In this document: positions 1 to 64,000 of the stretch, piece after piece
Numbering within the stretch: the first letter of the stretch is position 1
Layout of the letters: the number at the start of each line of letters is the position of its first letter
Assembly (NCBI RefSeq): GCF_000150275.1
Contig: NW_002060947.1
Span: 1,849,740 to 1,913,739 of the forward strand
Length of the DNA stretch: 64,000 bases
Source of the DNA: Trichoplax adhaerens
Taxonomy: Eukaryota > Animalia > Placozoa
Direction of reading: 5' to 3'
Made by a program: the position numbers and the translations under genes
The notes under the pieces: model-generated
Told to the model about the DNA's origin: nothing
Seen by the model: the letters and a program-made list of their open reading frames with translations, nothing else
Database searches by the model: none

Positions 1-109
1 TCAAAAACATAGGTTTCTTATGAAGATGCAGAAATATAACTGCATGGAAAATAGTACAATTCATTTAGCATTTACGGTAAATACGATGTTTATAAACATA
101 TACAGCCTT

Positions 110-1859
110 CTAAGTGGCCGTATTCATAGCTTTCATTACTTTCTTAATTCTTGAAGCGATTGACATATCGATATATTTATCATCGATATCGACAATCATG
201 CCACCAATGATTTTTGGATCAACCTGACAATTGAATGACAATTTGAAACCAGCATTTAGCAAGATAGGTATAAATACGATTAAGTTATTATCTACTTCAA
301 GGGAAGAAATACAATTATCATTGTAGTTATGGCTACTGATGTACCTCTGTGGCGATCTGAAGTTTTTGATTTTTTGCAATGAAACCTTGTAACGAGTCCT
401 TAACATTTTTCAGCTGATCATTGTTTAATTTCTAGGAGACCAAGAATAGCGAAAAATTTATTAGAAGGATAGGTTAAAGTCACTTACTTTAGTATAAGTT
501 GTCAATTTTAATTACCTTAGCGGTGGTGATGGTACATCTGACTTCGCCTCTATGAGCTTCCATAATACGAGAGAACGCTTCGATTATTTCGGAAGCACTG
601 CCAAGACGATTATTTTCGGAAAGAGTACCTAATAAGAAAGTAGAAATGATACCGCACATTATAGCTTTACTATCAACACTTGAAATTAAGTATTAAATAC
701 TGAAACACATACCGAAAACCTTTAATGATAATTCATGAGCATTGCGCTTTCTCAACAATTCCTCCAAAACGCCTAAATTTGTCCAGTAACATTAGTAAAT
801 AATCATTTGATATGCAAAGTTTTTGCTATTATTATAATCACTCACCTCGTTTAACTTGTCTCTTCATGAAAGGATTAGCAATTAATCGTTCTAATTGAAT
901 ATCGCTATCAATTGATTGCTAGAAAATCCAAATATGATAGAACACATGGCTATTCAGATTTGAATATCATTTGGATGACAGTTATTGACAGTCCTATTCG
1001 TTACTCTATTCCGGTTATCTAAAAGTAATCATGGCGGTTGTTGAATACCTTCATATCCATTAAGTCCTTTTCGACTTTTTCTAAGCACTTTTGTTTAGTA
1101 GCTGCTGAGTAGATAGCGTGCGCATAGCGACCTTGTACGCCAAATACTTTAATAGGTGCCTGCAATTAATACAGTGAGCAAGATAATTGTGTCAGAAAAA
1201 CTCGAGTACACATTCATAAAAGTATCGTATAGTCTAGTGCTGCTACATTGACGTTGCATATGAATAGTTGAATACTAAGCAATAGATTATTCAGTAATAT
1301 TGATTAACAACACGAAATCATTCAGTTTCGCCTTTGTATACATCATTTAAATCAAGTTTGCAAATGCTCATGACTCAAGTGGTTGCAAGATCATTTTATA
1401 GTATTCCAGATCTCAAGTTATCCACTACATAAACTGAAAAACTTTTGAAGCAAAAGGTTCAATCTACAATACCTCTATACATTCAATCTCCTTCCAGACA
1501 AGATTAAAAGTAATAGTACTTCTAATAACGTCAAAATAAATCTATTCCATTACCTTTGCTAAATCCGAGTGGACAGACGACGTACTTAGACATCGAACCT
1601 GTAAAAGGCAACACAGCATATGTTAATATCAGCTCTTCAGCTCTACACCATTTCTTGGCGCAGTCGGTTTTTGGTGAAGAAGTTTACAAGTAATCCTTTT
1701 TAGTTGTATCCTTCAGATAGTTAAGAGATTTTTGAATGAAGTTTAAAAGAATTTCCCCTTAAGTGCTGAGATATAGATTTGGAATAAAACTTGTGACTGA
1801 CTGTCTATCAGTGGACATTTTCGACTGGTCGACTACACGAAAGGTGTATTGGTTACCAT
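110..1859 (-). CDS. ATP5PO: Mitochondrial ATP synthase subunit O (OSCP), spliced. Exons 1554-1598, 1049-1159, 846-918, 713-772, 516-628, 345-431, 110-223; the first coding exon is possibly just ATG at 1857-1859
   Basis: Exons join in frame at GT-AG boundaries: [35 protein letters not shown]...LSENNRLG...[16 protein letters not shown]...[28 protein letters not shown], the typical OSCP signature. The start exon (ATG followed by gtaacc) is uncertain. Confidence 0.93.
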
Positions 1860-2389
1860 GGTCGACGAGAATTTTCTTCCCCAAAATAAACTAGCATATC
1901 ACAGGCGAGAGCGTCAATGGACTAGAATAGTGGCATTATACTACAGGTTTTTTTTTAAATTGAATATTGAAAAGTAGAACTTGTCTCAAAGCAAGTTGGT
2001 CTCTATTTTTGCATTGGCCAAGTAATGACAGTACTGTATATTACATCAGCTTAAAAGTCTTCTACTATGATGCAACTTGTACAGTACAGTATAAGGAAAT
2101 CCAAGATGGACATCTTAGCACCAACGTTTTAACATAGAACAAGAACACGATTCGATAATTATGCTATCAACATTGATGACATGAGCTAAAGAGACTTACA
2201 GCTAGTCCAGCCTGCGAAATTGGAACATTTGCTGCCATCCGTGTGGCACGGAAAACTTGCGACGCCATCTTGGCAGAGTAGGAATAGCGCGTGTGCAATT
2301 TACTTCAGTTCAAAAGTCTTTAGCACAGTACAGAACCGATACAGTACCATACAGAACACTACAGCACCGTACAGTGCTGTACCTTCCTT

Positions 2390-2484
2390 ACTGTACAGTA
2401 CAGTATACTGTACTGTAATGTACTGTACTGTATACTGTACTGTAATGTACTGTACTGTACTGTATACTGTACTGTACTGTAATG
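2390..2484. repeat. (TACTG)n pentanucleotide microsatellite with TAATG/TATACTG interruptions
   Basis: Directly visible: tactgtaatgtactgtactgtatactgtactgtaatg...; preceded by the palindrome TACTGTACAGTA. Confidence 0.9.
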
Positions 2485-3373
2485 TGGAGTGCACGGGAGC
2501 CGTGCAAAGATCGGAGAAAACAAACCGACTGTAGCAAACAGACAGGCGGACGCCATGCCGTACCGGCACTTTTTACACTTGAGTACGGTCAGGGAGTATT
2601 AAAAAAGATAGAGACGCGACAGGAAACGACCACAGTGGAAAATAATGTGGAGGCTTATCATTTTTGGGGGTTATTCTACCGATGAAACCGTATACCATAC
2701 TGCACAAAACCAACTTTGTAGGTTAATAGCAGCTAATTTGCACGTCCATTGCGGACAGTATAGTGTACCGTTACAGACATGCGATACAGTTGAAATGACC
2801 AGTAAAACAATCATCCTCTACGTTCTTAGCCAAGGGTCGTTGCCAGTCCCGTCCCGCCGTCCCGTCTCTTTCTTTGAATAGGTCCCCTGCTCCCTGATAC
2901 TGTACTGTACTGTACTGGTATTTCTATGGCAGAGTGGTTCTCGTCCTTATAGAACTGTACAGTGTATAGTACCGTCAGTTTTCTTCTTGATACTGTACCG
3001 TAGTGTTGATACACTAGGAAACTACAGTACAGTGTACCATAGAGTGTCCAGCATACTGTACTGTAGAGTGTAGCAGAAAAAAAGCTGGGTTTTTTCTTGG
3101 CTCTATGACATCCAGTTTGAAGTAGTCCATGCCAGAATATACGTCCATACAGTGCAGCACAGTACTGTGCTATAGACACTACTGCTATAATAGGATTGTA
3201 TGGAGCACTGGTTGACAGTACCCATCTTGGCAGAGGTCTGCAAAATCGATTGAGCTTAGTCCCATCCTGTATGGACGTGTAATTCAAGAAAAGGAAAGAA
3301 TCAAAGTGCATGTATTAAAATAAACCGGTACAATACTGTACACTTTTTTTACAGTAGAAGTCTCTGCTGTAAC

Positions 3374-3766
3374 CATAGACCAATAGAAGAAGAACTAGAC
3401 TGATCACTCCCTCAGACAGACGGACGTCTCTTTACCAAATACAAATGAGTCCGTCGTAAAATGGCTACTGTCTTTAGCGTGTTGTGTATTAAAAGCATGA
3501 TGCTTAGAATGGATCTTCCGTGTCTATTTTCTAGATCAGTGATATTAATTTAAATAACATCATAGATGTTATAGAACTGTTTCCAAGCAGAGCTTAGAAA
3601 CCGATAAGATTCAACGTAATATTATGACTTATTGGATTAGTCCATTTTGAATCGATTATCTGTATACTAAAGTACTGTCATAACAGAGTGCTTTGGCACA
3701 CGATTTGAACGGGATGCAGCCGAGATTGTCTGTCCGTCCAAGAGTGATCAGTTTCAGTAGTCTATG
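3374..3766. mobile_element. Non-autonomous TIR element (MITE-like), copy 1, ~393 bp
   Basis: Termini CATAGAC...GTCTATG. Inner perfect inverted 11-mer ACTGATCACTC (3399) / GAGTGATCAGT (ends 3752). Subterminal CAGACAGACGGAC / GTCTGTCCGTCCA. AC flanks both ends (candidate 2-bp TSD). A diverged homologous copy lies at 23897-24284. Confidence 0.75.
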
Positions 3767-3854
3767 ACTGTACTGTACCCTACTAGTCAAGGATTTCTAA
3801 GTAGTCCTTGACGGTACAGTACGGTACACTGAACCATGACTGAACATTGAACAA

Positions 3855-4390
3855 CCCCATGAACTACGGTGGCCGAGAAGGGCCACTGTACAGTAATGAG
3901 CAGTGTGAGTTGTACAACAGTAATACATTACACTAATACTACACGAACAAATGAAGATTGTTGTACTGTACACTGTACAGGTGAAGCCCTGCGTGACTGA
4001 CACCGCATGAACAGTGTGAATGGTGAAACTACACGAACGAATGAAGATCGTTGTACACTATACACTATACAGGTGTAGCCCTGAGTGAGTGAGACCCCAT
4101 GAACAGTGTGAGTTGTAAAACTACACGAACGAATGAAGATCGTTGTACACAATACAGGTGTAGCCCTGAGTGAGTGAGATCCCATGAAAAGTGTGAGTTG
4201 TAAAACTACACGAACGAATGAAGATCGTTGTACAGTACACTATACAGGTGTAGCCCTGAGTGAGTGAGACCCCATGAACAGTGTGAGTTGTAAAACTACA
4301 CGAACGAATGAAGATCGTTGTACAGTGTACTGTACAGGTGTAGCCTAGGTGTAGGTGTACAGGTGTAGCCCTGAGTGACTGAGCCTTGCT
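3855..4390. repeat. Minisatellite, ~90-bp unit, ~5 copies plus partials
   Basis: Unit actacacgaacgaatgaagatcgttgtaca...caggtgtagccctgagtgagtgagaccccatgaacagtgtgagttgtaaa starts at 3938, 4028, 4120, 4205 and 4295. Confidence 0.92.
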
Positions 4391-5289
4391 CATGACGTCT
4401 GCTTCTATTTTTAGCTTCAGTGATGTGTTTGACTCGATACAGGTCAGAGTACCTCGGTTGTGTCATACAGTAGATCGATATCGTAGTCAAGACGACTAAA
4501 GACGAAAGGACAGCCAAGAGGAAAGCAACCGAGTTAATCCATTTGCTGCCATTTGATTCAAGTGGAGGCTTGAAATTAACTTCTATTGCATTCATTCAAC
4601 TAATATCAAGATCTATAGTAAGTAAAACCTTCAGAGAAATTTCTATGTAACCATAGTATCGTTCAAATGAGTTCAAAACTAGTCCACCAGCACCAGCAAT
4701 GCGTCTTTTATCAGCCCTATTGAGCAGTAGGATGAATTGGATGATTGCAATCAAAACATCATTCTGTATCAGTCAAGTCGATGATGGCAGAGTAGGAAAG
4801 TAATGCAAGCGAAAACCTCATCAAATGGATAGCACGTTATGACAGCATAGAAAATTCCTTGCAATGATAGTACATTGTAAGTTCGTGTGAGCAACAACCC
4901 CGGAAAACGACAAAATTGGGGAAGTACATGATCGCTGTAAAAATAAAAAAAAAACAATAACAAAACGAAATTAATGACCATATTCCAATGATGGACCACT
5001 ACAAAGTAAAAAACTTCTCCACATGTTGGACTGTTCAACATAGATCAACTTAGGGTAGAGTACATTAACAGTCAGAAATAGCTGTAGTAAATACTAATCT
5101 CGGTTCGTAATTTGCCACCAATGATGTACTCTACTGCAGAGGATCAAGATAGATATTATTATTACCGAATTCACTGTCACCACTATCCATTTAGGGCGAT
5201 GCAATCAAACTACTATTTTCCATTATTAGTCATATTGGGTATCGATCGCTACCGTGAACTAATTTTCAAAGACAAGGTGCTAATACTAT

Positions 5290-6440
5290 CAACTTACATC
5301 AGTGGGAGCAATGGATGGTACTGTGTTGGTTAATTTACAACCAAATGAAGCTAAGTAATGTTGGTGTCTGCTTACATACATGATCAATGGAAGATGCCAC
5401 AATTAATAGCAATCGATGGCACTAGTTGATTGAGTTAGAACTAAATAAAGCTAGGCTACATTGATATCTTTTGCCGTACGCGATCAGTGTAAGATGCCAT
5501 CTACTCATACTGTATAAATAGAAGCAATGGATGGTACTAGTTCATTAAGTTAGAATCGAGCCAAGCCAAGCTACGTTGATATCTTTTGCCGTACGGGATT
5601 AGTGTAAGATGCCATCTACTCATATAAATAGAAGGAATGGATGGCACTAGTTCATTAAGTTAAAATCGAACGAAGCCAAGCTACATTGATATCTTTTAAC
5701 GAACGTGATTAGGTAAGATGCCACCTACTCATACTGTATAAATAGAAGCAATGGATGGCACTAGTTCATTAAGTTAGAATCGAACGAAGCCAAGCTATAT
5801 TGATATCGGTTGACGTACATGATCGAGATGCTATATACTCACATAAATAAAACCAACGGATGGAGTACTCGATTAAGTTAGAACCTAATAAAGCTAAGCT
5901 ACATCGATATCTTTGTAACATACATGATAGAGGTAAGATGCCACATACTCGCATAAATTGAAGCAATGGATGTCACTAATGGATTAAGTTAGAACCAAAT
6001 GAAACAAAGCTACATTGATATCGGCTGACGTACGTGATCGAGATGCTATATACTCACATAAATAAAACCAACGGATGGCAGTACTTGATTAAGTTAGAAC
6101 CTAATAAAGCTAAGCTACATCGATATCTTTGTAACGTACATGATAGGGGTAAGATGCCACATACTCGCATAAATTGAAGCAATGGATGTCACTAATGGAT
6201 TAAGTTAGAACCAAATGAAACAAAGCTACATTGATATCGGTTGACGTACATGATAGGTGTAAGACGTTATACGAATATGTTCACATCAATAACAGCAATT
6301 AATAGTAAACTACATTGATATCTTTCAGCGTACATGATAGTGTAAGATACTGTGTGCTCACGTACTGAAAATAGAAGCAATGGATGGTACTAGTTGATGA
6401 AGTTAAAACCAAATGAAACTAAGTCATATTGATATGACAA
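5290..6440. repeat. Minisatellite, ~110-bp monomer, ~10 copies, with an internal ~215-bp dimeric higher-order repeat
   Basis: Recurrent gaagcaatggatggcactagttcattaagttagaa...aagctacattgatatc. GATATC anchors at about 5463, 5578, 5688, 5802, 5907, 6017, 6122, 6233 and 6316. The variant tgatatcgg recurs at 5801, 6016 and 6232. Confidence 0.9.
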
Positions 6441-6625
6441 TTAAATTAGGGATAGATCAATTTTTTTCTTATCTATCTATGACACATCCTAACTAAAAGC
6501 CTACAGTTCATATGTGTACGTACAGTATACTGATTACAGTCAACCATGCTAATTAACCTTTTTATTATAACTATTGGTAGGGATCATCAGAATAGAATTA
6601 GACAAGGTACTGCTAGGGAATCGAC

Positions 6626-8385
6626 ATGTTTTCCAAGAAACCAACCCTTCAAGGTATGTCCAGCTACTTGTTATTCGTATATCTCTACCTATCACTGAAT
6701 GTATATCAGTAAGTCTATATTCGATATTCTTAGCTCTTTGAGCGATTCAATGTAATGATATTAAGCAATGGATGAGATATTTTAATTGATGGAATTAATT
6801 AGAATGTAAAGAATAATTATTAAACCGTAGATCGATCGATATATTCATTAACATTATTTAAAATGGCTTTGATTACAATGATACCTTAAAGGCAAAATAT
6901 AAAAATACGTATGAATTCGTTAAATCTTACCCATATCGATGTCATTGCATTAGAACAATCTAGGCAACAAAAGCGCGAACTAAATCGCGTTCAACGAGAT
7001 CTGGCTCGTGATAGAAATTCTATGGAGAGGCAAGAAAAGCAGCTGGTAAATTAATATAGTAAATATAATAAAGTTGCTTATTACATTGTGAATTTATGAT
7101 TTCATATTCGTCACATCTGATAACCTAAATGAGCGTATACTTCTGGTAATCAAATTTCAATTATCATTGCGATAGGAGGCCGAAATAAAGAAGATGGCCA
7201 AACTAGGCAATAAACAGGTAGATCAATTTCTTCCTAATCCTACGGCATTGATAATTCTTGATTCGTTGTATTGTACTACTACATGTAGTAATTAAATATG
7301 TATCTTTCATATACGCGTATACTTCATTTAATTTACTCATACGATTTTGTGTGTTAATTGCTACTTTACTAATTTAGGCGGCTACAGCTTTGGCGAAACA
7401 GTTGCTTAATTTACGTAAACAGAAGGCGAAGTCCTTGGGAGTTCAAACCAAAGTTGCAGCAGTAGGATACCAAACTCAGGTTAGCTTGTAATGTTGTAAA
7501 AGTATATTGTACGTATACTCGTATATAGGCTTGGTATTCATAGGGCATTATTGATATTAGTTACTTTCCTCAATTACTTGCAGTAAGTTAATTTTAACAA
7601 ATCAGAAATCAATTATCAAAATCTGTTCTTCACGTTAATATGTCAATTGTACTGTTTAATTAAGGCTATACAGTCTAATATGAAAATGGCTTCAGCTATG
7701 TCATCGGCATCAAAGGTAGTTATCTGAATTGAATCAGATATTACTTTCCGAATTTTTGATCATTTCTATTCCAATAATTTTATAGACTATGACTGCTATG
7801 AATAAACAATTAAATCTAAAAGAGTTGCAAGCCACGACACAAAACTTTCAGAGAGAAACCGCCAAAATGGATATGGCAGATGAACTGCGTAAGCATTCAA
7901 AAGTGCATATATGGCACTGTCAGATAGTCACTTATTTATTGGTTAGACCATGTAATGCGCTAGTATTTTATCGAATTAATTGTTACAATCATTGATTTAT
8001 TTATAATAGTAAATGACACACTTGATTCTGTACTGGATGGATCTGGAGATGAGGAGGAACAAGACGCTATCGTCAATCAAGTTCTCGATGAAATTGGTAT
8101 TGAAACATCTGGCAAGGTCTGTATACATGTAGTATATTATGTTAGCATGTCGATTGTAGCCAAGGTTGTTTAAAAGTAGTAATGAATGATTACCTTCTTG
8201 TATTAGTCATGCACTAGTTTAAATTTTTATACCTAAAATGAATGGAAATTGTAACAAAACTACTTTGTCGCTTCGTAACGTTGTAGTTATCTGCTGCACC
8301 AGCCCCTGGCGCCTCGATGCCTGCGAAAGCCTCTACTACTGGAGTTGAAGACATTGAAGAAAAATTAAGGCAATTGCGAGCATAA
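6626..8385 (+). CDS. CHMP2B: Charged multivesicular body protein 2B (ESCRT-III, Snf7 family), ~207 aa. Exons 6626-6653, 6954-7045, 7176-7217, 7378-7479, 7665-7715, 7786-7888, 8010-8116, 8287-8385
   Basis: In-frame spliced product MFSKKPTLQEQSRQQKRELNRVQRDLARDRNSMERQEKQLEAEIKKMAKLGNKQ...LAKQLLNLRKQK...GDEEEQDAIVNQVLDEIGIETSGKL...EDIEEKLRQLRA*, ending in a MIM1-like helix. Confidence 0.92.
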
Positions 8386-9572
8386 CGATTTTTTAACGCT
8401 TTATGACCGCTACCTGGCTACCTGCAATGTTTATAAGATTTTTAGCATCAAACAATATTGACACTCCTAAAATGTAATGTACGACTTACTGTATGATCCG
8501 TGTGTATACTGTATAATCATATAGTTAATAGCATATGTTATGCTAATAGCAGTACAGTATATTTATGTCTAGGTTTCGGTGTCAATTCGAACAGTTATAC
8601 TAGAAAAATATTATATATATCTATCAGGCTTAAGGAAAATTTACATACATTCAGCCTATGATGGAGTAATTTATTTACTGTATTATAGCAGCTTGAATAC
8701 CAACATTTTGACTGAAATGTCAATACATTTAATCACCTACGGTATGATATCATTAACAAAGTGTGTGGTATACGTACGGTTACGGTACTTATCGTAGGAA
8801 TCTCGTTTATTTTTAACGCTAATGTTGTCGTAGTCGTTTTAAACTAGCATAATTTAATTCCTATCATGTTAGTTTTACGAAATTACAGCGTAATGTAATC
8901 ATATCGGCTAAAGTAACCAAGGCGCCGTTGATTTATTGCCTGTATCAAGATTGTATCTATTCTAAAAATCGCTTCGATAGACTGATGGTTGGCAATTAAA
9001 AATGATTTCACTGACATTAAATTATGTTTACTCTTGAATAATTAGTTGCTTCTTGCTGAATACTAAAAATCAAAAAAGTTTTTTATTTTTGACGACTGGG
9101 TATACTGTAAGCAATTAAGATTTAATCCGTGTAATTTTATGAAATTTAAGAAAGTTATTCAGTTAAAATTAATAAAAACAGTAGGTAATGGTCACCGATA
9201 AGTGCAGATATCCATGATAATACATTTAATCAGCTATGTGAACACATGGTAAATACTACTTTTCATATATTGTACAATAATTATGATTAATCGCAATAGT
9301 AACCCTTTGACAAAAATGATTTAAAAATGTTTTCGTCAACTAGATAATTTTCTTGAAAGAAATTAAGACCACATCAGTGCAAAACAGCCACCGATAAAAT
9401 TGCTAAAACATATAGTCAGTTTATCCACATATATCACAAAATTAGGTCCAATACAGAAGTCAAATATCTAAATCGCTGATATCGAGGTATATTTTAGTAA
9501 GCTCCAATCGCATCCTAAGTTTTACTTGTTCATCGTGAACAAGCATTATTATATAAATTTCTAAATAACTGT

Positions 9573-12500
9573 CTATTGATAAATATCATCAGCACCGGAA
9601 GATTGATACAATAGATTAATTTTGATGTTTAGTGTACCAGTATTAACGCCATTTAACTTTATGCTTTTCTTCCAAGGTCCCAAACCATCATTAATAAGTT
9701 GAGAAAGAGGAATAGTAGCACTGCCCAAGAAATCTTGATAAAAATACCATAAGACATTGCGTTAATTATTTTACAAAGGAAAAGTGTATAATTACGGGTA
9801 TATCAAATACAAAATTACCATCAGGGGCATAGTATCGTTTATCCAGAATGGTTAATAATAATAATTCTTGCGCCATGTTTGCTGCATAAAAATGTAACTA
9901 ATAAAAGGACATACGTCAGAATCGTTTGTCAGCAAGTATTATGAGTAGCTAGATTATATTAGATGTACCGAGCTGGCTACATTACCGTGGAATTCCAAGT
10001 TGGAGTTGTTGTTGATGGTTGCACTTTTGTTGTTTGCTTTTGCTTGGCTAGGTTTACTTGCACATAGGGATCACATTTCCCTAAAATAGTATAGCGATTG
10101 AAAGATGTTAAGATCACACAGGCTTTACAAACTGAAACTAGCTAAATGTTACCGATAATTTTATAACGACAATTTACAGAATTATCATTCATATAATCGT
10201 ATACCCACCATCACGCTTTACTGTCTTTAAATCTTGTGCATCTATTACGAACACGGTAAGCTGTGCTTGACCTACATTCGCCTTTAGTTTTGCAGCTGGA
10301 AGAAATATCATCAAATTAGCTGTTCAAGGTAGCTGATTTTAGTGTAGAATAGTTAGAATCTGGTGTTAACAACTGACCTTTCTTTGTCTCCTCGCCTTGT
10401 TGGCGTTCAATTTTCTTATATTTGTGCGATGCGCCTACAATTTTCTTTACCCATAAATTCCTGTTTTAATGTAATTTGTATCAGACTCGCTTTTACACCT
10501 GGTAAGATGACTTAATTTGTTTACCCTATTCAAATAGCAACTAACCTTTCACTCTCCTTATCTACTTTCAATGAAATCCATTTCTCGCGGTATAAAATGG
10601 AAAACATAGTTTTATCTTCTATAATATTAATTTAAATGGTCGTTAATCCAGGGCTATATCTACTTTGACAATGTGCAATGTCGTCTTATCTACTAAATTT
10701 TAATTATATTTAGTAATGTTATTACAACTACAGTACCTGCAGGATCATCGCTGACTTTTTTCACGTTAACTTCATTTAACATGAAAGGCTTTAAAAGATA
10801 AAGAGTACAGATCTATGTGAGGAGTTACCGTAAGGAACTTGTTGATATCGCGTTATCTACGAACTTTACCGGTTTATACATTTGATACTTTTCATCACTT
10901 TTTTCAAAAAAGACTCTTGAAATAGTGCTCGATTTTAGCGGTTTCGTTAATAGTAAAAAGTCGTTAAACAAGAAGGCGACTAGTTCCCGATTAGATTTAG
11001 CCTATATTTGACCAGGATTAGCAACAGATATACTTTACATCAGCTTATATTATAGGATTGCTCTAACATTTCTATATTACATCTATGATATGCATATATT
11101 ATGATGACATTCTGTAATACCCCTCACCCTACCTTAACTACAGGGCCAGAATGGAGAAGTTTGCGTTGACCTAAGCAGTTAGTTTTAGAATTGAACACGA
11201 TATCCTATATAATTAAAATTAAACATAATTACTTCATTATAATCAATATCCTAAACTAAGAAATATCAGTACTTTAGTAAAAAAGATTTCCAATTAACGT
11301 ATAAATACCTCCGACGAATCACTACAATTAACATGGTGTTGAAGCCAAAGGAACTTGTCTGCAGTCTCCTTTTGTGTCACACTTTCGTTAACCTAAGATA
11401 GCAAGTACGATTATAATATATTAAAGTTACAAATACCTGTACGTAGAACGAGCAATTTTTATATAATTATGATTACAAAAGTACTACAATAAACCTTTTT
11501 GCATAAATCAATAGCAGCTTTTCTTGCGCTTTGAAAACTTCGATAATCAGAACTAACTTCTGGTGTGTACTTCATAATCTATTTACGAAACAGAATGTTA
11601 CACATATTACATGCAACTTTTTCTTGATAACTACCATGAAAACATAATACATTGTTACATACCTTATCCAGTAATAGTGGGTATCTCGTCACTCGTTGCA
11701 TTGGCTTCAAAAGAAAGGAACTTAACGGTAACCCTTGCGATCGCGGGTCAGCGGAACATCGCTGTAAACATGATTATAACCTGGTTTAATATATTCAAAT
11801 TCGTAAAAATACGAGAGCTAGCAATATTTCTAAAAACCTTTTGGTATTCCTTGAATTCTGTATCAGAATTCTTTTCTTGAAGGTATTTGCAGGCAGCCAT
11901 TTGATGGCTGCAAAATACAGCATAAGGCATCATTGTTGGTAACTGCAAGATATGTTCGCAAACAGTAACCAAATTTAAAAGTTGCTCGTGGTTGAGATGT
12001 CATCAAATAACAATGAAATTATGCAATTTTGAAATTCTTACAACGTCACGTAATACTGTCGCGAAAGCTTCAGCATCATTGCCACTTTGGGATTTTTGTT
12101 CTATTGCTCTAAAATCATATTAACCTATTAGGAATGCAGTCAATTTATCTAATAGCTCGAAATCAATACACTTACTGTAATAGTTTGGTGCTGCATGATA
12201 TTACATCAGACCAATTAATAAACAACTTATCAAGATCCTCTTGATCAAAGTTATTATCAGCTCTCATAGGAACAATGTATATCTAGAAATTCAAGTATTT
12301 TCATTACTGCGGTTATATGCTTTAGCAAGATTTATTAATAAATATCTATGCTATGACCGTTTCGATTTTAACACAACTGCAATGTATTATGTCCAATCAT
12401 TTGTTTATCGAAAGCAATATTAAGATATTGTTTCCAGAATAAGCATACTTCATTGATAAGTATAAGGTCTTTCAAATACTTTTCTTCCGTTTCAATAAAC

Positions 12501-15500
12501 TCTTTGATCGTCAACTGAGAAATGAGAAAAATCAGTATAAGACTGCAAAATTTTAGACTAATTTGGGTAAGATATCGAAATAATACCATTCTTGCATCTA
12601 GTGATTCACTTTCAGTTCCTACGAAAGCATATGACATAATTATTATAAAAGTTCCACAATTAGATTCAGATATATCATCTTATCTAATTTGTCTCAGTTT
12701 ACCTGTTTCCGTTTCCGTATGATTTGACGACAGCGATTGCACAAACGTTGCAGGGAAGTAACCAATAACTCCATTTAGTTCCCCTTGCCACCAATCATTG
12801 TCATCGTTTTCTATCACGTTAATAATATTGCCTTGATGAAAGGCAAGTTCGTCCGGTTTACTTGCTGAAAAATCGTATATTGCCAGCACTTGGTCTGCAA
12901 GAAAAATAAAGATGTTAGTAGAAGAGATAACAGGTACTCGGTCGTTCCAGACATACTTGCGAAAGCAGGCGTGTTGTCAGTGTCACTTTCTGGAGGCTAT
13001 TTTTTCAAAATAAATTTGAATTACATTATGTAAAGACACAAGATGTAAGTGTACTTTTTCGCAAAGCTATGATGCACAACAACCTCGTTCAATTCCGTCA
13101 ATTGAACATAACTTGCCGGAAACCAACCACGTACAGAATCAGAGGGAGAATTCTGAAGCATTAATTCATAAAATAAATTCCATAGCATAACCTCTCACAT
13201 TAGAAAGGTGGTTGAATTCAATAGCAACAAACCTGTAGTTCTCCTTCCCACCAGCCGTTCGTTTCTTTATTCAGCACCAGAATTACATCATTTTCGTAAA
13301 ATGATATCTGGCTGTCATCTTGCTTCGTATAATCCGATATAGCCTTCACATATTCGGGAGAATTATCTTTATTTTGTACCACTAGTTCTACGTAATTTGC
13401 GGGAAAAATGCCAGACTTTCCTTTACAGTTGCCTTTCCACCAATCTCCTTCGCACGATATTATTAGGATTCTATCACCTTCATCGAATTGCAGATCCTCC
13501 GCTTCGTTTGATCTGTAATTGTATAAAGCAACACCGTATTCCTCTCTTTCAAATGCGTATGTTTCACTTTCTGATACACCAATGGTAGTAGGTGAAGCAG
13601 CAGGTGAAGCGCTATTTTTTCGTTCAAAATTGGCGGCAGGTATTATTGAATTTGTGCTTGTATCATCCATTTGGGGGAGATCCTCCATTTCTAAGTATGT
13701 GCTTGGAATAAGTCCACGTCTTCCATTGAACTCTCCAGTCCACCATCCATCTCCTGATCGTTCGACTATGGTGATATAGTCATTTTCTTTAAATGACAAT
13801 TCATCATCTGCCGTCTTATCGTAATCAGCAATTGCTCGAGCTATCAATCCTTTCGTAGTTCTCTGTGAACCATCACTTCTGAGGGAAGGGTTGCCAGATT
13901 GTAGCGACAAGGAATCTGTATTTATATCTTCAGTAGATTTATGCGGTTCAACAATTTTTTCAACAAAGTCTCTAGGAAGAATACCTACTTTGCCATTTTT
14001 TTCACCATACAACCAACCATCACCTACATTTTCATTTTCAAAGATCTAGTAGAGTAACATAGTACAGCCGAAATAAAATTTATCACAGGTAATTTAATGC
14101 TGATACGTAGATCGAAGAATGAATAGGCATATAAATAGATGCTTCAACAAAAAAGAAAGTAGTACACACCATCAGTTTGTCTCCAACTTCAAGCGAAATT
14201 TCATCATCATTTGAAGCATCAAAGCTATACATAGCTTTGTAAGGAACAGTGTTTTTAGATTCATTTGTATTACTTTGAGGATTTGCAAGTTCCATCGTAA
14301 TTCCAGCCATAAATGCAGATGTTGCTCCAATAGCTGAAGTTAAGGTCTTTCTTTTCTGTTTAACCAGTGCAGTTTAAATTAAAGAATTTTGTAAATAAAG
14401 TCATCCATTAATTAATTAATTACTTACTGAAAATCTAAGTAGATACCCTGATGCATACTTACAGCATTTTCAGCAGGTTCAAACGCAGATTTCCATGCTA
14501 CTTCTTTGTCATCAGATGTATCGGTATTGGCCATAGAAACGGATGTATCTGTCGATGCCTCAAATGCAGCAAAATTACTTTGATTGGTAGTGTCCCATGA
14601 CATCGATCCAAAAGCATCTACACCCACTACTTTTTTGTTTGTATCTTCTTGATTTTGATCCTTATTAGAGCCTACTGTAGACCATTCCGCACCAATATTA
14701 CCCATAATATCGTCAGTGCCTGCATTACTAGTTTTGTTTTCGGTGTTGCTACTTTGCTGCGGCCAGTTAGTATCGAAAGCATTTCCTAAGTTACTACTAG
14801 TGGTATTTTTAGTTTCAAAATTATTTTGAAAACCAGAGAATGGACTAGATTTTTTGTCATCAGATCCAAAATTGCTTTCGAACAAGTTGGAAGTTGCAGC
14901 CTTATCTTTACTAGTATTATCATCTGTATTCAAAAGTAGTCCAAAGGCATCATTTTTTTTATCTTCTTTCGTTTTTCTAGCTGTTGTGGAATTCGATGGA
15001 CTACTAACGTCTGTCCAATTGACGCTAAATAGATCATCATTTTGTGATCGTGCTTTATCATTGCTTACGCTGGATTGATTTCTACTGGTATTTGACATTG
15101 TATCTAGAGATAATAAATCGCTGGATGCTGTGCTCCTATGAATAACAAAAAAGTTATATAAATACGAACTCATAGTTATCAAGTATCAACACAAAAGCTT
15201 GAGCATTTAAAAATGTATCACTTTAAGAAACATTTTACAGCTTATCCATACTTTTTTCCACTTTTAAACTCGAACTGTCGCTGCTTGACGTCTTTCATTT
15301 GCTGTAATTTCTGCAATTCGAGATTTCGTTTCTTTACATCTTGTGATAACTCCTATAATAAGTATCGTAATAGAAAACTAGCATCAATGCGCACAGCAGT
15401 ATTTTGCGATCAATCGGTATTGTTATCATACATCTCGATGAGATATAAGGCCTCCAAATTCAGTCTGCTTTAATTGTGTATCGTTGTTTAGCTTTTGTAA

Positions 15501-18500
15501 GTTCATTTGCAACCGTTGTAAAGTTGATTTCATTTCTTTACAGCTGGCAGTGACAGCATCACATGCTACGGCTAAAATGCAACCATACTATATTAGATAT
15601 CCAACGATAAGTTCATATTAGTAATAAAAACTAATAACCTGTCGTAGTTCTTCCTTTCAAGCTAAATTCCCTAGCAGTTTGTTCTCTCTCCTGATTTGAA
15701 GCGTTATATTTTTGAGTAAAATCCTAAAGCGTTAAATTTAACAATTTTTGAGCATATGAAAATAAGCGGTAAAAACAATAAAGTTAACGCCTGTTATGCA
15801 ATGAGGTCGTACCAACCCTGTATTGATCTCTTAACGCTTCCAATTCAGACTTCCTGATTGAAATAGAACTATTAATCATATTTAATGAGGTTACGTGTTG
15901 TTCCTTCTCATATCTGTACTTGGATAAGTTTTCTTCTGCCATAGTTTTACGTCTTTGCTATAATATAACAAATATCTAAATTTAATAATAAAGTGGGAAA
16001 CATTTTTTGACGATTAAACTATAATTGTTGTACTTACTAAGCTGGAAAGATCCATTTGCAGTTCAGATAATCTACTCCGCAAGGTTGTCACTACGGCTTC
16101 TTCCTTTTTCTTTTGAGCACTCAGTTCTTCACGCCTACGATCTTCCCAATCTTTCTGTCTCTGGCGTTCCTTCTCTAACTGTTCAGCCTATAAAGTTGAG
16201 GTAATGGATAGTGATGATAATAATAGCGCTTGCAAATGTGACACAAGTTTTAATTTTACTAAACAATCAGGTTTCACTTTTATTATGACTAACAAGTCTT
16301 TTCTCAATCATAGCTTTGCGTTGTGCTTCTTTTTCTCGCTCGATAGCTTCCTGCTGTTGCCGTAATCTTTCCATTGCTTCTTGCTTCTTTCTCTCTTGCT
16401 CCATTCTGAAAGTAAACAGGGACAAAATTTTAGTAATTGGCAAAAATGTCTTAACTAAGTATACTAGCCTGAACCCGCTCACTTGGAAGCGAACGTATAC
16501 GACGCTACGCAATACTGTATCATACTACAAACAGTGCCTGACACACACATACATACACATATGAAAAAATTTAATATAATATAGTGATATTGTAGGAACA
16601 CTAGGTTTTGAGACTTGAGTTAAAAGTAACAAAAACATTAAATAACCTTTCACGTTGTCGCTTCTCTTCTTCAGCTACCTCACGTTGCCTACGTTCTTCC
16701 TACGGAAAAAAATCAATTTCATGAATATTTGCATTATAATTAATTATCAGTAAAATTCTTGGGAATGGTACTGCTACACAGAATGAGGTTTACTTGTTCT
16801 CTTCTAAGTTTATCTTGCAGCTCTTGGCGTCTTCGTTCTAATTCCTGTCGACCTTGTTCAAAGTTTCGTTTTTTCCTCTCTTCCAATGATACTGATAAAT
16901 TTTGAAAGACCGGTAAATAAAAACATACATATCCTTGAAAAATCACACAAGTTGCTATCAACCTGAAGATATTGGGAATGCAGTCTGTTTGCTGTCTACT
17001 ACTTCAGATTGAAGCATTGATGATCTTCTACGAACATATGACGCAGGCACAAGAGCAGGAGGTAGACTTTCAGGCATCGAAACTCCATCTTTTGCTAGAT
17101 CACATAAATATAAGGCAAGGCAAAATTCTTCGCCCGTCAAGCGACCATCATTATCGATATCGGATAGATTCCTGTTTAAACACACGTTAGAAATGCAATT
17201 AAAACGCCGGGATAGGTTAGGTAGATTCAAAAAACAAAACCATCTTACCAAAATTAAGCAATTTAAAATATCCGCTCAAAATACTGTAAAACTTAAGTCG
17301 TGGTATTTCTCAAGAGTAAAAATCTTGTAAAGCTATTAGAATCTTACCAAATCTGAATTAATATCTGTTGTGCAAGGCGTGATTGAGATAATATGTCTCG
17401 AGCTTGTGATCCTAAAGATCGATTGTATCAATAAAGGATGAATAAAGTCTGAAGGCAACAATCACACAAGTACAAGTAAAGCAAAGATAATTAATTAAAA
17501 CTTATTGACTAATGCATGACTATGTGAAGAAACATTTTCACAGGTTAATCCAGGAAATTTAATAATGTACTACTGCGCTCTAATAACAGCCATTCAATAC
17601 CTTGGATAAATCCAGTTTTTGCTCTGTCGTAACGGTTAAACACTTGGGTATATTTTACTTTTAAGTTCTGGGGTATTGGCTCTTGGAAAGCTTTATCACT
17701 TTGGCCTGCCGAAATACAAGTGTACGTTAAAGTATTTGCTCGAGTTATATTAATGTCGAAATAATAACACACAGCACTATCATAAAACGGATACTACATA
17801 CCTGCTAGCACGCTACCTTTTCTAGGCATTGATTCAGAATCTTGACCACCAAAGTTGCTACCAACAGTAGCGGAAGATGATGGAAAGCCTGCCAGTTGGT
17901 CAAAACTGCTGCTAAAATTTGCTGCTTTAGTTTCGCCGAATGTTGCCTTTTGTTGCTGCGGATCATTACCTGAGCTCGTAGCAATTTGCATAGGCATGGT
18001 AGAGGATTTATTAGTTTGGGTCATACCACCCATGCCGCTCAATTGACTATTAATAGCACTATCTAAGTTGAGACCGCCAGTAGAGGATGAACTCTTAGAC
18101 CAATTTCCGAATGAAGATATAGTACCTTGGGTTGCGTTGTTGGCAAAGCCTCTTGCCGGCAGGGTATTCGAGTTTGTGGCCATCTGTAAGTTATCTTTAG
18201 GAGGTATTTTTGGAACTGATGCAACCGTACTTTTGATACTGTAAGGTAAGACACGTGGGACCTCAACTCCGCGTAGCTTATTCTGAATAAGATGTACCGC
18301 AATACAAAATTCTTGGACAGACAAACGGCCATCATTATCCATGTCTGATAATCCCCTGCTCATTAATAAAATACCAAGAATTAGAAAATCTAAGACAAGG
18401 TACATAAAGATAGCATCCGCGCTTAAACCATAGTGTTATTATTGCTACAAGAGCAGAATTTACATGACATTTCAAGCCATTTAGACATACGCGTAGTTTA

Positions 18501-21159
18501 TGAAAATCGAAAATAATAAACTCTATTTTGAAAGGCTAATATTCGACTCTAGAATTTCATGGGAATCAAGGCTAAAATATGTACGAAAGTGATTTAACAC
18601 ATTAATATGTGTAAAGGAGTCTGCTTCTGTTACTCGATAAACAGTAAGAGTATTGGAGCATTCGGATCTGATAGTATAACGTACAGCTGGACATGATTCA
18701 TTCTATTCACAATTTGCATATCACTGCACACCAAAGACAAACTATACAACCCAAGTCATACTTTTATAGAGGATTAGTAACTAAACTAACAAAGATACTC
18801 TGCAAACCGGCTTAATCATCATCTTACACATTTTTAACTACTAAATACTAACGCTATAACAGTAAATTTTATAAATAAAGTCTTTAAATTTTCATGCATC
18901 ATGCGAACAATATGTTTAAAGGATTTAATTTGTTAGGTACTTCTGCTAAAACTGATCTAAAATGCTTTGTTATTAAATAAAGTAACAATAATGAAAATTT
19001 CTAGAGGTAAAAATACAGAATGTACTATGCTACCATACAATAATACCTATATTTCATTAGACCATTTCAAATTGAATCTATTATAAATGTATCATAGAAT
19101 AAGTATAGGTATTGATCTCGAGTTAAAGTATGGTAGCCAATATTTAGCAAGTCTTGAAAATAAGACGTAGGCCATAACTTACTAAAATGTCAATTTAGCT
19201 TCAATTGCCCAACACTGAAAGTATTGATTACATATTAATTAGGGATGTAAAAATATTAATGTGCATCGAGTAGCCAGCCCATGGCTACTCGATTCCTCGG
19301 GTAGATCTCTGTAAAACAAATTGTGGACCAGGTAACATAACACAATCAAAATCTTAGATGGTAACAAGATACCTTAGTTGGAATGCGATAAAAATAGAAT
19401 CGATGACAATGAATGATCTGTGCATTATTATAAAAATATATGCGTCGATAGTAACAAACAGCATCGATGTGGAAGATATATCTTTTTTACTCCTACAGTG
19501 CATACAGTATATCACATCTGGTAAACACGATAAAAGACAGTGATTGAAGAAAATACAAAAGGCACTCCCCCTTTAGTGATTTATTATTAGCAGAATGTCC
19601 GTTAACAAGACAAGGTTTAAAGTTATTGGCGATTTTAATAATATAATAAACACTTCCTATGTGACTTACCAAATTTGAGCCAGTACATTAGAAGGCAAGT
19701 TGGAACGCATGAAATAGTTTCGAGCACTTTCACCTATTATTTTACCATAATTATTGATTAGTAAAGTAATCAAATCAAAACACATTCCAAATTGTCGTTG
19801 CCAATAGCGATGTGAAAAAGGATAAGCTGCAATACTATCGATACAGTCAACTGACACTTTTTTAATTAAAAAGCACATTCAATAAAGTCGCTACTGTCTA
19901 TCGTACAGCCATTCTCCATGATCAAAATGCAATGTACAATCCATTACTTCGTCGTCTATACTGTACGTCAATAATTATAACAATTGGTTGGCAGCAGCAT
20001 CAGTATCAGACAACCACCTAGTTTTGATCGATGACCCTTGGAGGATCCCCATCAACAATTAACCTTATCCATAATTCATATGTACTGTACAATCTATTTG
20101 AGAATAATTTAGAACCTCTTCACTGCATTCTACTGTAGTTCTAGCATACAGTCGTACAAATAGAGAAGTTACGTGTGCTATCATTTAAAGAAATAAAGGT
20201 AACATACAAAAATTGTGGCGCGTTTTCCTCACTTCAAATCATGAGTGCGATCGCTATCGACAGTTTCCCATTCCAGTATTATGATCTAGCTATCACTTGA
20301 CTTACCAGATAAATAGCCATTGGTGGGATTTAAGCCAGTGAACATTCTTTGGTAATTATTAAGTTGTTCAGCGGTGATAGTCCAAGGATTAGCTAGATAA
20401 AATTGGACATATTTCCATTAGAAAATAGTTTTAAGTATGGATTCAATGATTTCGTAATTCTCTTGTACACTATTCTATTGCTGTAGTAATCATGGCGAGT
20501 GATGGCAGACACGTTGACTCGTTCCATCACAACAACTATTCCCTCTCCATCGACTGTCATGGCCAAGACTAATATCTCGTCTGTAGTAGACTACTGTCAA
20601 AATATATAAACTATCTACTGCAGATAGGATTAATAGTAATCATTTTATCCACGTTGTAGATCAACTTGGTATCCCATGTCAACATTGTCAGCTGAAGTCG
20701 ATGAAAATGATGAAGACTCAAAACGGGCGTATTAAGTAGAGACATGAGTAGGCCTTGCTATCGTCTACCTCCATATCGTAGACTAGATACATATGGCATG
20801 CATTAAACACTACAGTATGTTGATGTTGGCCTTTTGAAGGTGTTGACTTCGAAAAAGGACATCAACCTCTACAAAATTGCAAAGTGTGCAGTCTAATTCT
20901 GTATAAGTATGATCGAAGATATATTAGACAACGATCGATGCCATAGTCCGTTTTCAAAGAGGAAAATAATACAGTATCCACTGAAGTAAGGATGTAAAAT
21001 GGATCATAAAGATTTGACACCGTGACATTGCTACCATCCAGAAGGAAGTATGCCTTACAACACATTTCAAGTTGAAGTTGTTTCAGTATAAAATAATACT
21101 ATTCGTCGCGTACCTTGACCAACCATCATTGGTTGTTGACCAGCGTAGTTCATATTCAT
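9573..21159 (-). CDS. ITSN: Intersectin, long form (EH-EH-coiled coil-5xSH3-DH-PH-C2), >30 exons. Start exon 21114-21159, then 20306-20392, 19670-19733, 17802-18355; SH3 region ~12703-14356; DH-PH-C2 ~9573-12618
   Basis: EH motifs (SNLPSNVLAQIWGLSDMDNDGRLSVQEFCIAVHLI; LSDIDNDGRLTGEEFCLALYL). Coiled coil LEERKKRNFEQGRQELERRRQ. Five SH3 domains (e.g. ALYNY...GDWWKG...GIFPANYV). DH core [22 protein letters not shown]. PH region FNSKTNCLGQRKLLHSG/LFNDFLLL. C2 region ending FLGSATIPL...DDIYQ*. The ITSN1/ITSN2 distinction cannot be made. Confidence 0.95.
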
Positions 21160-21327
21160 GCTGTTATGGATAAAGCTATTCCAAAGTAGAGTAGAGTTCA
21201 ATTAAGAAGCCATAGAAGAAATTCACCATCGACTCGAAGAGCCTTTCCTGCAGTTTGTACTTTCACTTAGTTCTGCCGTCAATGCCACTGGCGTTTCACC
21301 GCCTTGTACAGTGTACAGTGTACAGTA

Positions 21328-21565
21328 CATAACGAAGTGTCCTGTGCATACTGTATTGTACTGTACTGTACGTACAGTACACGCAATTGAGTGCACTACA
21401 GGGGGGTACAGCTACAGTACTGTACACTGTACGGTATACTGTACCTGGACGGACAGAAACAAATCCATAACGAAGTGCCCTCTGCATTCACACAAGTGTG
21501 TGCACTACACCGGGGTCTACAGCTACAGGACCGTATACTCTACATGGACGGACAGAAACAAATCC
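21328..21565. repeat. Two diverged tandem copies (~138 and ~100 bp) just upstream of the intersectin start exon
   Basis: Both begin cataacgaagtg, contain gtgcactaca...tacagctacag and end tggacggacagaaacaaatcc. Confidence 0.8.
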
Positions 21566-22759
21566 AGTTACACTAAAGAGGATTTTTGTAGAATTTTTTT
21601 TTCTTTCCTCTTTGAAGAGGTATGGAATTATTTTAAGTATTTCACTGATAAAAGAGAGATCAGAGAGGTTTTTGACCTCTATGAAAGAAAGATAGAAGTA
21701 TTTAAACTACTAAAAGGGAGATGGAGGTATTGAATCCTACATTCGAGTACTGTATGTTGTGGCTAGTGTTACGCAATGTGTGCATGGGTATACTGTACGG
21801 TAGTGCTGCCACGGTCTATGGAGGGTTCTGCAAGTTATGATTTTGCCTGTAGTTTATTATATTACTGCGACAGTGCATCAATCTGTAGGGAAGTTACTGA
21901 TGTATTAAAGACGTACTTTATTACCTCGATGAAGAGTGACGGAAGTATGTATTGATCGTAAATAAATACTAAAAGAGAGGTCATACAGGTTTTCTGACCT
22001 CTATATCGCTCTATGCAAAGCCCAGACTTAGTCCGAAATGGTCTATTTTGGGGGAAATATAAGGATCTGTACTCTTTATCCCATAGTTTTGCTTTAAGAT
22101 GTTGCGCCAGAGCATCCTTCTGGAGTGGCGCAGGAGAGTCTCGGATGTGCTACTATTTTGATAATACCATTGTAACATAAGTTACATTGAGAAGTAGAAA
22201 TCCCATTCATACAAGGTGGCATAAAATTCAACTACCAGGAATAATTTATACCACATGCAATCACTATGACTATGACGTTAACTTGAGCAATAGATCATGA
22301 TAAATTAATAGAACTAGTAACATATTTTACTATATTTGCATCATAATAGTGCAATTATAAAATTAAATGATCAGTACAACAGCAATATTTTTAATGAATT
22401 GCAATAAGATGAACATAGCTATTCCACATATAAAATATCAGCCTGTCAGTGTTTAATAATATGCTAGAGCTTAGGATGATTAACAAACATATATCGCTAT
22501 TTTTACGCATCATACAATCAGAAGATGAGCTGGACAGACTTATGAACATTTCAATGCCACAATCGCAACGTTGAGTGTAATAATGCTATTCACCACTGCT
22601 CTATACAGCAAGAAATAGAATTCGGTATTTTGACCATCTTAAAGTATTTACAGTCCAATCGAAGTTGATATTTTACGATATCTTCTCGTATTATCATATA
22701 GGATATTTGAATAGCAAATACTATTTCCAAAGTACAAATTTTAAGTTCCAACGCAGGCA

Positions 22760-23377
22760 TCAAATCCTCCATTTAGACCTTCTACATATCTTCTTTTCCT
22801 TTCTGAAACTGATGGTCACAGGATCATCATTTGATACAATGGAGTGTCTAATTACATCTTCGTCAAGTTTCAGCTCACTATGCAATCGCTTAACAATTGG
22901 TGGCGCTCCGTGGAAATCGAAAAGGAAATAGCTGTTGTATATGTGTAATAAAGTCAAAAGAATCATTGTTAGGTTGTAAAGGTTAAGGGCTTGATTCTAT
23001 ATGCTATCCATTCCATTGCTGAAAGCAAACTAGATAATATGCGTCCAAGCAAACATTTCTATACAGGCACTGTATAAATTATACAGTATTAGATTATCAT
23101 TTGCAGCTTACCTTCCTCTATCGTACCAAACGGTGTGAGCTCTTATCCTATAAGGCAATAGTCTATCAGTCCCTAAATTTTCTACTTTACGTATTACACC
23201 GCCTTGATTAAAAATTCTCGAAGCTGTTCTTTTCAACATTTCGATATACTGTTCCGGCTGTAAAAGCGAAATATTGATATCAAAGTTAGAAAAAAAGAGC
23301 CATAGTAATTTGTAGATCAAGTCCGATTTTACCTGTTTCATACAGCGTATTATTATAGGCATTTCATATCGCGGCAT
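22760..23377 (-). CDS. MRPS6: Mitochondrial ribosomal protein bS6m, 120 aa. Exons 23333-23377, 23112-23257, 22760-22931
   Basis: MPRYEMPIIIRCMKQ-PEQYIEMLKRTASRIFNQGGVIRKVENLGTDRLLPYRIRAH...YFLFDFHGAP...LKLDEDVIRHSIV; ribosomal S6 signature, canonical splice sites, 363 nt in frame. Confidence 0.93.
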
Positions 23378-23896
23378 CTCGGTTTCGTAGGTGATAATCG
23401 GTCACCAAGGTATGTATGTATATCAACAGTAATAAAAATCCTACAAAGGTGTAGAGAGTCGATTGAAAGGAAAGTCTTAAATTATGCCTGGAGAAACTTA
23501 AATAGTACAAAATATCCTAATTTTAAACTACCCACAATATGCTTACACACCGATATCTTTCCAGTACTTGAAAGGCTTTTATGCTCTACACAATCCTTTC
23601 AAAATAGCTCGCATGCAGACACCAATACAGCCACTGAAAACCAGTAACCCAATGCACAATAGGTATGCGATGGATTATCCTAACTCTTCACAACAGGTAG
23701 ACTGCAGGCTATGCTCCTAACTTTTGCAGAAAGTGTGGCAGAGTTTTTGGTTGGATAGTCAGCTGGACAGCCTATGCCTACAGTAATACTATTGATAGTT
23801 AGTATTCGTATACGGCACATTTGACATGTAAGTACGGTACCAGATGCCTGCGATTAGATTGATTGATAGTGACTTGATATGATACTGATGACTGGC

Positions 23897-24284
23897 CATG
23901 GACTACCAGAAGGAAACCTGGACCCGATGGGCTGATCCTTCCCTCAGACAGACGGACTTTTCTTACCTAATAAGAGTCTTCAATATCGAAAAATGACTAC
24001 TTAGTATGGATTTTCCGTATTTATTTTTCAAATCATCGGTACTAGTACTAATTTAAATCACATCAACAATCTTATATAAAAGTTTCCAAGTAAAACTGAG
24101 TAGTGGATAATAAGATTTAACGTAATATGACTTAATTAAGAAAATAGCGGTCAATTCAAAACCAACAGTCCACCTACTAAAGTACTGTTATAACGAAGTA
24201 TTTGGCACAATGTTTGGACCAGATGGAGGCCGAAAATGTCTGTCCGTCCAGGAGTGACTCCATCTCTTCTTCTATCGGTCCATA
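23897..24284. mobile_element. Non-autonomous TIR element, copy 2 (diverged homolog of 3374-3766)
   Basis: Left end CATGGACTACCAGAAG. Shares ccctcagacagacggac, gtttccaag, gattyaacgtaata, tactaaagtactgt.ataac, tttggcaca and tgtctgtccgtcca with copy 1. The right end tcttcttctatcggtccat is the reverse complement of the copy-1 left end. Confidence 0.75.
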
Positions 24285-24770
24285 CTACAGGCGCAATTTG
24301 TGCACCAAACTTGTGACTCTATCAAGTCAGTAACCAGTATGTCAACCTCAATAGTACTGTTTGCATACTAAATTGCAGTCAAAAGGAAGTGTTTGGCATT
24401 ATATTTTGACGAGATGCAGCCGAAAAGTTCCGTCCGTCCAGGACTCATTCTTGGTCTTCTTCAAGCCGTCCAAGCTGCTGACGATACTGTACCAAGCTCG
24501 CCGACTGAGACTGTACTTGCGCACTATACATGTAACTCTATTAAGTCAGTGACCACTATGTCAATCTCAATAGTACCGTTTGCTTACTAAAGTACTGTCA
24601 AAAGGAAGTGTTTGCCACTATACATTGACGAAATAAGGCCGAAGAGTTCCGTCCGTCCAAGACTGATTCTTGGACTCCTTCAAGCCGTTCAAAGCTAGCA
24701 CACTGAGACTGCACTTGCGCACTATACATGTGACTCAGTAACCAGTATCTCAACCTCAATAGTGTACTGT
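24175..24770. repeat. Three tandem ~190-220-bp units, each containing the right arm of the TIR element
   Basis: Units start at tactaaa (24175, 24366, 24585). Each carries gaagt.tttg...gccgaa...GTCCGTCCA and gtgactc...cagtaaccagtat...aacctcaatagt-like blocks. Confidence 0.85.
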
Positions 24771-24802
24771 AATGCAGTAGTGAAAAATGGGCCTCCGATG
24801 CT

Positions 24803-24870
24803 CATGGACTACAAGGAATATCAAATTATATTATATTACATTGTACCAGTAGAATTTCTAGTAGTCCATG
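24803..24870. mobile_element. 68-bp mini-element with perfect 10-bp TIRs of the same family
   Basis: CATGGACTAC (24803-24812) ... GTAGTCCATG (24861-24870), flanked by CT on both sides (candidate 2-bp TSD). Confidence 0.65.
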
Positions 24871-25867
24871 CTTGAATTGTAATTTTCCCCATACCTTTTT
24901 CTGTTAGTGGTAGCTGTACTATTCACTTGTACACAAAACTACTGTAATTAGCTGAAATCACGACATCAGTGTATCTACTAGTATACTGCATTCTTCAAAG
25001 CCAATCGAGCAGCTCATTGGGATGACAATCGTAGGCAGTATTGCGTCCCGTTTCACATGTATGATACAATTGAAATGACCAGTCAATGAGTCTAACTCTC
25101 ATTTTTAGTATGGCGAATAACCCGTCCCTGGCTCTTTAGTATAACATGACTGATGAGTGATGACTTCACCCACAGCATTACCATACGCCTGCATCCTTGT
25201 TTCTATAGCAACCTGAAAGTCATAAACGATTGGCGACCTGGCTTAAATCCATATATAACCAATATCTAATTACAGTGTATACTCGTATTTATATATCCAG
25301 TTATCTATTCTACACATTTACACCACATATATTGCATTTAGAATACTTTGCGCTATTGAGTAATAGATTCTCGTGAATTGATTTTGTATCATGTTATAGT
25401 GTAGATCAAGCACAGTTTAAAAGCCTCGCTACAACATCAGAAGTGATATAAGATACATAAGAGTAAAACAAATTGCCATCTCATCAGTCTATGGTGCACC
25501 GATACAAATTTTGGATAATTCCATTATATTCATCAAACAGATTAGATATTAGCGTCGATAGTGTGTCGGACTGCACTCCAATCGGAGCTTAGGTACGCGT
25601 TCTCATATTCTTGGTGTAAAATACAACTTTGGCAGTATAACTAAATTTCACCAGAAAGCAATCTCTCACTATTGGCAGTCAACTTGAACGTAGTATTAAT
25701 TTTTACGGATTTATCAAGCAGATAACCAAGATGGCACAAACATTCGCGTTACCGCATCATTTCTCCTCAAGATCCATTTAATAAATTTAAAAATAACAGC
25801 AAGGCCATAAATCGATTTTTAATATTGCAGCATTAATTGTAAAGCCTGAAGTAGAATCCCCAAAGCA

Positions 25868-28800
25868 ATGAATTCTACTGATAATTTCGAACTAAAGGAA
25901 GATAATTCAAAATATCTCGAAACAACGCTGCCTTCACTTTTAACACTTTATGGGGTAGAGGATTACCAAAAGTTAAAATCGAACAAGAATACTAAAGTAA
26001 GTGTATAACAGCTAAAAGATCATACGGTAGTTTATCACAAAACCGAATGACTGTTAAACTAGAATATCCATCTTGATAGATACCGTACAGAGTCGATTAA
26101 TTAATCAAATTCAAGATTAAAAACTTTATATTATTAATCCAGTGACAATCAATAACTAGAATAATTAAGATATCTTACAACTATCGTACACTATCGTCAT
26201 TAGTAATAAACATTGGACGCTTAGCCTTTGACTACCATCATAAATTGTACCCAATTAACACCAAAGAGCTTCATTACTATGTACTTTAGACTGTTGTCAG
26301 AGAAAAGTCGACTAAAAAAGCTAGAAGTAAAAAGAAGAGTGCCAGTAGAAACTTTGACTTTGATCCAGAACCTGAAGAGGTAAATAGATAAACACATCTC
26401 GCTAAAAAAAATGCAACTATCGTAACGTACATTGTAAATAGGGTATGCTTGGTAATTTATGTATGCAGTATATTATGTGATATTTTACACACGAAAATAT
26501 CTATTAGTAAAAATGATATTGAAAAATATTCTTTTTTTGTTGCAGTTATGTGATCACTTAGAAAAAATGTCGATCCTGCGGGATCATTATAGAAGAGTTT
26601 ATATGGAAGCATTAGAGGAAAAAATCGATGAACAACGACAAAATATAAAGGAGATGCAAATGAAAGCTTTAAAAAAGCAGGAGAGACACAAACAGCATCT
26701 TCTGGTAAATCATACGTCATGCTATGCAATTTATTGAACAGGCAGAGTTTGAAGTATTGTTAGAAGAGCTATACGTAAAAATCAATCGAGTAATGCGTAC
26801 CTGAATATACACAATACTGCTGCGCTATTTATAGATTAAATAAATAACCAAATATCTATTATATAATGGTTTTACTATCAAAGTGAGACATTACTGTTTG
26901 TGTAAGCCAAAATTTCATATTATTTGGGAAAAATATAGAAAGATAAAAGGAGAATTTTAGAAGATAATCGTATGAAGCGATCAAAACCCGTAAGCGACAG
27001 CAGTTTTACTGATGCGTTACCTAAAACAGCATATTACAAGGTAATAATATGTCATGACTTCATGCAATATTGATTCAGTAGATTAATAAATTTAATTAAA
27101 CTATAGAATAAAAGTTTTACTCGTACGTTATATTTTATTCGGTAGTATATTACCGATTGCACGATTCCACGTACATAAATTTATTTTTTTAACTCTGATA
27201 TTAAAGATTATAGGATTAGAGCGTCGATTTGTTAAGGAGGGTAAAATAAAAGGCCATAGCCAAATAAATACGTTTTGGAATGGGATGTTGAGTCAACCTA
27301 AACAACTTCAGAAAGCTCTAGGAGGAGGTAGATCTTGCGGTTCATTGTTATTTTCTCCAATTTTGTAATCAGAAAAATTTTAAGATGCTTACATTTATTT
27401 CGTTTTTATTATATTACAGAACTTGCTGAAGATGATATTAAGAATCTGTTAATGGACAGAAGAATTAAAACTACTTCAAAAATATTTGATTATATTACCG
27501 TTGTAAATGAGTCGGATGGATTGGGTGATTTACCAACTCATGAGCAAATGGTAAAAATAGTCACTTCGGAGAACTATGTTCATACTAAACCAACATTAGA
27601 AGCAGATATGATCTGTACTTACATATGGATAATTTAACAAGTTTATCTTATAATTAAGCATTACTACCTATGTTTCATGCAGCTACAAGCACTTCCTGAA
27701 TTAACAGGAATTAGATCAAGAGATTCTAAAAGAGCTTCTAGAAGGGCTTCACGAAGAGGATCAACACAACAAGGATATTCGATAGAGAAAATGTTCCCTA
27801 GGGTAAATGTTACTACATTTTTGCTAGCTTACCTCGCAAATTTATACTGAGGCTATGTAGAGAGATTTCAATATCACTATTTAATGATAAATAACTTAGA
27901 TTTGTCATTCTGGGCACCCAACTACTGATTTAGATATTATAATAAAATAGTACCGGCTTTTAATTACATATATATGCAGCAAATGCTGCTTATTAGTTAA
28001 ATAATTTATTGCATTAGCCGAGTTTTGATTATAATATGTATATTTATTGATATTATAGGTCAGTATGCCAACAATGGAATCGCTTCAAAAAAGCTATGTA
28101 ATTAAAGGCCCATCTCCTGAAGAGGTTATTAGCGATTGACATTTTAGACGGTCTGAGAAAATGCTTGATAACTTTATTGCTAATATATCAATTCTTATTC
28201 ATAGATACAACGTAAAGAAGAAGAGAGACTAAAGCTCAGAATCAGGCAAAAAGCTAGAAGACGTATTGGCCGTATGTATTTGCATGCATTAGCAAATGAA
28301 TCCGCGTCAGCCAGGTGAGATTTTACTTACAAATTGATTCGAGAAAATTATTGAAAAGATTTCCTTCCAGTTTTAATTTAGTTTTACAGACACTCTAATG
28401 TCTATTATTGTGATCTTATAGAAAAATAGAAGATTCTGTCGATGCCCTACGTTTGTCCTGTAGAATTTCAGATTTTATAACAGCTACAGATCAAGTATCC
28501 AACACAGAACAGGATGAGAGCGATGAGGAAAGTGTGGCTGATAATTCTCAGACGTGTATTCCAGTAGAAAACAATTCGAAGGATAGTGACGCTAAGGATC
28601 GGTTGTCACAAGATGAAATTACTAAAGAAGCATACAGCAATGAAACTGAATCTAACGACGATAAGTTATTATTTCATGATCCAATCAAGACTTTAATAAG
28701 AAAAGAGATTAGCGAGACTAAAATGGAAAAACGGTAAATTTATTTAGTCATAAAATGCTTCAGCTTTGTATCTGTAAATTTACGAGAGGAATAAAATTCT

Positions 28801-29588
28801 TCTATAATCTTCAAGTAACGCATATTTATCCATTCTCTCTAAGTAACTATGTCATTGATTTTGAAGCAATCTCAAACATGTAAAATTATATAGCAATGTT
28901 GTAAGGATAAATTTGAAAATGGTGAAATTTTAGCTACGCTAACAGATCAGAATTATCATATATTGATACCTACCAGTATATCATGATATATCATTCTTAT
29001 TTAAATGATAATTAAAGATTATAACTAAGTTATTTTAACTGAAGTTCCATAAAATCTATATGATTCATCAAGTTCATATCATAAAGTATAAAAAGGTGGC
29101 ATACCTATTGTGTAAGAATATATAGTAAATAAACTAATAATTTCAGACTAATTTACCCCGTAAATCTATATATATTGAAATGAATTTTACTCTGTGGCAT
29201 GTTAAATTGTTGTCTCATACACAAGTTACTATTATTTAATATCTGGATCATTATGCCTTCTTGTAGAAATTCTATGTATCAGTACATATTGGCAATGTCG
29301 TAACATATATAAATTAGCCATTGTAGAAAATTTAAAATATTATCTTTAATATTAAGTAATTCTTTGACACTGATCTATTCTATTTAGACAAAATTCTAAT
29401 GCAAATCAATTGGAACCATTAAGTATGAGCCAGCTAATGCGAGAATCACATACAAAAGTAATTCTATTATCACATTTAAGTTATCCAAAGTATGAAAGGC
29501 AAGGTATTAAATCTTTATTTTAATGCATTTCATCTAGGAAGCGAAGCGACTGAGCTCCTTGTGGAAAATCGACTTTCTAACTAACTGA
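25868..29588 (+). CDS. Uncharacterised multi-exon protein, coiled-coil rich. Approximate exons 25868-25996, 26290-26379, 26546-26704, 26939-27040, 27207-27327, 27420-27550, 27682-27802, 28059-28124, 28206-28314, 28464-28733, 29388-29457, 29538-29588
   Basis: Consecutive GT-AG-bounded exons read in one continuous frame: ...LCDHLEKMSILRDHYRRVYMEALEEKIDEQRQ...DALPKTAYYKIIGLERRFVKEGKIK...NTFW...RRIGRMYLHALANESASAR...EPLSMSQLMRESHTKEAKRLSSLWKIDFLTN*. Family not recognised; start codon tentative; some boundaries may be off by a base or two. Confidence 0.72.
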
Positions 29589-32500
29589 ATAGAACCTTGC
29601 AGTTATTTTGGAGGCTGATATTGATAATAAGTTTATTACTTAGCTAAAATTTGTGATTATTGCAACATAATATATATATATGCTATTGCACAATTAATGT
29701 TATCATCAAAGAGTGATCACTTGATGCATATACACGCGTGCAACCTATTTAAATTCAAGTTTAAAATTTTATGAAATCTCTCGTATTTATACATTTCCGA
29801 CCCTAAATCTGGACAGTATATGTTTGAATAACACAAAAATTAAAGGCTATTATAAACTTACAAGAGTAAGTGTTCTGCCGAGTTGTTCATTTCCTCTATT
29901 GGCAGAACACCCGCGTTATGTAGAGAACAAGGATAAATAAAATTATATTTATAAGACTTTGTGTATTGACTATAATTTTAAGACATTAACGTATTCAGGG
30001 AAATATCCTTATACCGCAAGCCGACAGTTCGTATACGCACTATCATTATTTGAAAAATTGAATATATTAACAATCACTAAGCTGAAGTACCGTATCTGTG
30101 TTTCCGAAACAAAACTTTTCTAGCAAATTCTAGTTCCATCTGCTGGTATTTAACTTTAACTACATCTTGAGCGAACTCTACAAAAAAATGTTTAATTATA
30201 AAGTAACTGAAGAAATATAAGCCTGTAGTCTGTTTTTAGATGAAATGAGTAATAGATGAAATAATTATTCTCATGTAATCATCTCGATACCGTACTCTCT
30301 TAAATACTCACTAGTATAAGCGTATTATATTTACGTTAGAGTTTAGAATTATATTGTTAGAAAAATCTTTTAATTCCACAGCTGTACAATTTCATAGTAA
30401 TTGACAACAAATCTTCAGTTCAGTATTTCAATTTTAATGGATTCACCTGAGGATTAATCAGTAGTCTTACCTTTTATAAGCTGTAACGTTCTAAATTTGC
30501 AAGTAATGTGTGGTAAACTTTGCTATCATTTAGGTATGCATTCTGGCAGAAATTCTGCAAGCCAGTCTGTTGCAATCTGGGATTGAAGTAAATGCCAATA
30601 TTACAGTCTGCTCACGTTTTTTTGTCATCTAAACAGTATCAGCGATAGGTGTCTGAGTCAATTTCCTAAATACTCGTACAGCTATATTAATTTCCAAGCT
30701 ATATATTGCAGTTATATAGCAATCTGAAAATATTTGTAATAGTAGAGCTAGCATAAGCCTCCTTTTTATTTATATTACGAAATATTTTAACACTAGCGAG
30801 ACAATGCTTTTCGTACTAGCGAACCAAGAAGGCGTTTGGAGTAAAAAATTATAGTGATCGAATATTAAACAACACAGAATAAACCATTGCGGCCTGTTGG
30901 TATTTCAAAAGTTTTAGTTTATTCTAATTCCTTCACGGCATAAATTGAAGTGCACATTTTCTAAACTATATTTAGCCTTAAGTAATATAGATATATGGCG
31001 ATTTAGATTGATATCCATCAGTTTAAGAACGCTAACTAGATCTGATATCATACAGTGGAAGATTCTCGTTTCAAAATGATGAAAAATCAACCCGAATTCA
31101 TCTAATCAAAATTACAAAAATTATATTCTATTCAAGAATGCGCTAAAGGAATAAATTGCTATAAATTAAGCGTATCCTTATTCTCCTAAATTACAATATT
31201 TTGGCATATATTGATTATTAAAGAGATGTTTTAAAATAGATATTGTATAGATATAGGAATGTTCGCTAAGAATTTAAATTTCATCATAGATTCTCTGTTA
31301 TAAATGCCATGATATCATTAAAAATTTGAGCCCCTTGTAGAATGCGACCAATAATTTAAATTCTATATAAATCAGTTGCAATATAGATCATGATCTGCAA
31401 GATAATCTGCTAAAATTGTATTCAAATTCAAATCTAATAGGCGTCGTTAAGTAATTTCTTTTGAAATAGCATAAATACATTTTATCAGCAAGTGAGATTT
31501 AAGCTAGCTCTTAATTATTGTATTATTCAAGTGTTTGTATATTTACTAAATGATTTTCATATCACATGTACCGCAGGATAAATTAAAATAATGGTAACTT
31601 TTAATGTTATGCATAAAGGTGTGTATCGGGATAAACTATCCTAAATTTAGCTATACTGTTCACCTCCTATTTTATCGCTTTAAGCGATGTTATAGGCAGG
31701 AAATATGACTTCGATATCGATTACGGTACTTTATTCGAGTTTGTAGCCAAGTGACTCTTGCTATACAACATAAACACATAACAGGACAAACACGATTGCG
31801 GTAAATAGAAAGTGGTATATATAAAGTAAAAATCTGTGGCTTAATCTAAAATTAATTGTAGTTTTGATTTTCGAGTCTAGCCTATAGCACTATAGCATAA
31901 GCAGTAAATTTTATCTCGTTATTGACTATAATGTAATTTAGTATGAAGCTAACAGATCCCACTTTGCAGGATAAGTACCGTATTAGGAAGACAAAATTAC
32001 AGTAGAATGCAAATCCTTTATCGACTGTTCTAAATTTAATTATAATTCTGCCTTTCATAGCAATGCCTAGTGCTCTATTATAACTAAGAAACTTATCATT
32101 TATTATGATGCGATTTCAGTTTAATACCAGTAAGTACCATTATACAGTTTGAATACTACAAGTACGTAATAAAGGTAAAATTTTTTAAGCACAATATATA
32201 TCTGCTATCAATTATCCTAAATTTAGCTACATTTATTAATTCTTCCGCATGCTGGGTTATATTATTTCCTATTGTCACAAACCAGCTTCGTGACAAGGAT
32301 AACGTAAAACAAATCTCTAAATTGCTATAGTCTCCGGGATTCAGTATCCCTTAACTACCTCACAAGAATTTAGACGCCTTTGATTCTACGTTAAACTCAA
32401 CTAGACGATTGAGAACTGCTTTATTCAACTATCTGACAGGCTTATATACCCTTCTACAGCAGCTAACATTCACAAGTTATCTTATAAAAATACTTGGGTG

Positions 32501-35439
32501 AGAACTAACTAGTTTTTCACAGTCGGACTACAATATGTCCATTCACAGAATCATTTCAGTACACATTACAGCACAGCATTAAATTTACTGTAACACATTT
32601 ATAATTAGAGTAATTCCTATTGTAAGTAACTAGTTGTGATATAATATCACTATATTATATTAACCTAATTTAGATATCTATTTCTTCACGGTAGTTCGCA
32701 CCATGACACCTATATAGAAAATTTTATATTGTTATTGATATATTATTCTTTAGCTTCATATACTAGCTGTAGCCGTTTGATCGATTGAAGGATAAATTGA
32801 TTAGCAGTAAAGCCTAAATACTAAGCACACAAATTGTATATTTATCGACTATCCTAAACTTAGTTATTAGTAATTATTATTAGGTAGTTATTAATAGCTG
32901 TAGATACTGTACTGTGCTATATCTGGTGGCAACAATTAAATTCTGAATTTTCATAGAAGTATAATTAGGTCCTTGATAATTCTCATTGCCATCAATAGCC
33001 TATTTGTTTCATAGTGTTAAGCTGCAGCTATCATTATAGGGCTATTACACCTAAGTTATTTTATAAAGGTGAAGATGCTTGGAGATTATGGAATGCTAGA
33101 TGCAATTAACATCTAATTAACAGATATGATATCAAAACAAATAGACGGTGTTATGTAAATTTTAGATATTAACGATCAACAGCATAAGTTAATATGTTAC
33201 TGCAACTGCATAAGTTAACAACAACTGGTTATTATTAGCATATTAGCAGCAAACCTTATTTTGATATTAGATTACCATGATAATACAAATCAACGAGAAG
33301 AGAATAAACAAATAAGTAGATCAAATGTAATGACTTAAATCGTTGCAAAATGACTTTACAATTGCGATCTGTTTTGATGCAATATGTTAATTATCTCACT
33401 GGTTTTGGGCGCAATCTACCATTTTGATGAATCATTCTTCGATTCTGCATAATAGCGAATAAAATTACAGTTAAAAGCGATTCACTGTATGATTGCAGAA
33501 AGAAACAGTATTGGCTGACCACAGAGCATTATTAAACTTTTCCATAATGATTTTCCTGTATTTTTAGTCACCAGTTTGAGAATCGTCGAAATCACTTTGC
33601 ACAGTAATTGACACGGCATCAATATCATGATGGAATGAAAACTATCATCCATGACTAAGTGTCAAATATTGATTCACACTGGGATGTAATTTCTAAAATT
33701 TGGTTGAACGATATAATACTAAGCAGAGAAATAAAATCTAACTAATAATCGTTATGTTAACTCAAAGTCTCTATTATGTTGACCGTGATCAAGACAGACG
33801 TTATACAATATGATTCTCGTTGACAGCGTAGCGTAATATTTTCACTTGATATAGAAAAGAAAATTTGTCCATCTTAAATTCTAGCCCATCTCTGCAAATA
33901 ACCATTAATTGTCTGTAACCATGTACTATAACGTTAATCCTTACTATTGTACATTTAAAAGGTAACATACCACGAGCTATAATATGACTAATTTTGTAAT
34001 CGTATATGCTTAATTGCAATGAAACAGTTTGAAACGAATTCAAATAGCTTCATTCTTTGATCACTAAGGAACAACGATAAAAAACGAATGGGATTGTTAT
34101 CCTATTATTGGTAGCTATATGAAAGGCTAGTATAAGTTCGATAGATTAATAACAAATTAATTTTGACTTAATGTAGGGAAGTGGAACAATAATGCATTCT
34201 TTAATGTAGAGCTTGGATATTAATAGACCTTATTAAACTATTATTACGATGTTAATGGACATTTTCTATTTGTACAGTGCAAGATGTTGATCAATGAATT
34301 AGATTCAATGTAGTCTTATATATAATTTTATTGACTTTGATGATCAAATAATCTGTCCTACTTAATGGATTGTTGATGATTATTAGAAGTCCTCATGATG
34401 TTGATAAAGTTCCGCATTGATTGATTGATTGCTGCCACTATCTTATGTTATTAATATTCATTGCCACTAATCGACGCCCTATTAAATCTATTGACATTAA
34501 CTTAGATTATTGAATAGGTTATCAATCAATATCTTAATATGGATAGATAATGATAATTAGGGATGGAAGTGGGAGATACAAAGTGTCAAAATCATAATGA
34601 TGAGAAATTGTAACTTAATTTAATATGATTATTTTGATATTAATAAATATTTTTGATATACGGTTTAATTTAATGATTTATTGTATCCTAGCACTGATCC
34701 ATTATTATTGACATTATATTAATGGCTAGATAGTCAGGTGTTAATTTAGATTATAATTTAGATAGCGATGATCCAATTAAGGCAATATATTCAAATTCTA
34801 TTGATGAATCATACGAGTGGAATACGAATGGAACTTCAATTTTAGGACTTTATAGAATAATATTATAGTAAATTTATCAAGTTATGTCAACCTGGCCATT
34901 ATATATATTGGAAAATGTAGTTTTCATCAAGGCGCAAAAAGAAATCATTTTGGATTAAAATTTTATATTGTGAGGATTTTTAATAACGATGACCATAAAC
35001 ATATGATTAATTTGAGTTGATAGCAGTCCCAGCACATAAACAAGATCATTAATTACCACGCCATACACTTAATGGATCCATTAAGAGCATAATATCAATA
35101 TTGCTATATTATTTAGTGCTACTATTTACTTAACAATCCTTTGCTAGCAATGTTTTCGGCTGCGTGATTCTTGATGAGAGTAATTTTTTTAACTATTAGT
35201 AGACACGTAGTTAAACGTTAAATTCTTCAATATATTAGGGATAAAGTAGGAGCTTCAAATTTATAAGCCTTCACAATAATTAGAACTATCTGCAGCCATT
35301 TGATAAATTATCCATAATGCCTCCAATAAGAGACTACTTATAATCCTCTCATTGTGTATTATCATGTCAAGTTGCTACAGGAAAATTTTACGATAACCTC
35401 TACCTATAGCATCTGTTCATTGCGTTTGCCGACTGTTGA

Positions 35440-35802
35440 CATAGTAAAGATTACTCGACAAAAGAGTATTGAATCTTTTTATTCATTTTAATGCTCGCAT
35501 TTATAGTTAATTAAGAATTGATCGAAGATTAGAATTCATAGTGCTTTCACGATAACTTAAAATTTCATCTAAAAATTCCAGGGTTGGATATATATTTTTA
35601 TATTTACTAGAAATAAGATCAGATACTTTACATAGTAAAGATTACTGGACAAAACAGTATTGAATTTTTATTCATCTTAATGCTCGTATTTATAATTAAA
35701 ACTGATCGAGGATTTAAATTCATGGAGCTTTCAAAATAGTTTATACTTAATCTGAAAGCTGAATTTTATTTGCGATATTTACTAGAAATAGGATTAGATA
35801 CT
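35440..35802. repeat. Diverged tandem duplication, ~191-bp period, two copies
   Basis: catagtaaagattact.gacaaaa.agtattgaat at 35440 and 35631; both copies end atatttactagaaata.gat.agatact. Confidence 0.85.
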
Positions 35803-38800
35803 AGTTCTAATCGTATTTATAGACTATCCAGTACTATTGCAATAAATAGCTAACTACAATACTGCTTCATCACAACATTGCAGAAGGATACTTCATGTTT
35901 AATCCTTAAGAAAATATTCAAATAGCCTGAGGACAAGTAACCTTACAATGAAAAGTAATTATTGCTATCTTAGTGGTCTGTATTGCAGTCAATCTCATTA
36001 TTGTATCATTTGAACTTACTTGTTCGAGTATCTACAATTAAGATAGGAGAGCTATGATACATCGATAATATTACTGTGTTTCTTAGAAATTTGAAACGAA
36101 ATAATACATTACTATTATTTTTAAACGCTATATTTAAGAGTAATGACAAAGAAAAGTGGCGGTTAAGTCCAGTGTAGCATTTAGAAATGTATTACTTCCT
36201 ATTGACTTATACTCAATATTACTAGCATAAAGTAGAGATATCGCTATCCGATTTTAATACAATCTAGGATTGAAATAAAATTAACGAATGACCCTATTAA
36301 TCCTAGAAGTAATTTTATAATTCTTAATAGTTCAATTGAACGTCCATCTAGTAAATGATAGATTGCTATATAATTGAAACACCTATAAATTTATAAATTG
36401 ACTTTAATATTGCTAATAATCATTGATGAATGCTATTGCAGACAAATATATCTGCTCATATCAATAGGTTGAAACTACATTCACGGCCTAGATATATATT
36501 TAATTAATATCGGACCATGACCTAAGATTTTCTGTAGGACTACAGACGAATTTACCGAAATCAAAAGGACGCTAATTGAATAAAATTAACAGTGCTAAAA
36601 TGATACGAAATTAAAAATTGACATCGTGATACTTGCAGTCCATATATAATGCTATCAAGGAGGTAAAATAACTTTTCTACAAATTATAATTCTATCCCCA
36701 AGTATTTAATATTAATTTCAATGTAACCCTGATTCATTCCTATTTGATGACCTTTAAAGCTTAACTGTACGCGTAAATTAATATTATGCGTAGTTTACTT
36801 TGGATATTGATATTATGTCAATCTTCTGAATACAATTCAATTTACTGTAAATAGAATTATGAAGATGTTGACAGCTAATTACAAGTCTGTCATCGATTAA
36901 AATTGACATGTCATGATAATGATGAGGATGATTATTATTGCATCATTATTATTTGCAAATTATCTATAGAATTTGAACGCTAGTCTACCGATGAATGACA
37001 TTTGAAAGACAATATTCCACGAAGGAATTCACTGATATTATTGTTGACCTATCAATCATTTGGGTAGGCAATTGATTCATTTAATGCCATGATTACTTGC
37101 AAGATGTCTGCTTAGATAATATTTCGCTCTTCTCTAATAAATACTATTGTGGCAGTTGCACTATTCTATTGGATCTATTCTCTAAAACTAACCACAGTAA
37201 AAACTGCGTGATGACGATGAAATTGAGCAAGATTAGAAGAATTTCACGTCAACAATTTCTAATTATTACCAGAAAATTTTTATTAAATACTGCCGCTGCC
37301 GCTTTCCAGCAAATCCTTTAAATAAATTTGAAAAGATTATTTATTTACCGGCTGATAGACAACTTTATCGTCCATTGATAATTAGTTATGAAGTGGCACT
37401 TATTCTCTAGAGTGATCAATGTCAAAATTAGAATCTAGATTAGTTATAAATCGAATTGTAAGCCTTTTCCATACACTTAAAGTCAAAATTAGTCCGAGAT
37501 GCAGTATAATCTCTTGAACATTAAATTTATAACAAAAAGAACCGTTGCAAAAGTACATCCAATATTGTAGAGTTGTAATATAACGATATTATTATCGCTA
37601 TCGAATTCTTGCAATTCAGTCATACCGAGTATTCGATTTTGAATAGCGTATAAAATATTATTTTCGGATGTGACAGTCTTTGCTTTCGATTTGATTGAAC
37701 TGGACAATACTGAACTAGAATAATCCTGCAAATGAGTTGATAATAAAATAATCTACTAGTTATTTAAAATTGAATGCGAAATTTTAAGGTCATAGTGATC
37801 ATTTTATGAAACTATAGTACGATATAATTACGAACGATAACAATTTATCAAAGCACTTTGACAAATACTGTTCTATTATAATCAGTTTAATATGATGCTC
37901 AGTTCATCACCACTTTTTCATTACATAATTCATTTTAATCATAAATCAACGTTAGCGATGGCTAGATACCAGAAACTATGTTGAAAAAATTAGTTGAAGC
38001 AGACTATTAGCAATAATCTCCTATTTCTGCTTGGGCCTTAAATTTAATCATAATTAATGATAAGAAAGAGTATTCTAGTGCTTCTATGACTACCCGACTA
38101 TGGCTAAGAAATAAGTCCTTTATTCAACTCTTCTTAACTTTCTTTTAAGACGTATCGATTTAAAGAATTATTATGCTATAGCCTAATGATAAAGTTTCAT
38201 AATCACTTTACTAGCCGTAACAGAACCTGTCTAGACTAATAGTCTTGGCTACTTAGTAGAACTAGTAAGCCTGCTATAATAATAGCAGATTAAAATCTAA
38301 TTGAGAATTAAAGAGTTTCTGATCTCATCATCTACAAATACAATAATGATAAGATAATGGACAATATATGTCCTGATGATGAGAATTAGAAGAGCTAGTT
38401 ACTGCCTAATCCCGTTTGAGGTTTTAAGCTACAAGTTATATTAGTTATTACAATGAATAGGTATAACAAATTAATGGACTTTAACCCTATTTAAGATTTA
38501 TAAAAATATTATTGATAACGTCTAAGCGGAAATGCGATCGGGTATGTTCGCTTAATGATGGTGTTACTGTATATATACCTTCATAGTCATTTTTTATACA
38601 GAGGTACATTATCATTGAATGCAATTAATGATTTTTGTTAATTAAAACGAGTTCCAAAGGTCACTGATATTACGCTCTAAAAATTCTATCGAATGTAAAC
38701 TAATTAAATTTCTGTCTTATAATAAAATTACAATCGCGAACAATTACGAAAACAATAAATTCTAAATTCAATACTATAAGGCTATTTTCGTGTTCACTTC

Positions 38801-41800
38801 CTTAGTAAATTCATTTTCATTTCTTATTTGAGCAAACACTATTACAGTATGTCACCATAACAACGCTATAATACTTTCAATTTTGCAATAGATATTTTTA
38901 TGAAGGGATAATTGTTAGAAAGATTAAATCTCTTTAGCAAGAAAAATATTAAATATCATCGTAGCCGACGGTTAGGTTTGAATAAAATTGATAATAGAAC
39001 AGTTTAATCTAGTACAAAATATTTGTATGGGTTTGTTTCTAGTGACTGCTGGAACACCATTTAAAATTGAAGATTAGCAAGAAATTATAGCATAAATTTC
39101 TCAGAGAAATTAGCATCGTTTGACAAGATTACTTTTAGCGAATGAGGCTGACGTATTTACTCCAAATACCAGCACCCACTTTAAGCTTAAGTAATTTAAA
39201 GTTTCTTTATATTTGCCGCCTTGTGAAATATTGGCAAAATAGATCAACTTAAAAATAACGTACTATAGACAATAATATTTTAATGATAAAAAGAATTTAG
39301 TTGCAAAATTTTTAAATTTAATATCAATCAAGCAAGATTAATTACAAACATAATTTAGGATAGCATGAATAAAAAGTAAAGGTAAATATGATCACTTTAC
39401 GTTGCAATATAGTAAGTAGGATTAAATCTGCGTTATTGCTTTATCATTATCGTTTAAATTAGTAGAAGTCCATTAATAATTTTTATTATCTTATATTTTA
39501 TAAATTATCATATATATTGAATTTGAAATACTGATGAAATATTAATTGTAATGTAAAAACGAAAATAGGGGGTCTTAGGTACTCGTCTATCAGCACTGTG
39601 TTATGTTAGCGACGGTGCGCTATTTCTATCGTATAGAAGAGGCTTATAGGCTTATAATATTAAATAATAGTTGTATTGAGCTGTTTGCATGCCTAGTATC
39701 GTTAGAACTACAATTTCAGTCTTGATATACTGTATATGGAAAAATATATAGAAAAAGTTAGAATAAAATATAGATCCGCTCTCACTATCTACATAGCAAA
39801 AAATATAATTTTGTCGTGTTCTTTTTAATATCATTATCAAGATCTACAACATATTTTATATGAAAAATCCCATTTTCTGAAAAGGTAAGCTCGAGGAAAA
39901 TTATATGATTTAGGTATTTTTGATGTACGAATGCGGAATATTAGTTTCAATTGTAGTTCTATCATTGCTAGGCGTTTTTCTCTTACTCTGTTATACAAAT
40001 TGATACATGAGTAGTTCCTTATGTAGGCTTGCTTTTATATTTTACCCGTGAGTAGCTTAATCTAGAACAGCAAGTAATGCTAATAGAATTTAAGACTATA
40101 ATATTATTACTACTTGGTAATTGTATCAGTTCTGATTAATTATTAGCACTGGATTAACAGAGGTACTAAGACTCATTATTAGCGAGTATCTAGGGTCATA
40201 GTCCACTCGCTAAATTAGTCAAGCATATCAAGAGGGCTAATTGAATAAATCTTATCTTAAATACTACTTTTTTCGTTAATGCTACGAAGAGATTTATAGT
40301 AAGACCCCCCATTGCGATATATAAATAATTTTAAATTCATATGATTTATCTAATTTGGAAATTGAAATGATATGAATGTATGCAGTAAAATGCAAAGTTA
40401 GAATTTTAAATTAAGTGTAAAATCTTAATATCAGATGTGGTCATATCATATCCCATTTTAATATGTAATTGTCTGTTAATATGGGAAGAGTCTAACTGCT
40501 AATAATACTAATCATTGCGTAGTTTCATCTATATCGTGATTAATACATCCAAAGTATTGAAAAGGCACATAATAACTAAAATTCAGTTTTATTAATCAAT
40601 CAAGGTCTACTTAATACTCGCCAAATGCAATTGGATAGCAGTTTGTAGGATCGATACAGTGTCTAAATAATGTAAAGATAAATAATTAACTCAATCAAAA
40701 TCCTGCCATGATTAACAAAGAAGTTGATAAGAGTTGTCAAGACTGCCACTCTAACATAAACAGGAAGGTTATCAAGAAGTTCTCGTCGTTTATAATGATC
40801 TAGAGGTGCACCATCAATTGATTTAGATTGAAACTTTATTATAGAATTCAGCTGAAATGACTCGCCATTGCGTAATTAAATTGCCTCATTTCTATTGTAC
40901 TTTTAATATGAATACATAGAGGTCCTATTATCGAAAATATCTTTCCTGCTTATTATACAGTTATCGAGGTAAAAATTGACGAGAAGTCTAAATACAACTG
41001 CCTACTTAACTAACGTTAAACTGATTAATATACTAAGGAAATATATGACATAGCTCTAATTCTTTCAGCTTGATCAAGAAGTGGTTTTGTAATTGGTAAA
41101 TAATGAAGATAAAATAAAAAATTAAATAATTTTTTTAAGAATTAGATTAATTAAGTTCTTATTATCTCGTATTAATCAAAATCTACGTATAGAATCTGTA
41201 AGGAAAAATCGAAGTATATGCATGATGTGGTGGAGTTGTAATGCTACACCTTAAATATTAAGGGACAGTTTCATTGTAAATATGAGCATTAATGTAACGT
41301 CATATGTGGAAAGATCACGCACTGATTAAAGGCAGGTGTCTAAGAATTACTTAGAATACAAAGAGAATAAATTTAGTCTAATGATTAGAATTAAAATGGT
41401 CTAATAACATTTGCAAATCCAATAATTTTAATTGATTGCTTTTCCAGTAGCCATAGATTACCGAGCATTATCGTAATATTATAATTGAACCTATCTTAGC
41501 CTATTATTATAACAATCAATCTTATAACATATTTAATTGAAGTGTAGGGAATGTGTAATAAACTGTGTATTTCGATAACTACAACTGGGAGCTCATATAT
41601 TTACTTTTAAATAATGTTGACTACACCTTAATTCTCTATATCATTTATCAACTGATGCAATTCAATGTATACCATTTTAATAATGGTTATAAGAGTCAAT
41701 TCAATACGATTCATTCTTTGTGCTTAAATAGAATAAGCTTCAAAATAACGCAAACACTTATTTATGATGAAGTTCTGAACTAATTTCGTAGCTTAGTCCT

Positions 41801-44800
41801 TCTTTTTATCTACAAGTATTGCAGTTAGTTGCTACTCACTACGAAAGAATTTATTACCTTTAATCTTTCCGATGAATTTCATTTTAATATTAGTTGCGTA
41901 ATACATTTCAATACGTAAATGATAACGAGTAACACTATAACTATATATAGTAGCTACGCTACTTATATGCAACAATATAAATTTTCAATTTTATTGCAAT
42001 TAGTTGAAAGGTTTCTGCAAGTGCAGTAATTGAAAATTATATTACTGTATAATCTTTATCGATCGATACTTCATTTTTTGTAGTATTTTAATGATAATCA
42101 GCCATTATATAAGGGGTAATACTATGATTACGGCAGTAGTTGGTATTATATAGCTTTTACTATACTACATTTTTAAGACAACGATTAGTTATGATGGCTA
42201 TTAGAATTATACAGAAGAAAGAGTAACGTAAGATCTAAATACAATGAACAATGAATATAGAAACAGGAGAAGAAAAAATCATGGTGATTAAATGAAAATT
42301 GCTATTTGAAATAGCATGGATATCTTTCAAAATATGCTGTAATTCTAATTAATAAGTAAGTAAAATAAGTTTTGCGATATGACTGCGTACGAATTTGGTT
42401 TTTATGAAGTGATAATAAAATGACGTTCTATTGAATAATGATTTTATCCGTTTAAAAAGAATTGCTGACTGAGAGATAAAACAACTAAATAAGAATTTCA
42501 ATTTGGAAGTGAAAAGCTTATTTAGTAAATAACATAGAATCTGTATTAGCATTAACAATTTATGGCAAGCAAGTCTTGAATTCCTGAAAGAAATTACCAA
42601 CATCGGAAGTACTGACTACAACTATTACAATCAATAATACTGTGATTTATCCATTCTTAAGGCCATGTGTTATTAGGAAATGGTTCATGTTTCATGAATA
42701 TGCGGACATATCATGACGGACGAGAATCATTATCGTCTAAAGTATAAGAGCTTTCAGCTCAATATCTTAGAAGATAAAAATCTAGCAAATATGCGTTAAT
42801 AGCACGTTTCAGCTGTAACTTTAGGATATATTTCAGTTCGAATTCTGAACTTACAAATACGCTTTTTTGCATCCTTGTCACAAAACAGCTTTGCAACAAG
42901 ATAACGCAATATACGATCAATAAGTCAATTCCTTGAACCACGTATCAAGGAACGATATCTGCACTATCACGAACACTTTTGCTCTTCTAGCAGACTACAC
43001 AAAGACTTAAACACCTCGTATTTTACGTTAAACACTAAGTTGGAGAATTCTTTCTTTATTTCACGATATACTGCATTTATATACTATTCCTCAATAGTTC
43101 ATGAGTCATAGTTAATACAATTAACATTAGAATCATTTACTGAATTAGATATTAATTTTAGCTACTGCTCCCTTAATGCAGACAACAGTATTTACGAACA
43201 TAGACATGTAATGACTAATACAGAATAGTCAGATTACGATATGTCCTATCACGGAACATTTCCATGATAATTTACAGTCTACCATAAGTAAATTACAATC
43301 ACAATGATTCGAACTGTAAGCAGATGATTTGCATTCCCTATTATAACTATTAATTTCAGTATGTGTATAAGTGTCACTGTCATAAAAAGTCAGTACTATA
43401 TTAAAATACAGCATATCCAAATTAGAAGTTAACTAAATAAGGATAGTCTAAGAGAATTATCCTAACATAGTTATTTCTACTGTAATACAGTATTTAACAC
43501 CGTAACAATCCTGTATCTCAATTTCCTTTTGATCCTATCATTTTTTAAATTCCCATTCCTATAAAGGACTATTCCTATTAAAATTATTCCTATTTTATAA
43601 ATAGCACACATTGAAAGGTAACGTTTAGAAGTAACGAAAAGGTTTAAAGGCTAAATAAATACAACTGCGATAAAGCCATAAAGAATACCATCTCAATCTT
43701 CTCTGATATCGACCACGCAATTCGTCGTATTTAGTTCGGATTAGATCATATTTTTTTATACTGATATAATTTAATTCTTGTTTTAAAGTATTTTAAATAT
43801 CATTTGTATAGTTATTCCTAATATTAATACGTATCTCTATTTTAATAGTTAAAGAACAAACTGACTTGACTTACTGGCGATTGTATTATTATTAAATAAT
43901 CCCTGTAAAAATGGATTTGATTATTATTTACTCCTTCTCTTACGATAACACTAGTTCTGATTACAATATTTATGGAGCTATATGCATCCACTAAACTATT
44001 TGCTGCCCTGATCAATGCTCAAAAATGTGATTTTAGTAATTATTTATGAAGATGTACATGCTATTACTGGAGTTACAATGATTTTGTTGTTAGATCGGAT
44101 CTTCTATTTTAATTTAATACGGAAATGGAGCGAAATTGTACTAATGTTCCATATTTGGCTCTTTAGAAAGTCGCCTATTAACAAAGCATTCATCATATAA
44201 AAGATGGAGTAATACTCAAATAATGACGCAATGTTCAGTTCGTATGGAACTAAGTAATAATCTTGCTTAGCAGGATTTAATTAATAAGGATGCTATGACC
44301 CAGTTTTAATTTTTCGGCTGTCGCTATATAGGCCATTCGTCATTTATTAGTGATTCAATTCTTTCGGCTCATACTCTTAACGATATTTATATATTACTTA
44401 CAGTAATAAATCTATTTAAACACATGATTCTGATCATTTTGCTGACTAATGTTAATATTAATGCATTTTATAGGTGACATCGATTCATCTTCAGCTACAG
44501 AACAGCCGGTTGTGGTGGCAATATTTAAAATTGTTAGATATATACTACAAATGTATTGATAATTGCAATCGTATGATATTGGTAAATTATTGACAGCTAT
44601 AGTACTGAATTGATGTAATAGAAACTAATCTTAAGAGAATGCGTGTTAAAAAAATAGCTTTTACAGTTACGATTTAGATAGCATGACCACAATCAATTCA
44701 ACTTAGGAATCATCTAACCGCTATTTTAGTATAAGATACGCCACATATATCATTTCGTAAGCTAAATCTAATTTAAGCTATGAATTAATAATTTGACTAA

Positions 44801-47800
44801 AAATCTTATCCAAGGTTCTACATTTACACCCAATGATTTATTTTTACAAGATCCGATAAAGTTATCAATAAAGTTGTATAGTAATTAAAAATAGAGCTGT
44901 CATAAATATATAATTGATTCACTTAACAAAGCAAGCGTTATCAAGTCGAAATATGGAAGATCAGGTATAGAATTAAGGGGAGACAATCATTTAATTTAGA
45001 TTAAAATAATTAGTTATGTTCATATCTAAAAGATAAATAATGGAACTAATTTCCAATGACTAGATTAAAATGACTATTAACGATATTAAAAGCAACTAAT
45101 CAAATTTGTTCAATTCGTCTCGCATATTTCATCATCTACCGACTAGATCTATTACTTGACTCAAGAACAACATTTAAGCAATACAATACCTAAAAATCAT
45201 TGAAAGTGCAACTATTTATCTATTGAAATCAACTCACGATATATATTCCTATTTTCGTAGAATATGGCAATAGCTGTCTCCTTTAAAACAAAATAATAGC
45301 ATTCGTATTCATCCGCAAAGGCTTCTAAGTAATCGATTATATATCGTAGAATAATTCCAGGAACTACATTTTTCAAGAAAATGTGTCTAATCGGATGACA
45401 TTTGCTGCCGTCATTGATATTCTATTAATTTTTAATAGATTATGGTAAATGAAATAGACTGTGATGATTGCATCTGATACCTTTGCTAATATATAGTATT
45501 ATACTTTCGATTAATGCGATTAATTTGCCATAAAATGTGATTTTCTTTCGAGTAAAAATATTCCCTTCACAAGTCAAAACATTCATATTTACAGCATCTA
45601 AGAGATAAACGCATATGCCCTATGGTTTATTGTCTTATGCATGATCTTAAACCTTGCATTCGTGTGCTATGTATATGTACAACACGGTGAAATATGAAAT
45701 TACTTCGATTTGAAAATCAAAACAAAATTCTTAGTAAATCGAGCTATCTGGAGTATAAGTTAGGACATAGTACAATCATCTTGAGAGACTAAGTAAGGCT
45801 ATTTTGTATACTTCAGTAAATCAAGAATAACGGTACTTCAAAGTTTACTAGGGTAATAGGTTGTAAAGAAAGGTTAGGATTAATACTGAATTTTTTGATT
45901 GCATACATCTCCTTAATTGTACAATAGATCAAATAATTGGACAAAGAGAATCATATATTTAATTGAAATTCTCCAAGTGCTAGGAGCTTCTACATTATTA
46001 ATTAGTAATCTAATTGTTCATTATCATATGTTATTCATAAATTATTAGTAGTTACGCAAATATTTCAAGGTATGGTCTAGTTTATCATTTTCTGATCTGA
46101 TATTACAATGATATTTTTATGCTGTGACTGACTGACCTCGAATTTCTTTCTGAAAATAAGTTAGACTGCATTCTATCTACAGCATATTTGTAAGGCTTAA
46201 TTTCGCAAGAACAAAACTCGTAGCTTACTTATAATTGAGATGTAAATTTTGCATTATCAGAATTTTTCGGAATTGTTTCTAAAATTCATGATTTTATCAT
46301 CATGTAAAGCCATGTTTTGCATTGACCAGAAAGCGTAAATTTAAAGCATTTAATAAGGGTTTTTATGAGGCGAAAAGGATTTACAAGTGACTAACTAGTA
46401 ACTACTATAGCACATATTGAATATGCAGCATATATCCAGCTGTGTCCAAATCTGCTAAAAATCCACGATGGGGATATGAGATTTCTTTTATGAAGATAGA
46501 AAATGAGAAAGATAATAGTGCTGTGATTGACTGATTGTCCCGTTAGAATCATAACATTGATATTGATAGCATTTTTAGTTCCCAAAATACTCATCTATAT
46601 ATGGTACATACTTTAATGATTTAGCCATTTTACATGGATTTACGATATAAATTTATCGAGATAATCACAGTATCACATAGTAAACTTATAGGTATGGCAT
46701 AAATAGAATCTTAGCATAGAACAGTATTTCAAGCACGGCTGATTTTAGTGGTACAGATTTTTCATTAGCTACTTTAGATTTGAACACAATTTAGTAGTAA
46801 GCTCTAGCATAGAATAATTCATAGTTTGTAGAAAGTTATATATATCAAGAGTTGTTTAGACATCAGCTAAGGTGGGATGTCAATATTTAAAATATAGAAT
46901 ATCACAGCATAAATAATATTTCATTATGACGTTTTAACCATTTGAAGCATTAGACCCTTATTTTCTTTCGTAAAGTAGCATCTAGGTATATATTTTAATA
47001 TGGTAGCCTGTTAATTTACATGATATGATTGCTAAAGCTCGTGCATAGATATCTCTTGGTACTAAAAATCTCTAAATATAATGTATAGTTTGTGTTTACG
47101 CTATCATATATTATTTACGATCTAATAACAAAAAACTGACAGTCTTATGTACTTCCTTTACGAAATATAGGTTGCTAGTCAAAAGTTAAGTAGGGTTTGT
47201 AACATTTTTTTCTTTCATTTCTATTACATTTATACAATTTAAATTGCTCTCTGTTTGTATTTATTCTGAAGTCGCCTAATTGAACGGTAACTCATTAGCA
47301 TGTCACACTTACTAGGCATTTTTATGTTGTCACGGATACTACATCTATTTATCATTGCAGCAGTCGTTTCTAGTAACTTATCACACTATTTATGACATAT
47401 ATTGACAAAGAGTTCTATATGATATTCTAGAGTTTTAGTTTCTATTGAACAAAATGAATTCAATCCATAATTCAATGAATTTAAACAATTCCTTATGTAT
47501 TATTTGATCTCAGTATTGACTCACTACTTTTGAAAAGATTTCGATTAAGAAACAAAACTTTATAGTGCAGGAATATCCAAGAAGTCTACAAAGACCATGT
47601 GATGTGCAGACTATTTCCTCATATTTATTAATTGGATCAGTACTGTGCTTATCCATTTTAGTAAATGTAACGTTTATGTAAAATCTTAAACTGACTATTT
47701 ATGTTAATAAATTAAATTGCAGAAGGGGTTTAGAAAACATTGTTCGATAGTTGATTTATCATTACTAATCACTCAATCTACTGTTAATTGTTTTTGACTT

Positions 47801-49539
47801 GGCACATCATTCAAATATAACATCAACGAAACATTATATCTACGCAAAATAAGTCGATAGAAGAGAAAGAAATAATATGGATAATGTTGCATTAAAGTCA
47901 GTGTTTAATTTGAAAATTATATGCACTTATTGTCAAGAATTTAACTGAAATAGATTGTTTTTACTTACGCTTGGCATAATAATGGATTAGTTCCCAGAAT
48001 AGCTTAAAAATGTTGAAATTAATTAATAAGGACCTCATCATAACCTAACAAACACCTCAAGTTTGACATTGCTTTATAGGGGCAATGCCGGTAGTTGGCA
48101 GCAGTGAATGTTAAATACTGTACATGTCTCAACTTAGTTCCACAGAATCGATATATCGTATTGAGCTGCCAGAACTGTTATATTATTAACTTTATTATAT
48201 TGTAATATTACAAAAGGCACTTCTAATCTAACATACATGTTTTGCGAAATAGTATGATACAAAAGGTGCAAATAATACAACGATAATATTGTCAAGAACA
48301 AAAATATCTAGTGGCAGTTATTAAGATCAGTTCGATTTCTTTTTTCATCTATACAATAAATAATCAATTAAATAAATGTCAATTTTCGATCACTTTTGAC
48401 AGGTTATATTCTTTCATGCCAATGACAGCAGGCCGAATTGTTAAGAAAATCTATCTTGTATTCTTATTATGATGTTGGTTCATATGTTACCTTAAAGTTT
48501 AGTTGTAATAATTTAATAATAGCCCAGACCAGAGTACAATTTTAACCGTTGAATTTAGAAGACAAATTACTTTATTATTGTTATTTATGCAAACACCGAA
48601 ATTAATAATTAATTGCGCGATACTGTATACCGTAGATAATAGCAATTATTAATCAGCGTCTTTGCTGTCAAATTATTCCTTCTATTATATTGATCAAAAT
48701 GAAATGATATTTGAAGTAAAAATTGAAAAGCAAGGCTGATAATAATCTTAAGTAAATTGAATAGCTTCACGGTAGAGTTTGTAGAATTCAGTTTCTCTGC
48801 CAATTGGCAAAATTACCATACATCTTACTCAATTTGGATCCACGTGTACCATTCTTCATTATCTATTGACTCTAGACTTATGTAGATCCTAGATAGAATT
48901 ATGACATGATCATGGAAATATTCCCTTAAGGTAGGTAAATCCACTATTTTAATTTATTACAGCTTCTTTTTTAAGAATTAAAATGCTTCTTAATATTTAA
49001 TAAATACATAATTGTTTAAAATATCGTGAGGAAATGAAACTCTATCAGCTATTAGATCTATAATAGAAAGCGGGCCTTAAAAATTTCTTTCGTTATTTCC
49101 TTCAGTCTATTGATTCATTATTCTGTGAAATCAATTTATTCTCATAATTAATTAAAATAAAAATTACTTATTTTAAATTTTACAGGGTCCATGCGTCGCC
49201 TATTATTTATTCTTAATTTTTTCTTTTATACAAAAAATTGCATTTAATTAAAAAATAAAATATTTTTCTTTTCTTTGAATGCATTAATTTAATCATTGAT
49301 TAATTATAATATCGTATTAAAAGTTATTTGTAAACGAGAATATAGACAAAACACCAAAATAGTAATTACTTTAGTTGGATGATAAATAAAATTATACTCT
49401 GTCTATATAATTTAGAATAATATTTTATGTTCAAGCGTTTCTATTATTAGACCTCAGTTTATCATTGATGATTCCTACAATATGGAAATGGTGATAATTT
49501 GATAATAGAGTTGGATTTTATATAGTCGAAGATAGTTCT

Positions 49540-52500
49540 AATGTCATTTTTAATTCTACGCTATGATCTCGTCGTTGTTTATCATGACAAAATCAGCTTA
49601 GCCTTTATGATACCTACAAATTGCGATGGTTTAATTTTAAGATATCAATATTATCTAATTAATTGACTATTAATCAAATAAATTATCGGTAACGACGTCT
49701 TGACTACTTACTATCATCTCCCCAGTGGGATATAAGGGGAAATTATTGGACGCTTCATCAAGGCTATGGAATGCAATTTTCTGATTAATATTACAGTCTA
49801 TGTTATCAAGATCAAATACAGGCAATAAATGGCTTTGATAAATTGTTACTGTCATGGAAATAAAATTGACATTTTTAATGGGTAATAGTACACTTCGATA
49901 TATACCTATTTAATATAGTACGTTCGAGAACATTTATTATGGCGTCTCTATGATGATAAGATATTGACATTATTTTAAAGAAAAATGATATTAATAATAC
50001 GTTATAAATAAACTGGAAGATGACATGGTCATGTCTTATTTTAATATATAGTTACAAAATAGCATTGATATTTCAAGACATGACCATATTAATGAGTATG
50101 GTCGATTTTTTTATTTCAGTATTAAATAGATATATTATCAAATGTGGAACAAAAAAATTACGGCTGCTGATGATTTTGTTTTACTCGTTCAGTTTGTCCT
50201 TTTTATCCGAACTGTTGACATTGCCTCAATAGCTATTGATACATAGTTATATTGTCATTGGCGGCTATTCGATGATTAAACTAAGGTTACAATTGCATTT
50301 CCTTGATTTTGACACCTATTGTAAGCTATTCTATGGAGAAAGAGGATATTGTAACATATTTGATGAAGTCGTGACTTAATTTTGGTCAAAATATTGAGTA
50401 ACCGCTACGATCCACTTTTGGAAACTATAGCTGTCAAATTTAATTGACGTAAAAATCAATCGATTCTTTTTCCCCGCATTATTATTATTATTTTTTTAAT
50501 CTATCAAAACCCGTCGTCTATATCTTGTTCTTGTTGAATGTCTAGAAAATAATAAAAACAGCGAATGAATTTATTCTGACTGGATAAAAGTCTAAAAATT
50601 TAAAATTTTGATTTTGATGAGCATTATTGTTATAGTAGGAGGGCATTGACGATGTAATCTGATATTAATCAATTTGAAGCTCCAATTTTGTATCAATTCT
50701 TTTTAAATTGTCATGATGACCTGGATGGCTTTGATATTTCAATCTCACGATGATCAACAGCAATGATAGAGTAAAGGCTACTATAAATAATTTTATATGT
50801 AAAATTAACATTATTAAAACAACAATGTCAAAGTTTTCTTCCTCTTGATAATCGTTCCGACTGCAATTCTTACATATTGTTGATGTTATTGTCATGATGA
50901 TAATTAAAATCAATTGATACTGTTTCATTCCATATTTATATTCTATTTTATCACCATTACTATTTATTGATCATGTATTATGTAATTGAATATTAGCCTA
51001 TTCCTTGACGTAAATTTACCGCTGAGGACTATATTAACAGCAAGATAACAACAACATAATTGTCAGATTGTGCGATTAAAATTAATTTAATACGAACTTT
51101 TATCAGAATTAAAGCTATATTTTTATTTGAAAACAGTCTTAACTATTCCTTTCCAGTGTTTTATAGCTCTCAATCCTATCCATATCCTATACTTATACAA
51201 ATATTTTATCGCTAGATCGGTAATTTTTTTATCTCCTTATTATTACTTTGGTATTGCTAGATCTTAATGATGTTGCTTGCCACTCGTTATCGTCATAATA
51301 CGATATAAGACAACGTCATGACTGAGGTTGGCGATGATCAAAAGCTAGCTTTGATAAGTGTCCTCGTCGAGGAATACTTAAAATCATCACTTTTTTATCT
51401 GACCATTATCATATCATCGGGAATGTTATTAACGTCAACGGATATATCCATGAATAAAATATAGAAAGCAAGCGAATCGTCATTATGTGATTTTATAGTT
51501 ATAGCTAATATAATGACTAGTTCATTTCGTTCCAAGAAAAATTAATATTCTATCTTATAAAGCTACTTTACAAGTATAGAATAGATCGAGAGTATCTATA
51601 ATGACGTCTTCATTTTATACTATATGGGATAGGATAATGATGCATAACATAGTACTGCCAACGAGTACTTTTTTTTACAGCATCTTATCTGCATTATTTA
51701 ATCGACTCATGATGAATTACAAGTTGGCGAGAACGAATAGCAAGAAAGTGTTATGGCAGTAACATTTACCTGCATGCTATATATATTGCTATCATCATTT
51801 GAATTGATAATATCAGATTAGTTGTATTTGCTTTGATATGATATTGAGCTAAATTGCATGAAATAGAGTATCATATGGATGGAAAGATGATTAGCTATCG
51901 TCATACTATTAAAATGAGCTCATCATTCAAGGTAATTCAATTAATTTAGCCTGCAATGTTTATTTTAATTGTTTGTATGCCAACTTGAATGCAGACAGAG
52001 TGGAGTCTTTTGAATGTTTATCAAACTAACAAATTATCCAGATAAATTAGATTAATGTTCAAGATTGGAAGAATTGATTTTGTCGTTTAAAATGAATTTA
52101 TAGAGATTTATAAATTGCTCTATTGTTATCCATTCTGCAAATCCATTGATTTAAATGTAGTCTATCTAGATAGATCAGAGTTGATTCCATTCTATTCTAT
52201 TCAATCAAAAGCTAATTTATCTATTTATGATAGATGATATTTCTTCTCAAAAGTAGATAGTGATTTTTTTGATATATTTTTGTTGTTGATTTATTTTCCT
52301 CTCTCTCCCTCTCTCTCTTTCTCTTTACTCCATATCTTCCTTTCTACTCTCTAAGTGATGATCGATAAGTAGATGATGATCCATTTTGTCATGCTTTAAC
52401 TTCCCTCCCAGTATTATCATTTTTATTCATTGATTATAAGTAATGTATAAATACTGCTTACTGTTGATTATAATACGAGTGCATGGGTGGAGTATATGCA

Positions 52501-52900
52501 GTAAGAGAGTGAGAGGGGGTTGAATTGTTTATTCATCTTTTACATTAAATCAAAATAATGTGCCGGTAGGGAGGAGATTGTAAAAGACATTTTGCCCATT
52601 GATTCTTTTATTAAATTATTTGGTACAAAAGTCAAGCCAACCCCTTAACCAGGATAAAATAACAAAAATTGATGAATTTCAATAGGATCTAAGAAAGAAG
52701 CCTTGCATCGATATTAGACCTTGTTGTAACTTCAATCTTATTACGGATGTCATCATCAATCGACACTAGGAAGAGAATGTAATTCGAGTTACCAAAATGT
52801 TTTTTGATCTTTCTTATTATTTTATCATTTCATTTAATTACATAATTACACGTGATTTATTAGCACAATATCAATTATCATGCAATTCAATCAAAGGATC
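49540..52900. promoter_or_regulatory. Candidate Brachyury upstream cis-regulatory region (TCF/LEF sites, TGACA cluster, CT/GA tract at ~52298-52335)
   Basis: CTTTGAT/ATCAAAG at 49833, 50729, 51349, 51831 and 52890; 14 TGACA/TGTCA in 49542-51065. Function inferred only. Confidence 0.4.
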
Positions 52901-53599
52901 TCTCGGATACTTATACTGTGTACATAACCTTAATATAAATTAAACTACCGTGATAAATTCCAGTTGCTAATTTACTTTCCATCATAACGCACTACCCGGA
53001 TTGATCATCCACTTCACTTGATAGCTTCATTAATTCATACTATTGAGAGAAGAAAAATTGACTCCTCATTTTTTTCAATTGAAACTATTTCTAGCTGTCA
53101 ATTCTATCTTGAACGATTTACTACTTGGCTTGTATCCACTTGAGTTTGAAATCTTTTAATCTTAAATTATTCATTAGCCAGATATCCAATTGGAATTGCT
53201 TGGCCTAAAAGCTGTTCAGGGCCACCACACAGGTTGTAACGCTTATCCATGGAGAATAATAATTATTTTATTTCATCGACTTAATATAGATCGATTTCAT
53301 TTCAATTTTAGCCGTAAATCATGATTAGATTGATAATCGATCGGGCTATAGAGCTCTATAGCTTACCTTGTTTTTCATTGCATCTATTTTTTTTCTTTCT
53401 ATGTTAATCATTTTAACGTAGAAAATAAGACATAACTCATGATTTTGTTACTCGCTTTTTCTCACTCTTACTCTGGCTGATAATCATTTTTATGAAATGA
53501 TAATTTACACCATTTGTTTTTTTTCTCTTCCTATCTCCTCTATGAATTCTCCACTCCAAATCAAGCGCTTGATAAGTCTTAACCAGTCGTTGCTTGTGA

Positions 53600-56500
53600 A
53601 TGTCAAATCAAATAATGAAATCAACTTCGTCCTTTTCTGTCACTAATTTATTGTCGGCTAGCGAAAATGATGTCAGTAATCAATCGTCTGATGATGAAAA
53701 ACAACCTAGTTTGATGGCGAATCATAGTCACACCAATGGAGCAACAACAATGGCGACAGCTGCTGCAGTTGCTGCAGTTGCTGCAGCTGCAAATGCGAAT
53801 GGTGGTAGTAATCATCGTCATCATGTTAACGCTACAAACACAAGCCATAAAAAGGGTGCTGCTACTTCCACCACACCAGCATCCAATAATCGTAATCAAA
53901 ATATCGATTCCGATGCTAATGTTAAAGTCAATTTGTTAGATATCGATTTATGGAAACGATTTCGAAAATTAACCAACGAAATGATCGTAAGTACAAAATC
54001 AATCTAGGGATTATTGGACACAGATTCAATGATCCAGTGGTTATCATTCCTGTTGCATGCATAGAATAGCCTCGATCTCTGCACACATAGGGGGGAAAAA
54101 AATTCATATAGCAATAATCAATATTTAATGCGCGTGGATCAAGTTTTATTTTTTATATCGTATATCTTAATTACTTTATCTAATCAGTCGTCGTTCATGT
54201 AACTTAGTTGTCATGGTAGGACAGAAACAAGTTGAAAATTATGTTTTACTATCAATTTTCTTTTTTTCTTTTTGATGCAGTCAATACCTTATTTTGAAGG
54301 CCTTATTAATAATTTTATTTCTTCAAATCATGATTGATTGATTGATTGATAGTATAGAATGAAATGCGCTACATTTTTCCAATCATTTCTGTACATTACA
54401 TTATTGACCTGATCTTATACAGTGTAGATACAAATTGATCTTCGACCAAGCGTCTCCTGATGCCCCCCATCGGCACTTCGAACCCATCTACGGATTTAAC
54501 ACATTCAAATGATAGACAGTAAAATTGAATCTCGACCAGACACTAAATTACGGGGAGTGCATAAATTTAAATTAGATTAAATTACCATAAAGAATGCTTG
54601 ATATTGATTTTCCCAAAGAAACGGAGTTTCTTTCTATCTCATTTATACTTTAAACTGTTGGTAGTAGTCGTAGAGCCAATAATGTTCATCGTTATTGACT
54701 TTCTATTCGTATATTGAAGTGAATTGTCAGAAGGAAAGAGTACTATGGCTTCAAATTCAACTCGATTGAACGTAAACAGCAGGAATTTCCTTCTAGACAT
54801 TTTACTTGTAAGCAACATTCGTGTTATATCCTCTTATGGACAAACAAGTCATACCCTGCCTCGAGAGCGATAGTGAAAAGATATTGATGTAAAGACTGAA
54901 ATTTTACCATACTACTCTTCTACTTTATAGTAAGATAATCCGATCCGTTTAGAAATGGATTTTGTGGCCAAGCTGGCCTATGATCTTTTTTGATCCTTAA
55001 TTAATTGAGCCTAACATGCTTGGCATGCAGATTAAAATGGTCAAATATTTTTCCAAGATCTATTCGGTAATCTACTTAGAAGGGAGAAAAGTTGCATATG
55101 AATAGTCCATGAAAATGGATACTATTGTGGTCAATACAAGTAACAATTTCTTCTTTCGCTATCTATTTCCTGCCGTATAAAGATAATTGAGCAGGCAATA
55201 AAATAGAATTGATGAAGTTCTTAATGCCTGAAGGCGTCATGTTATCCTCTGCCAACTTACTCTATATACCATATTGCATTATAAGTCAATGATTGCGATA
55301 ATGAAAGGAATTGGCCACAAGAGAATAAATAGCAAGGGTAGAGATTAAAACAATTCAATCAGGATAGATAAAAGATTACTCAATAATTGGTCTATAGCTT
55401 CCCATTTCTTAATTATATTCATACCCTGAAACAGACGTTGCTAAGGGATTTGAAAAAGGAGGAAGGGATCGCAAAATATTCATGCTAAGATACAACGTTT
55501 TACCAGCTTGAACGATGAGTTACCAGCTGAATGATGAATTTAAAAAGCAGTCTATTTTAATTTTTTATTTGTCGAGCGAGGGAGCTAAAGTAATCCTTTG
55601 CTTTTTAAAGAAATCTTATCGAGATTCGATCTTAATCTTTTTATTCCAGCTTATGTGATTATAGATAATCACCTTTAAGCAGGCAATTAGTCATCATCCG
55701 AAGCTTCCATCTTACATAGAATGAAAAGAATTATTCATCATCATTAATCACTTTTATCCTTTGCATTACGTTGGCTTAATTGATATGTCTTGCCAGACTT
55801 GAGAAAGAAAATTCCAATCTAGAACTCTAATTTTACATTACTTTACTAAAACATTAAGGATAGCTTTGATAGAATCCGTATTGCTAATGGGAAAGATAAC
55901 TATCAATCACCTAGATAGCGATAGCCAAAAATTCAATTACGTGACTTAATTAATGAATCAAAATTGACGACCATAATTGTTATTATTCTACTTACCATGA
56001 TATTCAAAAATGAGAGTCTGTCCTAGACAGAAAGGTAGGACGTTAACGGTTGTTTGGAGTCTGGACTGTAGTTCAAGGTATCAAGGTCATAAATGGATTA
56101 TAATTTTCCACTTCCAATGTAAAAGAATAGAAAGATAAAATTTATAGTTGTACAAATACAACGGTAAGAAATGCGTAGAAATTCTATCTATAGAGGAAAG
56201 TTTAATTAAAATTACATACTAAATTGAAACAATTAAGCCATCTATGGTCATACAAAGGTTTAACCGCCTTGAATCAAGTTTGTGTATTGTTTCATGCAGT
56301 AAGCTCAACATTGTCGATGTGGGCAATATTGTAATTAAATTAAAATTGTAACAATTGTATAATAGCCATTACTATGATTAGAGAGGGGAAAAAAGTTATT
56401 ATCCTCATTTCAATATCACTTAGTGGATCGAATTGAATTTGATCGAGCCAAAACGATAGTATCGGCCAAGCAGGGTTTCAATGATAGTTTATAAAATTGA

Positions 56501-59500
56501 TCATGATGGATGTTATGGGCTTGCGATCACCAATTAGCATTATTTCATAGGGCTAAGCACCCTTTTCGCGTTAAGGAATCTGTATTGATGTGCGCATGAG
56601 AAATAATATTCAAATTAGACCAAGAGCACAGGGAATATTTAGTATTTCCTAAATTATTTCATTTATTCAATTGATGCAAGTTCTATTCTTAATCAAAATT
56701 CATTTCCTTTCCAATTTCCGTATAGAGAAACATGAATAGATTGCCTTATGCGAAAATATCAAAATCACATTAATAATTAATCAAGGGAACATTCAATAGT
56801 CTCCAAATCATTTGATTATTAATTTGATGCAGGTTCCATTGCTAATCAAAATGGATGATTTATTACTGATTGACTTCTATAACTTTTAGACTTGTGCCTT
56901 TAGACGGTTCAAGACCTAAATCGAGTTTAATAGGGTAGACTAAAGAGAATCTTATCTACGTACAAAAAGGATTATAGTCATAGCTAAGGCCAATTTCAAC
57001 TTACACCTTAAAAATTGAATAATTAAAAATATTAGGGAAGAAGATCTACTTGCTACTTTACTCCATTGTTTCCACATCACCGATGATAATTTAGGATCAT
57101 TGTCTAAGTGTAATATCATCTATCTGGCCTTCTATGTACACACTCTAGTCAAGAAATCGAATTTGCTGTCCCTATTTCGAGCTAAGCATAGTATTACTAG
57201 CAGCCGATTTTATTGCTAAAGTACGCTAGAACTAGATTAGGACTGTATTGATTTTATAACTTAATTTACGCCAGATCGGAATCTTAAGGAATAGTGAGTT
57301 AATCTCATCGCCTTATTTTTAATTTTGAATGCGGTCTATGCGATAAATACATCGACGAGATTCGATGGAATTCTAACGATTAATTTGTCAAAATTCTGTC
57401 TAAAGATGACACGGTCCAGCCGGTAAAATAGTGTACTTTAAGAAGACTGTTTTGTTTATCTTCTTGTCCATTTGATCATCATGCATGTCTTATATTTATC
57501 CATCCTGACCTAGGTGACTAACAACTGACTTTTAACTAAGACCCTATCTTTCTTAAAGGGGCCTTTCGAAATAAAATTGCTATCCATTCGGTAGAACAGT
57601 ACCATAATATTTCGCTACCGCATACAACTACCCCAATTGTAATTTTGAATACGTTATTACATCCAGATATTATTGATTTAATGCCATTCTCTAAGCGAAT
57701 TTATCATAGGAGAAGGAATACTGAAATCACTCCAGAGTGATTCTAAATACTAAATCCTTATTTAGAAAATGATTTTTATAATTAGACGCCCGCGCGACAA
57801 TATTTTAAAAGAAATAATCATGCAAAAGTCGCAATCGTTATGAAGGTTATCAATAGGAGAAAAGTTTAGTCATAGCTATTTTTCTCATTTATCTTGTAGA
57901 TGTTAGAGAAAACAGTAGGTTAAGATACTGTCTTGTTGAATTCGATAACAGTATCGGCGATAGTTAACAAATCCGATAGTCCAATGTATTATTATGAAAT
58001 ATTCAAGTATTTAGTCATGGATATTGATCAAGTTAAGAAATCAATAGGTTGTTTTGCATTGATTTCACCTGTCAATGTTTTATGAATTCATGAACAACAC
58101 TTTTTCTTATTTTTACTATAAGTTTATTTTTAGTATTCTTGGAATTGATGCTTTCCTATGATAGTACCGTAAATATCTAACGAGTACTTTTTCTTCTTTG
58201 CTTTCTGCCGCGCCATCATTTCTATGTCAAATGGATGGATATTCTAATCCTACTTAGGTGACCAAATCGGGCAGGTGAGTTCATTTATAGCATAGTAATA
58301 ATAATCGAATACAAGTCCATTCTATTCAAGTTGCAATACAATTGGTCTTCTTTCCTATTATTTCCTTATTATTATTTTCCAATAATTTAGTCGTACTTTT
58401 TTTCTATCATTTGACAAATTGCTAATTGCTACTCTTGGCGTTGAGTAATGATGTTATTAAAAAACTCGATGTCTTATTTTAGTATTGTTTTTCTTTTATA
58501 CAGCAATCTTACAGTAGATTACATCATAACAAAGTAGATCTTCAACATAACATTTACAGTAAATCGACCAGAAAGGTAGAATAACATTGCCAAAAGGATC
58601 AGATTTATTCTATCTTTATAATGTGGAAGTAAATAATTTCAATTTCAATTTCAATCCTTTGTAGCCACGTTTAGTATTGATACAAATGACAATATTGTAG
58701 AAAATTCACCTCTATTCCATAAGCTCTTTATTCCTTTAGTATCTAATTTGAATGCAAACCTATCACGATCTTGTGGTCATACAATGAATTGAAAATGATT
58801 TCATTTTTTCTATATTAAATTATTTTCTCTTCATCTAAACGACCATCTTAATAGTATTGCCAAGTAGGATTATATTAAGATATTGGAAGTAAAATTGGTC
58901 GTAGACTATTGTAACTATGACTTTAATGCCATTAAAACAGAGCAAGTAAATATCACACCGGTTTATTACAGGTCGATATCAATAAATCAAAGTAAAATGT
59001 ACCGTATTTAGTAGCCAAAATTGACGAATATTTAAGTTTGTCATATTAGTAAGTAAAATTTGAAGTAATTTTAAACTACTAATATTGAATAAATAAATAA
59101 AATTAATCTATAATTAATCATATTGAGATTATTCTTGCCGTTGATTTTAGTCTTAATACTGTAAGTTATTTTACTTTCATCGTTAATAAAATTAGTAAGC
59201 AAGTGGGTGGAATGGCACAGTATTTAAGCGAGGGTTTGCATCATAAGTTTTCCATCTATCGTTTAATGAAGTAAATCTTGCAATGCCAAATAATGTCCAT
59301 GCTTAAGTGTTCTATTTAATTTGCGATAGATGCAGTAACAGTTTCATTTTATGACAAGAGTAAATAAATCTCAGTGAGATTAAACTAGTACAAATGATGA
59401 TACAGTTTGTATGTTGGATATTATAGATGACCGTAGGTGTTAAACTGCTCTATTGTAATCTTTCGACTACATACCGCAGGAATTTTACGCTAGCAGATGT

Positions 59501-62500
59501 AGTAAGCAATCAATATTCGATATTGATGAAATTTAATAGCATTGCAAGTGTTGCTTTTATTAGTAATACTGATAAAGTTACTGAAGCCTTCAACGACTGC
59601 AATATTGAATATCAGTCTTAGCTTCATGCGTTTAACCATTCTAGCATTTAGATAGTTTATAATTTGCAAACTTTAATGTGTATTAATCACTGGATAGTGG
59701 TAACTTCCTGATCAAATTTTAATCCTATAGTAGGAGAATTTATGATAACTTTTTAATTGGAACATGATTATACCTACTCTTCATTTTCTTCAATGAAATA
59801 AGAAATCAATTATAGCATTATTACTGATATTATAACAAAAAGTGGATTGATTCATTATTTGCATTGCATTGAAGACAATGATTACTTCCAAGTTGCATCC
59901 AATACTAAATTTCATTTTTGTATGCTTAATGTATAACGGTCGCTATTAATTGCGCTATCGACAAGCAACAATCTCTATATTATGTAGCGATATTATTCAA
60001 TTAGTAAAATGGAATAGTAACAATTGTTTTCAATTCGTCTACTGATTAATTTCATAGAATAGCGTAATATTAAAAAGCTGAAATTTCTTGTAATATTACA
60101 AGATGAAATAATAATTACTGGTATTAGCTATATCAAATATGATCCAATATGATTAAGGATTACCATACAATCTTATCTCTTCATCTTATATGAATAACGT
60201 CGGCAAAATTGAACTCCATTTCACGATTTATTATTGCAATTACCGAGAAATGTGCGATATCTATATACGTTTTTTTAATTAAAGTCGATACTATAACTAT
60301 TGGAATCTTAAGATTATGCCTATGTCGCTTTTTAAGCCATTAGAAAATTTTATTACACCTTATTAAATAACCATTACTCGATTCAGGTTGAAATTCTTTC
60401 ACAGACATGAATAAGTCGCTGGATGACACATTCACTAATTATAGCTTTAAAAAGAGCTTAAAAACAATTAATTAGTTTACTTATAAAATTTGAAATCAGA
60501 AGCTACGTACAAGCAATATCGCCAATGATTTCCTTCAGCTGGTAGCCAATGTTTCAAATAAATTGTATAAATTGTTATAGGCAAAGTTTGAATTCATATG
60601 CAACTATTATCTTCAATCTATTGAAAAACTTCACCTGCTCAGTTTCGACTTTGACCTATATTTCACCATAATGACAGTGGATTATATTCATCAGATAGGC
60701 ATGATAATGTTGTTTTATAATATTACTATTGTCATAATGTATTGGATTAATCGTTATATCTTTTTCCTTTTCTAGACGAATGTTTCCTATACTCAAAGTT
60801 CAAATAAGTGGTCTCGATCCCCATGCAATGTATTCATTCTTGTTAGACTTTGTAGCCGCTGATAATCATCGTTGGAAATATGTTAATGGTGAATGGATTC
60901 CTGGTGGTAAGCCGGAACCTGCACCACCAAGTTTCGTTTACATCCATCCAGATTCACCTAATTTTGGATCGCATTGGATGAAACAACCAGTTTCATTTTC
61001 GAAAGTAAAATTAACCAATAAATCAAATGGCGGCGGCCAGGTTGGTTTATATAATATCATCTTCTACTAATGTGATGACAACTTTTGATTGCCATCCTAT
61101 AAAATTAGAGATCGAAGCAAATGTAGATTAGATTACGCCTTGTTCATACTAGGACTAGGGATGTTTTATTATTCAATTTGCTGGGTGCTCGCTCTGTACT
61201 ATATGGATCGGTCCTTTTTTTCTAGCCCTTCTACACAATCAATATTTTGTTTTCATATACTGATAAAACCGAAAAAATTCGTAGATATCCGTCGTCAATA
61301 AATACACAAAGATTAACAATTCCCTAATATTGAACAACTCGATATGCGCAACGATTTTTGGTTGCATTGAACGATTTTTATCTATTGAATTTTTATCCAC
61401 CATCCTAAAGTTGCAATTTTAATGCCAGCTGACATGAAAACAAAGGCTACTATTACGGATTTTACGTAGTTCAATTATTGTCTTTGCTATTTGTGTAAGT
61501 AATGTGCAATTACCAAAGTCAATTAATATATCATCGACCCTGATAATTTCATTACTGACATGAAATCGCTCTTAGGCGCTTTCTTTTCAACGATTTAATA
61601 ACCTTTAAACGAAATTTAAAACTGTCCAATTGACTTCATTTGTTTCAATAGTCATTTATTAAAGATTGGTTATTATTTACTCCACTTTATTTAGCATTTA
61701 ATTCTGTCAGTAGAATCAGTCCTTTTCGTTACTGCCGTTTGTTTCTAGATTTTTCCAGAAAGATAAATGATGAATTCAGAGAAAAGGTTAATTTGTACGG
61801 TCTAAGAGATAATCGATCTGCATTAATTTATTTATTCGAAAATGATTCACACTAAATTAACAAGAAATTATTTTCCATTCGCTCGACGTTTTCTACTAAC
61901 TATTTCGTTTTATGGGCGTATATTATATTCAGAGGACGTAGTTCTAAAAGCCAATGCAGTCATTACACTACTATGCCTATAACCAATGCTATGTAACTGT
62001 AAAATTATATCAAAATATTCAAAGTAAAAAATTGAATTTTTGAGTTATAGGTTACTATAATAGATATGATAAGTATTATCTCCGGTATACGTACGTTTTC
62101 TTTTGTAAAATTATGCCTTGCGGCAATATTGTCTATGATATATTCTGCCAATGTGGTATATTGCAGAATAATAGACATGATACTTTCATTTTACATCTAA
62201 AATGCTACATCACTAAATTATCTAGATTTTGTTAAACAATTTATTTATTCATGCCAGGAATTTAGATGGTTGTGTAGACATTTGCTAAATATATAATTCA
62301 GAGTCTCATTGTGATATCGTATTCGAATGACAAACTCTGTGATATGCATACCAATTTTAAGCGACTTACTTTCTTACTATTCGATTATATCATTTTTAAT
62401 TGTACATTGTCTATTGCTATTTACTCAAAACTAATTTGTAGAGAAAATCCTCACTCCGGATTTCTAACATTATTACCGATGCAGTAGATAGTAGGCACTG

Positions 62501-63973
62501 GTAAAAATGTTCACCTTTAAATGCGGTCGATTTATGATTTTGACTTAGAATAGAAATCCTTTGGCATTTGACAGCTATATACCGTATCGATTCTACGAGT
62601 ACAAATAAAAATGGAATTAAAAATTAGTTATATAACTTACAAATATCAGCCATCTATTAGCCCTTGAAACACCCAAATTCGATAGTAGCAGTTCATAATC
62701 TTTAGCATTTAACAACAGTACAACTCATCTTAATGCTTGAAGAGCATTAAGCACCAAACTGTATATTTCCAACTTGATCATATTGTAACTAGCTCGCATA
62801 TGTAAGCATACGAGTATCTTATCCGCAACACTTAAGATACAGCTTAGATCTGTTGTACTTCTATCACATATGTATCCATGCAAAATTTTTGAAGATATCT
62901 AACTTTAGTCCTTTGTTATTCGTTTATAATTTATTTTTTTTCTAATCAGGAATGTTTTATTTATTCGTAATCGACTTTTCACTCTGCACGTATTTCTTTC
63001 ACTTTAATTACTCAAGTGATTATTACCAAATTCTAATGATATCTTTTCTTGCGGCAAAGATTATGCTAAACTCATTGCATAAATATGAGCCTCGGCTGCA
63101 CATTGTTAAAGTTGGGTCATCTCCAGATTCCGATAAAACAATTACTGCTCATTCTTTCCCTGAAACTCAATTTATTGCGGTGACAGCCTACCAAAACGAA
63201 GAGGTATGTTAATTACTGATATTTCGAAATGACCAATCATTTCCCTTATCGCCATGCTCCTTATGCCTGATTTCAACTAATGAATGCTAGAAAGTGATAT
63301 TAATTTATTAACTATAAAGTAAAGCAGTCGAGATTACATTTGTGACGGGTATATTTCTGACCTGCTCGCCATTTTTAATACTGGTATTTTTATATAATTA
63401 AACTTTGAGCTATATAGTTACTAACCCTTCGATATTATTATTCCTTCAAGATTACCGCCTTAAAAATCAAGTATAATCCTTTCGCTAAAGCGTTCTTGGA
63501 TGCCAAGGAAAGGTAAATGACTGCCTAGTTAAATAATAAATTATTGCTATCTTGACTTCAGACTATTTATACTGCACAAGAGTTAAAAAAACTAATTATT
63601 GAATCTATTAATTAAAGTACCAGAAATAGATATTGTTATGGTGCCGTAGTAATCAGCGTCTTTGTAATCCTAATAACCACGGATAAACGAAAATTTCTTT
63701 AGCTAATTAAGCATATATATGTAGTGTAGATATAGTTTATGCGTATTTCTGAGCTTTAACATATAAAAATGTCTAGAATATATCTTGATTTGTCTAAATT
63801 TACATCTTATAAAACACAATAGACTTAGATCTTCCAAAGCTAATGCAGAACTACAAATATATTGTAGAAAATTTAAAAAAAGGGGAATTTTATTTCTATT
63901 AAAAATAGAGCTGAGCAAAAAGAAGCTGAAGAAAAGAGCCATGAATTGAGAGCACCTGCATATCCACCTCACT
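53600..63973 (+). CDS. TBXT: Brachyury (T) T-box transcription factor, 3'-incomplete. Exons 53600-53986, 58258-58274 (microexon), 60776-61040, 63060-63203, 63451-63512, 63909-63973
   Basis: [27 protein letters not shown]...[20 protein letters not shown]...[26 protein letters not shown]...[16 protein letters not shown]...[50 protein letters not shown] and AFLDAKER are Brachyury-subfamily diagnostic. Confidence 0.96.
58258..58274 (+). CDS. TBXT: 17-nt microexon of Brachyury encoding V-T-K-S-G-(R)
   Basis: ctaat (branch-like)...cctacttag|GTG ACC AAA TCG GGC AG|gtgagt. It supplies exactly the missing conserved residues and converts the phase-0 donor at 53986 to the phase-2 acceptor at 60776. Confidence 0.93.
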
Positions 63974-64000
63974 GTAAGAGAAAATTATAAAATTATATTC

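What the first reader, a model, noticed from the sequence alone, without database searches (positions are those of the whole stretch)
58258..58274. Hidden, frame-shifting 17-nt microexon inside the Brachyury T-box
Seen: exon 1 stops at EMI|gtaagt (phase 0) and the next large exon starts ag|A CGA ATG (phase 2), so the conserved VTKxGR is missing. A perfect 17-nt exon supplying it lies alone between introns of ~4.27 kb and ~2.5 kb, in a window where most introns are ~100 nt. Known: vertebrate TBXT encodes EMIVTKNGR in one exon with the intron after GR, so the EMI|VTK intron looks like an extra one. Skipping shifts the frame and reaches TGA about 29 codons into the next exon. Retaining intron 1 gives EMIVSTKSI*. 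Either product keeps the N-terminal eh1-like motif but has no DNA-binding domain. Inference: a potential splicing on/off (NMD or dominant-negative) switch for a key developmental regulator, and a likely gene-prediction failure point.
Basis: partly seen in the sequence, partly recalled or inferred. Interest (0 to 1): 0.85.

Follow-up and report, generated by a model that had tools for sequence, protein, structure and literature searches.

The report
Trichoplax Brachyury 17-nt coding microexon
The 17-base exon is real and needed to make the DNA-binding domain of the Trichoplax Brachyury gene, but public cDNA-derived and predicted proteins already contain it, and nothing here shows it works as a splicing switch.

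Summary
Exon 1 ends at 53986 (…EMI|gtaagt). A 17-nt exon lies at 58258-58274 (ag|GTGACCAAATCGGGCAG|gtgagt). The next exon starts at 60776. With the 17 nt included the product reads EMIVTKSGRRMFP. Skipping it reaches TGA at codon 29, and retaining intron 1 gives EMIVSTKSI*. The pattern occurs once in 64 kb and in 0 of 100 shuffles.

The genome appears to be Trichoplax adhaerens and the gene is Brachyury. The exon is not hidden. Three public proteins contain EMIVTKSGRRMFP:
- CAD70269.1, deposited as Trichoplax Brachyury and taken to be cDNA-derived
- XP_002112370.1, the model from this same scaffold
- RDD46743.1, the Trichoplax sp. H2 model

The EMI|VTK intron is an extra one:
- The four other T-box genes of this genome keep EM[IV]IT[KR]xGR in one exon.
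- So do 19 Brachyury-like genomic contigs from metagenomes.
- Two more divergent placozoan-like sequences also end exon 1 at EMI.

The most likely reading is an obligatory, mostly constitutive microexon made by a placozoan intron gain 17 nt upstream of the ancient GR|R intron.

The on/off switch idea could not be tested. I rate the switch at about 10%. The finding is of low interest and the exon is already annotated.

The parts
53600..53986 (+). Brachyury exon 1. It runs from ATG to ...[13 protein letters not shown], carries an N-terminal eh1-like motif (SFSVTNLL), and ends in phase 0 at ATC|GTAAGT.
   Evidence: tblastn of CAD70269.1 residues 1-133 is 98.5% identical. The eh1-like motif of Trichoplax T was already reported by Copley 2005 (PMC1310626).
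53987..58257 (+). Intron 1, 4271 nt, phase 0, between EMI and VTK. This is the lineage-specific extra intron.
   Evidence: Single copy in the genome, with no transposon copies. Absent from the paralogs and from other animals' Brachyury loci. The donor position is conserved in two other placozoan-like sequences.
58258..58274 (+). 17-nt coding microexon GTGACCAAATCGGGCAG. It encodes VTKSG plus the first two bases of the Arg codon.
   Evidence: The peptide VTKSGR is present in CAD70269.1, XP_002112370.1 and RDD46743.1.
58275..60775 (+). Intron 2, 2501 nt, phase 2, at GR|RMFP. This is the ancient T-box intron position.
   Evidence: The same position holds an intron in all four paralogs and in 19 metagenomic Brachyury-like loci.
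60776..61040 (+). Exon 3, 265 nt: (R)RMFPILKV...[11 protein letters not shown], the core of the T-box.
   Evidence: Pfam PF00907, E 6.5e-30, profile positions 27-110. 100% identical to P0001.
63060..63203 (+). Exon 4: [12 protein letters not shown]...AYQNEE.
   Evidence: Pfam PF00907, E 1.2e-15..
63451..63512 (+). Exon 5: [20 protein letters not shown](R).
63909..63973 (+). Exon 6: (R)[21 protein letters not shown]. The gene continues past the window end to about window-equivalent position 67445.

Best explanation
This is the Brachyury (T) gene of Trichoplax adhaerens. Its T-box is interrupted by two introns only 17 nt apart. One is the ancient phase-2 intron after ...GR, shared by the T-box family. 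The other is a phase-0 intron between EMI and VTK that arose in the placozoan lineage. The 17 nt left between them form an obligatory coding microexon. It must be spliced in to produce the T-domain. It is most likely included constitutively, or nearly so, helped by a near-perfect U1-complementary donor (CAG|GTGAGT) and a canonical acceptor.

Shown:
- the anatomy of the exons and introns
- the exon's presence in public protein records
- the absence of the extra intron from the paralogs and from the other animals sampled
- conservation of the exon-1 end in other placozoan-like sequences

Inferred:
- that inclusion is constitutive
- that the intron was gained rather than lost everywhere else
- that CAD70269.1 comes from cDNA
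For: - Anatomy and uniqueness.
- T-box and Brachyury identity: Pfam PF00907 on exons 3 and 4. Best named relatives are T/Brachyury/TBX19. The cluster holds 'Brachyury protein [Trichoplax adhaerens]' CAD70269.1 and XP_002112370.1. The latter lies on a contig of 8,573,113 bases, the same length as the window's contig.
- All three public proteins read EMIVTKSGRRMFP. CAD70269.1 belongs to the 2003 Martinelli & Spring work, cited in PMC1310626. By my own knowledge that work predates the 2008 genome, so a spliced 17-nt exon in it points to mRNA.
- Extra intron: four paralogs have EM[IV]IT[KR]xGR in one exon. Nineteen genomic metagenome loci have EMIVTKxGR followed at once by GT, and none of 80 loci shows a microexon pattern.
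- Age: P0153 and P0154 are 72-74% identical to exon 1 and 92% identical to each other. Both read ...NEMI-VST and then diverge, as expected for a conserved gtaagtac donor followed by intron.
- Splice signals: the microexon donor is the best of the six in the gene.
Against: - No read-level data were available, so the inclusion level is unknown.
- The microexon acceptor has a modest pyrimidine tract (13 of 23), against 20 of 23 for the downstream exon. Some skipping is therefore plausible.
- Both flanking introns are long for this genome, and a 17-nt exon is too short for ordinary exon definition. This is the setting in which regulated microexons are found in other animals.
- I could not read the 2003 paper, so the cDNA origin of CAD70269.1 rests on my knowledge and on its date.
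Confidence: 0.8

Rival explanations
1. Regulated switch. Inclusion of the 17-nt exon varies by cell type or condition. Skipping or intron-1 retention yields a transcript with a premature stop that is degraded by NMD. Alternatively it is translated into a short protein with the eh1 motif and no T-domain. Either way splicing would set the level of Brachyury activity.
For: - Skipping gives TGA at codon 29 of exon 3, upstream of at least four exon junctions. That fits the usual rule for an NMD target.
- The acceptor is weaker than the competing downstream acceptor.
- The flanking introns are long.
- The intron position is conserved in other placozoan-like sequences.
Against: - No skipped or alternative product was seen. 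The search with exon 1 (candidate length 71-226 aa) found no skip-isoform protein. The only three full-length relatives all include the exon.
- The donor is near-perfect.
- A frameshift on skipping is the default for about two thirds of exons and is no sign of regulation.
- There is no UGCAUG within 300 nt of the exon.
- The neural microexon programme of bilaterians depends on a protein domain not described outside them (my knowledge, not tested here).
Confidence: 0.1
2. Recursive-splicing intermediate. The exon begins with GT directly after its acceptor AG (ttag|GTGACC). After exon 1 is joined to it, a 5' splice site could be re-formed (ATC|GTGACC) and the 17 nt removed along with intron 2. 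The exon would then act as a stepping stone for removing 6.8 kb of intron.
For: The AG|GT juxtaposition at 58256-58259 and the long total intron length.
Against: - The re-formed site ATC|GTGACC lacks +5G and +6T and has a poor exonic side. The exon's own donor, CAG|GTGAGT, is far stronger.
- Removal would destroy the reading frame.
- Every known protein record keeps the 17 nt.
- The GT is simply the valine codon.
Confidence: 0.03
3. Chance match. The real mRNA obtains VTKxGR from elsewhere or lacks it.
For: None beyond the small size of the exon.
Against: It is the only candidate in the intron. It appears in 0 of 100 shuffles. The exact peptide is present in three public proteins.
Confidence: 0.01

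Closest known systems
Brachyury / TBXT genes of other animals (vertebrate-like and coral-like genomic contigs L013, L015, L017-L022, L026, L028, L031, L033 and others)
   Same: Same protein family and the same ancient phase-2 intron directly after ...VTKxGR. Exon 3 is 73-86% identical at protein level.
   Different: In those genes EMIVTKxGR sits at the end of one large first exon. Trichoplax has an added phase-0 intron after EMI, which leaves a 17-nt exon.
The four other T-box genes of the same genome (C1403 x2, C1413, C1392)
   Same: T-box genes with the intron after GR.
   Different: None has the EMI|VTK intron, and their GR|R introns run from about 170 nt to 2.9 kb.
T-box genes on metagenome contigs L060-L069 and L072 (possibly rotifer-like; the organism is not established)
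   Same: They carry an intron next to the same site...NEM-AT|gt...ag|T/A-GTG ACN AAA GCN GGN CGN CGA ATG.
   Different: - Their intron lies 1 nt upstream, in phase 2 inside the Ile codon.
- It is only 51-66 nt long.
- These genes lack the GR|R intron, so VTKAGRRMFP is continuous and there is no microexon.
- This looks like an independent event.
Constitutive coding microexons, and the regulated neural microexons of bilaterians
   Same: Very short (under 30 nt), frame-critical, flanked by long introns and canonical sites.
   Different: No evidence of regulation was found here. No UGCAUG lies nearby. The nearest upstream UGC triplets lie 52-59 nt before the acceptor. Whether placozoans have any microexon-specific regulator was not tested.

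Membership tests
T-box family, Brachyury (T) subfamily | T-box DNA-binding domain (Pfam PF00907) | tested here: met
   Exon 3 scores E 6.5e-30 on profile positions 27-110. Exon 4 scores E 1.2e-15 on positions 114-166.
T-box family, Brachyury (T) subfamily | Closest named relatives are Brachyury/T rather than other Tbx classes | tested here: met
   The 90% cluster contains 'Brachyury protein [Trichoplax adhaerens]' CAD70269.1. The next named hits are T, T-related and TBX19. No phylogenetic tree was built.
Coding microexon | Internal exon of 30 nt or less with canonical AG/GT sites that restores the reading frame | tested here: met
   17 nt, ttag|...|gtgagt. It is the only frame-restoring candidate that encodes the conserved motif.
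Coding microexon | Present in mature mRNA | tested here: inconclusive
   The peptide is present in CAD70269.1, a 2003 pre-genome record taken to be cDNA-derived, and in two gene models.
Alternative-splicing/NMD switch exon | Both inclusion and skipping isoforms observed, with variable ratio | not testable with these tools
No skip-isoform protein is in the collection, which is weak negative evidence.
Alternative-splicing/NMD switch exon | The non-productive isoform carries a premature stop more than 50 nt upstream of a later exon junction | tested here: met
   TGA at codon 29 of exon 3, near window position 60860, with junctions at 61040, 63203, 63512 and 63973 downstream. This is true of most out-of-frame exons and does not discriminate.
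Alternative-splicing/NMD switch exon | Unusually conserved intronic flanks across species | not testable with these tools
   Genomic DNA of other placozoans could not be fetched. Only the exon-1 donor region (VST = gtaagtac) is seen to be conserved.
Recursive-splicing exon | A strong 5' splice site is re-formed at the exon start after the first splicing step | tested here: not met
   The re-formed site ATC|GTGACC is weak compared with the exon's own CAG|GTGAGT.

The most novel reading that the evidence does not exclude
The 17-nt exon is a placozoan-wide, regulated gate on Brachyury. Cells that transcribe the gene would decide by inclusion or skipping whether a T-domain protein is made. Skipped transcripts would be removed by NMD or would give a short eh1-only protein. 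This would be post-transcriptional control of a key body-plan regulator in an animal with very few cell types and without the bilaterian microexon machinery.
Probability: 0.08. Interest if true: 0.55.

Novelty: already known. Interest (0 to 1): 0.2.

Why it matters
As it stands it matters little. The exon is part of the deposited Brachyury protein and of the public gene models, so no annotation is corrected at this point.

The comparative result is a small but clean example of a lineage-specific intron gain inside one of the most conserved motifs of the T-box. It leaves a 17-nt exon that has been kept in divergent placozoan-like lineages. It could serve as a rare-genomic-change marker for Placozoa. 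It is also a test case for how a genome with mostly short introns recognises a tiny exon between kilobase introns.

Only if inclusion proved to be regulated would it bear on how Brachyury activity is controlled in early-branching animals.

Tried and rejected
- **Genomic contigs of the H2 and other placozoan proteins.** Microexon and flank conservation in other placozoans therefore remains unseen.
- **Transposon origin of the new intron.** Both introns are single copy in the genome, so there is no support.
- **Structured RNA or ncRNA in the introns.** No Rfam family reaches its gathering score in 52000-64000.
- **Long-range pairing.** Inverted repeats are short, AT-rich and no better than the background of 12 similar pairs. 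One of them, 58240-58255 with 58862-58877, covers the microexon acceptor. I did not pursue it.
- **Rbfox-type UGCAUG near the exon.** None lies within 300 nt.
- **Literature.** I found no paper on a T-box microexon or on Trichoplax Brachyury gene structure. Martinelli & Spring 2003 is not held.
- **Full-length Brachyury models from other placozoans.** None is in the collection in the length range searched.
- **Joined spliced model.** It was translated only inside a script to check the frame and was not sent to any search tool. Searches used single exons by reference or public protein ids.

Full report
**1. The observation**

Reading the sequence confirms every coordinate.
- Exon 1 ends ...ACC AAC GAA ATG ATC|GTAAGT at 53986, in phase 0.
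- A 17-nt segment, GTGACCAAATCGGGCAG, lies at 58258-58274. It sits between a canonical acceptor (ctacttag|) and a near-consensus donor (|gtgagt).
- The next large exon starts at 60776 (ttttctag|A CGA ATG TTT CCT).

A script that joined the exons gave ...[34 protein letters not shown]....
- Skipping gives EMI followed by 28 out-of-frame residues and then TGA, which is codon 29.
- Retaining intron 1 gives EMIVSTKSI* (the ORF 53600..54007).

The exon is not a chance match. Among 264 stop-free, frame-restoring AG..GT/GC candidates in the 6.8 kb between exon 1 and exon 3, it is the only one that encodes [VIL]T[KR]xGR. A degenerate DNA pattern for 'AG-V/I T K/R x G (R)-GT' occurs once in the 64-kb window, and in none of 100 shuffles.

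**2. What the gene is**

Exons 3 and 4 match Pfam T-box PF00907 (E 6.5e-30 and 1.2e-15).

The window lies on contig C1410 (8,573,113 bases) of a 105.6-Mb assembly in 1414 contigs.

A search of 1.84 billion representative proteins with exon 3 returned a 100%-identical hit, P0001. Its 90% cluster has three members:
- RDD46743.1, 'Brachyury protein-like protein 1 [Trichoplax sp. H2]'
- XP_002112370.1 / TRIADDRAFT_25521 of Trichoplax adhaerens, seen on a contig of exactly 8,573,113 bases
- CAD70269.1, 'Brachyury protein [Trichoplax adhaerens]' (UniProt Q7YTV8)

The window is therefore the T. adhaerens Brachyury locus. The next named relatives are T, T-related and TBX19 proteins.

Mapping CAD70269.1 back to the genome gives exons at 53600-53986, 58258-58274, 60776-61040, 63060-63203, 63451-63512 and 63909-63973. 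Further exons lie beyond the window end, up to about window-equivalent 67445. The introns are 4271, 2501, 2019, 247 and 396 nt.

**3. The exon is not hidden**

All three public proteins read EMIVTKSGRRMFP. CAD70269.1 is the protein of Martinelli & Spring 2003, which Copley 2005 (PMC1310626) cites as the source of the Trichoplax T orthologue. By my own knowledge that work predates the 2008 genome. A correctly spliced 17-nt exon in that record is therefore best explained by cDNA. I could not read the paper itself, so I mark this step as inferred.

The gene model from this very scaffold also contains the exon. That model is truncated (242 aa, starting at MATAAAV and ending at DAKER), but the failure is not at the microexon.

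**4. Is the EMI|VTK intron extra?**

Yes, as far as could be sampled.

*Paralogs.* A six-frame Pfam search of the whole assembly found five T-box loci. In the four paralogs the motif is continuous in one exon and is followed by an intron exactly after GR: EMIITKQGR, EMVITRSGR, EMIITRIGR and EMIITKAGR.

*Other animals.* A scan of JGI metagenome contigs with exon 3 returned 80 loci carrying animal T-box exons.
- In 19 genomic loci the upstream exon was on the contig. There EMIVTK[NS]GR is continuous and is followed directly by GT (AG|GTAAGC, AG|GTGAGT and similar). The intron before RMFP ranges from 75 nt to 5.7 kb.
- Seven short contigs, probably transcripts, carry the motif fused to RMFP.
- Three long contigs (L044, L047, L048) also carry it fused, and so have no intron at either position.
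- None of the 80 loci shows a microexon pattern.

*A near-miss group.* Loci L060-L069 and L072 do have an intron beside this site. However, it lies one nucleotide upstream (...GAA ATG AT|gt...ag|T GTG ACG AAA..., phase 2). It is only 51-66 nt long, and these genes lack the GR|R intron, so no microexon results. This looks like an independent event, not the same intron.

**5. Age of the intron**

A search with exon 1 alone found two unnamed proteins, P0153 (ENA) and P0154 (Logan). They are 72-74% identical to exon 1, including the eh1-like motif, and 92% identical to each other.

Both read ...[10 protein letters not shown] and then diverge completely from each other and from the window before hitting stops. 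V-S-T is what the donor gtaagtac encodes. These are therefore read-through ORFs from genomic contigs of two more divergent placozoan-like organisms, in which exon 1 also ends at EMI.

The intron thus predates the split between those lineages and Trichoplax. The taxonomic assignment is inferred from similarity.

**6. Origin and mechanism**

- Both introns are single copy in the genome, so there is no sign of a transposon-derived intron.
- No Rfam family matches the region.
- The short inverted repeats in the region are at background level.

The splice signals are as follows.

| Site | Sequence or measure | Comment |
|---|---|---|
| Microexon donor | CAG\|GTGAGT | Best of the six donors in the gene |
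| Exon-1 donor | ATC\|GTAAGT | Perfect on the intron side |
| Microexon acceptor | 13 of 23 pyrimidines | Ordinary |
| Exon-3 acceptor | 20 of 23 pyrimidines | Stronger than the microexon's |

My reading is that this is an obligatory microexon. It is recognised mainly through its strong donor and by being transcribed 2.5 kb ahead of the competing acceptor. It is included in most or all transcripts.

The exon starts with GT right after AG, which formally resembles a recursive splice site. However, the re-formed site ATC|GTGACC is weak, and using it would destroy the frame.

**7. The switch hypothesis**

It is not excluded, but nothing supports it.
- A frameshift and a premature stop on skipping are the default for any exon whose length is not a multiple of three. 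The 265-nt exon 3 behaves the same way.
- No skip-isoform protein is present in the 15-billion-protein collection in the length range searched. This is only weak evidence, because Brachyury is probably too poorly expressed to be assembled.
- There is no UGCAUG within 300 nt.

The decisive test is junction counts in RNA-seq. No place was named as human-like, so the later searches used exon references as usual.

**8. Verdict**

The feature is an ordinary, already annotated coding microexon of a known gene. The regulatory interpretation is unsupported speculation, at about 10%.

The small new point is that the intron creating the microexon seems specific to, and conserved within, placozoans.

The joined spliced model was only translated in a local script and was not sent to any search tool.

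Noticed in passing
window 26000-52000: About 25 kb upstream of Brachyury has uniformly low GC (0.27-0.31, against 0.32-0.42 in the first 26 kb). It may be a gene-poor regulatory landscape of the kind often found next to developmental regulators.
   Followed up: no
beyond the window end, window-equivalent 66965-67445 (L093): Residues 375-463 and 464-534 of the deposited Brachyury protein CAD70269.1 both map at 100% identity, but in adjacent frames. The record and this genome therefore differ by a 1-nt indel. The last 71 residues of the 534-aa record look like out-of-frame translation. The H2 model ends differently, at 377 aa.
   Followed up: partly
window 53705-53707 and exon 3: The genome encodes [10 protein letters not shown] and [11 protein letters not shown]70269.1 has EKQPNLMANH and NFASHWMK, and the Trichoplax sp. 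H2 protein has N and G. The 2003 clone may therefore come from a slightly different strain, or it may contain errors.
   Followed up: no
G000:C1403:625092-628621 and 634289-635687 (L001, L002, L010, L011): Two T-box genes lie in tandem about 6 kb apart on contig C1403. The genome has five T-box loci in all.
   Followed up: no
L060-L069, L072 (metagenome contigs): These T-box genes have a 51-66-nt phase-2 intron inside the Ile codon of EMI, 1 nt from the Trichoplax position, and no GR|R intron. A second T-box gene about 2.5 kb upstream has the same intron position. The organism is unknown, possibly rotifer-like.
   Followed up: partly
L044, L047, L048 (metagenome contigs of 50 kb, 38.8 kb and 8.4 kb): Here EMIVTK[SG]GRRMFP is continuous, with no intron at either position, in long genomic contigs. 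Identity to exon 3 is 62%. They may come from non-animal holozoans or fungi that carry T-box genes.
   Followed up: no
L039, L084, L086, L088-L091: In these T-box loci the intron lies after ...GRRMFPV instead of after GR. This is another shifted intron position near the same motif.
   Followed up: no
window 54054-54063: TGCATGCATAG, which contains UGCAUG, lies about 68 nt downstream of the exon-1 donor. It is one of only two TGCATG sites in the two introns. This could be chance.
   Followed up: no
window 58240-58255 and 58862-58877: A 16-nt inverted repeat, 88% complementary, pairs the microexon's acceptor tract with a site 606 nt downstream. It is within the background of similar AT-rich pairs.
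   Followed up: no
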